Shown in pieces: positions 1 through 64,000 of a DNA stretch of 64,000 nucleotides. The stretch lies in the IMG/VR virus record IMGVR_UViG_3300037010_001838; one strand, written 5' to 3'. The stretch's first letter is position 1, and the number at the start of each line of letters is the position of its first letter. This DNA is from a virus (lineage: Duplodnaviria; Caudoviricetes). The translations under genes were made by a program, and so were the position numbers. The notes under the pieces were generated by a model. That model worked only from the letters and a program-made list of their open reading frames with translations, was not told the DNA's origin and searched no databases.

Positions 1-38
1 TGGTATAGTGTTCTCACTAAATCAACAAAGGTATCAAA

Positions 39-329
39 ATGTTAGTTAACTCAAGTTGTTTCACCTACGACAAATATGGTAAACAGTTTAGCTCTGAAAT
101 CTCTAGTTTGGGTAAAGGTTTCCGGATGGAACGCGTTTACCCTGACGCTTGTGATGTTGGGTTCACGATGGTAAGTGATAAGACTGGCAAACAAGTTGTC
201 TTTGTCGAAGAAGATGAAGTTCGAGATGTTGATAACGATATACTGTACTGGTTATTCGTTCCAACCAAAAACTCAATTCGACAAAATCCAGAACTGATGG
301 GCGTTACTGTTCTCCTCTTTAATGATTAA
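39..329 (+). CDS. hypothetical protein (early region)
   Basis: 96-aa ORF in a co-oriented string of small genes; no recognisable motif. Confidence 0.6.
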   Translation: MLVNSSCFTYDKYGKQFSSEISSLGKGFRMERVYPDACDVGFTMVSDKTGKQVVFVEEDEVRDVDNDILYWLFVPTKNSIRQNPELMGVTVLLFND

Positions 330-570
330 GGAACCCAAAATGAAACATTTCCCCCAATCTGTTTCACTAGAAACTGCGATTCAAACTCGTATCGCTGAAT
401 CTCGGGCAGCTATGAAGTTAATCGAGATTGAATTGGAACAAGTTGAAGCTACTCTTGAAGAAGAACCGAATAAGTTGAACTGGGCAGATGCCGGTTCCGT
501 GTTCCATGTAACTGAAATTTTGGAAGCTCTTGTTTCTTTTCTCAATTGTAGTATAGAAGTTGACAAATGA
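322..570 (+). CDS. hypothetical protein
   Basis: 82-aa ORF overlapping upstream stop; internal AAGGA Shine-Dalgarno suggests start at second Met. Confidence 0.55.
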   Translation: MIKEPKMKHFPQSVSLETAIQTRIAESRAAMKLIEIELEQVEATLEEEPNKLNWADAGSVFHVTEILEALVSFLNCSIEVDK

Positions 571-618
571 CCCTAATTGTGAGACAATAGTCTTACTGAC
601 TAAACAAACGGAACAAAA

Positions 619-1023
619 ATGACTGCAACACTTGCAAAATATTTGGAAGATCCTTCTTCGAGTATTTTCGCTCGCTGCAACAATTTTTACGATTGGTTCT
701 GTAGTGACAAGGCCCTTGTCGCAAAACAGAAGTCTCTTGATGCGAAGGTTCGCAAGATTGCGAAGTCACCCAAAATTGATGTTGATACAATGTATGTGTG
801 GTACAAGAATAACTGTCCCGTAATGGGTAAGTTATATGACGATATTCGAATCAGTGACGTGATTACTGGTGATGTGATCTACAACATCTGTCCCAAGAAT
901 GGTCACAATTCGAAGATTGGTCTGTCCGAAGTGTATTGTCGGGACAACGGTTTTGAGGCCCCTGTTGTGTCGGGCACCTGGAAAGATGTTCTGAATTATT
1001 TTGAAGTAGGTAGTAAAAAGTAG
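619..1023 (+). CDS. hypothetical phage protein
   Basis: 134-aa ORF with SD (GGAAC); FYDWFC...WYKNNCP pattern recalled from other phage hypotheticals, unverified. Confidence 0.65.
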   Translation: MTATLAKYLEDPSSSIFARCNNFYDWFCSDKALVAKQKSLDAKVRKIAKSPKIDVDTMYVWYKNNCPVMGKLYDDIRISDVITGDVIYNICPKNGHNSKIGLSEVYCRDNGFEAPVVSGTWKDVLNYFEVGSKK

Positions 1024-1052
1024 TTGACGTTGTTTGTGATATAGGGTAAGAT
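1024..1052 (+). promoter_or_regulatory. sigma70-like promoter
   Basis: TTGACG-17 nt-TAAGAT upstream of 1088 ORF. Confidence 0.6.
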
Positions 1053-1087
1053 GTTCTTGTTGTTAACCAAACCGTAAGGAGAATCAA

Positions 1088-1477
1088 ATGTCTAAGAAGA
1101 ATGATTTCGTTGTAAAGTATGTGGCCCTGAAGAGCAATTCGGCTTTCAAGGATGCCAAGCGTGGTCAAGTGGTTGCTGAATTGGCCAAGGAAGTGGGTAT
1201 TTCGGTCGCTTGTGCATCCACCTACCTGTCCAACGTGGCAAGTGGTAAGTGGAAGCTGGACGGTTCCGATGTCAAGGAAAAGGCTGTAAAGGCTCCCAAG
1301 ACGCCCAAGGCCCCTCGTGCCAAGAAGAACGCAATGACTGCTGAAGCTATCGCCGCCATGGACACCAAGACTCTGGTCGCGACCTACAACGGCAAAGCTG
1401 AAAAGCCTGTCAAGAAGTTTACCAACCGTGAAGCTGGTATCAAGCGTGTAATGGGCCTGTTCGGTCTGACTGCCTAA
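1088..1477 (+). CDS. basic Lys/Ala-rich putative DNA-binding protein
   Basis: Strong SD (AAGGAGA); HTH-like segment VAELAKEVGISVACASTYLS; KAPK repeats; codon usage distinct from neighbours. Confidence 0.65.
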   Translation: MSKKNDFVVKYVALKSNSAFKDAKRGQVVAELAKEVGISVACASTYLSNVASGKWKLDGSDVKEKAVKAPKTPKAPRAKKNAMTAEAIAAMDTKTLVATYNGKAEKPVKKFTNREAGIKRVMGLFGLTA

Positions 1478-1488
1478 CCGGTCATCAA

Positions 1489-1512
1489 GAGGGTGATCAT
1501 TCGGTCACCCTC
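1489..1512 (+). terminator. hairpin after 1088 gene, possible terminator
   Basis: GAGGGTGA...TCACCCTC stem, no clear U-tract. Confidence 0.4.
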
Positions 1513-1738
1513 AACTTACCAAAGGATACAGATGAAACAACCTCGCTAAATTACAATCGTATCAACTGTTGTAACCACATTCACATATGATCGATATGAT
1601 AACGATCTTAGTGACGATGCTGTGTGTACATGAACACATACCTATCACAGCGTCGCAATTTACAGATGGAAGTTACTGTGAAGCTCGAAAACTTGAAGTG
1701 GTTGATGGACAATCGGGATTGGTACCAGGAGTTGATTA

Positions 1739-2335
1739 CTAATTGATAAACTGGTTACCTTTGTGTTGGTTCTCCTTTTTGGAGAGAATTTGAAGATTAC
1801 CTTCCCAGTGTAAACCACACACGAGTTTGTGTTGAAGTGGTACGATGTGGTCTACTTGATACATTATTCCAGTTTCTCTTGACATAGAAACAGACTGTTC
1901 ATAAATCACAATCATCTTTCCGATATCCGCCCAATCAACGGAAGCACGTTTTATCTGTGCTCTTCGTTTAGAATTATAGTATTGAAGGAGTGGTTTGTTT
2001 CGCTCTCGCCACAGTTTGTTGAATTGAAGTTTGGTTTCTTTGTGAGTGGTGTAATACCGTTTGTGTGTTTCTTTGGCTGACTGTGGATTATTCTTTCTCC
2101 AATCACGAGTTCCAGTATTCACAACATCTTTATTTTTCTGTTGCCATTTGCCTATAATAGAAAGAGCCTGTTCTTTATTCTTCTCATACCAACTATAATG
2201 TCGAAGCCGAGTACATTCTCCGCAATGCCCAGTTGATGTCAATCGTTGTGAAATGTGACCATATTTGCAAGGTTGACCAGTATAATAATGTTTATGACCC
2301 TGTTCTTTTGCATGTTTACGTGATATTAGTTCCAA
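1739..2335 (-). CDS. HNH (homing) endonuclease
   Basis: C-terminal VDHIVPLQ...GLHWEGNLQILSKKENQHKGN; N-terminal CKYGH...CGEC Zn motif; TTG start at 2335 follows AGGGGA SD. Confidence 0.85.
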   Translation of the reverse strand: MELISRKHAKEQGHKHYYTGQPCKYGHISQRLTSTGHCGECTRLRHYSWYEKNKEQALSIIGKWQQKNKDVVNTGTRDWRKNNPQSAKETHKRYYTTHKETKLQFNKLWRERNKPLLQYYNSKRRAQIKRASVDWADIGKMIVIYEQSVSMSRETGIMYQVDHIVPLQHKLVCGLHWEGNLQILSKKENQHKGNQFIN

Positions 2336-2423
2336 TATAATCCCCTGTTGTCTTTTGGGTAAATCTATGTATAATGTATTTATGACATCACGAAGCAACG
2401 ACCACATTCCTCATGGAGAGATC

Positions 2424-3515
2424 ATGATTGACGAAGCCCCCGTTGAAAATTCGAATGAATTTAACATTGATGAATTTTATGGTGAAAAACAAATTCGCTG
2501 GTATCAAGTTGCTGCTCGCAATGCAGTGGCAGATGCGGTTGAACGTGGCGTTCAACGTATTCTTGTAGTTCTTCCTACTGGTGCTGGTAAAACAATTACT
2601 ATCGCTGCATCTTTGTCTTTCCCTCGCATACGAAAAGCGTTGGGAGTAGAAGGTGATCGTCCTCTTCGTGTGTTATTCGTCGCCCACAAACATCGCCTGC
2701 TTACTCAAGCAGAACAAACTTTCACGAAAGAAAGTAACGTAGAATTGATCCTTCAATCTATGTTTACGGATATTCCGGAAGATGTTCTAAAAAACGGTTG
2801 GGACGTCGCAGTTCTTGACGAAAGCCATCACGAATCTTGCATGTCTATGCAGTACCAACTTGAAAAGGTTGGTGATAAAGTGATTATTGGTTTGACGGCT
2901 ACACCTGACCGAGCTGATGGTTGTTTGATCAAATTTGAAGAGATCATTGAACCAATCTCTCGTCAACAGGCAGTTGAAGAAGGTTTTCTTGCTCCAACCA
3001 AAATCTATTCATTTGTTGACGCTCCTGAAAAGAATAAAACTCGTGTGGTCAAAGACATTCTCGATGGCTACATCCATCTGATGGGTCAGACAATGGTTTT
3101 CATGAGAACGAAGAAAGAAGCCAGTGAGATTCATCATTATATCCAATCTCTCGGTTACAAGTCTGTTTTCGTTGACAGCCAACCCAGTCATGAGCTTGAC
3201 CAGATCCTCGACGACTTTAGTGCAGGTCAATACAACTTCGTGGTCAACTGTTCACGTATAAGTGAGGGGGTTGATGTTAAAAAATGTGAGAGTGTCCTAC
3301 TAGGACGAACGTTTGCAAGTTACCCCCTTCTAAATCAGGTCATTGGAAGAGCAGCAAGACCTGACAGTGATTGCAGGGTATGGGAAATTATCAATCCGCT
3401 ATCGGGTTATAACTTGGAAACAACAGCGATTGTTGGAGAACCTGAAATCCATGTTCTGTCTTACCGCAAAAACGGCAAGTGGTTTGAAGAGCAGTTCGAT
3501 TACACTACTGTGTAA
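2424..3515 (+). CDS. superfamily 2 DNA helicase (DExH, UvsW/Res-like)
   Basis: Walker A LPTGAGKT, DESHH, LTATPDR, motif VI QVIGRAAR; ATG 2424 follows GGAGAG SD. Confidence 0.9.
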   Translation: MIDEAPVENSNEFNIDEFYGEKQIRWYQVAARNAVADAVERGVQRILVVLPTGAGKTITIAASLSFPRIRKALGVEGDRPLRVLFVAHKHRLLTQAEQTFTKESNVELILQSMFTDIPEDVLKNGWDVAVLDESHHESCMSMQYQLEKVGDKVIIGLTATPDRADGCLIKFEEIIEPISRQQAVEEGFLAPTKIYSFVDAPEKNKTRVVKDILDGYIHLMGQTMVFMRTKKEASEIHHYIQSLGYKSVFVDSQPSHELDQILDDFSAGQYNFVVNCSRISEGVDVKKCESVLLGRTFASYPLLNQVIGRAARPDSDCRVWEIINPLSGYNLETTAIVGEPEIHVLSYRKNGKWFEEQFDYTTV

Positions 3516-3830
3516 AAGTAAACCTGGATTAAACACTCCTGTAGGTATAATGCTTATGGAGCGAAACGAAGAGCAACACTGAAGGTTGGGTTGAAATAAA
3601 CGAAATTCAATCATTATGTGAACTATGCACTCAACTTTCAGTTCAAACAAATACACCATATGGAGTTGACCACATCGAACCACTAAACAGTAATGAAGTG
3701 TGCGGCTTACATTGTATGTCCAATTTACGGATAATACCTCGAACGGAAAACCGCTAAAAAGGTAACAGTCGTGTTGACATTCAGGGTAAAATATGAGACA
3801 ATGTCTCTGTTAAAACGTAAGGAGTAATAA

Positions 3831-4499
3831 ATGTCTCGAATTGGTGATATCCGTGCAGTAATCGTTGCTCATGGTGGTAACCCCAACTTCACGTATTATG
3901 CAGATGGTCCATCTTCCAACATGCGTGGACATAAAGGTACCCGCCCACGAACCAAGAATGTTGTATACAAAATTGAACGATATTCCGATGGACTGACTCA
4001 CAAAAAACGGGAAAAATGTATTCCTGATTTGATGAAAATTCCTGGTGTTGAAAAGGTCTACATTTCCAAACAACTCAAGCCAGCATATACCGACTATATG
4101 GTTGGTGGACACTTGAAAATTGTATTCAGTAGTGTTGCATCAGTAATTCCAAAAAGTGCTCCAAATATTCCAGTGGTCACTCCTACTGTCATGCCAACGC
4201 AAACAACTAGTGACCTCTCGAACTTTGTAAAAGTGTTTGGAACATTCAAAGCTGAATCTGCTTTTGCAAAATTCGCGATTGAAATGATGGCAGAATCTGT
4301 TGTTTTGATGTGCGAAGATGACCCAACTCAACCAATCCCTAACTCACAAGATGTGGCAAATATGGCAAAGGACTACGCAAACGATATAATAGAAGATTTT
4401 CGTGTTGGTGTTCTTGAACAGATTGATGAACTAATTCTCGAAAATCCAGTGAAATTCGAAGCAAAACGAACAATCAAGATGCACATTAATTTCGACTAA
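3831..4499 (+). CDS. hypothetical protein
   Basis: 222-aa ORF with AAGGAG SD and upstream TTGACA-17-GACAAT promoter (3774-3802). Confidence 0.75.
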   Translation: MSRIGDIRAVIVAHGGNPNFTYYADGPSSNMRGHKGTRPRTKNVVYKIERYSDGLTHKKREKCIPDLMKIPGVEKVYISKQLKPAYTDYMVGGHLKIVFSSVASVIPKSAPNIPVVTPTVMPTQTTSDLSNFVKVFGTFKAESAFAKFAIEMMAESVVLMCEDDPTQPIPNSQDVANMAKDYANDIIEDFRVGVLEQIDELILENPVKFEAKRTIKMHINFD

Positions 4500-4536
4500 A
4501 GGTCCACGAAAGACCATGTTTTGAGGGGAAAAGTAG

Positions 4537-4565
4537 TTGACTTTCCCCTCATTTTCATTTATAAT
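4537..4565 (+). promoter_or_regulatory. sigma70-like promoter
   Basis: TTGACT-17 nt-TATAAT. Confidence 0.75.
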
Positions 4566-4600
4566 GGTTGTGTTCTGTCAATCAGCACATGGAGAAGTAA

Positions 4601-5752
4601 ATGATTCTACCTTTTGATCATTCAAAAGTTCGGTTCCAAAATGTAAAAATCAAACGTGTGTCCACAGCTCTTGGTGGTTCAATGTCCATCCTCGATGAGA
4701 AGGTGTTTGCTGATACTGGCAAAGAGAAATTCATCAAAATTGATATTCCTTTATCTCTTGCTCGTATGTTCAAAGTGAAATATGGAATGTCCCAGTTCTT
4801 CATCCCACATGAAGGTCTAATCATGTGGTACGGTGACAAAGTTATAACGATCGAAAAAGCCAACGAAAACAGTCGGGTAATTGAATCTATTGATGGAACT
4901 GAACGTGTTTGGACTTCAAACACGGAAATTCATTTTCGTAATGCAGTCAGTACTTTCTTTGATAATTCCAATGTTGATTGGCTCTTTGATGGACTATACG
5001 TCTATAACTTTGGAGTACATTGGGACAACCAAACAATGCTTGATTTGGTAAAGTCAAGTAAACAGATTGATGAACATGGACTATTTCGTTCAGTTCCTTG
5101 TGAAGCGATTCATTTCACTTATCTGAATTTCAAACCTGCAGAACAAGAAAGTCGTGCGTGTGTTGCAATTCTTCCGAATTTGGACACATTCAGTATCTCT
5201 GCTCCAATATGGAAGACGCTTGGAACTGAAAATGCACGAATCTTGCATTCATCAGACGTGGAGTCAGATAGTGGAAAACCAGCATCTTTGGTTTCATCTC
5301 TGAAAGGTGTTGACAAACAAATTGCTGTTAATTTGAACTTTGCTCTTCGGTCAGCAAAAGAACTCACTGATCAATTTGGTTACGAGAGTATTCAACCACT
5401 CCAACTTCCAAAAATGATGATTCAACTGAAGACAGTGAACATTCCAAGACTTCCGAAAGAGGTCAAGGCAACAACTGATATTGGTTTGAAATTCACACAT
5501 GCACTGTCGTGGTTATTGGGAATGCAGTACAATGCTACCACTCCTAATCAAATCTTTGCTCTTCGTCAGATTATCAAGTACTTGATGTCGAAAGGTCATT
5601 TTTGGAAAGACAAAACAAAACGGAAATCGATTATCCGTGATACATCCAAAATTGCAATTCCCCTACTGTCAGTTCAAGAATTGGAGACGAGATATAATGA
5701 AAGTTTCGTTGTGAGTTCCCCAAAGATAGTAGATAATGTCTCTGTTGTGTAG
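4601..5752 (+). CDS. hypothetical protein
   Basis: 383-aa ORF with GGAG SD; no motif recognised. Confidence 0.75.
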   Translation: MILPFDHSKVRFQNVKIKRVSTALGGSMSILDEKVFADTGKEKFIKIDIPLSLARMFKVKYGMSQFFIPHEGLIMWYGDKVITIEKANENSRVIESIDGTERVWTSNTEIHFRNAVSTFFDNSNVDWLFDGLYVYNFGVHWDNQTMLDLVKSSKQIDEHGLFRSVPCEAIHFTYLNFKPAEQESRACVAILPNLDTFSISAPIWKTLGTENARILHSSDVESDSGKPASLVSSLKGVDKQIAVNLNFALRSAKELTDQFGYESIQPLQLPKMMIQLKTVNIPRLPKEVKATTDIGLKFTHALSWLLGMQYNATTPNQIFALRQIIKYLMSKGHFWKDKTKRKSIIRDTSKIAIPLLSVQELETRYNESFVVSSPKIVDNVSVV

Positions 5753-5806
5753 ATCACAACAAACGCATCAAAACTTTACTAATCCTTTGAAACGAAAGGT
5801 CACAAA

Positions 5807-6919
5807 ATGCAACTCGAACAACGTGTTCTTACCCCCAAACAACATCAACCTCTCGAGGTGAATGATTGGGCAGTAGTTCAAGCCCAAAAAGTTGAAATCT
5901 CTGAACTGAAGTCCGAAAAAAAGACTTCTGCAATAATCTCCATCAATGACGGTGAAATCATTCATCAATTCAAACCAACGTCACGTGTATCTCAATCACT
6001 CTCTTTTACTCCTCCAGAAGCTTTGGCTAAACGAATGGTCGGTGGAAAATTCTTCACCATCAACAACACACTCGTTGATTTCCGTGATGGATCGTACAAC
6101 GGTTTTATTCAAGATAACACTGCGATCCAACAACTGATTGATACAATCGGTGTTGCTAAAGTCAATCCTTTGGCTCGGGCAATCAAAGTTGATACCACTC
6201 AAAGTGATATTTTGTTGTCCAATCCATGGGGTGAACAAACTCTCGACATCACCGAGTATCAACAAGGTGGATTATTCACGTCACAGTTGAGTTACAGCTG
6301 GTCTCCGTTCAGTCAACATATTCGTGGTGTATTTGAACTGATTCGCCAGATCTGCACGAACGGTATGGTTGGTCTTACTGAATTCTTTAACGCAAAAATT
6401 CCTATGATCAATCGATGGGAAGAACATATGGACATCTCGTACACCCAGATCCAAAACAAAGTCCAGAGTCGTGTCAAAGCTCGGATTCTTGAAATGGGTC
6501 GAGAACGTGCAACAGTTGGTGAGTTACTTGCTATCACCGACCACGCCAATCTTCGGATTAAACAGATGCACGACATACATCCAGATGAACTTCATCGTCT
6601 TCGTACAATCAGTAACATCGCTAATCCACAGATCCATTTGGCTGATATCTATCTTCCAAACGTGTTTGATGATCGTTCAGTTGCACAACGAGTTGTCGGT
6701 CACTTGTCATCTTTTGATGCTTGGAATTTGGTGACTGAAATGTATTCACACACGACCGCATCGACCAACTCTTCCGACATTGGTCTTCAACGGATGGCAA
6801 ATGCATTTTTGCTTGAAGGTGAACAACGTAATAAGAGGCTGTTACATGTTGAACGTGATACTCGTGTTCCAAATGCATTTCTGGACCCAACTCAAGCGTT
6901 TTATGGTGTAATGCAGTAA
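5807..6919 (+). CDS. DUF932-like protein
   Basis: 370-aa ORF; RQICTNGMVG resembles the R-x-x-C-x-NG signature of DUF932. Confidence 0.5.
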   Translation: MQLEQRVLTPKQHQPLEVNDWAVVQAQKVEISELKSEKKTSAIISINDGEIIHQFKPTSRVSQSLSFTPPEALAKRMVGGKFFTINNTLVDFRDGSYNGFIQDNTAIQQLIDTIGVAKVNPLARAIKVDTTQSDILLSNPWGEQTLDITEYQQGGLFTSQLSYSWSPFSQHIRGVFELIRQICTNGMVGLTEFFNAKIPMINRWEEHMDISYTQIQNKVQSRVKARILEMGRERATVGELLAITDHANLRIKQMHDIHPDELHRLRTISNIANPQIHLADIYLPNVFDDRSVAQRVVGHLSSFDAWNLVTEMYSHTTASTNSSDIGLQRMANAFLLEGEQRNKRLLHVERDTRVPNAFLDPTQAFYGVMQ

Positions 6920-6938
6920 ACAACAAGGGTGAAGAGGG

Positions 6939-6967
6939 TTGACTTCTTCACCCTTTTGGTATACAAT
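6939..6967 (+). promoter_or_regulatory. sigma70-like promoter
   Basis: TTGACT-17 nt-TACAAT. Confidence 0.65.
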
Positions 6968-6992
6968 ACATTATACCGTTGAAGGAGTTGAA

Positions 6993-7298
6993 ATGACACA
7001 GTTTGCTGTTAGTGATTCGATTATTCGGTTATTATCGAATCTACATTTCGTAAGCGCGTACGCGAATTCTGATGAAACATTGGAACATTACAAACCCAAC
7101 CAGAATACAGTGATCATGTTTGGGACAGAATATGTTGATGCAGTCAGCCTAGCTGACATCATTGATCCAAGATGTGACCCTGAAGATCGTGGTTTGTATT
7201 TAATATTCAAACTTCGTGGATTGGAAGATGCTGATTGGATTTCATTCAACAATTTCAACTCCAAAATGTTTAGTGTTTATAAAAAGGATCTATCATGA
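6993..7298 (+). CDS. hypothetical protein
   Basis: ATG after AAGGAG SD within 6939 ORF. Confidence 0.6.
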   Translation: MTQFAVSDSIIRLLSNLHFVSAYANSDETLEHYKPNQNTVIMFGTEYVDAVSLADIIDPRCDPEDRGLYLIFKLRGLEDADWISFNNFNSKMFSVYKKDLS

Positions 7299-7492
7299 AA
7301 GACCAACAAATGACTCAACAGATTTTTGACAATGGTGATTCAACACCTGAATTCACCAATAATGAAATTCAACAACTGATGTTTACAGCAGAAGCTTTGA
7401 CAACTTTCTATGATGATCTCATCGTAAGGTCCACCAAAGATTTCAACTTCTTTATTGCACCTCCGACAAACTTCTCATATGGGGTCAACTGA
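7295..7492 (+). CDS. hypothetical protein
   Basis: ATGA overlap with upstream gene. Confidence 0.55.
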   Translation: MKDQQMTQQIFDNGDSTPEFTNNEIQQLMFTAEALTTFYDDLIVRSTKDFNFFIAPPTNFSYGVN

Positions 7493-7746
7493 TGTACAAA
7501 GTAAGCATCGTCGATAAGAAGACCAAATTAATATACGAAGGGTCAGAGAAGACCTTTGATTCCTTCGATGACGCATCAACTGATGCTTTGACAAGATTTG
7601 CACTAAATTTCGGATACGATGTTAATGCGACGTTTGAGTTCATAGACTCTTATACTTCCCCACTCGAAATCTCCAGCGTTGAACTTTTCCCCAAATTCGG
7701 GGATGATGGGGTATTCCTTTTTAAAGATACAGAAGTGATACACTAA
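7492..7746 (+). CDS. hypothetical protein
   Basis: TGATG translational coupling. Confidence 0.55.
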   Translation: MYKVSIVDKKTKLIYEGSEKTFDSFDDASTDALTRFALNFGYDVNATFEFIDSYTSPLEISSVELFPKFGDDGVFLFKDTEVIH

Positions 7747-7747
7747 A

Positions 7748-7957
7748 ATGCGAATGACCAATTACGCTCATATGGAAAAACCGAATCCATACAACGTTCG
7801 GATGTATATTCCATCAATGAACGCCGAACTCAATTACACCCAATACTGCAAACTTGTTAGAACAATGGGTCTCATTAAAGATCCAGCGAATCTATTCTTC
7901 ATCGGGGGATGGCCTGTTTATAATCTTCCTGATGGTACTATTTTTCAATGTGAATAA
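7748..7957 (+). CDS. hypothetical protein
   Basis: Tightly packed ORF in operon. Confidence 0.5.
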   Translation: MRMTNYAHMEKPNPYNVRMYIPSMNAELNYTQYCKLVRTMGLIKDPANLFFIGGWPVYNLPDGTIFQCE

Positions 7958-7971
7958 GGAAAGGAAGTAAA

Positions 7972-8178
7972 ATGAACAATTCTTTTGTAAATCTCAATAT
8001 GTATCCCCTTTACAAGGTAACGATGATTAAGATGGGGGCATGCACAGAAGGACCAACTCAAATTACTGAATACATTCGAGCTTCAGGTATCGGTAACGTA
8101 GCTGAAGAAGCTAAACGCCGCCACCCCGGATATTTACCTTCAGGTCGATACGACAAGATTGACGACGGTATTCGTTAA
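7972..8178 (+). CDS. hypothetical protein
   Basis: AAGGAA SD; followed by terminator. Confidence 0.55.
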   Translation: MNNSFVNLNMYPLYKVTMIKMGACTEGPTQITEYIRASGIGNVAEEAKRRHPGYLPSGRYDKIDDGIR

Positions 8179-8199
8179 CAATCCAAACATTCAACACAC

Positions 8200-8230
8200 A
8201 AAGCCTGGAACTCCCAGGCTTTTTCTTTTT
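8200..8230 (+). terminator. rho-independent terminator
   Basis: AAGCCTGG-AACTC-CCAGGCTT followed by T-tract. Confidence 0.85.
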
Positions 8231-8301
8231 CTTTTTCTGTCGTATGTTAGGGTCAAATGTGGTATAGTGTTCACACTTACTGCTCAAACGGATAAAATCA
8301 A

Positions 8302-8586
8302 ATGAATTCAATTAACCTTATCGAGATTGCTGAAGAGATATCATATGATGAAATGGCAGAATTACTTGCGCGGTTTATCCTGAATGAAGAGCAGTCCTTT
8401 GCGAAGCAGATGATCGGTTCTTCAGACGATACTACAAAAATGATATATCGGAAGGTGTTATCAAATTCAAGCCAATTGGGTCTCGAAGCAGAGGATTTAC
8501 TGCGTGATGTATATTCAAAGAATTTTCTTGAAACTGTAAAAATAACGATTGGATCTGTTGCCGAAGAATACGTAAGGGATGTATAG
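8302..8586 (+). CDS. hypothetical protein
   Basis: 94-aa ORF after promoter-like region. Confidence 0.6.
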   Translation: MNSINLIEIAEEISYDEMAELLARFILNEEQSFAKQMIGSSDDTTKMIYRKVLSNSSQLGLEAEDLLRDVYSKNFLETVKITIGSVAEEYVRDV

Positions 8587-8720
8587 TCTCTTTAGCGTTT
8601 GTGTTCAGACGACATAACAGGTCAGGACTACTATAAACATCACAGTAGAAGCGATTGGGTTGCTCGTACCGCAGCACAAACCTTTATAGGGTCCTGCAAT
8701 GGGGCCCTCTTTTTTATCTG

Positions 8721-8784
8721 TTGTCTTTAGGGTAACAAAAAGGTATAATACTTACATGACATCAGGGGTCAGTGGGGAGGTATA
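8721..8784 (+). repeat. duplicated promoter/leader cassette, copy 1
   Basis: TTGTCT-17-TATAAT then ATAATACTTACATGACATCAGGGGTCAGT(G/A)GGGAGGTATA, repeated at 10257-10296. Confidence 0.8.
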
Positions 8785-8795
8785 GAACAAACGTT

Positions 8796-8861
8796 TTAGG
8801 CCAACCTACCAGGTCAACAGTTGATCTTATTAGGCCAACCTACCAAGTCAACGGTTGATCT
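8796..8861 (+). repeat. tandem duplication of about 34 bp
   Basis: TTAGGCCAACCTACCA(G/A)GTCAAC(A/G)GTTGATCT twice. Confidence 0.85.
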
Positions 8862-8910
8862 CATGTCACATTTGTGAGATAATGTTCACATCAAGTTAAG
8901 GAGAACGTAG

Positions 8911-9249
8911 ATGTCATTTCATATTATGAATTCAGATTTATTTGAATTTGGTTGTTCACCAAGAGCACTGAATATGTATGGTTTCAATATTTCCTCAACG
9001 CTTCTCTCATCAGAAGCCAGTGACAATATATTCTTCAGTAAGACCAAATGTTTGAACTTTATGATTCGTACGATGGAAATTCTCCAACAGGAAATTCTCC
9101 AACAATCGAGTGAAGAATCAACTATCATCTACCAACGTCCTGTTAATAGACTCCCTGTTGTTACATGTATGAACAACGAGAACGTTCCGCTATACACATT
9201 CAGTATGATCAAATTCACAACCCAAGATAGCCCATCGGAGGAACTCTAA
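8911..9249 (+). CDS. hypothetical protein
   Basis: AAGGAG SD, 112 aa. Confidence 0.6.
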   Translation: MSFHIMNSDLFEFGCSPRALNMYGFNISSTLLSSEASDNIFFSKTKCLNFMIRTMEILQQEILQQSSEESTIIYQRPVNRLPVVTCMNNENVPLYTFSMIKFTTQDSPSEEL

Positions 9250-9545
9250 TGTCTTTTATAATCTACAACACAACAAATTTTTCTCTTTATCGGCCCAATT
9301 ATTCTGCAAAGACGTATTCAACAGAACGTAGCGCAAAGGGGGCTCTAACGAAGCTCATCAAACAACAAGAAGAGAATCAATGGTTCATTCCAGAACATTG
9401 GGCCGTAACCACATATGACCACTTCCGATCTATTGAACCAATGGTCGAAGTTAAAAGTTTAATGACCGGGGCACCTGTTCAAATTAGAGCATCAGATGTT
9501 GATTCATGTGTTGACCCATCCACGGAACGATTTTGGAGTATGTAA
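9249..9545 (+). CDS. hypothetical protein
   Basis: TAATG coupling, 98 aa. Confidence 0.65.
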   Translation: MSFIIYNTTNFSLYRPNYSAKTYSTERSAKGALTKLIKQQEENQWFIPEHWAVTTYDHFRSIEPMVEVKSLMTGAPVQIRASDVDSCVDPSTERFWSM

Positions 9546-9549
9546 TTTT

Positions 9550-9595
9550 ACTCTACACCGGTCTCAAACTAAACAAACTCCACTATTCATGCGGA
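9550..9595 (+). repeat. 46-bp perfect direct repeat, copy 1
   Basis: ACTCTACACCGGTCTCAAACTAAACAAACTCCACTATTCATGCGGA identical at 9918-9963. Confidence 0.95.
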
Positions 9596-9649
9596 TCATT
9601 AAAAACGAAAATCGGTCGACTTTCTTCAGTAATTGGGTATAATAGTCTT

Positions 9650-9907
9650 TAGTGAGTTGAGTGGTGGGTATTCACTGATAGGTAAAGGGTTCGAGTACTC
9701 GCTTCGTTAATATGCCAAGTGGTGTAATAGTAAGCACACCTTTCGGCCGCGTTGCTCGTGGTGTTGAGAGGCCGGGAGACGGTTCCAGAATTTCGGACGG
9801 CGCTATGAAAATAGAGGTGTAAGTGGGCGGACGTCCATGAGAGAGAAGCCGTATGACAGAGAATAGAGCTTGGGGCAGGTGTCCACCTTCCCAGGCTCTT
9901 TCTTTTT
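9650..9907 (+). ncRNA. candidate small RNA with own promoter and terminator
   Basis: TCGACT-16-TATAAT (9616-9643); GC-richer non-coding body; terminator AGAGCTTGGG/CCCAGGCTCT plus T-tract (9865-9907). Confidence 0.5.
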
Positions 9908-9917
9908 GTAAAAATCG

Positions 9918-9963
9918 ACTCTACACCGGTCTCAAACTAAACAAACTCCACTATTCATGCGGA
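9918..9963 (+). repeat. 46-bp perfect direct repeat, copy 2
   Basis: Identical to 9550-9595. Confidence 0.95.
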
Positions 9964-10232
9964 ATTGAAAAATTCAAAGTCCTAATAGGGTCACAACTTT
10001 ACAACACATCTTTTACCCTATTACAAAAAGTTCGTAAAAAAATCTCCTGTATAATCAACTAACTACGTTCCAATTTTTTCAACAATCTCTTTATAATCAA
10101 AGAGTTATGATTTCATTTTTTCATGGAAAAACACCAAATTATTTTTCCTTCAATTCTTACTAAAAATAAATATTGTTTATAATCAAAGAGTTACAACGGG
10201 AATCCAAATGTATACCTTTGGTGAACTTTTTG

Positions 10233-10296
10233 TTGACTTTAGGGTAATGATATGAGATAATACTTACATGACATCAGGGGTCAGTAGGGAGGTATA
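10233..10296 (+). repeat. duplicated promoter/leader cassette, copy 2
   Basis: TTGACT-17-GATAAT and a 40-nt segment matching 8745-8784 with one mismatch. Confidence 0.8.
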
Positions 10297-10443
10297 CAAC
10301 TCTTATTTTAGAGCAATTCAGCAGTCAACAAAATTCTTTCTATCAGCACATCAAAACATTCAATGCTCACAACAAGGTGTTCCACAGTATAATGGGCACT
10401 CGTCAACCCACTATTGACGGGGTGGTTCTTTGTGTCAACCTTC

Positions 10444-10721
10444 GCATGGATAGTGGGGTCTGACGCGCTTCAAATCGCGCATCAATAGTGGGTTCAGGCA
10501 CACCCAACCTTCGCATGAATAGTGGGGTTTGATGCGCTTCAAATCCCGGATCAATAGTGGGGTTTGATGCGCTTCAAATCCCGGATCAATAGTGGGGTTT
10601 GATGCGCTTCAAACACCGCATGAACAGTGGGGTTTGATGCGCTTCAAATCCCGCATGAATCGTGGGTTCAGACACACTCAAACCCCGCATGAACAGTGGG
10701 GTTTGACGATCGTCCAAAACC
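10444..10721. repeat. tandem array of eight 34-35 bp palindromic units
   Basis: Consensus GCATGAATAGTGGGGTTTGATGCGCTTCAAATCCC; no unique spacers; GGGGTTTGA/TCAAATCCC internal inverted repeat. Confidence 0.9.
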
Positions 10722-10894
10722 GTTTTGGAACGACATTGATCCGAATTTAACGTTGATTTCCTTGGAAAAATGCGAGATAATGATAGGTTATAGTTTGGAA
10801 CTGGACGACCCTATTACAAACTATAAAAAGGGTAACCGAATCGTTTGTTGACTTTACCCTAATACCCCTCCCCTTTTCAAACCAAAACCAAATA

Positions 10895-11239
10895 CTATTT
10901 AACAGGATGATTATTAGTATGAGATGTACTATAGCCATAAACATCAGTAAGAATAACCGTTTCACCAGGGTTAACAAGATAATCATGTGTAACTTTATGT
11001 ATAGAGATGATACGATATACACTATAAGCAGATACTGTTGAATATGAATCACATACAGTAACAACAGAAGTGTGAGGATCATTGGATATTACAACATTAA
11101 CAACTTCAATAGGTTGGAACACTATCAAACCATCTGTAATATCGTGGATAATACCAACACATTGAATACTATTATCGTTGTTTGTATCATAGTTCATCGT
11201 TATTGGTATACCAATCAAACTTTTCAAAGAATAATCCAT
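10895..11239 (-). CDS. hypothetical protein, possible Sm-like fold
   Basis: Start MDYSLKSLIGIPITM after GAGAAC SD; beta-rich LKSLIG..V....VGIIHD pattern. Confidence 0.5.
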   Translation of the reverse strand: MDYSLKSLIGIPITMNYDTNNDNSIQCVGIIHDITDGLIVFQPIEVVNVVISNDPHTSVVTVCDSYSTVSAYSVYRIISIHKVTHDYLVNPGETVILTDVYGYSTSHTNNHPVK

Positions 11240-11251
11240 TTTGTTCTCTTT

Positions 11252-11336
11252 TTGTTTACTAGTAAACAATAAATCATTTCAAAAAATATGTCAAATTATT
11301 GTTTTCTTCTTTGTTAAGATAAGTTTACTAGTAAAC
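11252..11336. promoter_or_regulatory. two copies of palindrome GTTTACTAGTAAAC
   Basis: 18-bp perfect palindrome 11252-11269 and 14-bp copy 11323-11336. Confidence 0.6.
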
Positions 11337-12028
11337 AAATAAGTATTTTCTCCAATTTCCTTTTAACTCTTTGTTTATTCGAGGATATAAAATTGTCCCA
11401 ACTACCATTAAAGTCACAAAAACCTAGTTACATTGTACCAACCGTGTATTCATGCGGGTTTTCAATCCATCAAACCCCTGTATTGACGCGGGTTATTTCT
11501 TCTGTTAAAACAACAGATTATCTGTGTGTTGACATATTCCTCACACTAATATACAATGACGTTAATAATATATTGATATCATAACAAAGAGGTATAAAAC
11601 AAATACTTCATTCACTTGTGACATCATGAACTTTTGTAAAAAGTAGATAACCCTTTAAGTAATTTTTAATTGGTGAACTGCTTGAAAAAATTTTAACTTA
11701 TATCACATTAGAGTATTCATCTAAAGAACAACAAGTCTACAATGAATGGCATGAGCGTGATGTAATAGATGGATATCAACAAAGAAGCAATTAAGCCTAA
11801 TTCGTATTTTAATCAGGCAACAATAGCGAATGGACTTGATTCGAAAGTGGGATAAGATTTGGGATACTAGTAGTGGCCCGTGTTAGTTCCTGTATCACCA
11901 CCAACAAGGTATTTTTGTAACAGCACACAGGGAAGCAGAGATATAATACATTGATTAACCTTCTTTATTTAATAACAGGAGAAAATGTGAAATGAATATT
12001 AATTTAAACAAAGAATTGGGTTCACGAA

Positions 12029-12310
12029 ATGACTGAAACTGGTTATCGATATCTTGGGTATTACGTTCCCCAAAACACAATTGATGAACTACGTCGATAT
12101 GCGTTTAATGGAGTCCCGTTGGGAGGCTTTTTAGAAGCAGTCGTGTCTAATGATTTAGTTAGTGCAGTCAGTAGAGCCGACTCCTATAATCAAAATAATC
12201 TTCCAGCTCTTGTTGTGTATGTATACAATGAACTTCCTGCCGAATGTTGGGGTTCTAGAGAAACGTATGAACATTGGCTTGATAAATTTAGAGAAAATAC
12301 AAATGAATGA
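12029..12310 (+). CDS. hypothetical phage protein
   Basis: 93 aa; GGFLEAVVSNDL..AVSRAD..N pattern recalled from phage hypotheticals. Confidence 0.7.
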   Translation: MTETGYRYLGYYVPQNTIDELRRYAFNGVPLGGFLEAVVSNDLVSAVSRADSYNQNNLPALVVYVYNELPAECWGSRETYEHWLDKFRENTNE

Positions 12311-12696
12311 TCAACAAAGACAAATCACTACTCTTATTGTGATAGATTTGGTGTTTATAGAATTTGCAGCAGTTGAGTTAGAACAAGAATAGCAACCGAT
12401 TAGTACAGATCCTCTGAACGGTACAAACATTTTACTTTCGGGTGAAATGTATTTGTCCAGGTGATTGGTGAATTAAGACAGGTTACTGGTCTTACATAGA
12501 TAAACAATTTATTTTATATGGAGGGTTGTGGACACCAAGATGCTCAGGCTTATTGGGGTAAAGTTGTTCTCGTATCAGGAGAGTGGTGGGATATTAAAAG
12601 ATGGACAGGATGTTCGGAAACGATTGGTGATAACAACATTGCATCTACCAGATGAGCAATTGTTAGAGCTGCGGCAGAAATTGGAAAGGAAGTTAA

Positions 12697-13164
12697 ATGA
12701 GTGGAAGCATTCGACCCCCAGATGGATATGTTGGAGAATCAATGTTCTTCAACCCACGGAAAGAAACTGCAACATATCTTGTAACTAAAGATGATTTGCT
12801 CCTTGTGGAAAATCAACTTATACACGAATGTGAGTGGACGTCAGCTGATTGTACAGTTAGTGGAATGGAATTTAAGGATGTCCTTAAACTGTATCCTAAC
12901 GTTAAGGGTATAGCAATTCCTATGAAATTTAAATTTGATACACAAGACATCCACTATTTAACAGCGCATTTTGGTTGGAGTTGTTTAGGAATAGGGTTCG
13001 GTCAAATGTTTTTTGAAAAAATTGGGGTCAACGAACCACCAACGTTTGACACGGAATGTATGGGTCGTGAAACTACAAGAAAGATGTTGCATGATTTTGT
13101 TGACTTTATTGTTGACAATGGAATCAGTGATGATTGGAAATCAAAGGAGAACAAAGATGACTAA
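12697..13164 (+). CDS. hypothetical protein
   Basis: AAGGAAG SD, 155 aa. Confidence 0.65.
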   Translation: MSGSIRPPDGYVGESMFFNPRKETATYLVTKDDLLLVENQLIHECEWTSADCTVSGMEFKDVLKLYPNVKGIAIPMKFKFDTQDIHYLTAHFGWSCLGIGFGQMFFEKIGVNEPPTFDTECMGRETTRKMLHDFVDFIVDNGISDDWKSKENKDD

Positions 13165-13466
13165 AGAAGTTTATACAAACAATGGAGATGGTTCTAGTTC
13201 GTTACATTGATTTAAAGACACTCCAATTGAAAAGTTAAAAAACTTGGATGAGGTGTCTGGTGACTACGAATAAATATTGGGGTTCGGGTGATGGGGTTCA
13301 GATTACAACACTAACGTTCCCAGATGATTTTGATTTGAGTATTTTGGGTCTTTCGGAGTATGATTGGGACGATGCTTCAGTTGAAGACATATATGCAGGT
13401 TTAGATGTGTAAACATGTTGTAATTACCTCATTAATAAATACAATATATTAATGGAGTAACTACTA

Positions 13467-13694
13467 ATGATTCCAGGTGGATATGTTTCTTTTTTTAAAG
13501 GTGTTCCAATTCATTCTATTGTAACAAACTCTGTTAATTTAATATGGGATGTTTCAGCAACTCAACAAAAGAACACTGTTAATTTAAGCTGGGATGTTTC
13601 AGCAACTCAACAAAAGAACACTGTTAATTTAAGCTGGGATGTTTCAGCAACTCAACAAACGAACTCTGTTAATTTAATATGGAACGTAGATTAA
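13467..13694 (+). CDS. small protein with 15-aa tandem repeats
   Basis: GGAG SD; (NTVNLSWDVSATQQK)n encoded by 45-bp repeats at 13528-13685. Confidence 0.65.
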   Translation: MIPGGYVSFFKGVPIHSIVTNSVNLIWDVSATQQKNTVNLSWDVSATQQKNTVNLSWDVSATQQTNSVNLIWNVD

Positions 13695-13711
13695 TATAAA
13701 GGAAAACACTT

Positions 13712-14266
13712 ATGGCATTAATTGGAACCGATTTAAAATTTGTAACGGCTGGAAATACTAGTTCGACTCTTGGTGATATGTTAGGTGGGAATTGTTTCTA
13801 TGGAGCGTCTTCAGGAACTTATAGAGCTCTGTTAAGCTCTTCTCTTAACGCTGTGTTCCCAGAAATTACACTTGCTCAAGCTTCTACTGGACAAATAGAC
13901 TATTTTTGCGTAGGGGTGGTAAACACCAACGCAGCGTCAGTTTCCGATAATACAAGAGTATGGTTATCTGCTGATTCGACATCACCCGACACATCTATTC
14001 AAATAGGACTTGGAACCAGTGGAATAGTTACGTGGTCTTCTGGATACAATACTACTATTATAGAACCGAGAACTGCAAATCATTTCGTTGTACCATCTGG
14101 TGTAACATTTGCAAATTATACCGGAACCATAGCAAATTCACTGTTGCTTGGAACACTCCAACCTGGGTATAGTAGAATGTTTTGGATTAAACGAACAGTT
14201 AATCCAGGGGCAGCAACATATTCAGGTGATAATTTTACATTGAACGTCGCAAATGCAACATCATGA
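13712..14266 (+). CDS. putative virion structural protein
   Basis: AAAGGA SD; Ser/Thr/Gly-rich beta protein with IDYFCVGVVNT and WIKRTV motifs typical of jumbo-phage structural proteins. Confidence 0.55.
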   Translation: MALIGTDLKFVTAGNTSSTLGDMLGGNCFYGASSGTYRALLSSSLNAVFPEITLAQASTGQIDYFCVGVVNTNAASVSDNTRVWLSADSTSPDTSIQIGLGTSGIVTWSSGYNTTIIEPRTANHFVVPSGVTFANYTGTIANSLLLGTLQPGYSRMFWIKRTVNPGAATYSGDNFTLNVANATS

Positions 14267-14575
14267 TAAAATAATATTGATGGTTTCGTATTAAACGGTC
14301 AGTTTCTCGTGTCGTTTGATGTTGGGTATGGGATATTCTCCACAAAACTCAATTTTTGGTTTTGTTTATATTGTTTAGAACTTTAACGTGAAGAGTGTAA
14401 CTCATTATGATGTTTACTTATTGTGTAATATATAGGTAATTATATACAAAAGACGATAAAGTATTAACAGAAATTTAACTGGGAACGTTTTGTGTAGATT
14501 ATCGTATATACAGAACAATCACCTCTTTTTATTTTGAGGTGTGTGTTCCAATAAATGGTCTGAAACGAAGAATAA

Positions 14576-14908
14576 CTATCTCCTCATTTTTGCAATGTCT
14601 TCTGCTTCTTCTTGAGAGAAAACTGGAATAGCGTTACTTTTGTGCATTGTACTAATCCCTACAATCTTATCACCTGTATAAACGGGTGATGGAATTTTTG
14701 CTGTATCTCCAATCGTTGGTTTGTGACTATTAATTGGAGGTGGTAGTCTGTCTTCAGGGATTCCTAATTTATATGTTGATTTTGGAGGAGGAGAATCTGG
14801 ATTACATTTCCATTTCTGGTTAATGTAATCCGTCATCGCCTTATCGGCCTTTTGTTTCGCTGATGATTTCTTTTTCCGTTTAGATGAAGACTTCATGTAC
14901 ACAATCAT
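14576..14908 (-). CDS. conserved T4-like phage hypothetical protein
   Basis: C-terminal YTGDKIVGISTMHKSNAIPV...AKMRR motif. Confidence 0.7.
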   Translation of the reverse strand: MIVYMKSSSKRKKKSSAKQKADKAMTDYINQKWKCNPDSPPPKSTYKLGIPEDRLPPPINSHKPTIGDTAKIPSPVYTGDKIVGISTMHKSNAIPVFSQEEAEDIAKMRR

Positions 14909-14909
14909 A

Positions 14910-15656
14910 TCAAACCTCCACTATGAAGTTTGGATTAAACAATACACTTTCATTTCCATATCCCCTTTGGTTTGAAATAATTCGCGTTTTCCCAATCATT
15001 CCATCAAAATTGCTGTGAGTGTGTCCATAGAACCATATACCTTCCCAACCCATAAACTCCTCCATGTTTTCAGTGAAATATGAATTTAAAACATTCGAGC
15101 CATATTTCGGGTCCACGGTTATGGGGTGAGGAGCAAAATGAGAAATTACAACTCGTTTCTGCCCTTCAGTTTCTTTAATCCAATGAGCCAATTCCCGACG
15201 AAAGATTTCATGTTGTTCGATATGGTTTTGTGTTTTCCAAAGAATACGAGGGTCATCCGATACCCGAATTAAAATAAAATCATTGATTCCCCGTTCCACC
15301 TGAAGTCGGGCCAATGCGTCTGTGGTTCCATTCAATGTGAATTGAGTAAACATTGTTCCGCCAAAGAAGTTAATATCATCAATCTTCGTTGAAGAGTTAT
15401 TGAGAAAATGAAAGTTCGGAAACTTGGTTTCTAATTCTGTGTGATAAGAAATAACATCATCCACCAAAGAATGGTAAAATTCATGGTTCCCTATTACACA
15501 CAAAATTTTAACACTAGAAGGAATTTGAATTAAAAACTTATCAAGTCGATTCCTAGTATGTATATCACCAGACAGAATGAGTACATCTTCTCCGTCGTAA
15601 GAATACTTCATATCATATCCTTCAAGGTGGAGGTCTGACAATTGTTTAATTTTCAT
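14910..15656 (-). CDS. calcineurin-like metallophosphoesterase
   Basis: SDLH, GDI, GNHEFY, SHFAP, GHTH motifs. Confidence 0.9.
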   Translation of the reverse strand: MKIKQLSDLHLEGYDMKYSYDGEDVLILSGDIHTRNRLDKFLIQIPSSVKILCVIGNHEFYHSLVDDVISYHTELETKFPNFHFLNNSSTKIDDINFFGGTMFTQFTLNGTTDALARLQVERGINDFILIRVSDDPRILWKTQNHIEQHEIFRRELAHWIKETEGQKRVVISHFAPHPITVDPKYGSNVLNSYFTENMEEFMGWEGIWFYGHTHSNFDGMIGKTRIISNQRGYGNESVLFNPNFIVEV

Positions 15657-15782
15657 ATATAATTCCCTTTAATAAATTTAAACTAAAAGATTATTACACA
15701 TGCTTCACCAAAATTTATCAACAGGCAATGTTGTATTTTTATTAAAACAGTATAAAATGTGTTTTTTGAGGGGCGATATATT

Positions 15783-16127
15783 ATGAAACGATGGGTAGTA
15801 AAATACACTAATGCTAACACACAGACAACTAAATGGGTTACTCTCAATGGTGGAACGTCTGAAAAGGAAGATTCAGCGTTTATGTATACAAAAAAAGGTG
15901 TAGCAGAGAACAGAGTAAAAGATATAAAAAAGTACCATTATGGATGTATAGACGTTGAAATGGTTGAATACGAATTCTATCCAGTAGATGGTAAAACTTC
16001 AAGAGTTTCAAGACAGATGACACCAAAGATGAGAGAGATAATGTTGAGGTGTGAAGAATTTACTGTTGATGAAATGTGGACTATGTTGTTGGCGCTTGCT
16101 GAATCAAATGTAAATGAAAATGAATGA
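15783..16127 (+). CDS. hypothetical protein
   Basis: ATG after GAGGGG SD. Confidence 0.6.
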   Translation: MKRWVVKYTNANTQTTKWVTLNGGTSEKEDSAFMYTKKGVAENRVKDIKKYHYGCIDVEMVEYEFYPVDGKTSRVSRQMTPKMREIMLRCEEFTVDEMWTMLLALAESNVNENE

Positions 16128-16389
16128 TGCTCCATTGTGTATTAATTGTAAACATGAATTTAAAATTTGGGTTATATCATATTGTGACCTACGTCTGTCG
16201 TTGGTTAATGGTAAGCCTGATACGTCATGTTCAGTAATGCGGTTGAGTTTTGGAGAATGTGGACTGAAGGGGCAGTTATTCGAACCAAAAACACCAACAC
16301 CTGACACCAAAGTTGAATCCACTTTAACACAGAAACTAACTTCATGGTGGAAATCATTTTTCATAAATATTAAATCCAAATGGAAATGA
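16114..16389 (+). CDS. hypothetical Cys-rich protein
   Basis: CINCKH...C...C...C pattern. Confidence 0.55.
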   Translation: MKMNDAPLCINCKHEFKIWVISYCDLRLSLVNGKPDTSCSVMRLSFGECGLKGQLFEPKTPTPDTKVESTLTQKLTSWWKSFFINIKSKWK

Positions 16390-16391
16390 TA

Positions 16392-16604
16392 ATGAAATTA
16401 GCAGACTTGTTTGAAAAAGATAACGATTTTGATGCTCAAAATTCAATTGACCACAAAGCTAAAGAGATGACATTCCCTTCTGTTTACGATAAACATGACT
16501 ATGGGAAAGATACTAAACCCAAAAGAGAAAAACTACTTGTCAAAAATACGAAAACAGGTAAAGTGTATGGGGCAAGAATGATTTGGCAACGCGATATAGA
16601 TTAA
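16392..16604 (+). CDS. hypothetical protein with MKLADLFE N-terminus
   Basis: ORF within 16380 frame; shares N-terminal motif with several other genes. Confidence 0.55.
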   Translation: MKLADLFEKDNDFDAQNSIDHKAKEMTFPSVYDKHDYGKDTKPKREKLLVKNTKTGKVYGARMIWQRDID

Positions 16605-16822
16605 ACTAACTTAATCTTCACGATAGAATTAATAGGAACGATAATCGTTTGTTCTATTGGGTTTGTCGTAAACCTTTGACGTTCCTCTGTTTTAATAGCC
16701 ACAAAAACTTCATCATATAATTCAATTGTTCCCACCAGTGATGTCCCATCTATTAATGAAAGAGACAATGTTTTATCAATCAAAAGATTTAGTACATCTT
16801 TTACCTGACCTGTTATATTCAT
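16601..16822 (-). CDS. Sm/Hfq-like small protein
   Basis: LIDKTLSLSLIDGTSLVGTIELYDEVFVAI...IIVPINSIVKI matches Sm1/Sm2 spacing. Confidence 0.55.
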   Translation of the reverse strand: MNITGQVKDVLNLLIDKTLSLSLIDGTSLVGTIELYDEVFVAIKTEERQRFTTNPIEQTIIVPINSIVKIKLV

Positions 16823-16984
16823 AATTAATACTCCATCGTTTAACTTATTTAGATATTTGCTGAAAAGCCATACTTTGAAAAATAATTTAAATAACCCTGT
16901 TGTGTTTCGTTGCTAAATAGTGTTCTTCTATAGTAATATAGAATGGTGATAAAGAAATCACATAACCTAAGGAGATTTAAAAAT

Positions 16985-17644
16985 ATGAAAAATTCAATGC
17001 TTATTGCTTTACTTTTGGGTTCTGTTGTTGCGTCGTCCGCTTTTGCAGGTGGTTTATCAGGTAGTGTTGGTGTTGCATCTGACTACGTTTTCCGTGGTGC
17101 TTCACTTTCAAACAACGACCCGAGTATTCAGGGTAACGTTAAATACACTCTTAATAATTTGACAGTTGGCGCAACCGCAACTTCTGTAAAGAATTCAGGT
17201 GACGACGTTGAACTGGACGCCATGATTAACTATAACATTCCTGTAACCAATGATGTTTCAGTTGATGTGGGTGCTATTAGTTACAACTTTCCTGGTGTTT
17301 CATCTCTCCAAACCACAGAGTATAGTGTTGCTGGAAATTTGAAGTTTGATAATGTCACAACACAGTTGAAAACGTCTTATTCTTCTGACTATTTTGGTTC
17401 TGGAAAACATTCTTTTTATACAGAAGTTAATGGAACATATCAACTTCCTTATGGGTTGATTGGTGTTGGTCACATTGGACATCTTGACCTTGATGGTGCT
17501 TCCAACAAAGCAAATGACTACAAACTTGGACTTAATAAGCAGTTCACCAAGAATATCGTTGGAGAGCTTGCTTGGGTTGACAGTAACAACCTAACTCTTA
17601 CGTCTGGTAAGAGGTGGACAGTTAGTGCCAAGTACAACTTCTAA
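16985..17644 (+). CDS. TorF-family (TIGR02001-like) outer-membrane beta-barrel protein
   Basis: Signal peptide; SDYVFRGASLSNNDPSIQG motif; C-terminal aromatic YNF. Confidence 0.85.
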   Translation: MKNSMLIALLLGSVVASSAFAGGLSGSVGVASDYVFRGASLSNNDPSIQGNVKYTLNNLTVGATATSVKNSGDDVELDAMINYNIPVTNDVSVDVGAISYNFPGVSSLQTTEYSVAGNLKFDNVTTQLKTSYSSDYFGSGKHSFYTEVNGTYQLPYGLIGVGHIGHLDLDGASNKANDYKLGLNKQFTKNIVGELAWVDSNNLTLTSGKRWTVSAKYNF

Positions 17645-17660
17645 CTCTTTGTTTTAACAC

Positions 17661-17692
17661 GAAAAAGGGGGAAGATTATCTTCCCCCTTTTC
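17661..17692 (+). terminator. bidirectional rho-independent terminator
   Basis: AAAAGGGGGAAGA-TTA-TCTTCCCCCTTTT. Confidence 0.85.
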
Positions 17693-17731
17693 TATGTTTG
17701 ATAAATATAGTAACTTTAAAGGGGTTCTATT

Positions 17732-18550
17732 GTGAATAAGGCAAACATCTTAATGTGTGAACCAACTCACTATTCAGTTGATTATGAGATTAATTGTTGG
17801 ATGAATGGGAATGTTGATTGCGTAGATACTGATTTAGCACACAAACAATGGACAGACTTTAAACGAATACTTGAACAACATGCGACAGTTCAAGTTATAT
17901 CTGGTCAACAAGGATTACCAGATATGGTGTTTACTGCTAATGCTGGTTTGGTTGTAGGAAACAGTGTAGTTGTGTCTCAATTTAAAAATAAAGAACGAAA
18001 AGGGGAAACACCTCATTTCCGTAAGTGGTTTAAATGTAACAACTTTGAAGTTGTTCCAATTAATAATCAAATTGTGTTCGAGGGTGCTGGGGATTGTCTG
18101 TTAGGGAACAAAATATATTGGTGTGGGTATGGGTTTAGAACATCAAGAGGTGCTGCCGTCCACCTTCAAAATGTTTTAACGTGGTGGTATAATAAACAAG
18201 TCGTGCCCATTGAGTTGGTAGACGACAGATTTTACCATCTTGATACGTGTTTCTGTCCTTTGAATGATGGAAGTGTTATGTTATATCGTCCTGCGTTGGG
18301 AGATAACAGTTTCAAACACATAGAAACAATATTCGGTAAAGACAATATCATTGAAGTTAGTGAAGAAGATGCTTTAAACTTCGCTTGTAATGCAGTTAAC
18401 GTTGACAAACAAGTAATTACTAATTATGTAAGTGATGAGTTAAGGATGAAGTTAATCACACGAGGTTTTGAAGTCATCACAACACCAATGAGTGAGTTCA
18501 TTAAAAGTGGTGGTGGGTGTAAATGTTTAACTCTACAATTAAGCAATTAA
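17732..18550 (+). CDS. amidinotransferase / dimethylargininase family (pentein) protein
   Basis: PDMVFTANAG, FEGAGD, FYHLDTCFCPL, GGGCKCLTL motifs. Confidence 0.9.
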   Translation: MNKANILMCEPTHYSVDYEINCWMNGNVDCVDTDLAHKQWTDFKRILEQHATVQVISGQQGLPDMVFTANAGLVVGNSVVVSQFKNKERKGETPHFRKWFKCNNFEVVPINNQIVFEGAGDCLLGNKIYWCGYGFRTSRGAAVHLQNVLTWWYNKQVVPIELVDDRFYHLDTCFCPLNDGSVMLYRPALGDNSFKHIETIFGKDNIIEVSEEDALNFACNAVNVDKQVITNYVSDELRMKLITRGFEVITTPMSEFIKSGGGCKCLTLQLSN

Positions 18551-19495
18551 TAGTAACACGCTTAATTGAAACGTCAGTTCGTGAATATTAGACACAAGTT
18601 GTTTGCTTGAATCTTCCCACCACGGTGAACAATTCGATGTAACTATTTGATTCGCTGCGGATATTTCCGATGAATTAACAAAAAACATTTTAACAATTTT
18701 AAAGTTGGTTCGTTGACGTTTTTCGTTTACAGCTAACTTTCCTCCTTGTTCTAGTCTAATTTCAAAAACATTAGATGGGTCGTGATTATAGTGAGCAATA
18801 TACAAAACAGACACGTCTATATTCTGAACCACTTCTATTTTATCGGAGATAGATTTTCCAAGGAACATTCTCCACCCCGGCCAATTCTCAAACACACCTT
18901 CTGGAGAAAGAGGAATATTCAACTGTGGATGTTCTCGGACCCACAACTTATATTCCTCTGGTGAAGACAAGTTTAAAGAATGAACAAACTTCATTGTTTC
19001 TTCTAATGAAAGTCTTGGTTCCGTTTGTTTAGAATAGTGGATATACTTTGAACCTAAAAAATCTTTCCATATCGTCCATTCTGGATAAACGAATTCTGGA
19101 TATCGTGGAATAAAACAGGTATTTGTCTCTTTGTGCCAAGCCCTCCATTGATGACTAGAACCAAGTTCTAATTTCAAAGCAAACTGTTTCGCGTCTTCAT
19201 AAGATAGGTATGGAATGGGTCTTGTTCCCAAAAAGTCAGTATCAGATTTCCACTCTCCGCGTATTGCATATGAACACTGGGGATTAGCTGGAATAAACTT
19301 TGGACGAATCAAACGTCCTTTAAGTGGACCCTTCTTATATCGTAGTTTTGCAAATTTTAACCACTGACGATAGTTCTCAAATCCCAAACGATTTACCCAC
19401 ACTTTTGCGTCTTGATATGGTATAAAATCTTTTTTGGGTTGTCCATTATTGTTTCTTACTTTCATAAAATCAAATGGTTCTTTGTTTTCTGACAT
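18539..19495 (-). CDS. integrase-repeat-unit containing protein
   Basis: Three repeats of YEDAK.F...L.L.S...W..W...P..P...Y..W..W..FLG. Confidence 0.7.
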   Translation of the reverse strand: MSENKEPFDFMKVRNNNGQPKKDFIPYQDAKVWVNRLGFENYRQWLKFAKLRYKKGPLKGRLIRPKFIPANPQCSYAIRGEWKSDTDFLGTRPIPYLSYEDAKQFALKLELGSSHQWRAWHKETNTCFIPRYPEFVYPEWTIWKDFLGSKYIHYSKQTEPRLSLEETMKFVHSLNLSSPEEYKLWVREHPQLNIPLSPEGVFENWPGWRMFLGKSISDKIEVVQNIDVSVLYIAHYNHDPSNVFEIRLEQGGKLAVNEKRQRTNFKIVKMFFVNSSEISAANQIVTSNCSPWWEDSSKQLVSNIHELTFQLSVLLLIA

Positions 19496-19594
19496 AATTA
19501 AAATGTGAAAGTTGATAATATTTATCCTGGAAAACCAACGTTTGTCTTATTTTACATAAATAGATTCATAATATACATTTTATAGGAGTTTATT

Positions 19595-20236
19595 ATGGAC
19601 ATCGGACGTTTAAAAAATCTTGCAGGTATAATGGAATCAGCACCTTCTTCTGGTATGTCTAAGGGAGAAAAGTCAGAAGTTGTAAGCAAAGCAAAGAAAG
19701 GTGAAGACCTTGGTTCTAAAGGAAAAAACTTTAAGAAAATCGAAAAGAAAGCTGCTGCTCGTTATGGCTCTGAAGAAGCGGGTAAGAAAGTTGCTGCAGC
19801 CGTTATGTGGAAGAAAATGGCTAAAGAGGGTATTGATTACTCCGATGAAGACATTGTTCGAATTTTAGAAGCCGCTGAAGAAGCAGATGCTGAAGATACA
19901 GACAAGGATGATAAAAAAGACAAAAAAGAAGAAAATAAGGACGAAGAAAAGAAAGACAAAAAAGAAGATAAAGATAAAGATGAAGATGAAGATGAAGATA
20001 AAGATGAAGAAGATAAAGATGACGTAGAAGAAAGTTTTATGTCTGACATTCGTCGAACTGCTGGAATTGAAACCGACCCAAGCATTGAATCTATGGAAGA
20101 AGAGTCTGATACTTTCATCGTTTTTGAATCCAAAAAGTCTCCAACTGTCATTGGTGTTTTTCATAAAGCAGAAGACGCAAAACAGATTATGAAAAAATAC
20201 AAAAAAGCAGTTTCACGTGGATACAAATCAAAATAA
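19595..20236 (+). CDS. acidic/basic low-complexity protein, probable internal head protein
   Basis: AGGAG SD, ATAAATA upstream, long D/E/K tract. Confidence 0.75.
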   Translation: MDIGRLKNLAGIMESAPSSGMSKGEKSEVVSKAKKGEDLGSKGKNFKKIEKKAAARYGSEEAGKKVAAAVMWKKMAKEGIDYSDEDIVRILEAAEEADAEDTDKDDKKDKKEENKDEEKKDKKEDKDKDEDEDEDKDEEDKDDVEESFMSDIRRTAGIETDPSIESMEEESDTFIVFESKKSPTVIGVFHKAEDAKQIMKKYKKAVSRGYKSK

Positions 20237-20610
20237 TGTCAAAATTTAGTTTGCTCTCTCAAATTACGGAGTCATTGAACGATTCTTTTGACTCCGTAAG
20301 ATATAAATTAAAAAGCAAATATCAGGATAAAGAAGTCGGACCAGTTGTTTGGCAAGTGTTTGGAACTAATGATTTTATTGGTGTGGGGTTCGATTTAACA
20401 TATCGTAGAATGACACCATCTCAAGCGTGGACTCATTTTGCATCCAGGATTACACAAGCCAACGATGTATTAAATTCTATTAACACAGAATTTAAAAACA
20501 AATTTCGTACCGAAATTCATTTAGCGAAGAAACCTTCAGGTGGAAAATATTCCGAATATGAACAAGAATTTGGTGGCGAAATTAAATTATATAAAAAGGA
20601 TTCCAAGTGA
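20236..20610 (+). CDS. hypothetical protein
   Basis: TAATG coupling, 124 aa. Confidence 0.65.
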   Translation: MSKFSLLSQITESLNDSFDSVRYKLKSKYQDKEVGPVVWQVFGTNDFIGVGFDLTYRRMTPSQAWTHFASRITQANDVLNSINTEFKNKFRTEIHLAKKPSGGKYSEYEQEFGGEIKLYKKDSK

Positions 20611-21101
20611 TTGATATAGGACAACTTCGTGTTTATGTAGTCCGTCCAGTCCTTACATATCTTAATATGTGGAGTGATGTGGCTGAAAATTTGGTGATTG
20701 GGACAGCCATTCAGGAATCCCATGCCACATACTTAAAACAAGTTGGTGGTGGTCCAGCAGTTGGAATCTTTCAAATGGAACCATTTACACACGACGATAC
20801 ATGGTCCAATTATATCAATTACCACCCTGATTTAGCTCGACTTCTTCATGGGTTAACAATGTCTATTAGTTCTATTCATCCAAACACAATCAACTCTATT
20901 TCAGCAAATGAAATGATTGGAAACTTATACTATGCCACAGCAATGTGTAGAGTACGATATATGCGTGTTCCAGCAGCATTACCGAACAACGATGTTAATG
21001 GTTTGGCGGCATATTGGAAACAATGGTATAACACACCAAACGGTGCTGGAACAATTCAAGAGTTTGTTAATAATTACAACACATATAATAAAACCGCTTG
21101 A
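20607..21101 (+). CDS. lysozyme-like peptidoglycan hydrolase (putative)
   Basis: GTAIQES...GPAVGIFQMEP...YWKQWYNT pattern of phage lysozyme-fold proteins. Confidence 0.7.
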   Translation: MIDIGQLRVYVVRPVLTYLNMWSDVAENLVIGTAIQESHATYLKQVGGGPAVGIFQMEPFTHDDTWSNYINYHPDLARLLHGLTMSISSIHPNTINSISANEMIGNLYYATAMCRVRYMRVPAALPNNDVNGLAAYWKQWYNTPNGAGTIQEFVNNYNTYNKTA

Positions 21102-21177
21102 GTTGACATAACCTTTAGAATGTAGGATAATTCTCCGCAAAGGTTAAATGCCTATAATATTTCTAAGGAACACAATA

Positions 21178-21618
21178 ATGCAACGCACAGACAACCCAAG
21201 TATTCTTAATAGAGCGGGTCTCATTCCGTTTTATGTGGATGATAAAAACAATATACAAATGATGTTCATGATTCCAACCGAAAATGAGTGGGTAGAAAGT
21301 ATCCCTCAAATTAGTAAGGGTCGGATTGAGCCAGGTGAAATGGTCTTACTTTCGGCAATTCGTGAAGCATCTGAAGAATTAGGACTTAAACGTTCTAATT
21401 TATCACGCATTGAACCGATTGGTCAGTATTCTACAATTATGTTTTATATTGGGCAAATTAAAGATCCAACTGACTTTGATGATTTTGATTCAACAGAAAC
21501 AAAAGCAACTGTTTGGATGACACTGGAACAATATTTAAGTGACGGTAGACAATTACACTCTGTCGTAGTTCGGGATGCTGTTGAAAAGATTGAGGAATTA
21601 GTAAATGTAGCCGAATGA
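21178..21618 (+). CDS. NUDIX hydrolase
   Basis: Nudix box GRIEPGEMVLLSAIREASEELGL. Confidence 0.9.
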   Translation: MQRTDNPSILNRAGLIPFYVDDKNNIQMMFMIPTENEWVESIPQISKGRIEPGEMVLLSAIREASEELGLKRSNLSRIEPIGQYSTIMFYIGQIKDPTDFDDFDSTETKATVWMTLEQYLSDGRQLHSVVVRDAVEKIEELVNVAE

Positions 21619-21824
21619 ATATCCAAACGACTATCACAAATGAACAACCGTTATAGTTCGTCCTACGTTCTAGTGGAGGTTAAAATTGTTGTTTAACCCT
21701 CGCGAGTTAATCTTTTGCTGGAGTGATGAAGCGTGGATATTGGATGGATTCACAAGGGAAGATTATTTTTCATATGATGGATTGCCAGATAAAATAAGAC
21801 ACCGTTTAAAACAAGGAAAATAAA

Positions 21825-22322
21825 ATGAAATTGAATGAAATCACAGAAACTCAACCTGAGATGGTTATGTTGGTAGGACTTCCTGGTTCAGGCAAATCCA
21901 CATATATCGCTCAGTTAAAAAAACATAAGAATTATGTTGTTATCTCAACAGATGATATTTTGGAACAAATTGCGAAAGACTCTGGTATTAGTTATTCGGA
22001 TGCTTTCAACAGTTATTACAAAGAATCAGAAAAGAAAATGTTTATACAGTTGAAACAAGCTATCAACAAAAAACAGAATATTATTATTGACCAAACGAAC
22101 ATGACAGTTGGGTCTCGTAGTCGGAAGTTGGGACTTGTTCCAAACAGTTATACGAAGATTGCTGTGGTGTTTAGTGTGGATTCAGCAGAACTTCAGCGTC
22201 GATTGGATAATAGAGAAAAAGAAACTGGAAAACGTATTCCTTCTTCCGTAATCAAGAGTATGAGAGAAGCATACCAAGAGCCAACAAAAAGCGAAGGTTT
22301 TGCGGAAATTATTAAAGTTTAA
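21825..22322 (+). CDS. P-loop kinase (AAA_33 / polynucleotide kinase-like)
   Basis: GLPGSGKST, ISTDD, IIDQTN, R..R. Confidence 0.85.
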   Translation: MKLNEITETQPEMVMLVGLPGSGKSTYIAQLKKHKNYVVISTDDILEQIAKDSGISYSDAFNSYYKESEKKMFIQLKQAINKKQNIIIDQTNMTVGSRSRKLGLVPNSYTKIAVVFSVDSAELQRRLDNREKETGKRIPSSVIKSMREAYQEPTKSEGFAEIIKV

Positions 22323-22327
22323 AATAT

Positions 22328-22540
22328 TTAATTTGAAACTGTTAGAAGAGCGGGGCACCACTCAGGTGCTCTATCTCTTTCATACCAACAATTTGAAATT
22401 ATTTTATTGTTAACTCCACAGACTACTTGTATTCCTCGGTCATATTCTTCTGGCGTATTACAGTAGTAATCAGTTATTAATTGAGTACATCCTTTACAGT
22501 GATATGTAATTGTCATTGATGGTCCAAAATTGTTTTCCAT
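22328..22540 (-). CDS. hypothetical Cys-rich protein
   Basis: Coupled to guaC stop (TAATG). Confidence 0.55.
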   Translation of the reverse strand: MENNFGPSMTITYHCKGCTQLITDYYCNTPEEYDRGIQVVCGVNNKIISNCWYERDRAPEWCPALLTVSN

Positions 22541-24798
22541 TATCTCACCTTTGTTGTTATGTCTTCATACACCCGATTGTGAGTGTTATTCACTCTAATA
22601 AACGTTGCACGTTTTGAAAGTTCCTTTAGTGTTTTACTTCCTGTATATGTACACGTACTCCGAACCCCACCTAGAATATGGTTAATTGTATCTTTAACTG
22701 GTCCTCGATATGGAAGTTCGATTGTTCGTCCTTCACTCGAGCGATATTCAGCCAAACCCCCACTGTGAGCTTCCATTGCTGTAGATGAACTCATCCCGTA
22801 GAATTGGACAAACTTACGCTCTACTTCCAAACACTCAAGAGAAGAACCATCAATATCTTTTATAACTTCGTTAGTTTTATACCACTTCGAACTTACTTCA
22901 CCTCCACCTTCGTCGTGTCCAGCGAACATTCCACCACTCATTACAAAATCAGCGCCACCTGCAAATGCTTTTGCAAAGTCTCCAGGAGTATTACATCCCC
23001 CATCGGAACACAACCTTCCGCCTAATCCATGAACAGCATCAGCACATTCTATAATTGCACTCAATTGGGGAAAACCAATTCCAGACACTAACCTTGTGGT
23101 ACAAACTGAATTGTGAACAATCATGTTGTTTGCAATGAAACTGTGGGTTGGGTGATCAATTTCCAAATCGTAGACGGGAACCTCACACTCTGTTGGGTTT
23201 TCAATTTCAAGTATTTTTATAACCTGATAATGTGAAAGATGTCTTTTTTTGTGAGAGGTCGCCAGAAAACTTCGATATCCATCTTTTCGGGGGTGTTGCA
23301 TAGGATATGAAGACCGTTTCCCGTTGTTTGACATATTTGGGAAACTCCCAAATATATTAAACGTAATCCAGCTGAATAGTTCCATGAGTTGTTGTGACGT
23401 GTTGTTAAAATTAACCTGGCCTTCTTTTGTAATGTGGCCGTCACTATCAACTAATCCATCATACAATCCCCGCAAATATTCTGTGTTGGTGCACATGAAT
23501 TGGTCTGGAAGATGTTTTTCATGGAACTTTCCAAACTGTTGGAAAAATTCTTCCCACTGTTTACTATACAAGGTGATCGTGGTCAACGTTTTCCGTTTAT
23601 TAGAACATACTGGGATTTTACCCGTAACCATCTCAACAGCAGACATTAATTTAACTACATGATGTTGATCTCTTGAGTTTATATACCACTCAACACCTTC
23701 AGAAAAACTTGAAAATCCCCTGCTGTTGGTTCCTTTTGTTTTTCTTGAAGTACCATCTCCAAGAAAAAAACCAAACACATAACCAGTGTTGTAATCAGAT
23801 TTAACAATAGTGTTATAATTATCCAAATGCTCTTCTCGTATAAAATAACTTGAAATATCGATATGAAAACTATCTGGTGTTTCCCAATTAATATTGATGG
23901 GAAGTAAAGCTACATCTTGTCGTATTTCACTCACCGGTTTCCATTTTATTTTTTCCTCTCCCAAACGAGTAGGAACCTCCAGCGCCTTTTTATACCCTTT
24001 GCTTTGTAGTGTTGTAATACTAATAGAATTTAGATCACCTACGTAACAATGATGGTCAGGAGTTAGTCTCAACGGAATGTTGAAGTGATCATGTTTTATC
24101 TGTGTTGTTTTCTTATATCCTGTGGTATAAGCGGATAACACAGTTGCTGGTTCTCCAGTACTCGTAATTATACGATCCCCAGGTTGAACATCTTTGATAT
24201 TTTTATAAACACCACTGGACATTAAAATTCGAGCATCACCCGTTAAACACCCACTGCCTACTCCAACCTTGATGATATCTGCACCAGATAATACTAATTG
24301 TTCTGCCATTTCAGGTGTAACAACGTTACCAACAAGAAGAGTTGTGTTTGGATATTTGTCTCGTAATTTAGTTACAGTAGATACAAAAGTTTCTGTATAC
24401 CCATTAGCAACGTCAACACACACATTTAAAGGAGGTCTGCCAAACATTTCGATGAAGTGTTCAAGCTTATCGAGGTCACTTTGAGACGTTCCAACTGAAT
24501 AAAAAATATATTGTTCAAATGAGGGATTGTTTTTATAAAAATCTACAAGTTGAACTACTGGATAATGTTTATGTAATGCTACCATCATTTTAAATTCAGC
24601 AAATCGTTCCGCCATTTCAAAAGTTCCAACTCCATCCATATTTGACGCTATAATTGGAATACCAGTCCATTGTTGGTGAGAGTATTTGAATGTGAACGAC
24701 CTTTCAAGAGACACGTCTTTGCGTGAAGTTAGTGATGACCTTTTTGGAATAAGTAGCACATCACCAAAATCCAATTTAACATCCTCTACTATTCTCAT
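22540..24798 (-). CDS. guaC: GMP reductase containing an intein
   Basis: KLDFGDVLLIPKRS, IIASNMDGVG, VDVANGY, KVGVGSG|SVCTTR, FAGGADFVMSGGMFAG, FYGMSS. Confidence 0.92.
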   Translation of the reverse strand: MRIVEDVKLDFGDVLLIPKRSSLTSRKDVSLERSFTFKYSHQQWTGIPIIASNMDGVGTFEMAERFAEFKMMVALHKHYPVVQLVDFYKNNPSFEQYIFYSVGTSQSDLDKLEHFIEMFGRPPLNVCVDVANGYTETFVSTVTKLRDKYPNTTLLVGNVVTPEMAEQLVLSGADIIKVGVGSGCLTGDARILMSSGVYKNIKDVQPGDRIITSTGEPATVLSAYTTGYKKTTQIKHDHFNIPLRLTPDHHCYVGDLNSISITTLQSKGYKKALEVPTRLGEEKIKWKPVSEIRQDVALLPININWETPDSFHIDISSYFIREEHLDNYNTIVKSDYNTGYVFGFFLGDGTSRKTKGTNSRGFSSFSEGVEWYINSRDQHHVVKLMSAVEMVTGKIPVCSNKRKTLTTITLYSKQWEEFFQQFGKFHEKHLPDQFMCTNTEYLRGLYDGLVDSDGHITKEGQVNFNNTSQQLMELFSWITFNIFGSFPNMSNNGKRSSYPMQHPRKDGYRSFLATSHKKRHLSHYQVIKILEIENPTECEVPVYDLEIDHPTHSFIANNMIVHNSVCTTRLVSGIGFPQLSAIIECADAVHGLGGRLCSDGGCNTPGDFAKAFAGGADFVMSGGMFAGHDEGGGEVSSKWYKTNEVIKDIDGSSLECLEVERKFVQFYGMSSSTAMEAHSGGLAEYRSSEGRTIELPYRGPVKDTINHILGGVRSTCTYTGSKTLKELSKRATFIRVNNTHNRVYEDITTKVR
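23110..24249 (-). mobile_element. 380-aa intein with LAGLIDADG homing endonuclease
   Basis: Begins CLTGD, ends IVHN followed by Ser; internal FGFFLGDG and LYDGLVDSDG motifs. Confidence 0.92.
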
Positions 24799-24885
24799 TT
24801 TATCCCCTTTTGTGTTGTCTTTTATGTAATTATTAATTATACTATACGTAACTTAAATTATCTTTACAACATACTGGAGAAACAA

Positions 24886-25194
24886 ATGTGTTATATTATT
24901 CTCATTGTTATTTTAATTAATGGGTTCTTTTTCTTTAATAATTATCGGTTGAATGTTGCTTATCGTTATCGAGATCAAGCGATAGATAAAGTCAGTGAGA
25001 TGAACCACGAAGACGTTGACAATACTTACGCTAATGTTGGTTATACACAAAGAGACATTTGGGAGTTGGAACTCCGTATGAATAAAAGGTGGGATAAGTT
25101 TCATAGTTATTCGGCTGATAAAATGATATGGGAACTTACAAAGTGGAAGTATGATGATTTTTACCCCAAAGGCTTTTTTGAATTAGAGGAATAA
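24886..25194 (+). CDS. hypothetical membrane-anchored protein
   Basis: GGAG SD; hydrophobic N-terminus. Confidence 0.6.
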   Translation: MCYIILIVILINGFFFFNNYRLNVAYRYRDQAIDKVSEMNHEDVDNTYANVGYTQRDIWELELRMNKRWDKFHSYSADKMIWELTKWKYDDFYPKGFFELEE

Positions 25195-25198
25195 CACA

Positions 25199-25624
25199 AT
25201 GACATTACCAGCAAATAATATTAGTTACACACATCGTTTTAGAAATGGACGGATGCACAACTGGGTAGCACTGAATGCACAGTGTCAATGTCATAGCGAT
25301 GAACACCAACACAAATTGATTATCGAGTATGATAACGAGTTTGATTTGTTGTCTTTGACGTTGTATTTTAAAACATGGACTCCAAATTATTGGAACCACC
25401 AAACAGGATTTTTTGGTTGGTTTAAGGACGTTTGGGCAAGTGTTAAATTCCGATTGGAGTGTGTATTCAAGGGATATAATACATTGTCTTATGATTTTAT
25501 TTTTAATGGTGAAGAAGCTATCCAAGATTACATTGATGCTCTTCAAGCGTCTCTAAATCAAATCAAACAGGTAAAAATGGAAGCACAACAAAAAAGGAGC
25601 AACAGAAGTGATAAGCAGCAATGA
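25199..25624 (+). CDS. hypothetical protein
   Basis: GAGGA SD, 141 aa. Confidence 0.65.
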   Translation: MTLPANNISYTHRFRNGRMHNWVALNAQCQCHSDEHQHKLIIEYDNEFDLLSLTLYFKTWTPNYWNHQTGFFGWFKDVWASVKFRLECVFKGYNTLSYDFIFNGEEAIQDYIDALQASLNQIKQVKMEAQQKRSNRSDKQQ

Positions 25625-25834
25625 TGTTTTAGTTGGAACAGTGATTTTGATTTTTTGTTTGTCTGCTATATTCCCATTGATCATATGGGTAGAGTCAACA
25701 GACACATGTGGTTTCAACTTGAAGAATACGAAATAGTAGAGGATCACAGTGGTATTATAATCAAAAAGTAGTTGTTAAAAGCATTGAATACTTTTATAAT
25801 AATTTCACTCTGAATATTTTAAAGGAAACACACA

Positions 25835-26335
25835 ATGAAAATACATTCTGTTGTGATAGGTTTAACCGTTGGTGTTATGTTGTCTGGTTGTGTCGATAGT
25901 GGTAATGGCAATAAGGTTGGTTCAGTCACAAAGTTAGCCCAGGAAGGAGTTTTCTGTAAAACATGGGAAGGTCAACTCATTCGTGGTGGATTTAGTAATG
26001 GTTCTGGTGTAATGGGAGCTCCATTCGAATTTACTATCGAAAACAATCCTGAACTGGTTAAAAAAGTTGCTGAACTTATGGATTCTCAACAAGAAGTCAA
26101 AATCACATACCGAACTGAAGCTATGACTTGGTGTCGTTCAGATTCCAACAATCACTTTTTGACAGATATTGAAGTTCTCGGAAAACAAGCTGAACACCCC
26201 GTGAAGATAGATTCCACTGAACCTATTAAAGTGGAGCCTGTTAAGTCTGACCCAGTGTCTTCGCACGATAAAGTACTCAAATTACTTCAGACGCAACAAC
26301 AAATAATTACTGAACTTGTTAATGAAAAAAACTGA
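25835..26335 (+). CDS. putative lipoprotein
   Basis: Lipobox LSGC; KLAQEGVFCKTWEGQL motif seen in phage lipoproteins. Confidence 0.75.
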   Translation: MKIHSVVIGLTVGVMLSGCVDSGNGNKVGSVTKLAQEGVFCKTWEGQLIRGGFSNGSGVMGAPFEFTIENNPELVKKVAELMDSQQEVKITYRTEAMTWCRSDSNNHFLTDIEVLGKQAEHPVKIDSTEPIKVEPVKSDPVSSHDKVLKLLQTQQQIITELVNEKN

Positions 26336-26497
26336 TAAAAAAGATACAAATGACCCCATTTGATGAAGATATGAAAATATTGTCTGACCTTAGTTTCAAA
26401 CTTTATAATTTAACCAAAGACCCACAACCAGGTTTGTTTATGTGGAAACATGTGTTGGGTACAGTAATGACAGACATGAAAAACACGTTGGAACGAA

Positions 26498-26839
26498 TTG
26501 GTGTTGGTGAGAATGTTTGATTTTAATCTGAATCCACAATCATCTGAACCAACGTCTAAGTGTGTTGTGCGTTTAAAGACATCTGTATGGAACGATAGTC
26601 GTGGTATTCATATTAAAAAAGATATCACATATCTCCGAAGAAAAAGTTTTGGTTTTAATATTTTAGAAGAAGATGTTAGTAATATTGGACCTGAGTTCGT
26701 TGTTTCTGATATCATAAACCTTAACAGTTGTTCTGATGGAATTTACGAAGTAGTTATTTGTAACGAAAGTCATGACTGGGAAACTGGATATGTTGATGCG
26801 TACAACTATAAATTAATAAAGGTGGTAAATGATGAGTGA
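26498..26839 (+). CDS. hypothetical protein
   Basis: 113 aa; HDWETGYVD motif. Confidence 0.6.
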   Translation: MVLVRMFDFNLNPQSSEPTSKCVVRLKTSVWNDSRGIHIKKDITYLRRKSFGFNILEEDVSNIGPEFVVSDIINLNSCSDGIYEVVICNESHDWETGYVDAYNYKLIKVVNDE

Positions 26840-27116
26840 AGAAAACACAATTTGGAAACGTCGTACGAACCTTGATACACATGAAAGAGAATTACGAAAA
26901 GGGTGGATGTACCAATATCACAATACACCTGAATATAAACAATATCAACAGGATATGAAATCTCTCCAAGAAGAATGTGGAAAACTTGGACATGTTCGTG
27001 GGAAGTTTTGGGATAATGGGTTGGGAACAACTTGGTATTATTGTGCCCACTGTGGAGCAACTTTTGATATCGAAAAGTATGATTTGGGTTTATCAGACGC
27101 GGAGGAAGATGAATGA
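26829..27116 (+). CDS. hypothetical Zn-finger protein
   Basis: C..GH and CAHC motifs. Confidence 0.6.
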   Translation: MMSEENTIWKRRTNLDTHERELRKGWMYQYHNTPEYKQYQQDMKSLQEECGKLGHVRGKFWDNGLGTTWYYCAHCGATFDIEKYDLGLSDAEEDE

Positions 27117-27289
27117 CATTTATCAATCTCTCGACTAAGAAAACCCCCAGATGCTTCAGCACCGGGGGTGAACTACCCGATTGCTAAAACAATTGGGTAG
27201 TTCACATGATATCATTGAACAATTAATCGATAATAACACGGAATGTCAGAAATTTGTTGGTGGTATTTCTGATGGAATAGAATGATTCG

Positions 27290-27318
27290 TTGACTTTTAT
27301 AAATAAGTCATATATACT
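27290..27318 (+). promoter_or_regulatory. tRNA-operon promoter 1
   Basis: TTGACT-17-TATACT, identical 29 nt at 50045 and 63401; contains TATAAATA and TGACTT/AAGTCA inverted repeat. Confidence 0.9.
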
Positions 27319-27354
27319 TATAACACTGAATTAATTACTTAAAGGATTTACAAA

Positions 27355-27450
27355 ATGAACACAAACGGATTAGGTTATTGTCTATCACTCGGGTCTTTAT
27401 CCATATTGGATAAGAGCCAGGTCGCCGTTTGGGGAATTACCAAGATGTAA
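27355..27450 (+). CDS. leader (attenuator) peptide 1, MNTNGLGYCLSLGSLSILDKSQVAVWGITKM
   Basis: AAAGGA SD; 31 codons between promoter and terminator; codons 5-18 are only Gly/Leu/Tyr/Cys/Ser/Ile. Confidence 0.8.
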   Translation: MNTNGLGYCLSLGSLSILDKSQVAVWGITKM

Positions 27451-27469
27451 AGAGAAAAAATCCCAAAAG

Positions 27470-27500
27470 AAAGCCTGGCTCGAAAGACCCAGGCTTTTTT
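27470..27500 (+). terminator. attenuator terminator 1
   Basis: AAAGCCTGG...CCAGGCTTT plus T-tract; 5' arm also pairs with GAGCCAGGT (27414-27422). Confidence 0.9.
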
Positions 27501-27506
27501 GTTGTA

Positions 27507-27526
27507 AACTGTTATTTAAAAATTTG
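27507..27526 (+). promoter_or_regulatory. boxA-like antitermination site 1
   Basis: AACTGTTATTTAAAAATTTG, conserved at 50308 and 63748, resembles rrn boxA TGCTCTTTAACAATTT. Confidence 0.6.
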
Positions 27527-27536
27527 AAATATTTTG

Positions 27537-27655
27537 GGGCATGCGGCGAAGTTGGAGAGTCGCGGCGGACTGACTAGAGAGCATTGGTTTTCCAGTGTTC
27601 TCGACTAAATCCGTTCCCTCGTGGTGAGTAGGTTCGATTCCTACCATGCCCACCA
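27537..27655 (+). tRNA. tRNA-Tyr(GTA) with 33-nt insertion in the anticodon
   Basis: GGGCATG/CATGCCC-A-CCA; GCGGA-CTG|insert 27573-27605|TAAA-TCCGT; long variable arm; GGTTCGATTCC. Confidence 0.8.
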
Positions 27656-27661
27656 ATTTAT

Positions 27662-27747
27662 GCGCTAGTGCCGGAGTAGACGAACGGAACTGCCTGCAAA
27701 GCAGATGGTGAAAGCCCACGTGGGTGCAAATCCTACCTAGCGTTCCA
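27662..27747 (+). tRNA. tRNA-Cys(GCA), long variable arm
   Basis: CTGC-CTGCAAA-GCAG arm; U73; CCA. Confidence 0.85.
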
Positions 27748-27754
27748 AAATAAA

Positions 27755-27844
27755 GGGGAGTGAAATAAGGCTAGGTGGTCCTGGCGCAGGGTTGTAGCTC
27801 CTGTCCCTCGTGGCAAGAAGTTCGATTCTGTCCTCTCCCCACCA
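27755..27844 (+). tRNA. atypical tRNA, GTA anticodon (Tyr-like)
   Basis: CAGGG-TTGTAGC-TCCTG; GGGGAG/CTCCCC-A-CCA; weak T-stem. Confidence 0.5.
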
Positions 27845-27853
27845 AAATTTAAT

Positions 27854-27930
27854 ACCCTTCTACGCTAATTGGTAACGCGGCAACGCTTAGAACGTTGTGG
27901 TTCTCAGTTCGAATCTGAGGTTGGGTACCA
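27854..27930 (+). tRNA. tRNA-Leu(TAG), short variable arm
   Basis: CAACG-CTTAGAA-CGTTG; CTCAG-TTCGAAT-CTGAG; CCA; two acceptor mismatches. Confidence 0.75.
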
Positions 27931-28061
27931 AGTTTGTCCTGTTGTGTGTTGTTTGGAACAATCGCTTTGTTGGTGGTATCTGGCTATTCAAACGAACCAT
28001 AATTCGATACACAAGAAAACAGTTAGAACGTACATTTATAAAGATTAAAACATGATAAATT

Positions 28062-28144
28062 GCCCTGGTGACAAATGCAAATTGGTACAGCTACTGCGCT
28101 AAGAACGCAGGTTTTTACGGGTTCGACTCCCGTCTGGGGCACCA
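28062..28144 (+). tRNA. tRNA-Leu(AAG)
   Basis: CTGCG-CTAAGAA-CGCAG; GCCCTGG/CTGGGGC-A-CCA. Confidence 0.85.
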
Positions 28145-28152
28145 AAAATATT

Positions 28153-28248
28153 ACCGTATCATTCCAGTAGGTGCTGGTAAGAATCCATAAGAGTTGTACT
28201 TGGAGTCCAGGTGCAACACAGGCAGAGCGTGACTGCAATACGGTTCCA
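28153..28248 (+). ncRNA. tRNA-like RNA ending in TCCA
   Basis: Terminal 7-bp stem ACCGTAT/ATACGGT plus TCCA; internal hairpins; no canonical T-loop. Confidence 0.45.
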
Positions 28249-28257
28249 AAATTTAAT

Positions 28258-28330
28258 GCGGGTTGTCAAGTGGTGTACGTTTGGCCTTCCAAGCCGAAAG
28301 AGGTGAGTTCGAATCTCATAGCCCGCTCCA
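28258..28330 (+). tRNA. tRNA-Gly(TCC)
   Basis: TTGGC-CTTCCAA-GCCGA; GCGGGTT/AGCCCGC-T-CCA. Confidence 0.9.
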
Positions 28331-28339
28331 AAATATTAT

Positions 28340-28441
28340 GGCGCAGATAGGTGTAGTTGAAACAGCACTGTGGGAGATTCCTCGAGGCGTAGCTCCCATT
28401 CCTCTGGATAAGTGGGTTAAATTCCCATCCTGTGGCCACCA
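28340..28441 (+). tRNA. tRNA-like gene with enlarged 16-nt anticodon loop, isotype unclear
   Basis: GGGAG/CTCCC stem around ATTCCTCGAGGCGTAG; GTGGG-TTAAATT-CCCAT; ACCA. Confidence 0.5.
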
Positions 28442-28509
28442 AACACGTTTGTCTCATTAATCTATATGACAAGGTGAGCGAGGGTTTGAATCCCTCTTTG
28501 GATACTAGT

Positions 28510-28594
28510 CGGCAAGTGGCTTAGGTAAATTGGTACAGCCCCTGGATTTAAGTTCCAGTGCTCTTGGTTGGGTTCGAATCCCCCTTGCCGACCA
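28510..28594 (+). tRNA. tRNA-Leu(TAA), short variable arm
   Basis: CTGGA-TTTAAGT-TCCAG; CGGCAAG/CTTGCCG-A-CCA. Confidence 0.75.
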
Positions 28595-28600
28595 AATATT

Positions 28601-28691
28601 GGAGAGTAGCGTCCATGGTGGACAAACTGCCTAGAAAGCAGTCGCCGGCATCTAAGTAGAGCCGCTGGTTCGATTCCTGTACTCTCCGCCA
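28601..28691 (+). tRNA. tRNA-Ser(AGA)
   Basis: ACTGC-CTAGAAA-GCAGT; long variable arm; G73; CCA. Confidence 0.85.
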
Positions 28692-28696
28692 CATTT

Positions 28697-28780
28697 CCGC
28701 AGGTGGCTTAGGTAAATTGGTACAGCCCCTATCTTCAAACGGTAGTGCTTTTGTGGGTTCGAATCCCTCCCTGCGGACCA
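28697..28780 (+). tRNA. tRNA-Leu(CAA), short variable arm
   Basis: CTATC-TTCAAAC-GGTAG; paralogue of 28510; CCA. Confidence 0.75.
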
Positions 28781-28792
28781 GACAGTTAAATT

Positions 28793-28876
28793 GCCCCCGG
28801 TGACAAATGCAAATTGGTACAGCTACTGCGCTAAGAACACAGGTTTTTACGGGTTTGACTCCCGTCTGGGGCACCA
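28793..28876 (+). tRNA. tRNA-Leu(AAG), degenerate duplicate
   Basis: Near copy of 28062-28144 with anticodon-stem mismatch and T-loop TTTGACT. Confidence 0.6.
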
Positions 28877-28881
28877 AAATT

Positions 28882-28970
28882 ACGAGTGTGGTGTAATTAG
28901 GTAGATGTAACAGGCTTAAACCCTGCCTGCCTGCCGAAAGGTCGTACCGGTTCGAATCCGGTCACTCGGA
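28882..28970 (+). tRNA. tRNA-Leu(TAA), class II, no encoded CCA
   Basis: CAGG-CTTAAAC-CCTG; long variable arm; ACCGG-TTCGAAT-CCGGT. Confidence 0.8.
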
Positions 28971-29029
28971 CTTTTGTTGATATTTTCGTCATTTTAATAT
29001 ATCATTTAATATATGATGAGAGACTAAAA

Positions 29030-29533
29030 ATGAACAGACATTATCAGAATTATCTTTTTAAGAAGTATCCTGCTCTATATAAAGAACACACTCTTCCGAT
29101 GAGTGAAACTTGTATGTGTTGGGGGGTTACTTGTGGAGATGGTTGGTTTAATCTTATTAATCAATTGTCTGAATTTTTGTGCAGCGATTGGATCTATGAG
29201 AAATACACATACGATCGTATGGTGACTAACCTTGGTCAACTTTTGTATCCAGGTAGTCCTGAAAGTGATTTTAACCCTATTATCACAACTGAGTTGATTG
29301 CCGCAGTCAAAGTAAGGATGGATGATGCAGAACTTTCGATTCCTGTTGCTCGGCAAGTGAAAGAAAAATTTGGAACTCTTCGGTTTTATGTTTCTAACGC
29401 AACTGAAGAACAATATTCAGCAATTCAGTTTGCTGAATATCAAAGTAAAATGATTTGTGAAGTGTGTGGTGCACGAGGAACTGTGGGTGGCCGGGGTTGG
29501 ATTTCAACTCGGTGTATTAAACACAGAAAGTGA
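29030..29533 (+). CDS. conserved phage hypothetical protein
   Basis: CGDGWFNLI...QVKEKFGTLRFY...CEVCG motif. Confidence 0.8.
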   Translation: MNRHYQNYLFKKYPALYKEHTLPMSETCMCWGVTCGDGWFNLINQLSEFLCSDWIYEKYTYDRMVTNLGQLLYPGSPESDFNPIITTELIAAVKVRMDDAELSIPVARQVKEKFGTLRFYVSNATEEQYSAIQFAEYQSKMICEVCGARGTVGGRGWISTRCIKHRK

Positions 29534-29538
29534 TATAT

Positions 29539-29629
29539 GGAAGGTAGTGTCTATGGCAGACAAACTGTTTTGAAAGCAGTCGCCGGCATCTAAGTAGAGC
29601 CGCTGGTTCGATTCCTGTACCTTCCGCCA
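29539..29629 (+). tRNA. tRNA-Ser(TGA)
   Basis: ACTGT-TTTGAAA-GCAGT; variable and T arms identical to 28601; G73 CCA. Confidence 0.85.
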
Positions 29630-29648
29630 GTTTTAAAGTTTTAAATTT

Positions 29649-29733
29649 GTCTCGGTGCAGGGAATTGGTAGACTGAATTGTTTCAAAAACAATTGACCGA
29701 AAGGTGGGAGTTCGAGTCTCCCTCGAGACACCA
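29649..29733 (+). tRNA. tRNA-Leu(CAA)
   Basis: ATTGT-TTCAAAA-ACAAT; long variable arm; CCA. Confidence 0.9.
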
Positions 29734-29741
29734 AACAAATT

Positions 29742-29834
29742 GGTCCTGTAGTTTAAAGAAAACAAGATGATTTATAAACATCCAAGGTCCTAGATGAGGG
29801 CAAGTAGTGGGAGCGTTACCCACCAGGACTACCA
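29742..29834 (+). tRNA. atypical tRNA-Ile(TAT)
   Basis: GGTCCTG/CAGGACT-A-CCA; GATG-A-TTTATAA-A-CATC; long variable region; T-loop AGCGTTA. Confidence 0.55.
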
Positions 29835-29837
29835 AAT

Positions 29838-29960
29838 TGTTGTGTGAGGGGGATTGGTATACCCCGGCGGTGGAATCATAGTGGGGAGCTCTGTGAAAAC
29901 AGACTAAAATAGTAACCCTTCCAGTAGCTTGTGTAGGTTCGAGTCCTACCACAACAACCA
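29838..29960 (+). tRNA. tRNA-like gene with structured insertion in anticodon arm
   Basis: TGTTGTG/CACAACA-A-CCA; D-arm; GTAGG-TTCGAGT-CCTAC; about 43 nt between TGGAA/TTCCA. Confidence 0.55.
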
Positions 29961-30176
29961 ATTGTTGACTTTTACTCTCCATTAGTGTAAAGTATCTTTA
30001 CTTTAAATGTTTGTTGATAAGGTGAACTGTGTCGGAACGTGATTATAAAGAACTTCGAAAAATCGCAAACCAGTTTGTTGATTACAACCTAATACAGTGT
30101 TGCGCAGAACTTGCAGCTATAAGTAACAGGACAGGGGGGAAAACCCCGTTCTTTTGGACTTAAATTAAAAACAGGA

Positions 30177-30452
30177 TTGAATATGACTCATACTGATTTA
30201 TTATATGCTCCACCAGGAACGAAAGTAAGGTTTCTTGATGAACACGGTCTTGATTATAATCGCATTCAAGCTAGAAAACTTGGATTGGTTGAAGGTGGAG
30301 AGTATACACTATCATATATGATTATAAGTGATTATCATACAAATATCTTTCTTGAAGAGTTCCCCGGAAAATCCTTTAATTCTGTAATGTTTAGTTGTAA
30401 ATATGAACATCCGAACAGTCTTTGGATAAATACTACAACAATTAAAGGATAA
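30177..30452 (+). CDS. hypothetical protein
   Basis: 91 aa with AGGA SD. Confidence 0.6.
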   Translation: MNMTHTDLLYAPPGTKVRFLDEHGLDYNRIQARKLGLVEGGEYTLSYMIISDYHTNIFLEEFPGKSFNSVMFSCKYEHPNSLWINTTTIKG

Positions 30453-30456
30453 TATT

Positions 30457-30708
30457 ATGACAACAACATCAAGACTCATGGAACTCGCTGGAATTGGTCA
30501 ATCGGAAATGCTTATTGAAGCAGTCGAGATTCCTGATAACGTTTCTTTGGACCAAATTGCATCAATGATGGATGCTGCAAAACGTGGTTTGGGAATTGTT
30601 AACAAGATGAAAAACCCCGTAGATAAGAAGAAACACGCCTCTGCTGTTCTATCTAATATGAATAAAATCCGTTCTGCACTTCAACGTGTAATAAGTTCGA
30701 TGGAGTAA
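30457..30708 (+). CDS. hypothetical protein, probable internal virion protein
   Basis: ATAAATA upstream; RLMELAGI N-terminus shared with 19595. Confidence 0.65.
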   Translation: MTTTSRLMELAGIGQSEMLIEAVEIPDNVSLDQIASMMDAAKRGLGIVNKMKNPVDKKKHASAVLSNMNKIRSALQRVISSME

Positions 30709-30709
30709 T

Positions 30710-31068
30710 ATGTTGTTATAGGAACTATATCAAGAAGATTCGAGCATTATTCGCTCTGAAGGAAATGATTATAGTGTTAATAAATTATTATGAATAATTA
30801 AAAACGTCAAGCCCCAAGAGTTTGAAGTATCTGATTTAATTTGGATTCCCCATACACTAAAACAGAAAAACAGCGAACAATCAAGGCAGATACTTCACAT
30901 CCTATAATTGTTATCAAATCGAGAGGTAAATTGGTAGTATTAGATGGGGTTCATAGACTAGTTAAATCAGTTCAACAACACAAAAAACAAATATTGGGCA
31001 AATTAATTACACAGGACCAACTCAATAAAGCCAAAAATATAAATACCCTTTTTGGAGTTATTGTATGA
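30710..31068 (+). pseudogene. disrupted ParB-like (VLDGVHRL) gene
   Basis: ATG 30710 frame contains TAG (30719) and TGA, then a frameshift near 30850 into the ORF with VVLDGVHRLVK. Confidence 0.6.
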
Positions 31069-31694
31069 AATTTCTATTTGGGCTTCTTTTAGTTTCTTCT
31101 TTCGCGTTTGCAGACTGTCCTCAACTATACCCAGATCATAAACCTTTTAACATTCCTAATACTACTGAACTTTGTAATAGTTTTTACGTATCGGATTATG
31201 ACACTATCAACCACAAGGTAATTGCTGTATCAGAATTATTGAAACACAATTTCCCAGTAGGGTCAGTAAAACGAACAAACAATTTTCATTCTGATGATAG
31301 GGTTGGTTCTGTTCCTAACAACCGCCAATATTTAAAAACACATTATGACAAAGGTCATATGGCACCTGCTGATGATGCATCTTCTTTAGAAGAAATGAAA
31401 GAAACTTTTTTGTTGACAAATATGACTCCACAATCTCCAACTTTAAATAGAGTTGAGTGGAAGTTACTAGAAGAAAAAGTAAGAGGTATTTTTGATTCTT
31501 CAAAAACAGATGTTTATGTTGTAACGATAGCAGTATACGAAAACAAACAAACAATTAATGGTCTTCCAATTCCGTCTGGATATTGGAAAATTGTGTATGC
31601 TGATAACTCTCAATACTTTTTTTATGCTGATAATAATGATGACGCAGTTGTTGTTCAACGTGGTTCAGTTGCATTACCCTCTTTATTTAAATAG
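31065..31694 (+). CDS. DNA/RNA non-specific endonuclease (Serratia Nuc family) with signal peptide
   Basis: YDKGHMAPA, NMTPQSPTLNR..W. Confidence 0.9.
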   Translation: MKFLFGLLLVSSFAFADCPQLYPDHKPFNIPNTTELCNSFYVSDYDTINHKVIAVSELLKHNFPVGSVKRTNNFHSDDRVGSVPNNRQYLKTHYDKGHMAPADDASSLEEMKETFLLTNMTPQSPTLNRVEWKLLEEKVRGIFDSSKTDVYVVTIAVYENKQTINGLPIPSGYWKIVYADNSQYFFYADNNDDAVVVQRGSVALPSLFK

Positions 31695-32162
31695 TTATTG
31701 ACGTTTATTCACTTTTAAGTTAATCTGACCACACAGTGTTCAGGCAGGTGTATGAACGTATATCGGTCTGCTGTGGACAATTTGAAGACTCCAACTAATG
31801 GGGAATAATCATGAAATTTAATTTAACATTTAAAGACCCCCGATGGTGTATCTGAAAGTATTGCTAACGCCGTTAAACAGAGTATGGTAGACGTAACAGG
31901 TCTTTCATCACAAGAAATTGAATCAATACGTGATGACCGAAGTGAAGAACTTTATGATATCATATCACCGTGGGTTAGATATGGAGAATATTTAATTATT
32001 ATCGACACTGATGCTGAAACGGCTGAAGTGAAAATTAATAATAAATGTTGACACCAACTGATGTTTAATAGATAATGGGTTATCTTTTGTTCCATGTGTT
32101 CGCAAAACACAAAGGTTCGCCAAACCACGAGCAAGAATTCTTAACTTTAAAGGTAAAAATAA

Positions 32163-32612
32163 ATGTCTCTTATTGAACAAATTAAAACTGACCAAATTGT
32201 TGCACGTAAATCTAAATCCGACGCTGCAAGTTTGTTGACCACACTTTACAGTGAAGCGTTGATGGTTGGAAAAAATGCTACACCACCTAGAGACCCAACC
32301 GATGCAGAAGTTATAAACACAATTAAAAAATTCCTTAAAGGTGTCAACGAAAATATATCTTACGCTGGTGACCGACAGGATGCTGACTGGCGTGACGCGT
32401 TAGAAATTGAACGAGAAATTTTGGAATATTACCTTCCGAAACAACTTTCCGTTGAAGAATTGACTTCTATTATTACTAAATTTATTTTAAATGGTGGGAT
32501 TGCAACCCCAAAAGGAACAGGTCTTATTATGCAATATCTAAAAAATACATACGAGGGCATGTATGACGGGAAAGTTGCATCTGATATTATTAAAGGATTA
32601 CTAAAACAATGA
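32163..32612 (+). CDS. GatB/YqeY domain protein
   Basis: MSLIEQIKTDQIVARK...LLTTL...YLPKQLS.EEL...G.IM...Y.G..DGK. Confidence 0.85.
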   Translation: MSLIEQIKTDQIVARKSKSDAASLLTTLYSEALMVGKNATPPRDPTDAEVINTIKKFLKGVNENISYAGDRQDADWRDALEIEREILEYYLPKQLSVEELTSIITKFILNGGIATPKGTGLIMQYLKNTYEGMYDGKVASDIIKGLLKQ

Positions 32613-32878
32613 TAACTCAATATTACAAAATAAAAGCAACTCAAGAGAATATTGAGCATGGATATCCTGGATGTTTCGTCCTAGACGATTCTGATGATAA
32701 AATCGTCGGTTTCGTTGATTTTGTTTCTGATTGTGAAATGGCTATTATGTTATTTGAACCAATGGATATAAACGTCCCAGGAATGGTAAATATTAGTTCA
32801 ACATGTGACTGGGAAAAACGTCTTGTTGATATATTAGAGAACGATGTCGATATGGCACTCCAGTGGCTTTCACACTGA
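32609..32878 (+). CDS. hypothetical protein
   Basis: ATGA overlap. Confidence 0.6.
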   Translation: MITQYYKIKATQENIEHGYPGCFVLDDSDDKIVGFVDFVSDCEMAIMLFEPMDINVPGMVNISSTCDWEKRLVDILENDVDMALQWLSH

Positions 32879-32884
32879 ATTCTG

Positions 32885-33217
32885 ATGAATGAAGAAAAAA
32901 CTTTTGACTATTGGATGAATCTATTCAAGGATAATCCAACAGAGTTCAACAAACAACGTAATGAAGCAATTCATGATGCTGTTATGGGGTGGCAAGAAGA
33001 CCCCGATAAACAGAAACAAATGGAAGCTAAAATATTCAACATGAACCTCCGATTAGACCGTATTCATGATTCAACAGAACGGTTCAATAAGGTTCAATCT
33101 ATATTTTGGACCCAATTCTATGCGTTTCAGTATGAGATGCAAGTGTTTAGTGGGGAAATTCGTTCCAATGTAGAACAGTCAAGATTAAGGATTGTTGTTG
33201 ACAACACAAAACAGTAA
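32885..33217 (+). CDS. DUF3135-like protein
   Basis: FDYWMNLFKDNPTEF...R...I pattern. Confidence 0.5.
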   Translation: MNEEKTFDYWMNLFKDNPTEFNKQRNEAIHDAVMGWQEDPDKQKQMEAKIFNMNLRLDRIHDSTERFNKVQSIFWTQFYAFQYEMQVFSGEIRSNVEQSRLRIVVDNTKQ

Positions 33218-33226
33218 AGGAAAATC

Positions 33227-33691
33227 ATGCTTGAAATGAAAGATGGCTCACCAATAGAAGTTTCAATATCAAACGGCTTTAAATTAACCGAAGCACTCCC
33301 CGTTGTTCGAAAGTTCTTGCGGGGTCGTGATTATATTCGCCTATACGGAACTACAGTAATTTCACTTGAAGGTGTTCAAACAGTTGTTGATGATTGTGTT
33401 GTTATGTTTGACGATTTTAATACAATGACCGGTTATCCTGTTGGCCAAAGCTCTTTTGACAAATATGAAATTATGAACGATTCGAATGGAACAAACCCCG
33501 GAACAGCAACAAAAAGAGATACTACGATTTATCTTTCCAAACAATTCAAAGAAGACACATTTAGGTGTTCTATTTGGAATGGTAGTGTTTTGGAAAGTAT
33601 TCCAAGTGATTATCTGGTTGCAAATGTAAGCAATGAAGACTATCGAGTTTTAAAAAGCAATATTTTTGATATTTCGTACAAAGCAATATAA
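33227..33691 (+). CDS. hypothetical protein
   Basis: AAAGGA SD, 154 aa. Confidence 0.65.
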   Translation: MLEMKDGSPIEVSISNGFKLTEALPVVRKFLRGRDYIRLYGTTVISLEGVQTVVDDCVVMFDDFNTMTGYPVGQSSFDKYEIMNDSNGTNPGTATKRDTTIYLSKQFKEDTFRCSIWNGSVLESIPSDYLVANVSNEDYRVLKSNIFDISYKAI

Positions 33692-33815
33692 CAATTTCAA
33701 TGTATAACTGGCCGCCTTGGTTATATTGGATTTGGGGACAAACGATTCGAACGATTCTTTTACCCTTGGTGTTGATTGTTAGATTGTTTGAGTGGGTTTA
33801 TAAATACACTAACAT

Positions 33816-33892
33816 GCGGGAGTAGCTCAGTTGGTTAGAGCGCAACTTTGCCAAAGTTGAGGTCGAGAGTTCAAGTCTCTTTTCCCGCTCCA
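33816..33892 (+). tRNA. tRNA-Gly(GCC)
   Basis: Canonical cloverleaf, CAACT-TTGCCAA-AGTTG, CCA; TATAAATA at 33799 upstream. Confidence 0.95.
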
Positions 33893-33939
33893 AAAATTCT
33901 TTCTTAATGGAGATAAACATTAAGTGGTGGGTTGACTTT

Positions 33940-33963
33940 AAACGGGCTTCGGTCCGTTTTTTG
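33940..33963 (+). terminator. rho-independent terminator
   Basis: AAACGGGC-TTCG-GTCCGTTT plus T-tract. Confidence 0.85.
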
Positions 33964-34083
33964 TTATCTGTTGACATCACAGTGATTTAAGTGTAAAATT
34001 CAGTTATGTTCAAAATTACAGAGATAATCTGATGATTCGTTACGCCGTTCAATATACGCACACTTCCTCAAATAAGATTTGTT

Positions 34084-34545
34084 ATGAGTCCATTGGTAAG
34101 GGTTCATCAGAGAACCGCCAAGATGCTCACCTTTACACAAACTCCAACCTCGCTAACGACAAAGTTAGGTATTATTCAACAACACCCCCAGTGGTATACA
34201 AACGTCGAGGTTGTTCCCGTTGAAGCAATTTGTCTTGACGACAAATTTCATTTAATGAATGATGAACTAATGATGATTAATCACAAATGTATGAAAGAAG
34301 AGTGGCACGATCGCTGTTGTTGTAACTGTTTCTGGCGATGGACAGATTATGGTCACCCCTGGACAAACAAAACTAGCGTTACTACTCCAAGAGGTTATGT
34401 TTGTGCTAGTCCTGAGCTTTGGCGTGATGGTGAAATGAGTGTGTTGAGTGAATGGGGTGAACACGGACTTTGTGAAGTTTGGACTGGAAAAGATGAAGTA
34501 GTGTTAACGATTGATTATAAACAAAGAAACAAAAATGAATCTTGA
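34084..34545 (+). CDS. hypothetical Cys-rich protein (true start probably downstream)
   Basis: CCCNC and C...W motifs in 3' half. Confidence 0.5.
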   Translation: MSPLVRVHQRTAKMLTFTQTPTSLTTKLGIIQQHPQWYTNVEVVPVEAICLDDKFHLMNDELMMINHKCMKEEWHDRCCCNCFWRWTDYGHPWTNKTSVTTPRGYVCASPELWRDGEMSVLSEWGEHGLCEVWTGKDEVVLTIDYKQRNKNES

Positions 34546-35017
34546 AATCGAACGAAAGTTTCTAGTAAAAAACGATAATTGGAAGAACAATATCGTTCGA
34601 ACTTTTCATATTAAACAAGCATACATTGCTCCGAATACTCGAGTTCGGATAAAGACTGAATCTGTTCCCCAGGTCCTGTCTTGGTACAGAATGACTATTA
34701 AAAAAGACACTGGTGATATGTTGAGGCGGGAGGAATTCGAATTTGATATCGAACCAACGTTAGCCAAGGAGTTATTTTCAGCCTTTGAACATAATTCCAT
34801 AGAGAAGGTTCGCTACATTGTTAAAAATAATTATCACTTGTGGGAAGTTGATGTGTTTAGGGGAAAACACGAGGGGCTTATCGTAGCCGAAATCGAGTTT
34901 AATCAAAACAAATCTCAGCTAGAAATTGATAGTTTAATTTTACCAGATTGGGTTGGTGAAGAAGTTACGAACGACCACCAATACACTAACAGTTGTATTG
35001 CTTTTAATAGGGTCTAA
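34535..35017 (+). CDS. CYTH domain (triphosphate tunnel metalloenzyme) protein
   Basis: EIERKFLV, IEKVRY, WEVDVF, GLIVAEIE, W.G.EVT.D..Y.N. Confidence 0.9.
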   Translation: MNLEIERKFLVKNDNWKNNIVRTFHIKQAYIAPNTRVRIKTESVPQVLSWYRMTIKKDTGDMLRREEFEFDIEPTLAKELFSAFEHNSIEKVRYIVKNNYHLWEVDVFRGKHEGLIVAEIEFNQNKSQLEIDSLILPDWVGEEVTNDHQYTNSCIAFNRV

Positions 35018-35018
35018 T

Positions 35019-35273
35019 ATGATGAATACAGAAATTTTTAAATTTGCGGCTCAATATACCATATTCGACCCTTCTAATCGTGAACATAGGACAATTGTTT
35101 ATGAATTTTTACGAACGAAATCCTGGCGGCACACAAATGTTCGTTTTGTGTTGGAACGTTCCTATTCGGATGTAATCCGCATGATTACAGAAAAATTGGC
35201 TGACTATTACATGAAAAACGAGTTTAATTTTTCCAAAAATGAACCCACTATTCATGCGGGAATTGGTATTTAA
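35019..35273 (+). CDS. hypothetical protein
   Basis: ATG directly after CYTH stop. Confidence 0.6.
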   Translation: MMNTEIFKFAAQYTIFDPSNREHRTIVYEFLRTKSWRHTNVRFVLERSYSDVIRMITEKLADYYMKNEFNFSKNEPTIHAGIGI

Positions 35274-35364
35274 AGTCAGCGAACTCCTTGTTTATAGTAA
35301 ATAAATTCAATGAGAAACATTTGTTGACATTATTTAAAAGAACAAGTAATATTAGCAAATGATT

Positions 35365-35436
35365 GCTCAATTGGCTTAATGGTAAAGCAGGTGCTTCTAA
35401 AACACTTGACCGTCGGTTCGATTCCGACATTGGGCA
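35365..35436 (+). tRNA. amber suppressor tRNA (anticodon CTA)
   Basis: GCTCAAT/ATTGGGC-A; canonical D and T arms; GGTGC-TTCTAAA-ACACT puts CTA at 35397-35399. Confidence 0.75.
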
Positions 35437-35443
35437 CCGAGAA

Positions 35444-35603
35444 GTTAGAAAAGGGTGTGGTTCAATTCCACAGGAAGGGATCCGAAGCTCTATAAAGGAC
35501 CGAGCGTTTCTAACGATGATTAAAAGTGTAGTAAATTGGAGATAACATCAATGATCAGGACTGGTACGCCATTCTTTAGTGAAAAACAGACCGTCTACAC
35601 TTT
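35444..35603 (+). ncRNA. structured non-coding elements between tRNAs
   Basis: Stems GTTAGAAA/TTTCTAAC (enclosing T-arm-like TGTGG-TTCAATT-CCACA) and AAAGTGTAG/CTACACTTT. Confidence 0.4.
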
Positions 35604-35612
35604 CGTATTAAT

Positions 35613-35688
35613 TGCGGGGTAGAGGAGGTAGTTCATCACCGGTCTCATAAGCCGAAATAGGTCAGTGCAAGTCTGACCCCCGCTACCA
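35613..35688 (+). tRNA. tRNA-Met(CAT), initiator-like
   Basis: Unpaired 1-72, CTCATAA loop, CCA. Confidence 0.8.
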
Positions 35689-35959
35689 ATTTCTTACTAT
35701 AGAAAGATGAATGGTATATGACGACCCGTCTTGGTACGAAAAAGTGTGAAATGAAGGACCGTTTTTATTTCACGTGTGAACGTGAGTTTACATCGGTTTT
35801 ATCAAAGATTAGAGAATACCATAATGTAGTTGTGGAAATTGGGCGACTGGTTACGTAACAGACGATGAAGAAATAGAATGTGATTTTGAAGTTAGTACAA
35901 AATTAGTTGTTGACAATACGAAATAAAGTAGTAAAATAGACTTTGAGTTGTTTTTGTTG

Positions 35960-36075
35960 TGTTGTGCTCTCGCAAGGAGCTCACCCAGGTTGGGTTAGTT
36001 TGGATTGTTCTTCGAAATCAACCAGGAGAAGGCAAGGTGGTTACTCCAAGTGTAAGAGAACATGAGGAGTAAACA
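35960..36075 (+). ncRNA. candidate small structured RNA or 5' module of the large RNA
   Basis: GCTC-TCGCAAG-GAGC and TACTC/GAGTA stems downstream of TTGACA promoter at 35910. Confidence 0.35.
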
Positions 36076-36179
36076 ATACAACAAAAATAATTTAAATATC
36101 TGTTGACTTAATGAAGAAGTTAGTATAAAGTATACAGATAGTATTAAGAAAGTCACTCTTTTAATTAGTTCTGTGAATT

Positions 36180-37056
36180 CAGAACGTTTCATCAGAAACA
36201 ATTTAAAAGATAAAGAATTACGCGCTTGTGCAAAGTAACCAACAGCGATGTTGTGAAAGCGGTAGGTCCTACAACTACCGCGCCCTGTAAGGGGTACAAA
36301 CAAGCAAGCCTGACCTACTCCGAAAGGAGCTGATTATCGCCAACGGTAGTCATATGAGGGAAGTTAGGGGTGTGGAAAGAACGAATGTTTACAAGCCTGC
36401 TCTGCAGGGAACTTGGGCATTTGGAGAGTAACGGGTTGTGCCGACCTCACGCCTACACAAACTAGCCATCTCAAAAGGTAAAGGGTAGTACAGTGGTCCG
36501 AACCCGCAAGTAAGGGCTGTTGTGCAAGTTGAGGGGGTTTTGGTACCTGTAATAGGGTGTCACGATTCCTGAAAACTGGTTGAGTAGTCGGCAGATGAAA
36601 AACATGAGGAGTGTGGTATTTTTATACTCAAAAGGTATGAAATCCACTGGAAACGCACTTCTTGGTAGGTTTAACAATGTTAGGGTTAACAGCCCATATA
36701 AATTTGGATTATATTACATAAAACGCAAAGACGTTTCCAGTGTAAAGTGAAAATGGCTTAATCCTTCAGCCGCAAGGTAATGAAGGCGTCCAAAACTCGC
36801 AAGGTCGAGGATGTTGAAAGAAAGTCGCACGCAGAGAGTTAGCGCTCTTGTACAGCTCGCAAGGTTGGCGGTAGACAGATAATCGAGTAGCTTTACATGT
36901 TGGTGGAAAAGCAACCACTTAAAAAATGCAGTCATGTTGATAGACATAGTTGTGCGAAAGCTGATTATGTGGATAAGAGAAGAACTCTAGCTGTAGCAGG
37001 TGATGAGATAATGTCTCGAAGGTATCAATAGTATAGGTTTAATCTCAACCTTATAC
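36180..37056 (+). ncRNA. large structured RNA, GOLLD-like
   Basis: About 880 nt non-coding, many GNRA-capped hairpins (CTCC-GAAA-GGAG, GCC-GCAA-GGT, CTC-GCAA, TGC-GAAA-GC); terminal hairpin with TAATCTC loop; next to phage tRNAs. Confidence 0.65.
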
Positions 37057-37079
37057 AAAGTAAATGCCTCGATTGGGGT

Positions 37080-37159
37080 GTCTGCTTTAAACAATCTGTG
37101 TAGAACCTCCCTTGTAAAAGGGGTTAGAGAGTTGGTAATGTAGATTGTTTAAAGCAGAC
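37080..37159. other. 18-bp perfect inverted repeat hairpin
   Basis: GTCTGCTTTAAACAATCT / AGATTGTTTAAAGCAGAC. Confidence 0.85.
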
Positions 37160-37179
37160 TTATGAACTGCCACTTTGAA

Positions 37180-37580
37180 AAAAGAGAGTACACGCTCTTG
37201 ATAAATCGTGTCAATGGGCCAGACCATTGGGAAAAATTTTCCGATAACTGCGAATAATATCGTTGATTTTTGATTTTAATCACCGTAAAATGTCTTTATT
37301 GAAGTTTGAGACACATATAGCAAACCAAAATTCTGCGCTTCACGGCGCACATTGGAGTGTGATCCACTTAAAACATCGGCTGATTGGACCTTCCAGTTGG
37401 TGTCTCGTAAAAAGTTTAAGACGCACACAGCAATCTTTTGACTTTGAGAAGTTGTGGAGAATCTGGGAAGTGGAGGAGCTTGCTCTTGTGAAGCTTCCCA
37501 GTGGAGACTACAACAAAAACGTGCTACCGTGTTTCAATACGGTAGGTGTTGACCGAGCTTCGGTTGGCGTCTTGTTAAAT
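37180..37580 (+). ncRNA. candidate structured RNA of about 400 nt
   Basis: Stems CTGGGAAG/CTTCCCAG, TACCGTG/TACGGTA, GCGC/GCGC, GAGACAC/GTGTCTC. Confidence 0.4.
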
Positions 37581-37597
37581 TAACGAAAAGGATCAAA

Positions 37598-37819
37598 ATG
37601 ACTACCAAAAAAGCAAAGAAAGATCAAGCAGTTGCAGTGATTATTGGAAAACCCAACCGGCATTTTAAGTTACCAGGATCAATTAAGCGTGTGATGGTTT
37701 CAATTGAAGATAAGCATGCACGTGGAGCATATAAACGTGCTATGATTTCAGCTGAATTGACATACCAAGCAAACAAAAAGAAGCGTGTTGAACGAACTGA
37801 TACTAGTAAAGATGAATAA
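37598..37819 (+). CDS. conserved small basic phage protein
   Basis: AAAGGA SD; KPNRHFKL...KR...RGAYKRAMI.AEL. Confidence 0.65.
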   Translation: MTTKKAKKDQAVAVIIGKPNRHFKLPGSIKRVMVSIEDKHARGAYKRAMISAELTYQANKKKRVERTDTSKDE

Positions 37820-38043
37820 TGGATTCTCAACCAGTTATTAATTTTAACACCGTATTGGTGGAAATTTCAAAACTGGAACTTAATCCAGGTGATGTTTTAG
37901 TCATAAAAGTTCATGACGATTCTCTATTTAAGAAGAGTAACATAATAGAAATTTCGAACGCACTTGACAAAGCGTTGCCTAAAGACGTAAAAGCAGTTAT
38001 AGTTCCATCACAATATGAATTTCAAGTTATAAGAAATCTTTAA
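37819..38043 (+). CDS. hypothetical protein
   Basis: TAATG coupling. Confidence 0.6.
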   Translation: MDSQPVINFNTVLVEISKLELNPGDVLVIKVHDDSLFKKSNIIEISNALDKALPKDVKAVIVPSQYEFQVIRNL

Positions 38044-38050
38044 TAGTTTA

Positions 38051-38112
38051 AAGACACTAACAGCAATCGCATAATACATTAGACATTTAATCTAACCAGT
38101 AAAATGTGTCTT
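38051..38112 (+). ncRNA. AAGACAC-TAACAGCAA...GTGTCTT stem-loop motif, copy 1
   Basis: 7-bp closing stem with conserved TAACAGCAA; second copy 52387-52442. Confidence 0.55.
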
Positions 38113-38129
38113 GATAAAAGGAGAAACAA

Positions 38130-39632
38130 GTGAGCAAAGAATTTGTGGATGCCCTTTCTATTACAACCAATGTAGCGCACACGGAAAATGGTGCTGTTGC
38201 ATTTGATACAACCAAATCAGCTATGTTGGATTTGTTTGCACAAGGGGGTGCACTCCGCAATCGTGCTGATGATGAAATTCTTCGTTTGTTTTCAAAAGCT
38301 TATGCAGAAAATGCATTGTTTGCCACTCGTGCTATGTTCTATTTCAGGGACGCTCGTGGTGGTCAAGGTGAACGCGATACATTTAGAAAGCAATTAAAGT
38401 GGTTGATTAACGTTAACCCTGACGCTGTCCGTAAAAACATTAAACTTATTCCATACTTTGGACGTTGGGATGATTTGTATGTGTTATTTGATACAGAACT
38501 TGAAACAGATGCAATTACACTAATCTTTACACAGATTGCCGAAGACACGGCATCTGAACATCCCTCGTTGCTTGCAAAATGGTTGAAAAGTGAAAACGCT
38601 TCTTCAAAAGAAACGAAACGACTTGCAACAAAAACTCGTATAGGTCTTAAATTAAGTTCCAAAGCATATCGCTTGATGTTGAGCACTCTTCGTAAGAAAA
38701 TTAACATCGTTGAACGGTTGGTGTCTGCCAATCAGTGGGATAGTATTGAATACAGTGCCGTTCCTTCTCAAGCTAACTTGTTATATGGGAAAGCTTTCTT
38801 CACGCATGACGCTGAACGCCGTAAGAAATTCTTGGATTCTTTAAAGACTGGCGAAAAGAAAATCAATGCGAGTGTTCTTTTTCCATATGAAATCGTCCAT
38901 AAAGCACTTACGGTGGGCAGGAACACACCACAACACGAACGCCAACTCATAGATGCGTTGTGGGACGCTCTTCCAAACTATATTGGAGATAAACAAGAAA
39001 ATGCTCTTGCTGTAGTTGATGTGTCTGGTTCTATGGCTGGTCTTCCATTGGAAGTTGCTATTTCGGTTGGAATGTATTTGGCTGAACGTAACACTTGTGA
39101 AGCTTATCATAACAAGTTCATTACTTTTAGCTCTACACCTCAACTACTTAAAATTCAGGGAGCTGACCTTGTTGAAAAAATAGCTAATATGAATAGTTCT
39201 GCATGGGAAATGAATACAGATATTCAAGCTGTGTTCCGTTTGATTCTTACTGTTGCCAAACAAAACAAGTTAGCACAATCTGAATTACCACAGAAGTTGT
39301 ATATCATTTCTGATATGGAATTTGATGCCGCTATAAGCAACGCTAGATATTCTTATAAGAATCAATGTCGGGGTGTGGTTGACGAAAAATTTTTCCAAAC
39401 AATTTCTAAAGAATTTAGTGAGTGTGGATATACAATGCCCAATTTGGTGTTTTGGAATGTTGATGCTCGGAACCAACAGTTTCCAATGAGTATGGATGAG
39501 CGTGGTTTTCAAATGGTTAGTGGATGTAGTCCGTCTATCTTTAAGCACACAATAGGTGGAGAATTTATGTCTGCTTATGATTTGATGCTTGATGTTATTA
39601 ACAGTGAACGTTATCAACTCGTTACAATTTAA
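38130..39632 (+). CDS. DUF2828 / TROVE-like vWA domain protein (Ro60-related)
   Basis: TENGA, RDARGGQGER, GRWDDL, AKWLKSE, MIDAS VVDVSGSM, FITFS, ISDMEFD, LVFWNV. Confidence 0.85.
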   Translation: MSKEFVDALSITTNVAHTENGAVAFDTTKSAMLDLFAQGGALRNRADDEILRLFSKAYAENALFATRAMFYFRDARGGQGERDTFRKQLKWLINVNPDAVRKNIKLIPYFGRWDDLYVLFDTELETDAITLIFTQIAEDTASEHPSLLAKWLKSENASSKETKRLATKTRIGLKLSSKAYRLMLSTLRKKINIVERLVSANQWDSIEYSAVPSQANLLYGKAFFTHDAERRKKFLDSLKTGEKKINASVLFPYEIVHKALTVGRNTPQHERQLIDALWDALPNYIGDKQENALAVVDVSGSMAGLPLEVAISVGMYLAERNTCEAYHNKFITFSSTPQLLKIQGADLVEKIANMNSSAWEMNTDIQAVFRLILTVAKQNKLAQSELPQKLYIISDMEFDAAISNARYSYKNQCRGVVDEKFFQTISKEFSECGYTMPNLVFWNVDARNQQFPMSMDERGFQMVSGCSPSIFKHTIGGEFMSAYDLMLDVINSERYQLVTI

Positions 39633-39635
39633 CTT

Positions 39636-40001
39636 TTGAAATATAATATGAGTAAATATACACCAGATTGTTGGGTTAAGGTCAAATTCACAAATGATGA
39701 ATTTGGAGAAATAGAAAAGATTTTTGCAGGTTGGTATGGTGGATACCTTAATGGTGACAGTTGGAAGTTAAGTTCAGGTATTACACAACAAGAAGAATTC
39801 GATGACCGTTATGAATTTACAAATTCTTCTGGTTCCGTGTATGTTTGTTATAAGGGGTCTGAACGTATGAGTGGTATAATGGGTAGTGTGTATGCGTCAT
39901 TTGCGGAACAGATTCGAGAAGCAAATGAAAAAAACTCAACGAACAAAACTTTAATGGAAATTATTCCTGTAACAGGAGATGGCGATGTTGTAACGAGTTA
40001 A
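39636..40001 (+). CDS. conserved T4-like hypothetical protein
   Basis: YTPDCWV...GWYGGYLNGDSWKLSSGI...SGSVYVC. Confidence 0.8.
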   Translation: MKYNMSKYTPDCWVKVKFTNDEFGEIEKIFAGWYGGYLNGDSWKLSSGITQQEEFDDRYEFTNSSGSVYVCYKGSERMSGIMGSVYASFAEQIREANEKNSTNKTLMEIIPVTGDGDVVTS

Positions 40002-40089
40002 AGAGGGAGATTGGTTTGGAAAGAAACTAGTCGATGTGTTGGAGAAAGAATTTGTTGTTGGGGACAAAGTTGTTCGAGTAAATAGTATC

Positions 40090-40177
40090 GGAAGTATGCC
40101 AGAGCGGCTTATTGGCGCTGCCTTGAAAGCAGATGGTCCGAAAGGGCACGTGGGTTCAAATCCTACTACTTCCGCCA
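40090..40177 (+). tRNA. tRNA-Ser(TGA)
   Basis: CTGC-CTTGAAA-GCAG, long variable arm, G73 CCA. Confidence 0.9.
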
Positions 40178-40383
40178 AACACAACAGAAGTAAATCATGC
40201 AAATAAATCAAGATTGTCGTCCTTGATGTATCAACAAAGACAAAATTCGCCCTGGATACGAAATTCACGATTGTCCAAATATGAAAAGAGACCCAAAAGA
40301 TAAAGACATGGACACAGAAGGATATAAATGTGATGTGTGCGGACGGCGCGATTGGTTATATTATAGTGAGATGAGTTAAATAG

Positions 40384-41172
40384 ATGAAATTTCTTATTCA
40401 ACACAATTTAATGGATAAAGAACAACTTCAGTTAACAAAAGCTGCTGTTGAACAATACCCACATGAATTTGTTGGATTAATTCCTTTCTCTCGAGAAATA
40501 ACTTCAACCGAACCATTAACAGGAACCAAATACATTCCTTATGGTTCAACACTATTAACAAACCTTGCTTATGAATTAAAATGGGAAGGTCTCTATTTTG
40601 ATTTAGCTAAATTCAATTACGAAGCTGCTGCATCCAACCGTGACGATATGATGAATGCACAGTTCATTAAACCATTGAACGTGACGATTGAGTTTTTACA
40701 CACGAGACCAGATAACGAACTTTGGTTTATTCGTCCTTCAGAAGATCTGAAACAATTTTCTGGACAAATTATTGAAGCGAAAGAATGTAGAGAATGGCTC
40801 AAAGATGCAATGGAATGTGACATGTCTGGTACTTATAAAATGGAACCGGAAACGATGATTGTTCTTGCTGAACCACAGACGATTCAAGCTGAATGGCGTT
40901 GGTTTGTTGTTGGAGGGGAAATTGTTGACGGTTCCATGTACCGTGCAAATGGACAATTAATTAAAAATCATGAAACGGAAACTGGCGTTATAAAAGAAGC
41001 ACAAAAATTCGCCGATAAATGGGTACCAAGTCCGTGTTGTGTTATGGACACAGCTCTTGTCGATGACAAAATAAAGGTTATAGAATTTAACTGTATTAAC
41101 TCATCAGGTTTTTACAATCATAACGTATCAAAAATATTTTCAGCCTTATATGATTACTCAATCAATCGTTGA
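40384..41172 (+). CDS. ATP-grasp domain protein (DUF4343-like)
   Basis: WFIRPSEDLKQFSG, EWRWFVVGGEIV, VMDTA, IEFNCINSSGFY. Confidence 0.8.
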   Translation: MKFLIQHNLMDKEQLQLTKAAVEQYPHEFVGLIPFSREITSTEPLTGTKYIPYGSTLLTNLAYELKWEGLYFDLAKFNYEAAASNRDDMMNAQFIKPLNVTIEFLHTRPDNELWFIRPSEDLKQFSGQIIEAKECREWLKDAMECDMSGTYKMEPETMIVLAEPQTIQAEWRWFVVGGEIVDGSMYRANGQLIKNHETETGVIKEAQKFADKWVPSPCCVMDTALVDDKIKVIEFNCINSSGFYNHNVSKIFSALYDYSINR

Positions 41173-41207
41173 AAGGTTTGCGGTGTTAGTTTAAAATGTA
41201 ATTTTTT

Positions 41208-41800
41208 ATGGAGTTTCTTGAAAATAAGACAAACGAATTTGAATTAAATAATAAATTTGCTGACTTAAGTAGGTTATTTGTTTATTACAATGAACGCAAC
41301 ATGGAAGGAACAATTACTAAAGATGCTGGTGCAAGAATTTGTGATGGAATCCAAACGTTAGCAACATTTGGTGTGTGTTCAGAAGATGTTTGGCCATACT
41401 TAACTTAGCGTTTCGCCATTAAACCTGTTGATTCCGCTTATTCTGGTGCACTCTCAAGAAAAAATTTCAGCTTATGCTCGTGTGGATCGTTCAAACGGTG
41501 TAAACGGTATTAAACAAGTTTTGGCTTCAGGTTATCCTATCATATTCGGGTTTACAGTTTTCGGTAGTTTTGAAAGTGATCAAGTAGCCCAAACGGGAAT
41601 ACTGAATATGCCTGTTGATGGTGAACAATGTCAAGGAGGACACGCTGTTCTTATGGTGGGATATGATAATGCTACTCAACGAGTAATCGTCCGCAATTTT
41701 TTGGGGGGCAAGTTGGGGGCAGGGTGGATACTTTACAATGCCATATCAATACGTGGTAGATCGAAATTTAGCAAGCGATTTGTGGACAATAACCAAATAA
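41208..41800 (+). pseudogene. disrupted papain-like (C1) cysteine peptidase
   Basis: SRLFVYYNER, GVCSE..WPY, GGHAVLMVGYD, VRN; split by stop and frameshifts; catalytic Cys region missing. Confidence 0.7.
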
Positions 41801-41819
41801 AATATAACATTACTCACAC

Positions 41820-41844
41820 AAAAAGGCGCTTTGGCGCCTTTTTT
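41820..41844 (+). terminator. rho-independent terminator
   Basis: AAAAGGCGC-TTTG-GCGCCTTTT. Confidence 0.8.
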
Positions 41845-41938
41845 GTTGATCACTGCGTTGACCTTAAATATTTTTTAATATATTATATTAACAATGAGAA
41901 CTAACCTCATTTAACCAGCAACGAAAGGAAAACAAATT

Positions 41939-42424
41939 ATGACGAACATTTCAATTACAAATCTCTCTTGGGGTCAGCGTTTTGCCCTAATTAACGCATA
42001 CCATCCATCTGACGATCAAGCATGTACGGTTCTTGGGGTTACTTCTCAAGAACTTAATACTGCAAAAGCACTAATTTCAAAGGGCGTTTTTCAAGTAGAT
42101 ACAACTTTAAACGTTGAACCTTATGGAGTTTTATTTGGGCGTGTAAGTTCCAATAAACCAAAAATCAAAAACATAGCTTCCACGACTACCGAAAAAAAGC
42201 GCGGGCGTAAGGGTGATAAAATTCAAACAGCGTTCTTAGCCATCACCGAAACTCCTGTTCCTGCAGAACAATTCATCGAAAAATATGGAATTTCGATGCC
42301 TGTTCTTCGCCAATTCAAACGGTTTGATAAAACAGGACTTCCAGGGCACGTAAACGTTCGAAAACAGGAAGGTGTTTTAATGGTTTGGCGCAGTGTGGAT
42401 CCAACACCCGAAACACAAACGTAA
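41939..42424 (+). CDS. hypothetical protein, possible HTH DNA-binding
   Basis: AAAGGA SD; DQACTVLGVTSQELN helix-turn-helix-like. Confidence 0.65.
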   Translation: MTNISITNLSWGQRFALINAYHPSDDQACTVLGVTSQELNTAKALISKGVFQVDTTLNVEPYGVLFGRVSSNKPKIKNIASTTTEKKRGRKGDKIQTAFLAITETPVPAEQFIEKYGISMPVLRQFKRFDKTGLPGHVNVRKQEGVLMVWRSVDPTPETQT

Positions 42425-42475
42425 CCAAGCGTTATGTTGGAGAGTGGATTTATTTAAACAACTGTTTGACTTTAG

Positions 42476-42483
42476 TATAAATA
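42476..42483 (+). promoter_or_regulatory. T4-like late promoter TATAAATA
   Basis: Exact T4 late consensus, also at 33799 and 43345; ATAAATA precedes many structural-type genes. Confidence 0.55.
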
Positions 42484-42509
42484 CGTTCACTCTCTATACT
42501 GGAAACAAA

Positions 42510-42746
42510 ATGAAATTAAACCAACTCCTCGAAACCACCAAAGATGAATACTCAAATGTATCAGAAGCAGACTATAAGTTATGGGTCGAGACATTAGCGG
42601 ACATGATCGAGAATGATAAAATGTCCTTCGACGAAGCGATAGACGTAATGCTTGACAATGATCCTAAATTCGAACACCTATCTACATCTGCTCAAAAGAA
42701 ATGTATTTCTAACATAAAGAAACGATACTACGATTCTATTCATTAA
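42510..42746 (+). CDS. hypothetical protein with MKLNQLLE N-terminus
   Basis: ATG after late promoter and GGAAAC. Confidence 0.65.
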   Translation: MKLNQLLETTKDEYSNVSEADYKLWVETLADMIENDKMSFDEAIDVMLDNDPKFEHLSTSAQKKCISNIKKRYYDSIH

Positions 42747-42931
42747 GGAGTTTATATGCGGGATAGGGTAAGTTGTGATATTTTACAGCTATACCTCGCG
42801 AAGGGAATTGCTCTTCATCCAACGTATTACTCTGATTTTCTTAACCAAATATGTTTTTTACATAGAAAGGGACTGGTTTCACCAGTCCCTATTGCTTTAC
42901 TTGATAGTTACAACATGAAAACCAAACACGG

Positions 42932-43282
42932 TTAATACATGTAATCAGAACCAATCGAAAAATTATCAAAATTACTTCCACTCCAATCATCAGACGTCCA
43001 ACGAGTTGTTGAATAACTATCCATCACGGAACCATAATCTTCTTCTATTTCAGGTAAAGAATTTTTTGATATACCCTTTTCAGGGAATTCTTCTAAATTT
43101 GTATTAGGTTGAACTTTTAAATTAATTTGATTCTTACGAGGACGTCCTCGAGGACGCTTTTCTTTAACTTCAACCAACTCTATTGGTATTTTACGAGGAC
43201 GTCCTCGAGGACGTTTTTCTGTTTGAACTACTTCGATAACATTTTCTTTATTTCTGTTCTTGCTACCTTTTGGTCTAGCCAT
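42932..43282 (-). CDS. AT-hook containing DNA-binding protein
   Basis: Two RPRGRPRK motifs plus ARPKGSKN. Confidence 0.75.
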   Translation of the reverse strand: MARPKGSKNRNKENVIEVVQTEKRPRGRPRKIPIELVEVKEKRPRGRPRKNQINLKVQPNTNLEEFPEKGISKNSLPEIEEDYGSVMDSYSTTRWTSDDWSGSNFDNFSIGSDYMY

Positions 43283-43385
43283 ACACAACTCCTAAATGTC
43301 AAATTAAATGATAAAACATATAAATTAAAACGTCAACATAATTTTATAAATATCTTATGTGAAGTGTAATGATTAGGAGCCGTAT

Positions 43386-46300
43386 ATGCAGTTATCTTTT
43401 AGACAGGGGTTGGTTCAATATCAATCAAATTTTTTATCTTGGTCAACTGTTAGAAGTGATAGTATCTCTCTTTCAACAACGAACAAACCTGTAACCGTAA
43501 CATTTTCTCAACAAAGTTCAGAATATCTTCTCGTTGAACCATTGGGCCAGAATGCGACTGTACGTTGGACTGGTCTTCCTGTTTCTAACAGTTCCGATTT
43601 TTGGATTTTTTGGGACATAGATAATCTTACAGCTCTCGTAACGTATGGTTTCACGACAGTAGCTCCCGTGTTCGGTCCTATTGACCCATTTCAAACTACT
43701 ATCCCGTTCCCAACAATTCCAGCAACTGGACAACATTGGTTTGATACTTCTTCAATGACAATGAAGGTATGGAGTGGTTCGTCTTGGACTCCAAAGATTA
43801 GAGTATTTGCTGCAAAAATTGAAAATGGTTCTATCATTGTTCCATATCCTCCTGGAACACAAGTGGGGGTTGCGTCTCCTATTAAATCAGGACGCATTTT
43901 ACGAGACGGTACTGGAACTCCAATTAAAAAAGCTAACAAGACTTTCGTCACATCAGAAGATAGGTTTTTTATAGAAAATTCTGATGTTCGGACGGCAGAA
44001 CTTGAAACTTCTATTGTTGTCGGGATTGCAAGAGAAAGTATTCCTTCTTATTCAGCAGTGAAGTTAGAAGATTTCAATGATTATTATTTGGCTAACTATG
44101 AAGACACAACAGCTGGGTTTATAGGTATGGCTATTGATAGTGCAACATACGGAGAAAGTTTATTTGTTACAATCCAAGGAATGATTACTAATCCTGCTTG
44201 GGATTGGCAAACACCAAATGCAAAAATATGGATTGACTCTAACGGTCAACTAACTGATGTAAATCCCGGGATAGCCACCCCTACGAGAGGTTTTCAACAG
44301 CCAATTGCCAGAGTGATATCACCAACCTCAATTATATTTGGTCAAGGATATTTCAATGATGCGGGTACTGTAACCAATACTGTCGTAACTCAAAAAGCTT
44401 CTGGTTCTATTATTGGTATCACTGAATTATCTCTAGATCCACTTAATTTAAACACTCCAATCGCTGTTGGAGATAATGACCCAAGAATGTCGGATGCGAG
44501 AACACCACTGGCTCACACACACCAATCAACTGATGTTTTCTATCAAGGAACCCCCTTAGATACAACGTTAAATCTAATTATGTCAGACCTCTCTGGTAAG
44601 GTCTCCAAATCTGGCGACACGATGACGGGTTTCTTGACTTTGAATGCAAACCCAGTTGCTAATCTACAAGCTGCTACAAAACAGTACGTCGATAGTGCCG
44701 CTAATCAAACAATTACCTTGTCGGGTGATATTAGTGGTTCGGGTACAAGTGGTATTACAACTACTCTTTCAAACAGCGGAGTTACAGCTGGAACATATAA
44801 CAACAGTGCTCTAACTTCTACCCCATTTACCGTCGACGCGAAAGGACGTGTAACAGCAACAGGAACCCCTATTACAATTACTCCTGATTGGGCTTCTGTA
44901 TTATGGAAACCTACAACTCTTGCTGGTTATGGGATAACCGACGGTCAACCACTCAACGTTGATTTAACAGCAATTTCTAATCTCGCAACCGGAACAACAG
45001 GTGTATTAACAAAAACCGGACCAGGAACTTGGACACTTGGAGCTGCATCATCCGGTGCAAGTAACACGATTTTTCAAGAAGATACATCATTAACGATTAC
45101 AGATTCTGGAACTAATGGAACTATGTCATACGTTGTTGATGGTAGACTCGTTATGACAACTGATACAAGAAATATTCGGTTTTTCAGTGGAGCACCAGAT
45201 TCTTGGGTATCTGTTGTTGAAAGTGGAGCATTTACATTGGACAACACTGGAGGTTCAACTGTAAAAATTGACAGTTTGGGAAACATTATAACTCTTGGTT
45301 CTGTAAATCAAAGTTCTCTTACAAGTGTATTGGTAATTAAGGTCGATTCTACAGGAAATACTATATGGCAACGACTTATAAGTGATAATAATGGGACATC
45401 TGGAGCAACAGCAGATGCTAGTGCGATTGACTCTCAAGATAACATAATTATGGCAGTAAATGTTAATCATTATGGTACATCGGATACGCAACCCATACTT
45501 AAATTAGATTCAGATGGTAACATCTTATGGCAGGTAGGTGTTACTCAAAACATTGATATAAATTCTCCCCCAGGAACGTATCAACCCCAAATCACAGACA
45601 TTGTAGTCGATTCCTCAAATGACGTTTACGCTGGTGGATTTTTAATAATTCAAAATCCAGACAATCCAGGACTTCGAACGAACGCTGGTTTAATTGTAAA
45701 ACTGTCGGGTATCGATGGTTCCGTTATGTGGCAACAGTTGATTCAAGATTCAACATCATCGAGGGGTGATTGTCATTTAACAGGAATAACATATAATCCT
45801 TCTCTGAATCAGATATATGTGTGTGGAAATTTACTTACTAAGGATTCATTTTCCAATTCCAGTAACAACGGTTTTGTTGCAGCTTATGATTCTGCAGGAA
45901 ATAGACAGTGGATTAGCTTAAGTGATGTATCTGGAGACACTACTCACATAAACGATCAAGCGTATGATGCGCATGGTAACTTAGTTAACTATAAGACATT
46001 TTCGGGTATAACTCTTGGGGTTGGAAGTACATTACACAACTCTGGGGGAACTTCAATTTATGTGTGTGGACAAGCTTTCACTCCAAGATTGACCAACTTC
46101 TGTATATGTGAATATATTGCCACACAAGGTGCAGGAATAACAGCTACGATAGGTGAGTTGGTGACATCTCGAACATATGACAATTCTTATGGAAATCATA
46201 GTCAACTCTATGAAATTGTGGCAACTCCAACTGAATTAATAGCTGTTGGAAATCCTCAAACGAATACATTTGGTAGTGACTGGTCAATACTAAAAATAAG

Positions 46301-46520
46301 TCTTCCAAGTCTAACTCTTGATTGGTCTTCCGATATAGGTTTTGCAAGTTCAGAAGGTTTGTTATGGAATTTCTCAAATCGTTGTTTGGATGTTCGTAAT
46401 AATCAAGTAGCAGTTACAGGATACACGTACCAAAATGGAGCAGGAACAAATAATAGCCAAATGATGACTGTGAAAATACCGGTTGCCAACGTATTATTTT
46501 CTGTGGGGAATTGTAAATAA
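43386..46520 (+). CDS. large virion tail/fibre structural protein
   Basis: 1044 aa, Ser/Thr/Gly-rich; GDTMTG.L.L..NP...LQAATKQYVD fibre motif; C-terminal propeller-like repeats. Confidence 0.8.
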   Translation: MQLSFRQGLVQYQSNFLSWSTVRSDSISLSTTNKPVTVTFSQQSSEYLLVEPLGQNATVRWTGLPVSNSSDFWIFWDIDNLTALVTYGFTTVAPVFGPIDPFQTTIPFPTIPATGQHWFDTSSMTMKVWSGSSWTPKIRVFAAKIENGSIIVPYPPGTQVGVASPIKSGRILRDGTGTPIKKANKTFVTSEDRFFIENSDVRTAELETSIVVGIARESIPSYSAVKLEDFNDYYLANYEDTTAGFIGMAIDSATYGESLFVTIQGMITNPAWDWQTPNAKIWIDSNGQLTDVNPGIATPTRGFQQPIARVISPTSIIFGQGYFNDAGTVTNTVVTQKASGSIIGITELSLDPLNLNTPIAVGDNDPRMSDARTPLAHTHQSTDVFYQGTPLDTTLNLIMSDLSGKVSKSGDTMTGFLTLNANPVANLQAATKQYVDSAANQTITLSGDISGSGTSGITTTLSNSGVTAGTYNNSALTSTPFTVDAKGRVTATGTPITITPDWASVLWKPTTLAGYGITDGQPLNVDLTAISNLATGTTGVLTKTGPGTWTLGAASSGASNTIFQEDTSLTITDSGTNGTMSYVVDGRLVMTTDTRNIRFFSGAPDSWVSVVESGAFTLDNTGGSTVKIDSLGNIITLGSVNQSSLTSVLVIKVDSTGNTIWQRLISDNNGTSGATADASAIDSQDNIIMAVNVNHYGTSDTQPILKLDSDGNILWQVGVTQNIDINSPPGTYQPQITDIVVDSSNDVYAGGFLIIQNPDNPGLRTNAGLIVKLSGIDGSVMWQQLIQDSTSSRGDCHLTGITYNPSLNQIYVCGNLLTKDSFSNSSNNGFVAAYDSAGNRQWISLSDVSGDTTHINDQAYDAHGNLVNYKTFSGITLGVGSTLHNSGGTSIYVCGQAFTPRLTNFCICEYIATQGAGITATIGELVTSRTYDNSYGNHSQLYEIVATPTELIAVGNPQTNTFGSDWSILKISLPSLTLDWSSDIGFASSEGLLWNFSNRCLDVRNNQVAVTGYTYQNGAGTNNSQMMTVKIPVANVLFSVGNCK

Positions 46521-46581
46521 TAGCCAAACGATGACTGTAAAAATACCGGTTGCCAACGTATTATTTTCTGTGGGGAATTGT
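46448..46581 (+). repeat. 67-bp tandem duplication at end of tail gene
   Basis: 46448-46514 and 46515-46581, two mismatches. Confidence 0.9.
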
Positions 46582-46622
46582 GCGGTTGGTGGCGGTGGAT
46601 AACAATAAAAGGAGAATGACAA

Positions 46623-47471
46623 GTGCCAATATCAGTACCACCAACAAGTCCAATAGTAGGATCTTTTAATTTTTGCTCTTTTCACATTTTACCAGATGAT
46701 TTTATTGAAACAAGTGTAGATACACTACTTTCCAATAACATAAATTCGTTAATATCGGGGGAAGAGTGGTTATTAACAGCTGTAGCGTCAGGACCTACAA
46801 CCTTTGTAACTCCTTCAGCAGTGTCATATTCAATTGATGCTTCTCAATATAGCACATTAGAGATTGACACTTTACCTTTCTCTTCAACGGTTTATACATT
46901 AACCGTTGATACAATTAACTCTTCAACTATTGTTAATGGAACTTTAACTTCTGATAATATAACATCTACTAATATAACCAATTCAGGAATTATAAGCACT
47001 AATACATTGAATGTTACTACTGGTATTAATTTTGGAACAAATACAACAAGTCCTCCAAACACAGTTATAATATCTGATTCAGGTGGACACCAACTTTGGG
47101 CAAATCCAAGTAGTTTGATAACGTCTCAATCTAATATATGGACAGCAGGCCAACGTGGACAATATGTTTATTTGGTTTCTTCTGGAGGAATTATCAATCT
47201 AGATATGGATTCAGGAAACAACTTCTCCGTTGTTATGACAGAAAATTCAACACTCAACTCTCCTGTTAATTCTGGTGCTGGTCAGAGTGGAATAATCGTA
47301 ATTCAAAATGGAACAACTCCGAGCACTTTAACCTTTAATTCATACTGGAAGTTTGCTGGTGGTGTTGCTCCAACGTTAACACCAACAGCAAACGCAGTTG
47401 ATGTGTTGAGTTATATGGTAAGTCCATCAGGAAATTTTGCAATTTGTCAAATTCTGAATGATATAAAATGA
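46623..47471 (+). CDS. tail fibre-related protein
   Basis: C-terminal WTAGQRG...GNNF...GQSG.I.I......LTFNSYWKFAGGVAPTLT....VDVLSY domain. Confidence 0.75.
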   Translation: MPISVPPTSPIVGSFNFCSFHILPDDFIETSVDTLLSNNINSLISGEEWLLTAVASGPTTFVTPSAVSYSIDASQYSTLEIDTLPFSSTVYTLTVDTINSSTIVNGTLTSDNITSTNITNSGIISTNTLNVTTGINFGTNTTSPPNTVIISDSGGHQLWANPSSLITSQSNIWTAGQRGQYVYLVSSGGIINLDMDSGNNFSVVMTENSTLNSPVNSGAGQSGIIVIQNGTTPSTLTFNSYWKFAGGVAPTLTPTANAVDVLSYMVSPSGNFAICQILNDIK

Positions 47472-47706
47472 TACCTGGAATCTTTGTACCACTTTGGGGG
47501 AAAATCAGGAACATGTGATAAACTTTGGAACAAAGTTTTCTATTGTTTATGGAAATGGAAAATTTGTAACTGTTGGTTATGGAGCAACAAAAGTTTCAGC
47601 TGTAAGTCCTGATGGAATAAATTGGACGCAATCTGGGTTACCTGTTGCAAGTACATATAGTTCTATTGCACACGGAAACGGACATAAATATCCTTGTCCT
47701 TTATGA
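47468..47706 (+). pseudogene. truncated tail beta-propeller gene remnant
   Basis: SIVYGNGKFVTVG...SPDGINWT repeat in a short broken frame. Confidence 0.45.
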
Positions 47707-47812
47707 AAGATAGAACTCAATATGTTAATTATGAAACTCATACGAGCACATTTGACGTTTATTATTCCTCCATACTGTCAAACATGTTCTTATTTAAAAG
47801 GTAAAAAATAAA

Positions 47813-48448
47813 ATGAATAAAATAGACGTTCACATATGTAGGTTTGGTGATTATGATAAAAAACTATATGAACAGTGTCTAAAATCTATAGAACCTGCTT
47901 CACATTTAATAAACATACATTTCGTTGATGATATATCACCTCTCAAAAAAGCCCGATACGTAGGCTATGGTACAGGTTCGGCTGAATACATTTGTCACGT
48001 AGACCACGACGATTATGTGTTTCCAGAAGCATTTCAAGCGTGTTTGGAAGAAATAGAAAAAGATAAAACGCTTTCAGGTGTATATACTAACTCTTTTATA
48101 GTCAATCCGTATAAAAACATAAGAAGACAATTTTACAGTGAAACAACAGAGTGGACAAGAGAGTATCACATTCAAACACCAATTCCTGTTCATCCATTAT
48201 GCATAATGAGACGTTCTGTGTTCGATAAAGTGAAAGACGAATATTTAGAACATGGGTTAGAATTTCGTACAGACCAATATCTTTTTACGTTGATGGCTCG
48301 AGAAGGAGATTTTAAATTTCTTGGAAAAAAATATGGATACGCATGGAGAGATTTTAAAACCGGACACCATGTAAAAAACAACTCCCCAAAAGATAAACAA
48401 CATTTGATAGAATTCAAGAGACAAGTTCTTGGACCTTCCAAAAATTAA
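47813..48448 (+). CDS. glycosyltransferase family 2
   Basis: YICHVDHDDY DxD motif, GT-A pattern. Confidence 0.8.
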   Translation: MNKIDVHICRFGDYDKKLYEQCLKSIEPASHLINIHFVDDISPLKKARYVGYGTGSAEYICHVDHDDYVFPEAFQACLEEIEKDKTLSGVYTNSFIVNPYKNIRRQFYSETTEWTREYHIQTPIPVHPLCIMRRSVFDKVKDEYLEHGLEFRTDQYLFTLMAREGDFKFLGKKYGYAWRDFKTGHHVKNNSPKDKQHLIEFKRQVLGPSKN

Positions 48449-48507
48449 TCATTGACAGATAACTATAAAACGAGTACAATATTAAAAATTTTATAGACTG
48501 AATTGAT

Positions 48508-48885
48508 GTGTCTGATATACTTGAACAAAATTCGAATACCGAAAACGTCGAAGATATAGATTTAAACATTCAACGTTTTATACAAGCATTTAACAAAGCA
48601 CGAACCGTTATTTTAACGGCTATAGTATATCTGTATCCAGAAAACTGGTCTGCAAGGTGTTCATTAGCAGACACCAAATTTGATAACACAATTTGGGCTT
48701 TTGATATTTTAAATGAAAACGGTGAAGTTCACGCGCAATACCTTATTGATGATATTGTGGCTGTATTAAATACGGCGCGTGAAGAAGCAACAGAATTACT
48801 CGAAAAGAACCCACACTATAAAGATACAAAATATCTTATTGGTGTGGGAACTGAAAGAGCGTTACAACAATTTAATGTTAACTGA
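48508..48885 (+). CDS. hypothetical protein
   Basis: 125-aa ORF. Confidence 0.6.
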   Translation: MSDILEQNSNTENVEDIDLNIQRFIQAFNKARTVILTAIVYLYPENWSARCSLADTKFDNTIWAFDILNENGEVHAQYLIDDIVAVLNTAREEATELLEKNPHYKDTKYLIGVGTERALQQFNVN

Positions 48886-49157
48886 ACACCAAGAATGAAG
48901 ACCCTGGACCGGCGTCGGTTGTTACTTGATTTTCATAATGCAATACCCTAAATACAGATGTGGTAATTGACCCTACGGTATACAGCAAAAACGACCGATG
49001 GTGTTCCAATAACATAATATCTGGATACGGATGTATATGTTGGAATAGTACCAAATGTTTGGAGTGGGGTTGTGTTTATTGCTGGCATGATGTATTTTTC
49101 TTAAAACTTAATAATAAATATAAAGGTATAAACGACAAACTTAAAAGGAACAATCAA

Positions 49158-49709
49158 ATGAAATTAAAAGACCTAATTCCTCTAACAGAAAATACTACAG
49201 ACTGGGTTGTGTATAAAGTTACCAACTCTAACAACCATAGCACTTATTATGGGTATGGAAAGGGTAATTTAAGACAGACGTTCTTAGCTGGTGCTAATCG
49301 GAACGCTGCCGATAGAACAGAAGCAAAATATGTGAACGCAGCAGGTGGAATTGATAATTGCAAATTTAAAGAGATGGAAATTTTTGATAGCGAATATGAA
49401 GCTTTTATGGAACGAAACGATCTTCGTTCAAAAGATCCAGATTCAATCACAGGGCCATCACGTTTACCATCAGGAATGTTCGAACGTGCCCTAAAAGAAA
49501 ATCCAAAACGAGTTAGTGGATGGAAATTAGGAGCTAGTATTAATGACGAGACTGCAAGAGGAGCCATGAAGAATTTTCCTGAAGAATGTGTGTATGATAC
49601 TAAGAGACTGAGAGATCTTGTTGGAACAGATAAAAAATTAGAAGCTCAAGTTAAAAAAGATTTGGACAGTATGACTTATCCTGCATTTATAAAGAAGTAC
49701 AACCTGTAA
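49158..49709 (+). CDS. GIY-YIG-like protein with MKLKDL N-terminus
   Basis: AAAGGA SD; VVYKVTN...YYGY...E.FM.E pattern. Confidence 0.55.
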   Translation: MKLKDLIPLTENTTDWVVYKVTNSNNHSTYYGYGKGNLRQTFLAGANRNAADRTEAKYVNAAGGIDNCKFKEMEIFDSEYEAFMERNDLRSKDPDSITGPSRLPSGMFERALKENPKRVSGWKLGASINDETARGAMKNFPEECVYDTKRLRDLVGTDKKLEAQVKKDLDSMTYPAFIKKYNL

Positions 49710-49789
49710 CTTATATTATTATAGTGAACTGGACATCAACGGATGTATCAAGTTGACTCTTTGATTAAAAAGATATATAATATTTTATT

Positions 49790-50030
49790 GATTTGTGGTG
49801 CCCGAATCCCTTTATGGTAAAGACACCACGAAAATAGTCCAGTGGACCTCAGAAACGGTGTATGTGTAGTGGTAGGCGCTAAACGTTGATACATACACTA
49901 GCCGTAAGGACCTCCTGAAGTAACAGGACACCTTGGATATTGCGGGTTAAGAACCTGTTGCCAAGGATGCGATAGTGTGAAGCCGACGAAGACGGGCTCA
50001 AACCTGGCAAGGAAGTGGAAAGCTTCCAAA
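49790..50030 (+). ncRNA. candidate structured small RNA of about 240 nt
   Basis: TTGACT-17-TATAAT (49753-49781); stems GTGGTG/CACCAC, GTGTATGT/ACATACAC, CCTTGG/CCAAGG, GGAAG/CTTCC. Confidence 0.6.
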
Positions 50031-50044
50031 TTTAAACTTTTTTG

Positions 50045-50073
50045 TTGACTTTTATAAATAAGTCATATATACT
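50045..50073 (+). promoter_or_regulatory. tRNA-operon promoter 2
   Basis: Identical to 27290-27318 and 63401-63429. Confidence 0.9.
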
Positions 50074-50127
50074 TGTATCAACAGTTGAGCAAAGTGCTCA
50101 ATAAATTTAATTAATGGAGATTTGCAA

Positions 50128-50226
50128 ATGATTTTTACGACTTTCTTTACAGCGTTTACAACCCCTGAGGCATGGCATGCCCCAGAGATGGCTGTGTGCG
50201 CTCTTGAGGAAGGTTGGAAAAACTAA
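50128..50226 (+). CDS. leader (attenuator) peptide 2, MIFTTFFTAFTTPEAWHAPEMAVCALEEGWKN
   Basis: GGAG SD; 32 codons; codons 3-22 are only Phe/Thr/Ala/Pro/Glu/Trp/His/Met. Confidence 0.8.
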   Translation: MIFTTFFTAFTTPEAWHAPEMAVCALEEGWKN

Positions 50227-50244
50227 AAAGTTTCCAGAAATTCT

Positions 50245-50276
50245 AAAAAGGGCGCTCCGAAAAAGCGCCCTTTTTT
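50245..50276 (+). terminator. attenuator terminator 2
   Basis: AAAAAGGGCGCT/AGCGCCCTTTTT; 5' arm also pairs with GCGCTCTT (50198-50205). Confidence 0.9.
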
Positions 50277-50307
50277 ATTGTTTGTTGATTTTGTAGTAAA
50301 TGTTTTA

Positions 50308-50327
50308 AACTGTTCATTAACAATTTG
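50308..50327 (+). promoter_or_regulatory. boxA-like site 2
   Basis: AACTGTTCATTAACAATTTG. Confidence 0.65.
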
Positions 50328-50338
50328 GATTCGTTTGT

Positions 50339-50412
50339 CAGGGTGTGGGAAAGTTTGGTAATCCGCGAGTTTTGGAAACTCGAGACCACTGGTTCAAATC
50401 CAGTCATCCTGA
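50339..50412 (+). tRNA. tRNA-Pro(TGG)
   Basis: CAGGGTG/CATCCTG-A; CGAGT-TTTGGAA-ACTCG. Confidence 0.9.
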
Positions 50413-50440
50413 CAAACGAATTCTAAACAAAAAATATTAT

Positions 50441-50516
50441 CTCTGTGTGGTGCAATCTGGTAGCATAGCTGGTCCGGAGCCAGGCGATCAAGGTTCAAAT
50501 CCTTGCATGGAGACCA
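50441..50516 (+). tRNA. tRNA-Pro(CGG)
   Basis: CTGG-TCCGGAG-CCAG (C33 atypical); CCA. Confidence 0.7.
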
Positions 50517-50523
50517 AACGAAT

Positions 50524-50602
50524 GGGGTTAGGGACTGCTTGGCGTGGTCGCCGCACTTGCAATACGGAAAACAGCTCGGTTCAAATCCGAGTAGCTCCAC
50601 CA
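50524..50602 (+). tRNA. tRNA-Ala(TGC)
   Basis: GGGGTTA/TAGCTCC with G3-U70; CTTGCAA loop; CCA. Confidence 0.9.
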
Positions 50603-50605
50603 AAT

Positions 50606-50653
50606 GGGTGATTCGGGTGGCTAAGGCGGGTTCGATTCCCGTATGCTCCACCA
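50606..50653 (+). tRNA. truncated tRNA (T-arm plus CCA only)
   Basis: GCGGG-TTCGATT-CCCGT-ATGCTCC-ACCA in 48 nt. Confidence 0.45.
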
Positions 50654-50685
50654 AAAGAACTTTTAAATGTTGAAGTTCTTTTAAT

Positions 50686-50744
50686 GGGGGCATGATGGTT
50701 GCTGCCGACGGGCAAGACGAGTTCGATTCTCGTATCGTCCACCA
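50686..50744 (+). tRNA. truncated tRNA lacking D-arm
   Basis: ACGAG-TTCGATT-CTCGT-ATCGTCC-ACCA in 59 nt. Confidence 0.45.
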
Positions 50745-50793
50745 AAGTTTGTAAACCAAAGTTTGTAATTAGAGTGTGCTAAAACTAAAAAAT

Positions 50794-50880
50794 GCACGGG
50801 AAGTCAGATGGATTGGACACCACCCTTTCAAGGTGGCAGGTGAAAACCGTTTGCGGGTTCGAGTCCCGTTCCGTGCTCCA
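50794..50880 (+). tRNA. tRNA-Glu(TTC) with long variable arm
   Basis: CCACC-CTTTCAA-GGTGG; 16-nt variable region; CCA. Confidence 0.85.
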
Positions 50881-50900
50881 ATTTTCACAAGTAAAACAAC

Positions 50901-50972
50901 TTTCAGTATAGTGTAATGGTTAGCACGACCCCGTTGGTGGGTTAGAGTGTGGTTCGATTCCCACCTGAATAT
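50901..50972 (+). pseudogene. degenerate tRNA
   Basis: D-arm GTGT/GCAC and T-arm GTGG-TTCGATT-CCCAC present; anticodon loop and acceptor degraded. Confidence 0.4.
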
Positions 50973-51042
50973 GACAACTAGAGAGCAAGCTACTCTTTCA
51001 TTGGTGGTCTGATCAACTAAGATGACAAGTGAAACGATTAAC

Positions 51043-51120
51043 GTAACTGTAGCTCCAATCACGCAGAGCATTTGTCTAAAAAGCAAAGTGTTGCGGGTCC
51101 GAATCCTACTGGTTACACCA
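51043..51120 (+). tRNA. tRNA-Phe(AAA)
   Basis: GTAACTG/TGGTTAC-A-CCA; GCTC/GAGC; TTTGT-CTAAAAA-GCAAA. Confidence 0.75.
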
Positions 51121-51149
51121 AACGAATTTACTTACAAATTCGTTATAAA

Positions 51150-51225
51150 GCCGCTATAGCAAAGATGGTCTATGCGACGGACTGAAAATCCGAGGATCTC
51201 CGATCGTTACGGAGTGGCGGCGCCA
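51150..51225 (+). tRNA. tRNA-Phe(GAA)
   Basis: CGGA-CTGAAAA-TCCG; atypical T-loop ATCGTTA; CCA. Confidence 0.8.
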
Positions 51226-51230
51226 AACAA

Positions 51231-51356
51231 CGCTCCAACAAGTGCTGTGGGTAAGCCTATCGTTAAAAAACGAGATTGAAATCTCGGCTGAGGTTTCATT
51301 GAGTTTTACAAAACGGTGAAAATTCTAGACAGGGTTCGATTCCCTACGAGTGACCA
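51231..51356 (+). ncRNA. 126-nt tRNA-like RNA ending in ACCA
   Basis: CGCTC/GAGTG terminal stem, AGGG-TTCGATT-CCCT, internal CGAGAT/ATCTCG hairpin. Confidence 0.45.
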
Positions 51357-51490
51357 ACAACGGACACTAGACATTTGACATAGTGTCCACTGAATTAAAT
51401 CTTGGTTTTCTAGTATACTAAGAGTATAATTAACATTATATTTGTAATTTGCGTTTTCGAATAAATATACCACTTGTTGGAAAAATTAAC

Positions 51491-52093
51491 ATGATCAAAA
51501 ATTTTATGTTTTTAATGATGCTGGTTGTTTCAACACATGTTTACGCTCTTAGTTATTCTATTGTAAATTGGAGACTGATATTGTCGGGTGATATCACGAA
51601 AAAAGATTTAACCGAAATGCCAAAATATCTGACAAATCAAATAGATACAGTTGTGTTTGATAGTGTAAATGGAGGAGATGCTGGAACGACTTTAGAGTTG
51701 CTTCCATTATTTGAAGCAAGACCGAGAGTTCATATCGTTTCTGGGTTTTGTGAAAGTTCCTGTGTAATTATGTTTTTAGCCGGAACAGATAGAATATCTT
51801 ATGGTATAATTGGACTCCATTCTGTATATTCGTATGACACAAACAAGATAAACCCCCATCTAAGCCATCTCTTTAATAAGTATGTTGAAAAAAGACTTGG
51901 TTCAAAGTATGACAAGCAGTTATTTTCTTTTGTTTTTAATAAAATGATAGACCACAATGAATTGTTGATTTTTAGCAAAAATGATTTTGGAAAATTGTGT
52001 GGTTCTGATTCTTGTGGGACACCAATCGCAAGAACTGCTGAAGAACTGGGATTGACAACAGATAAACATTTTATGTTAACATCCAACTGGTAA
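51491..52093 (+). CDS. secreted protein with ClpP/crotonase-like motifs
   Basis: Signal peptide; FDSVNGGD, CESSCVIMFLAG, IGLHS. Confidence 0.6.
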   Translation: MIKNFMFLMMLVVSTHVYALSYSIVNWRLILSGDITKKDLTEMPKYLTNQIDTVVFDSVNGGDAGTTLELLPLFEARPRVHIVSGFCESSCVIMFLAGTDRISYGIIGLHSVYSYDTNKINPHLSHLFNKYVEKRLGSKYDKQLFSFVFNKMIDHNELLIFSKNDFGKLCGSDSCGTPIARTAEELGLTTDKHFMLTSNW

Positions 52094-52098
52094 CAAAC

Positions 52099-52172
52099 GC
52101 CGCCTTCGTATAATGGTATTACGCAACCTTTGTAACGTTGATATGTCAGTTCGATTCTGACAGGTGGCTCCA
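52099..52172 (+). tRNA. tRNA-Thr(TGT)
   Basis: TTTGTAA loop; GCCGCCT/AGGTGGC-T-CCA. Confidence 0.9.
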
Positions 52173-52266
52173 AATTGATTGTAAAATTTGACTTGCAAGC
52201 AACCGAGTTGGAATAGCTGGAGTGACTCTGGTAGACGGTTCAATTCCGTATCAATCAATTAACAAT

Positions 52267-52342
52267 GGTGACCATAGTGTAAAGGTAGCATTTCTCGCTG
52301 TGAACGAGGAGGAGTGGGTTCAATTTCCCACTGGTCACCCCA
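52267..52342 (+). tRNA. tRNA-His(GTG)
   Basis: 8-bp acceptor with G-1, CTGTGAA loop, CCA. Confidence 0.9.
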
Positions 52343-52386
52343 ATTCAATCGTTGACTTTTTATAATAAATCTGTAAAATTAGTTTT

Positions 52387-52442
52387 AAGACACTAACAGC
52401 AACTCAAAAAACTTTCTATGCTAAGGAAACTAAACGTGTCTT
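52387..52442 (+). ncRNA. AAGACAC-TAACAGCAA...GTGTCTT motif, copy 2
   Basis: Same ends as 38051-38112 with a different loop. Confidence 0.55.
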
Positions 52443-52567
52443 GTTCACAAAAACAGTAACTAAAACAAGGAGGGTAGGGAAATGCTAAACGCAAACAAAA
52501 ATGGAAGAAACACTTCGGTCTAAGACAAGTAGGAATAACTACCGACAACAAACCAGTTATCAGTGGT

Positions 52568-52804
52568 TTGGATGTATTCAAACACACAGAAACTCTTGGT
52601 ATCCCTCTCGAATTTATAATTGACCATATTAAAGAAAACAACTGTGTTGTAAATTGGTTGGAGTTTTTAACTGTGTCGATTGAGCACGGGTGGAACATAA
52701 AATCAACAATAACAAAAATTGAATATGCTCTCGTTGATGTATACGATAAGGTGTATGCAAACGAAGTAATTTCAAGGTTAAAACAACTAATCGCTTTCAA
52801 TTAG
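52568..52804 (+). CDS. hypothetical protein (F...T.G.PL motif, AlaRS-like fragment)
   Basis: FKHTETLGIPLEFI; start uncertain, frame opens near 52485. Confidence 0.5.
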   Translation: MDVFKHTETLGIPLEFIIDHIKENNCVVNWLEFLTVSIEHGWNIKSTITKIEYALVDVYDKVYANEVISRLKQLIAFN

Positions 52805-52899
52805 TAAGGAACATTAAATTCAAATTTCCCCTAAACTGGTTTGATAAATATAAAATGGTTTGATAAATAGTGCTACAATATCGACCCAAAGGAAATCAA

Positions 52900-53946
52900 A
52901 TGTCAAAAGTTCTATTTATATTGAAGCGAAAAGAAAATTACGGTGTGGCTAATTTTCATGAACCAAGAGGATTGTCAACGGGTTTACTAAATTCAGCGTC
53001 ATATGTAAGTGATATGTTAAACAGTATTGGAATTTCATCAGAGATTGAAATTGCTGTCGATAATAATTGCATTGACAGGATTGTAACACAACACAAACCT
53101 TCCGTTGTGATTATAGAAGCTTTGTGGGTTGTTCCAGAAAAATTTGAAATTCTTCAAAAACTTCATCCTAGTATTCGTTGGATTGTAAGACTTCACAGTG
53201 AAGTTCCGTTTATGGCTCAAGAAGGAATTGCATTCGCTTGGATTACTGACTATTTAAAATATAAAAACGTTTACGTTGGTGTCAATTCACTAAGAATGGT
53301 TAAAAGTTTAATAAACCTTCATTTGAATAGTGAGGGGGCTGAAGATAAGTTTTTGTTTATGCCAAACTATTATCCAATTTTAAACACAAAAACAAAAGTT
53401 CCTGATTATAAATCAGAGGAACTCAACATTGGATGCTTTGGGGCTGTTAGACCATTGAAAAATCATATACACCAAGCACTAGCAGCAATTCACTTTGCTG
53501 ACAAAGAAAACAAAAAACTTAATTTTCACATTAACGCTAACAGACTTGAAATGAAAGGGGAACCAATTCTCCACAATTTACGAAGAATGTTTGACCGTCA
53601 GAAACAACATGGTCATAAATTAGTCGAACACGCATGGCAACCAAGAGAAGAATTTTTGGAATTGTGCGGGCAAGTGGATGTTGGAATGCAGGTGTCTTTT
53701 AGTGAAACGTTTAATATTGTTGGGGCGGACCTTATAAATCAAGGGATTCCAGTTGTTTCTTCAAGTGAAATTCCATGGGCAGTAGGATTTTTTGGTGCAA
53801 GTCCAGTAGACCAAGATTCCATCGAACGTGGGTTAAGTAGAGCATATCATTGTCCGAGAACGAATAGATATCTCAACTTCTTGAAATTACATTCTTATTC
53901 AGAAAATAGTTTAAGTGTGTGGAAAAAATTATTTTCTAATGTGTAA
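52900..53946 (+). CDS. glycosyltransferase (GT-B, family 4-like)
   Basis: GCFGAVRPLKN, SFSETFNIVGAD, GIPVVSS. Confidence 0.8.
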   Translation: MSKVLFILKRKENYGVANFHEPRGLSTGLLNSASYVSDMLNSIGISSEIEIAVDNNCIDRIVTQHKPSVVIIEALWVVPEKFEILQKLHPSIRWIVRLHSEVPFMAQEGIAFAWITDYLKYKNVYVGVNSLRMVKSLINLHLNSEGAEDKFLFMPNYYPILNTKTKVPDYKSEELNIGCFGAVRPLKNHIHQALAAIHFADKENKKLNFHINANRLEMKGEPILHNLRRMFDRQKQHGHKLVEHAWQPREEFLELCGQVDVGMQVSFSETFNIVGADLINQGIPVVSSSEIPWAVGFFGASPVDQDSIERGLSRAYHCPRTNRYLNFLKLHSYSENSLSVWKKLFSNV

Positions 53947-53980
53947 TTAATTGAATTAACCACGAGGAGATTAAAGAACT

Positions 53981-54349
53981 ATGAAGATTGAAGAGTTAAT
54001 GGAAAGTTTGGTTGTTTGGAAACCAATTGACGGTTGGTCAAACTATGAAGTTTCTAACACAGGACAAGTTCGTTCGACTAAAACAAATAAAGTTTTGGCC
54101 CAAGAAGAACACTACGGTCACGACAAAAAATCTCCGTATATGAGAGTTCACTTGTCACAAAATGGAGTCAAAAAACACCTTAGAGTGAACAGGTTAGTTG
54201 CATATGCTTTTATTGGACCACCACCAGATCGTAATATGCACGTAGACCATAAAGATAATAACACCAGAAATAACAAATCAACAAATCTTCAGTGGCTTAC
54301 TCCTACTGAAAATTTAAAAAAACGTCTAGCACATAAGTCAGAACATTAA
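53981..54349 (+). CDS. NUMOD4-HNH homing endonuclease
   Basis: WKPIDGWSNYEVSNTGQVRS; HVDHKDNNTRNNKSTNLQWLT..EN. Confidence 0.9.
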   Translation: MKIEELMESLVVWKPIDGWSNYEVSNTGQVRSTKTNKVLAQEEHYGHDKKSPYMRVHLSQNGVKKHLRVNRLVAYAFIGPPPDRNMHVDHKDNNTRNNKSTNLQWLTPTENLKKRLAHKSEH

Positions 54350-54375
54350 TTACAAAAACTGTTTCTATTTCAAAA

Positions 54376-54450
54376 GCCACATAAGCAGAACTGGTGATGC
54401 GCCTGTTTCGTAATCAGGAAATACGTTGGGTTCAAGTCCCCGATGTGGCA
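54376..54450 (+). tRNA. tRNA-Thr(CGT)
   Basis: CCTG-T-TTCGTAA-T-CAGG; GCCACAT/ATGTGGC. Confidence 0.85.
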
Positions 54451-54459
54451 CCTACACAA

Positions 54460-54760
54460 AAATAACTAAACCTTCTATATCTATAAATTTATCGATAATA
54501 GCGTCTTCAATTAAAGATTTGTTTCCAGAAAAGGTGTCTCATCAAATAGTTGGTCTTGAACTTATTGGTGATGAATTAATCGCAACGCTTGAAACTTTGG
54601 ATACACCAGAAGGAATTGAAGTCAAAACACTGATTGAGAATGTCCCCACTGAATGTCGACCAACCGGAGTTGGGTATATCGTTGATGACCCAACAGGACA
54701 ATCATCTGGAATAATTAAAGAAGAATTTAGGATTTACGAATGTTGCGATAGTTCCAAAAG
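54460..54760 (+). pseudogene. prohead protease (T4 gp21-like) fragment
   Basis: KVSHQIVGLELIGDELIATLETLDTPEG..VK.LI...RPTGVG resembles gp21 core; no clear start. Confidence 0.45.
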
Positions 54761-54766
54761 ATTAAT

Positions 54767-54840
54767 AGACCACAAGTGTTACGGTAGCACAGCGGCCTCC
54801 AAAGCCGCGGGTCGGGGTTCGACTCCCTGGTGGTCTGCCA
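54767..54840 (+). tRNA. tRNA-Trp(CCA)
   Basis: GCGGC-CTCCAAA-GCCGC; G73 CCA. Confidence 0.92.
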
Positions 54841-54918
54841 AATGGATGAAAATGTATAGATTTGAAGTGTACGTGATAGATCGAGAAGGTTTTGGTCCAC
54901 ATGGTGCAAGATAATATT

Positions 54919-54995
54919 GGTGATGTGGGTGAAAAGGTAATACCGCCTTGCTCATAACGAGGAACATTCCAGTTCGATTCTGGACATCACCACCA
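54919..54995 (+). tRNA. tRNA-Met(CAT), elongator (or Ile2)
   Basis: CCTTG-CTCATAA-CGAGG; paired 1-72; CCA. Confidence 0.85.
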
Positions 54996-55028
54996 AGACA
55001 TTAAAACGCAAAAAACGTGTCTTGTTGC

Positions 55029-55102
55029 GCCCTTATAGTATATTGGTATTACTCTTCTCTGGTATAGAAGGAAATGCAGTTCAATTCTGCATGAGGGCAC
55101 CA
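55029..55102 (+). tRNA. tRNA-Thr(GGT)
   Basis: CTTCT-CTGGTAT-AGAAG; CCA. Confidence 0.88.
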
Positions 55103-55129
55103 TAAATAATAAAAACTGGAGAATCTAAC

Positions 55130-55366
55130 ATGAAAATTCGTGATTTCTTAAATGAAACTGTTTACAATTTAAATAAAACTGATGATATAGATAAAGGAAA
55201 TATTGATCCAGAGAAATATTATGTGTTTATCAGAACTGTTGACCCAACACTTGTCGGACCTTTTAACACATCAAGTGAAGCACATAAATACATGAATGGA
55301 GAGTATGTTACTGATCGTGTAGAAAAGATCGTTGTAAGTGGAACTGAAGCAAAAAGATTATTTTAA
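55130..55366 (+). CDS. hypothetical protein with MKIRDFLNE N-terminus
   Basis: GGAG SD, ATAAATA upstream. Confidence 0.65.
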   Translation: MKIRDFLNETVYNLNKTDDIDKGNIDPEKYYVFIRTVDPTLVGPFNTSSEAHKYMNGEYVTDRVEKIVVSGTEAKRLF

Positions 55367-55395
55367 ACGAATCCAACTTGTTTGTTGATATTAGT

Positions 55396-55510
55396 GTTGT
55401 TGTATATCAGTTGGTTAGAGATAACGTCTGCTCGAGGGTGTAGCCCCCGGTAAAGGACCGCAACGCTGCAGATAAAACGTTCGCCGATGGTTCGAGTCCA
55501 TCCAACAACA
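55396..55510 (+). tRNA. tRNA with about 42-nt insertion in the anticodon loop (CTG|TAAA gives GTA; isotype uncertain)
   Basis: GTTGTTG/CAACAAC-A; AACGT/ACGTT stem; GATGG-TTCGAGT-CCATC; insert 55431-55472. Confidence 0.7.
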
Positions 55511-55519
55511 CTAGATTTT

Positions 55520-55593
55520 GGGGCTGTAGTATAAAGGGATTACGGAAGCTTTGCAAGCTTTTTATCGGGGTTCGATTCCCCGCAGTTCCACCA
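55520..55593 (+). tRNA. tRNA-Ala(TGC)
   Basis: GGGGCTG/CAGTTCC-A-CCA with G3-U70; TTTGCAA loop. Confidence 0.9.
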
Positions 55594-55742
55594 AATTTTA
55601 CAATACAGGAAAGTAACGGAACCGAGAGCCTGTATCTCTCCGACGTTCCAGCCTTTTAATTCAGTTGTCTTCAAATTTAACATCTGGTATAATCTCTTAT
55701 AATAAATACTTTACAAATATAACTATAATGGAGAACAATATT

Positions 55743-56096
55743 ATGTCAATAAAAGAACTTGTAGCAATAAGTGATACACCATCAAAGATAGAAAAGGTGG
55801 AAAAGATATCTTCTGACATTTTAATAATTGTTCGAGATATGATAGCAACTATGGAACACCATAACCTCAAATATATTACAGCTCCAGACATTGGTGTTAA
55901 CCAACAAATTATCGCAGTTGATGTTACAGATCACGAACTTGGTATTTTAATAGCAGTAAATCCTGAAGTTGTGTACGATGAAGATGAGGTGTTAATTGTT
56001 GAATATGTTGATTTGTCAGGTCAAGTACAATCATCAGTATTCCACAAAAAACTCGCTAGTTTTATTCGCCACGCGTTATATGAAATTGGGGTATAA
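55743..56096 (+). CDS. peptide deformylase-like protein, catalytic motifs degenerate
   Basis: DMIATM, APDIGVNQQI, VNPEV, VEYVDLSG present; EGCLS absent, HExxH replaced by HALYE. Confidence 0.6.
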   Translation: MSIKELVAISDTPSKIEKVEKISSDILIIVRDMIATMEHHNLKYITAPDIGVNQQIIAVDVTDHELGILIAVNPEVVYDEDEVLIVEYVDLSGQVQSSVFHKKLASFIRHALYEIGV

Positions 56097-56098
56097 CA

Positions 56099-56359
56099 AT
56101 GTTGAAAGTAGCTTTTTTACAAACATGGAAACGTCACAGCTTTGAATTCGTTTTATTAATGATAATATCTGTCCTTTCTTTGAAATTCATTTTCTTGGAA
56201 ATTGACTGTACTAAAGGAATTACTACAGCGGAATTGTTGATAGCAGGGTTTTTTTGGTTAGTAACTGTATTATATCCCATATTGTCGTTTTTAACTTTTT
56301 ATTTTCAAGCTAAAATAGATCGATTACAAGAGGAGATTGACGAAAATGGCAAAGTTTGA
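56099..56359 (+). CDS. small membrane protein
   Basis: Two hydrophobic segments. Confidence 0.6.
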   Translation: MLKVAFLQTWKRHSFEFVLLMIISVLSLKFIFLEIDCTKGITTAELLIAGFFWLVTVLYPILSFLTFYFQAKIDRLQEEIDENGKV

Positions 56360-57218
56360 GTGGAGTGAAGTTTTTACTTCAATAGAAGGTGAAGGACCTT
56401 ATGCTGGTGTACCAACAGCATATATCCGATTCACAAAGTGCAACTTTATGTGTAAAGGTTTTAATAATCCAACCCACATAGATACCGAAACAAACATAGG
56501 GTTAGGATTTGACCCCACGAAATTTAAAACATTAAAAGAACTACCACCAATTACTCTTGGGTGTGATAGCATTTATGCTTGGGACAATCGTTTTGCTCAT
56601 TTGTGGCAGTCTGGAAATGAGGAACAATTAATTGATGCTGTATTAGATACTATTCCCCACAAATCTTGGGTTCATCCTGTAACTGGACAACCAGTCATCT
56701 TGAGTTTAACAGGTGGAGAACCAACTCTCCGTCAAAAACAACTTTCTGCTTTGTTAAATCATCCAAAGATGGACGATTGTAAACATCTATTAATTGAAAC
56801 AAATTGTTCAGTTCCTATACGTGATGATTTCATTAATTTACTAAATTCGTGGTGGAAACCTGGACGAAAGATCACATTTGCCAATTCACCAAAACTCCGG
56901 GCAAGTGGAGAAAAATGGGAAGATGCGATTAAACCAGAGGTCGCGTTAGCGCAACAAAGAGTAAAGCGTGCTGAACAATATTTTAAATTTGTGTGTGATG
57001 CAAATGCAGAAGATTTTGATGAAGTTGAACGAGCGATGAAAGTTTATTGGGATGCTGGTGTTGTTCAACTAAATAATGTTCTAATTATGCCAACCGCGTG
57101 TACTGAAGAGCAACAAACAAACATAGCGGCGACTGTTGCTAATATGTGTATTGAAAAAGGGTATACATTCTGTTATAGAGTGCATGTTCCTGTATTTAAG
57201 AACGCAATTGGAACTTAA
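56346..57218 (+). CDS. queE: 7-carboxy-7-deazaguanine synthase (radical SAM)
   Basis: EVFTSIEGEG..AGVPTAYIRFTKCNFMC...CDS, LTGGEP, IETNC, SPKL. Confidence 0.85.
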   Translation: MAKFEWSEVFTSIEGEGPYAGVPTAYIRFTKCNFMCKGFNNPTHIDTETNIGLGFDPTKFKTLKELPPITLGCDSIYAWDNRFAHLWQSGNEEQLIDAVLDTIPHKSWVHPVTGQPVILSLTGGEPTLRQKQLSALLNHPKMDDCKHLLIETNCSVPIRDDFINLLNSWWKPGRKITFANSPKLRASGEKWEDAIKPEVALAQQRVKRAEQYFKFVCDANAEDFDEVERAMKVYWDAGVVQLNNVLIMPTACTEEQQTNIAATVANMCIEKGYTFCYRVHVPVFKNAIGT

Positions 57219-57331
57219 ATGAGTGACTTATATGAAGTGTCCTGATACTAACCATCAGGCTTCCTTCTGTAGTATTGATTTATGTTGGTATTGATATTTT
57301 ACGAAACAACTCACACAAATATAGGTGAAAT

Positions 57332-58294
57332 GTGTCTCTTTCAAATGTTAAGATTTTCGCTGGAAATTCAAATATTGAATTCGCCACAAAGATAGCAAGT
57401 AGGATGGGGTTAGCACTCGGTAAGGCTAAAGTAAGTAAGTTCAAAGACGGTGAAACATCTGTTGAAATTGAAGAGTCGGTTAGAGGAAGTGTTGTATTTG
57501 TTATTCAGTCAACGTGCAATCCTGTTAACGACAATTTAATGGAATTATTGACAATGACAGACGCATTAAGAAGAGCTGCTGCAAAACGCATTATTGCAGT
57601 TGTTCCTTATTATGGATATTCCAGACAAGATAGGCGTCCAGGATTTAGCCGTGGACCAATTACTTCCCGTCTTGTAGCAGATGTGATTCAAGCAGCTGGT
57701 ATTGACCATTTAGTATCGGTTGATATTCATTCTCTTCAACAACAAGGGTTTTTTACGATTCCCTTTACTAACATTTCCGCTTCCGTTGAATTCATTAAAG
57801 ATATCAGAATGATGTATCGTAAAGAAAAAGAAGAAAAAACACTTATGGTTGTTTCTCCTGATATCGGTGGAGTATTACGTTCTAGACAAATTGCAGAACA
57901 GTTAAACGGTGACACTCAATTAGCTATTGTGGATAAACGTCGCCCACGAGCTGGTGAATCAGAAGTTATGAACATCATCGGTGACGTAGAGGGAAAAGTT
58001 TGTATTATGGTTGATGATATTGTAGATACAGCTGGAACTTTATGTAAGGCTGCGAAATCTTTAAAGGACCATGGTGCTCTTAAAGTTGTTGCTTATGCCA
58101 CTCACCCTGTATTATCAGATAATGCTTACGAGAATTTAACTCATTCAGTGTTAGACGAATTAGTAGTAACAGATACAATTCCACTAATAGGCAATGTTCC
58201 AAATAACATCAGACAATTATCAATTAGTGATTTGGTTGCAGAAACTATACGAAGAATGAGGTCCAAGCAGTCTGTTAGTCAAATATATGTTTAA
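57332..58294 (+). CDS. prs: ribose-phosphate pyrophosphokinase
   Basis: FKDGETSVEI, YGYSRQDRR, DIHS, VSPDIGGV, VDDIVDTAGTL, THPVLS. Confidence 0.96.
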   Translation: MSLSNVKIFAGNSNIEFATKIASRMGLALGKAKVSKFKDGETSVEIEESVRGSVVFVIQSTCNPVNDNLMELLTMTDALRRAAAKRIIAVVPYYGYSRQDRRPGFSRGPITSRLVADVIQAAGIDHLVSVDIHSLQQQGFFTIPFTNISASVEFIKDIRMMYRKEKEEKTLMVVSPDIGGVLRSRQIAEQLNGDTQLAIVDKRRPRAGESEVMNIIGDVEGKVCIMVDDIVDTAGTLCKAAKSLKDHGALKVVAYATHPVLSDNAYENLTHSVLDELVVTDTIPLIGNVPNNIRQLSISDLVAETIRRMRSKQSVSQIYV

Positions 58295-58346
58295 AATATT
58301 TTAAAATTGCTGTATAGTTCTACAACAATTAAATTGGAGAAAAAAA

Positions 58347-59309
58347 ATGATAACACAAATCCCAGATAGTTTCAAAGAACCAGAATCATCAACAATGTTT
58401 CTCAGCAATTTAACCGTTGTTGATCACGCCTATATTGATAACGAAGGCTGTGTTAAAGGTGGGTCTTTCAATCCCAGTTTTATCGTATCTGGTCGTCCTG
58501 ACCCAACAGAAAAAGTCGTTGTAGACTTTTCCACTATTAAAAAAGATATTAAAACTGCTATTGATAAACACGAATTTGATATACACAAAAATGGTTTTGA
58601 TCATAAATTGTGGATAATTGAAGGATATTCGAACGTTGTCTCTATTGATGATAGTTCCGACGATGTTGTTACAATTGTAACACCAAATATGACTTTAATT
58701 TTGGCAAAAGACGCTGTTCGAGTCATAGAACAAGAAATGAACACAAATTCAGAATACAGTGTCTACTATATTGGTGATGCTTTTCAACGACACGTTCAAA
58801 CATATCTACAAACAAAGTATCCAGATATTAATGTAAAGGTTCAATGTTTTAATAATGTGGATGAACATTTAATTGACATTATGGTTGCTACAGCCACATT
58901 TCACTACGTTCACGGATTAAAAGATTCAACATCGTTTGGTTGTCAAAACATTGCTCATGGTCATCGTTCGTTTATCCATACCGATAACGTAAGTTATAAT
59001 AGTTTGGTATATGATGAATTGTGTGAAATTGCTAAAGAGTTGGACGACACAGTGTTTGTTCGTAAAGATAACGTATTATCAATTACACCCAACGAAATAG
59101 TGATTGGTTATTCAACCGAACAGCGTGGACGTTTCAAAATGACACTGAACACTGATTATCATAAAGTTGTAGTTCTTCCTACTGAAACAACCGTTGAGTT
59201 TTTAGCTGCGTATATTAAGCAATATTATAGTACGAAATTGAAAGTCCTTGGAGCACGAGAAATTTATGTTAGCGAAGGACTTTCCAAAGGTGCTGTTGAA
59301 CATCTATAA
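58347..59309 (+). CDS. queD: 6-carboxytetrahydropterin synthase-like (two-domain QueD type)
   Basis: LTVVDHAY, VDFSTIKK.IK..ID...FDHKL, HGLK...GCQNIAHGHRS, ETTVE, EGLSKGA; adjacent to queE. Confidence 0.7.
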   Translation: MITQIPDSFKEPESSTMFLSNLTVVDHAYIDNEGCVKGGSFNPSFIVSGRPDPTEKVVVDFSTIKKDIKTAIDKHEFDIHKNGFDHKLWIIEGYSNVVSIDDSSDDVVTIVTPNMTLILAKDAVRVIEQEMNTNSEYSVYYIGDAFQRHVQTYLQTKYPDINVKVQCFNNVDEHLIDIMVATATFHYVHGLKDSTSFGCQNIAHGHRSFIHTDNVSYNSLVYDELCEIAKELDDTVFVRKDNVLSITPNEIVIGYSTEQRGRFKMTLNTDYHKVVVLPTETTVEFLAAYIKQYYSTKLKVLGAREIYVSEGLSKGAVEHL

Positions 59310-59490
59310 TTATGACAGTTAAAATCTTCAAATATCTAATGTATTTGATGGTTTGTGAAGTGATCGTATGGAATTCTTAAAACTACTACTTCTCATATTT
59401 GAAACTGAAGGAATGGTAATTGTGGTATTTCTATTATTTATGTGGTTAGTTGCACCCAAATTAAGGTTTGAGAAAGACGAAGAAAGTTAA

Positions 59491-59682
59491 ATGCCTCTTT
59501 ATACTTATCAATGTTCATCGTGTCATTCGAAAGAAGATGTGCTCGAAAAAGTCCAAGAATCCAATGAACCAAAAATTTGTCCATCTTGTGGAAAACCAAC
59601 GTTTTTGAGAATTATCTCACAAGGAATACCCTTTCATCTAAAAGGTGAAGGGTATTACGAAACTGACTTTAAAAACAAGTAG
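59491..59682 (+). CDS. FmdB-family zinc ribbon protein
   Basis: MPLYTYQCSSC...CPSCG...FHLKGEGYYETDF. Confidence 0.85.
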   Translation: MPLYTYQCSSCHSKEDVLEKVQESNEPKICPSCGKPTFLRIISQGIPFHLKGEGYYETDFKNK

Positions 59683-59699
59683 TCAATCGCGTTCTTTGT
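59601..59699 (+). repeat. 99-bp perfect direct repeat, copy 1
   Basis: Identical to 60990-61088. Confidence 0.95.
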
Positions 59700-59869
59700 T
59701 CAATGGCTTCGGAGATGAACGTGATCAACTCCGTATACTCTGTCGGATCATACACCATTACTACCGTTGTTTTTAGTGGGCTGGTTTGTCTAAAATAGTC
59801 GTCCACCACCACATCAAACAATTGATTGTCAACATAATCAATTGTCCAAGTGGTTTCCCCAAATAGCAA
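59669..59869 (-). CDS. hypothetical protein (insert cassette)
   Basis: 66-aa ORF ending inside the repeat. Confidence 0.4.
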   Translation of the reverse strand: MLFGETTWTIDYVDNQLFDVVVDDYFRQTSPLKTTVVMVYDPTEYTELITFISEAIEQRTRLTTCF

Positions 59870-59880
59870 ATACTGCGGTA

Positions 59881-60051
59881 CTATTCTGTGGGTGACTTAA
59901 TTTTGATTCTGTATTTTGAGTGAGGTGATCCTGTAGGCTCGGTTCTCACCCAGAGAACAGTTCCTGGTGGGAGGCCTGTATTGTGGGAGGAAAAGTTTAA
60001 CATCTCATACAGAGATGGTTCAAAGTATTCATTCAATTCTGTTAATTTCAT
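59881..60051 (-). CDS. hypothetical protein with MKLTELNE N-terminus
   Basis: ATG at 60051 within 60087 frame. Confidence 0.5.
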   Translation of the reverse strand: MKLTELNEYFEPSLYEMLNFSSHNTGLPPGTVLWVRTEPTGSPHSKYRIKIKSPTE

Positions 60052-60083
60052 GTGGTCATTATACCACCAACTGATGACGAAAG

Positions 60084-60374
60084 TCAACCACCTTCTCTGA
60101 TCTTACGAATTGCTTCGTCTCGGTCAGATGATTCTTTCTTCATCTGGTATGCAGCTTCTGTGCAATCGTCAACGCTGACCATACCCGTTGCAATCGCAAC
60201 CACGCACAGTGCCCGGATTTCATCTGAGTGCAGCGAAATGTGTTTTTGATCGTCAAAGTTGAATGTCAATCCTTCACCGTTCCACCATTCAGAAAAGTGA
60301 ACGCTAACGGGGACGAGGCTTGTGTCATCTTCGAACAATCCGGAGATCGTGTTATATCGTATGTCTTTTGTCAT
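60084..60374 (-). CDS. hypothetical protein
   Basis: ATGA overlap; FSEWWNGEG motif. Confidence 0.6.
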   Translation of the reverse strand: MTKDIRYNTISGLFEDDTSLVPVSVHFSEWWNGEGLTFNFDDQKHISLHSDEIRALCVVAIATGMVSVDDCTEAAYQMKKESSDRDEAIRKIREGG

Positions 60375-60616
60375 TCAGTTGAATCCCGATCGTCTGTTAC
60401 GTGTGCCTTCAACTGTTTAAGAATTTTATTGATAGCTTGTTGGTCGTGCACTCTGCACGACGTTATGATGGTTGGGTGAAATACTCTACCCGAATCACTT
60501 TCTTCTGTCATATCAAGGTAGTAGAAGAATTCTTTCACCAATTGCTTTAATGTGTCCTGACCAGTCGCTGTTACTTCAGCAAGGTCTGTTAGCGTTTTAT
60601 CAGTGTACATATTCAT
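60371..60616 (-). CDS. hypothetical protein
   Basis: LVKEFFYYLD..EESDSGRVFHP motif recalled from phage hypotheticals. Confidence 0.6.
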   Translation of the reverse strand: MNMYTDKTLTDLAEVTATGQDTLKQLVKEFFYYLDMTEESDSGRVFHPTIITSCRVHDQQAINKILKQLKAHVTDDRDSTE

Positions 60617-60989
60617 TTAGAATTCAATTTCAAGTGCGTTTGCAAACACGTTGGCATCTGCAATTGCGCGTGTAGAAAGGTGTTGAAGTTTGATCACAAA
60701 TACTCCAGATAAAATAACAGGATGAAGCAATCATCTCACATTCACCCCATAAAGTCAACAATCACTTTTTCAACGGTAAAAACACAACGGTAAAGGATGT
60801 ATTCCAGAGTATGGTTTTGTTCCTGATGCTTTTTCCACTCATCGTGAAACTTCCACTCAAGAGGTTCACGCGATAAGCGGTGGACGTTCTTACCGTCGTG
60901 CGCCATTACTCTGTAACCTCTTCTTCTGTGAACAGTACCCAAGTTCCTGGTGCGTATGCAACAGCAACCAGGCCAGATTCCATCAAAAT

Positions 60990-61088
60990 GTTTTTGAGAA
61001 TTATCTCACAAGGAATACCCTTTCATCTAAAAGGTGAAGGGTATTACGAAACTGACTTTAAAAACAAGTAGTCAATCGCGTTCTTTGT
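60990..61088 (+). repeat. 99-bp perfect direct repeat, copy 2
   Basis: Identical to 59601-59699. Confidence 0.95.
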
Positions 61089-61608
61089 AAAATGTAAGGT
61101 GCTTTGTTTTTAACACTTCAACAAAACTTGGAGATACTGCCCAAGAAGGTGTAACTCGTTCATCGTGAAAATGTGTAGCACCGTGTGTTATATCTGTACG
61201 TTGTTGAATTACAAATGCGTGCATAATACTTGCAGCAATTTCTTGAGCACTGGCCCATTTATCAGATTCCGTGTTTATGTCTTTATCCCCCTCACATTGA
61301 TATGAGAATTGACACACGTGCTTTCCGGACCGAGTTTTGGTTGTTTGATGTGTAACTGCACACACTGTTTTAGGATAGTCTGAATCTATTACACGATTTA
61401 TTACTACGTTTGCAACAGCAAGTTGTGATTTTTTATAATCTGCAGCTTCAAAATATATTGTTTCAGCTAAACAGTATCGTTGTTTGTCAATAGAGCTTTT
61501 ATTTGTATCAATAAGTTGTTGTAAATTGTTCTGTTTTTCTTGGTATTCAGAACCCGCGTAAACTGTAGATGTAACTAACAAAAAAATGGACAATAGTATC
61601 CCTCTCAT
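61072..61608 (-). CDS. cell wall hydrolase (SleB / Hydrolase_2)
   Basis: CLAETIYFEA, AVANVVINRV, YP.TVC.V, CQFSY.C, GATHFH. Confidence 0.9.
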   Translation of the reverse strand: MRGILLSIFLLVTSTVYAGSEYQEKQNNLQQLIDTNKSSIDKQRYCLAETIYFEAADYKKSQLAVANVVINRVIDSDYPKTVCAVTHQTTKTRSGKHVCQFSYQCEGDKDINTESDKWASAQEIAASIMHAFVIQQRTDITHGATHFHDERVTPSWAVSPSFVEVLKTKHLTFYKERD

Positions 61609-61800
61609 GTTTTCTCCTTAATTAAGAAAATGTATCATCACAAAATCTGATGATGAGAAGGGGCTTGTTGGAGCCCTCTGTTGAAGTATATGGTAATTAT
61701 ATTTTATATTTTATATTTATACAACTAATAAATATGTTGACTTTCATTGGGGAATGTGTATGATTCACTCACTCGAATTAAGATTTAATAAGGAAAATGT

Positions 61801-62106
61801 ATGACGACAAACACAGAAGTATATGATGAAGCTGAATTGGCTGAATTTACAGAACGAGCAGAACGCGAGTCTGGTGTAAATGAAATTCGATCAAAGGTGT
61901 TCCAGGGAACGAAAGAAGAAGCAGCAAAATTGGCCGACCCAAACAAATTATGTCAAGACTGTGAATTACCAATTCCTGTTGAACGACAGTTGGCATATCC
62001 AACAGCAAAATTTTGCATTGATTGCCAAGAGTGGCACGATGCAACAGAAGAACGCAAACGTCGTATGACTGGAACTGGATTTAATGTTTTGGGAGTATTC
62101 GGATGA
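61801..62106 (+). CDS. TraR/DksA C4-type zinc finger protein
   Basis: CQDC..PIPVERQLAYP.AKFCIDCQ; N-terminal DEAELA. Confidence 0.85.
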   Translation: MTTNTEVYDEAELAEFTERAERESGVNEIRSKVFQGTKEEAAKLADPNKLCQDCELPIPVERQLAYPTAKFCIDCQEWHDATEERKRRMTGTGFNVLGVFG

Positions 62107-62366
62107 GTTGTCATTGGAATCATCGATTGGTTCAGTGTGAAAGTGGTGGTGAAGTTTACTTTGAAATTCGTGAAGTATACTACAACAATGCTGGAAATGT
62201 TACAGCAATGACCGAAGACGCTATCGGAGTTGGAGGATACAGTGTTGAAGAAATTCTTGTGACTCTAGAACGAATGAAAGTTGCGTGTTCTAAAGAAGTC
62301 ATTATTGAAAAAGATTTTGTATACGATAAGTGGGATGATGAATTTGAACACGGAGATGATGATTAA
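62103..62366 (+). CDS. conserved phage hypothetical protein
   Basis: WNHRLV...EIREVYY motif. Confidence 0.7.
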   Translation: MSCHWNHRLVQCESGGEVYFEIREVYYNNAGNVTAMTEDAIGVGGYSVEEILVTLERMKVACSKEVIIEKDFVYDKWDDEFEHGDDD

Positions 62367-62426
62367 GACAGCAACGTATCCGACTCAAACTCCTGACACA
62401 ATAAAGCATGTTCTGCTATTAATGAG

Positions 62427-62849
62427 TTGAAAGTTAAACTAAACAATGAGGGAGGACCAGATGAGTTTTGGAACGAATTTTTAGTATCTCTGTCAACAGC
62501 ATCCATGTTTGTTGCTAACAATCTTGAACGGAGATATATGGAGATAACTGAAACTGAACGTCAGATTTTATTGAGAGGTCTTCTCTATTCCATAAAAATG
62601 AGTAATAATTTGATTAAAACTCATAAAGACATAGCGCTGTGGATTGCGTTAGAAGATTTTATCGGAGATAAAGATTTCTCTTTCCGAATAGCTCTAACAG
62701 TGCCGAATGCTTGTGAATATTCAAGAGACGCATCAGGAATTCTCCATTTATATTCTGAAGATAGTGCGCACCGTTTGTTAACAAGGAAAAGAATGTCTTT
62801 TTATGTTCAAGGACGAAGAAGTGAATTTCTTAAAAGGGATGTAATATGA
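62427..62849 (+). CDS. hypothetical protein
   Basis: 140-aa ORF. Confidence 0.55.
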   Translation: MKVKLNNEGGPDEFWNEFLVSLSTASMFVANNLERRYMEITETERQILLRGLLYSIKMSNNLIKTHKDIALWIALEDFIGDKDFSFRIALTVPNACEYSRDASGILHLYSEDSAHRLLTRKRMSFYVQGRRSEFLKRDVI

Positions 62850-62993
62850 GCTGCCCAATGTGCGACGATGGTCATTTTCCAAACAAAGTAATGATTCCTG
62901 TAAAAGACAAAAAGACAGGCGAGTGAATTTGGTTGAGTGTGAAATCAGAAACTTATTCTAAATTAGAAAAATCAATTCAAGAAATATATAAAA

Positions 62994-63296
62994 ATGGCAG
63001 AAAATGATTTATGTCCATTGTGTGGAAGAACACTGGGTGACATTAATGTGGATTTCCACCATTTAATTCCAAAGACGTTTAAAGGGAAAGATGGAGTTAT
63101 GCTCCACCGTGTTTGCCATAGATATATCCACGCCACATTCAGTGAACGTGAATTGGCTAATTATTATCACACGATTGAACGTTTATTGGAGTATGAAAAC
63201 ATCCAAAAGTTTGTTAAGTGGATTACAAAAAAACCACCTGAATATTATGTAAGTGCTAATGAAAGCATTGAACGAAAAAAGAAAAGAAAAAGATAA
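62994..63296 (+). CDS. HNH endonuclease
   Basis: CPLCGR...HHLIPK...LHRVCHRYIH. Confidence 0.85.
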   Translation: MAENDLCPLCGRTLGDINVDFHHLIPKTFKGKDGVMLHRVCHRYIHATFSERELANYYHTIERLLEYENIQKFVKWITKKPPEYYVSANESIERKKKRKR

Positions 63297-63400
63297 ATCG
63301 TTAGTTTAAAAATACTATATCTTTTAAGGAGACATAAGATGTCAACGACGTATATGATGCTCCAAGCACCAGATGTGTTCTTGAGATTGATAAATAAATG

Positions 63401-63429
63401 TTGACTTTTATAAATAAGTCATATATACT
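63401..63429 (+). promoter_or_regulatory. tRNA-operon promoter 3
   Basis: Identical 29 nt to 27290 and 50045; further shares TGTATCAACAGTTGAGCAAAGTGCT with copy 2. Confidence 0.9.
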
Positions 63430-63587
63430 TGTATCAACAGTTGAGCAAAGTGCTTAACTAAATAGTTAGGTGTTGAAAGCTAGGACGTCCCGGTACTAAC
63501 AAAACATAGAAATATGTGGGTGCGTAGAAGCGTATATTAAGCAGACGATAAAGTAGTAAACACCATTTAATTTAAGGAGCTTTACAA

Positions 63588-63683
63588 ATGTTCGTAACCA
63601 GACAACAACAGAGTATTAGTATCATTCGCCGACGCCAAGTGCGTCGCGACAGTGATATTATTATGTCTGGAGGCTGGGTATAG
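63588..63683 (+). CDS. leader (attenuator) peptide 3, MFVTRQQQSISIIRRRQVRRDSDIIMSGGWV
   Basis: AAGGAG SD; 31 codons; codons 5-25 are only Arg/Gln/Ser/Ile/Val/Asp. Confidence 0.8.
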   Translation: MFVTRQQQSISIIRRRQVRRDSDIIMSGGWV

Positions 63684-63705
63684 CATAAAGCTAAATTCTT
63701 AAAAA

Positions 63706-63744
63706 GAAAAACCCAGTTTCCAAAAGAGACTGGGTTTTTCGTTT
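63706..63744 (+). terminator. attenuator terminator 3
   Basis: GAAAAACCCAGTTTC/GAGACTGGGTTTTTC; 5' arm also pairs with TGGAGGCTGGGT (63668-63679). Confidence 0.9.
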
Positions 63745-63747
63745 TAC

Positions 63748-63767
63748 AACTGTTCATTAAAAATTTG
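63748..63767 (+). promoter_or_regulatory. boxA-like site 3
   Basis: AACTGTTCATTAAAAATTTG. Confidence 0.65.
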
Positions 63768-63776
63768 AAAATATAT

Positions 63777-63849
63777 TGGGAAGAAGCCGATTGGTCGAGG
63801 CGGTGCGTTCTGAGCGCATTCGTATAGAGTTCGATTCTCTACTTCCTAG
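63777..63849 (+). tRNA. tRNA-Gln(CTG)
   Basis: TGGGAAG/CTTCCTA-G; GTGCG-TTCTGAG-CGCAT. Confidence 0.85.
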
Positions 63850-63857
63850 CCTTTAAT

Positions 63858-63931
63858 TGGCCCGTGGTGTAGCGGTAGCACAGAAGATTTTGAATCTTCT
63901 AGTCCAAGTTCAACTCTTGGTGGGCTTGCCA
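63858..63931 (+). tRNA. tRNA-Gln(TTG)
   Basis: GAAGA-TTTTGAA-TCTTC; G73 CCA. Confidence 0.88.
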
Positions 63932-63944
63932 TTTGAAGTATAAT

Positions 63945-64000
63945 ACCGTCGTAGCTCTCGGGGAGAGCATCTCACTGTCTATGAGATTCAGGTGGGTTCG
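63945..64000 (+). tRNA. tRNA-Asp(GTC), truncated by window end
   Basis: GCTC/GAGC D-arm; TCTCA-CTGTCTA-TGAGA; start of T-arm GTGGGTTCG. Confidence 0.8.

Follow-up and report, generated by a model that had tools for sequence, protein, structure and literature searches.

A Codon-Matched Leader Peptide as the Probable Attenuator of a Jumbo-Phage tRNA Operon

Introduction

For decades it has been debated why phages carry tRNA genes. They may compensate for differences in codon usage, or they may replace tRNAs that a host defence has destroyed. Here we ask a question that one phage locus raises in this context: what does a short open reading frame, followed by a terminator hairpin, do between a promoter and a series of tRNA genes? 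The locus lies at the very end of a 64,000-nucleotide stretch of phage-like DNA (~37% GC), which was analyzed as a whole and is called the window in the following. ARAGORN finds 25 tRNA genes in the window with its default settings, and 31 when the threshold is relaxed. The tRNA series that follows the third leader ORF runs over the window edge, and an initial annotation had predicted its continuation from the leader codons. We consider it quite likely that this leader is a ribosome-mediated transcription attenuator, which would sense decoding capacity and gate the third tRNA operon of a jumbo phage.

Results and Discussion

The following elements are arranged between the promoter and the window edge (unit 3; all on the + strand).

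63401..63430, +: sigma70-type promoter TTGACT-17-TATACT, a 30-nt block TTGACTTTTATAAATAAGTCATATATACTT
63439..63459, +: 5'-UTR hairpin, common to leader 2
63469..63564, +: extra segment closed by GGTGTT (63469-74) and AACACC (63559-64), whose arms pair in the minimum free energy (MFE) fold
63574..63579, +: Shine-Dalgarno sequence AAGGAG, 8 nt upstream of the ATG
63588..63683, +: leader ORF 3, 31 codons plus TAG stop, peptide MFVTRQQQSISIIRRRQVRRDSDIIMSGGWV
63600..63662, +: sensor zone, codons 5-25, 21 codons in a row that the unit-3 tRNAs can read
63668..63679, +: region 2, the antiterminator 5' arm TGGAGGCTGGGT, inside ORF codons 27-31 and covered by a ribosome at the stop codon
63707..63739, +: terminator hairpin, 5' arm 63707-20, 3' arm 63726-39, U-run to 63745
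63748..63767, +: boxA-like element AACTGTTCATTAAAAATTTG, candidate antitermination site of the rrn type
63777..63851, +: tRNA-Gln(CTG)
63858..63931, +: tRNA-Gln(TTG)
63945..64000, +: tRNA-Asp(GTC), 5' part, cut by the window edge and complete in L004 (7054-7128)

The promoter block occurs in three mismatch-free copies in the window (27290, 50045 and 63401), where none is expected by chance, and a fourth copy with one mismatch follows ~5.6 kb beyond the window edge in a 98.9% identical relative. Leader ORF 3 starts ~150 nt past the -10 element, a distance that is reduced to ~50 nt in variants without the UTR insertion. The terminator is a 14-bp hairpin of ~-18 kcal/mol with a U-run, located 31 nt upstream of the first tRNA, and its 5' arm includes region 3 (ACCCAGTTTCCA, 63711-22). 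We found no strong, conserved promoter between this terminator and the first tRNA. The initial annotation had described codons 5-25 as encoding only Arg, Gln, Ser(AGT), Ile(ATT/ATC), Val and Asp, and it had named the first visible tRNAs as Gln(CTG), Gln(TTG) and Asp(GTC); both descriptions are correct. For the edge-cut tRNA, already the first 56 nt contain an anticodon loop that reads CT-GTC-TA.

The sequence past position 64,000 was read from IMG/VR contig 3300035181_001013, which was retrieved via the promoter block and is 98.9% identical to the window over 60635-64000. Because this contig measures 178,796 bp at a completeness of 52% by CheckV estimate, it belongs to a jumbo phage. Additionally, we used run X1, a microbial-mat metagenome that contains 98% of the window's sampled words and is the probable source sample. 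Its contigs tile all 7.5 kb of the continuation with ~98.5% identity and a depth of ~180-210; the indels, among those listed, fall between tRNA genes. Searches of 50,697 phage records, by megablast and blastn with the region and by tblastn with a 1044-aa ORF, yielded nothing of use and no cultured relative. The region was also found in no RNA-seq run.

Past the edge, the tRNAs follow in the order Asp(GTC), a weak third Gln(TTG), Arg(TCG), Val(TAC), Ile(GAT), Asp(GTC), Arg(ACG), Ser(GCT) and Arg(TCT), and Arg(CCT) lies 2.2 kb beyond Arg(TCT). Arg tRNAs for CGN and AGA, Ile(GAT), Ser(GCT) and a Val tRNA had been predicted for this continuation. All of them are indeed present, in the near-identical contig (L004/L009) as well as in the X1 contigs, and the tRNA calling past position 64,000, which had been set as the test beforehand, gave no isotype foreign to leader 3 among the calls. 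Ser(GCT) is called only at the relaxed ARAGORN threshold and is backed by a 36.7-bit Rfam match and an orthologue in a related phage fragment (G003, see below). Arg(CCT) is found within unit 3, yet its codon AGG is missing from leader 3. The prediction had also placed the Lys and Asn tRNAs outside the window, under another leader or in a separate unit. They are found under a separate fourth promoter and leader: in unit 4 the leader MFDSTKPIFINNVNVNNKRSHAEALTVEIKLII and a terminator precede Val(GAC), Asn(GTT), Lys(TTT), Lys(CTT) and Lys(TTT). The claimed absence of Lys from the window is not strictly safe, because ARAGORN calls a doubtful Lys(CTT) at 28697-28780, which is not seen by Rfam. One part of the prediction was easy, since a phage that has almost a full set of tRNAs is bound to encode the remaining isotypes at some place. 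The grouping of the tRNAs into units and the separate Asn/Lys leader do not belong to this easy part.

The match between leaders and arrays was then scored with conservative wobble rules. Within codons 5-21 of leader 3, all 17 codons are decodable by the unit-3 tRNAs, while units 1, 2 and 4 each decode 0/17. Leaders 1, 2 and 4 reach 13/17, 15/17 and 8/17 with their own units, the signal of leader 4 being the compact run NNVNVNNK. The true pairing of leaders and arrays has a total score of 68 and is the best of 24 permutations, followed by 53. In 45,953 windows of 21 codons, taken from all six frames of the window, the longest unit-3-decodable run elsewhere is 9, compared with 21 in the leader. 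Given that unit-3-decodable codons make up 24.2% of the codons in the window's long ORFs, a 21-codon run has a probability (p^21) of ~1e-13. The leader RNA (63588-63750) folds with -59.4 kcal/mol, which corresponds to z = -7.46 against shuffles. Both the codon match and the leader fold exceed chance.

These data also bear on the idea that the ORF and the hairpin have nothing to do with tRNA control and instead form a small independent transcript, either an sRNA or a micro-protein mRNA, so that the tRNAs would be made from other promoters. The strength of the terminator would fit such a transcript, a promoter-like sequence with a weak match of 9/12 overlaps the boxA region, and action in trans, as described for rnTrpL (PMC7968998), would be conceivable for the leader RNA. 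This promoter match is, however, not conserved in units 1 and 2. The leader peptides match no Pfam or PHROG family, and it is their composition and not their sequence that is conserved. An independent transcript would furthermore leave unexplained the 21-codon run, the unit-specificity seen in four units and in G003, the conserved overlap between the ORF end and the antiterminator, and the success of the prediction. Because of the unit-specific codon match, the conserved antiterminator overlap and the missing protein family we reject this explanation, which we regard as very unlikely.

We therefore return to attenuation and ask how the RNA could switch. The initial annotation had proposed that 63668-79 can form 12 contiguous pairs, two of them G-U, with 63711-22. 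This helix exists as described, with a duplex energy of -19.3 kcal/mol compared with ~-18 kcal/mol for the terminator. When the complete transcript is folded at equilibrium with the ribosome-covered stretch masked, the terminator is always part of the MFE structure, whatever the ribosome position. The terminator is the thermodynamic winner in the full transcript, so that any antitermination would have to be kinetic, as in trp. Since equilibrium folds of the whole leader cannot show the switch, we used truncated co-transcriptional folds, in which the transcript ends at region 3 (nt 1-137) and a 30-nt ribosome footprint is masked. In these in silico folds, a ribosome stalled with its A site at codons 5-22 leaves 11-12 of the 12 pairs of the 2:3 helix in place. 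The number of pairs decreases to 8 at codon 24 and to 5 at codon 25, and no pair is left from codon 26 to the stop. In this model the codon-matched zone 5-25 coincides with the zone in which a stall would leave the antiterminator free. Before region 3 is synthesized, region 2 is weakly held by codons 3-8, giving a 1:2 element. The sensor zone additionally forms a strong internal coding hairpin (~63609-63669), built largely from Arg codons, which could act as a pause site.

The geometry is shared by all seven leaders of the window phage and G003. Their ORFs have 31-34 codons, their terminators range from -17.5 to -18.7 kcal/mol, and the gap between the stop codon and the terminator 5' arm is 17-23 nt. 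In leaders 1, 2 and 4 the antiterminator arm sits mid-ORF, and for these three the simple footprint model alone does not explain termination with the ribosome at the stop codon.

Could the terminator be controlled by something other than the position of a ribosome? T-box riboswitches likewise tie the tRNA status to the choice between terminator and antiterminator in front of translation-related genes. They bind the uncharged tRNA directly and need no translation. A mechanism of this kind, or a protein that binds the leader, would take the place of ribosome position as the control. Here, no T-box features are present, and a search of 63380-63780 gave no match to a T-box or any other riboswitch at E <= 10. 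The canonical Shine-Dalgarno sequence, the ATG and a 31-34-codon frame in seven leaders, together with an in-frame codon match, would be meaningless for a T-box. Owing to the lack of a model match and to these frame-dependent features we reject a T-box-like mechanism, and control of either kind is extremely unlikely.

Further information comes from G003, the IMG/VR fragment 3300020048_000168 (56 kb), which is ~76% identical in the leader-2 region and contains three such units. Its orthologue of leader 3 is MFAVSRTQQIIIDRQRQVRRDSDSISSEGTGSC, and the corresponding array comprises Gln x3, Arg(TCG), Ile(GAT), Asp, Arg(ACG), Ser(GCT), Arg(TCT), Ser(TGA), Val(TAC) and Arg(CCT). In the G003 leader, 19 codons in a row can be read by the tRNAs of its own array, where the null maximum is 9, and its cross-match to the other array is 2/25. 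By hand alignment, four of the five sensor-zone substitutions between leader 3 and G003 remain within R/Q/S/I/V/D. Regions 2, 3 and 4 change from CUGGG/CCCAG/CUGGG in the window to CCGGG/CCCGG/CCGGGG in G003, showing that the three arms change together and that the mutually exclusive helices covary. These coordinated changes were read directly from the sequences, because the orthologues differ by a 2-nt indel, which puts their helices out of register. In silico, the G003 leader recovers the same dependence on the ribosome position. A viral scan with the leader pattern returned only G003, and no further lineage came from scanning metagenomes, once for the promoter and once for a leader pattern, so that the covariation rests on two lineages. 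The reading of leader 3 as a codon-matched attenuator, already put forward in the initial annotation, thereby gains support from three sides, namely the tRNAs found past the edge, the ribosome-footprint folds and the covariation in the relative.

Between the terminator and the first tRNA the boxA-like element deserves attention. AACTGTTCATTAAAAATTTG and two variants of it occur in the window only after the three attenuator terminators, with 0.05 occurrences expected by chance. The stretch TGTTCATTAAAAA at 63751-63, the core of the unit-3 motif, resembles the rrn boxA consensus of about GCTCTTTAACAA and is a candidate site for Nus factors. In the unrelated IMG/VR phage contigs L023, L025, L027, L030 and L031 a boxA-like motif stands directly between the promoter and the first tRNA, with neither a leader ORF nor a terminator between promoter and boxA. 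The boxA-like motif placed directly before the first tRNA is what our locus shares with these promoter-boxA-tRNA arrays of other phages; it differs from them by the attenuator module between promoter and boxA. From these arrangements we read the motif as what may be the usual antitermination site of untranslated tRNA operons, upstream of which the attenuator module would have been inserted.

Taken together, these elements suggest the following mechanism, in which translation of the leader, stalling and read-through are the steps that we infer. The host sigma70 RNA polymerase would start at the promoter (63401-30), and a ribosome would load at AAGGAG/ATG and read the 21 codons for Gln (CAA/CAG), Arg (AGA/CGN), Ser (AGT), Ile (ATY), Val (GTR) and Asp (GAY). 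With fast decoding, the ribosome should arrive at the last codons and the TAG and cover region 2, so that the terminator at 63707-39 could form and transcription would stop before the tRNAs. If a codon is slow, the ribosome would stall upstream of codon ~23, region 2 could pair with region 3 and the terminator would be blocked. The polymerase would then pass boxA, which should recruit the Nus antitermination complex, and transcribe the array of Gln, Gln, Asp, Arg, Val, Ile, Asp, Arg, Ser, Arg and possibly Arg-CCT. The accumulating tRNAs should close the switch again, giving a demand-driven negative feedback. The phage thus probably makes the unit-3 tRNAs only when ribosomes read the codons of leader 3 slowly, and its genome has at least four such units, each with a codon set of its own. 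Against this reading it can be said that amino-acid starvation would trip the same switch without a benefit to the phage.

What would slow the ribosomes in nature may be either a host tRNA pool that is poor for the phage codons or a host defence that cleaves tRNAs. The second option leads to a rival account, according to which the switch mainly senses host attack on tRNAs, for example by anticodon nucleases, and each unit is an alarm-and-repair circuit that replaces the cleaved species. This account concerns the natural trigger and not the mechanism. It is in line with a proposal that phage tRNAs stand in for those host tRNAs that defence nucleases have cut (PMC10264068), and four independently gated sets would suit a selective replacement, as in the Asn/Lys unit with its three Lys tRNAs. 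A parallel is seen in mycobacteria, where small ORFs reportedly mediate the effect of tRNA-Cys cleavage by VapC4 (Barth et al. 2021, cited in PMC10264068). The sequence, however, does not distinguish such an attack from a simple shortage of host tRNAs for the codons that the phage prefers, and we regard host attack as the main trigger as possible but rather doubtful.

Returning to attenuation by ribosome position, we compared the locus with known systems. It has a Shine-Dalgarno sequence with a short ORF, codons that are tied to the array and an intrinsic terminator, and, in silico, an antiterminator that depends on the ribosome position. With this it probably falls into the mechanistic class of the trp (trpL), his (hisL), thr and ilv leader-peptide attenuators, to which pheL also belongs. 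The multivalent leaders of thr (Thr/Ile) and ilvGMEDA (Ile/Val/Leu) are closest, since they too sense several amino acids together. Like the enterobacterial attenuators, leader 3 is a promoter-proximal short ORF with a Shine-Dalgarno sequence and is rich in regulatory codons. The terminator 5' arm can alternatively pair with a segment at the ORF end, and a ribosome that finishes translation would block the antiterminator. In contrast to those systems, the genes that leader 3 would regulate are tRNAs and not biosynthetic enzymes. Instead of runs of one or two amino acids it contains ~12 codons for six amino acids, matched to anticodons. Moreover, it is encoded by a phage, has paralogues that bring the number of copies to four, each with a codon set of its own, and is followed by a boxA-like element. 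The Rfam models Thr_leader (RF00506; 27.1 bits against a threshold of 55, at 63649-63743) and His_leader (RF00514; 29.8 bits against a threshold of 49, on leader 4) score below their thresholds, so that the phage leaders are not members of these families and the resemblance is one of architecture only.

Closer in purpose is the pheST attenuator of E. coli, in which codon-specific stalling on the Phe-rich leader pheM controls phenylalanyl-tRNA synthetase. In both cases, stalling on a leader peptide would adjust the supply of part of the translation machinery to demand. In pheST this part is a synthetase for one amino acid, whereas leader 3 would act on the tRNAs themselves as a multi-isotype sensor. 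Cys-rich small-ORF attenuators are described for mycobacteria (bioRxiv 10.1101/834739). In these elements, stalling in a short ORF signals whether a particular tRNA or amino acid is available and switches on the genes downstream. They have a mechanistic link to VapC4, which cleaves tRNA-Cys, and tRNA cleavage can be the trigger. In contrast to leader 3, they are host-encoded, respond to a single amino acid and control Cys-related genes, not the supply of tRNAs.

A full-text literature search, which covered few subscription journals, turned up no account of tRNA genes, whether of phages or of other organisms, being attenuated through a leader peptide. What appears to be new here are the tRNA targets, the matching codon by anticodon, the division of the tRNA set over four or more operons that would each have their own gate, and the pairing with boxA. 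If the reading is true, the phage would gauge decoding speed codon by codon and make tRNAs on demand, and classical attenuation would be extended from amino-acid supply to tRNA supply. We lean towards a broader proposal, that large phages may possess a modular, codon-resolved sensor of decoding capacity, in which separately gated tRNA operons are each opened by stalls on their own codons. Such a sensor could provide both autonomous homeostasis of the tRNA pool and a selective answer to tRNA-cleaving defences, and it would be a regulatory principle that is not known to have been described for tRNA genes of any organism. A practical rule follows as well, namely that the leaders predict the tRNA content, as they did across this window edge, and the design may serve as a synthetic sensor of tRNA availability.

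Two minor features of the locus were also examined. A tRNA with a CTA anticodon and the TAG stop of leader 3 had prompted us to consider recoding of TAG. We rejected this idea because the ORF lengths are hardly altered when TAG is read as sense.

The second feature is the extra segment between the promoter and the leader, which the initial annotation had taken to be structured. The pairing of its GGTGTT and AACACC arms holds; significant structure is not seen, as the UTR stretch 63437-63590 that contains the segment is no more stable than shuffles (z = -0.73). No Rfam family matched the segment, even at E <= 10. It is single-copy in the 179-kb contig (G002) and absent from the orthologous leader of G003 as well as from leaders 1, 2 and 4. 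On these grounds, and because it is missing in a strain variant, we rejected a role as functional structured RNA. In this variant, present at low depth in run X2, the whole UTR is replaced by one of the 31-nt type that leaders 1 and 4 have. The segment is a dispensable, lineage-specific and strain-variable insertion in the 5'-UTR.

Leader units and antiterminator position

A further leader unit lies beyond the window, on the IMG/VR contig (L004, L009) that is 98.9% identical to it and continues past position 64000.

L004 12470-13143: fourth promoter/leader/terminator unit, about 5.6-6.3 kb past the window end
27355-27450: leader 1, 5' arm of the antiterminator mid-ORF
50128-50226: leader 2, 5' arm mid-ORF
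L009 6221-6322: leader 4, 5' arm mid-ORF

The fourth leader carries the run NNVNVNNK and stands upstream of Val(GAC), Asn(GTT), Lys(TTT), Lys(CTT) and Lys(TTT) tRNAs. Modelled as a simple footprint, a ribosome that has reached the stop codon leaves the mid-ORF 5' arm of leaders 1, 2 and 4 uncovered; leader 3, in which this arm sits at the ORF end, differs. The units of leaders 1, 2 and 4 may need an additional 1:2 element.

The 3' end of a short reading frame falls within the promoter of leader 3, in the -35 box.

63340-63405, plus strand: 21-codon ORF MSTTYMMLQAPDVFLRLINKC with a good SD

About 4.4 kb past the window end and upstream of Arg(CCT), contigs of all three sequencing runs that were compared (X1, X2 and X4; X1 is the probable source metagenome) have 268 extra letters relative to the IMG/VR contig, at L009 4563/4564.

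A tRNA with anticodon CTA

35365-35438, plus strand: well-formed tRNA, anticodon CTA (Rfam tRNA 63.9 bits; labelled 'Pyl' by ARAGORN)

Because of its anticodon, this tRNA looks like an amber suppressor. TAG recoding is not indicated by the ORF lengths. Among the leaders, leader 3 alone has TAG as its stop codon, and one may therefore speculate that suppression there would send ribosomes on into the terminator.

tRNA arrays of unrelated phages

In five otherwise unrelated IMG/VR phage contigs (L023, L025, L027, L030 and L031), a promoter is followed by the boxA-like motif ACTGTTCATTAAAAATTTG and then by the tRNAs. The units of the window phage share this motif. Since they have no leader ORF, the five arrays appear to be ungated.

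Genes behind leader 1 and elsewhere

27537-27655, plus strand: tRNA-Tyr(GTA), anticodon loop enlarged by a 33-nt insert (called by ARAGORN in intron mode)
28697-28780, plus strand: putative tRNA-Lys(CTT), 84 nt, poor anticodon stem (ARAGORN)
36606-37051, plus strand: GOLLD RNA, RF02032 (198.8 bits; gathering score 150)

The tRNA-Tyr(GTA), the first gene after leader 1, matches the TAT codon of this leader. The Rfam tRNA model gave no match to the putative tRNA-Lys(CTT), near which ambiguous tRNA-like repeats include 28056-28147, 28510-28594 and 28787-28879. The GOLLD RNA lies within the extended tRNA region downstream of leader 1. Proteins encoded in the window include:

22540-24798, minus strand: IMP dehydrogenase, gene split by a LAGLIDADG-domain intein
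38130-39632: DUF2828/DUF7788 protein
57332-58294: PRPP synthetase
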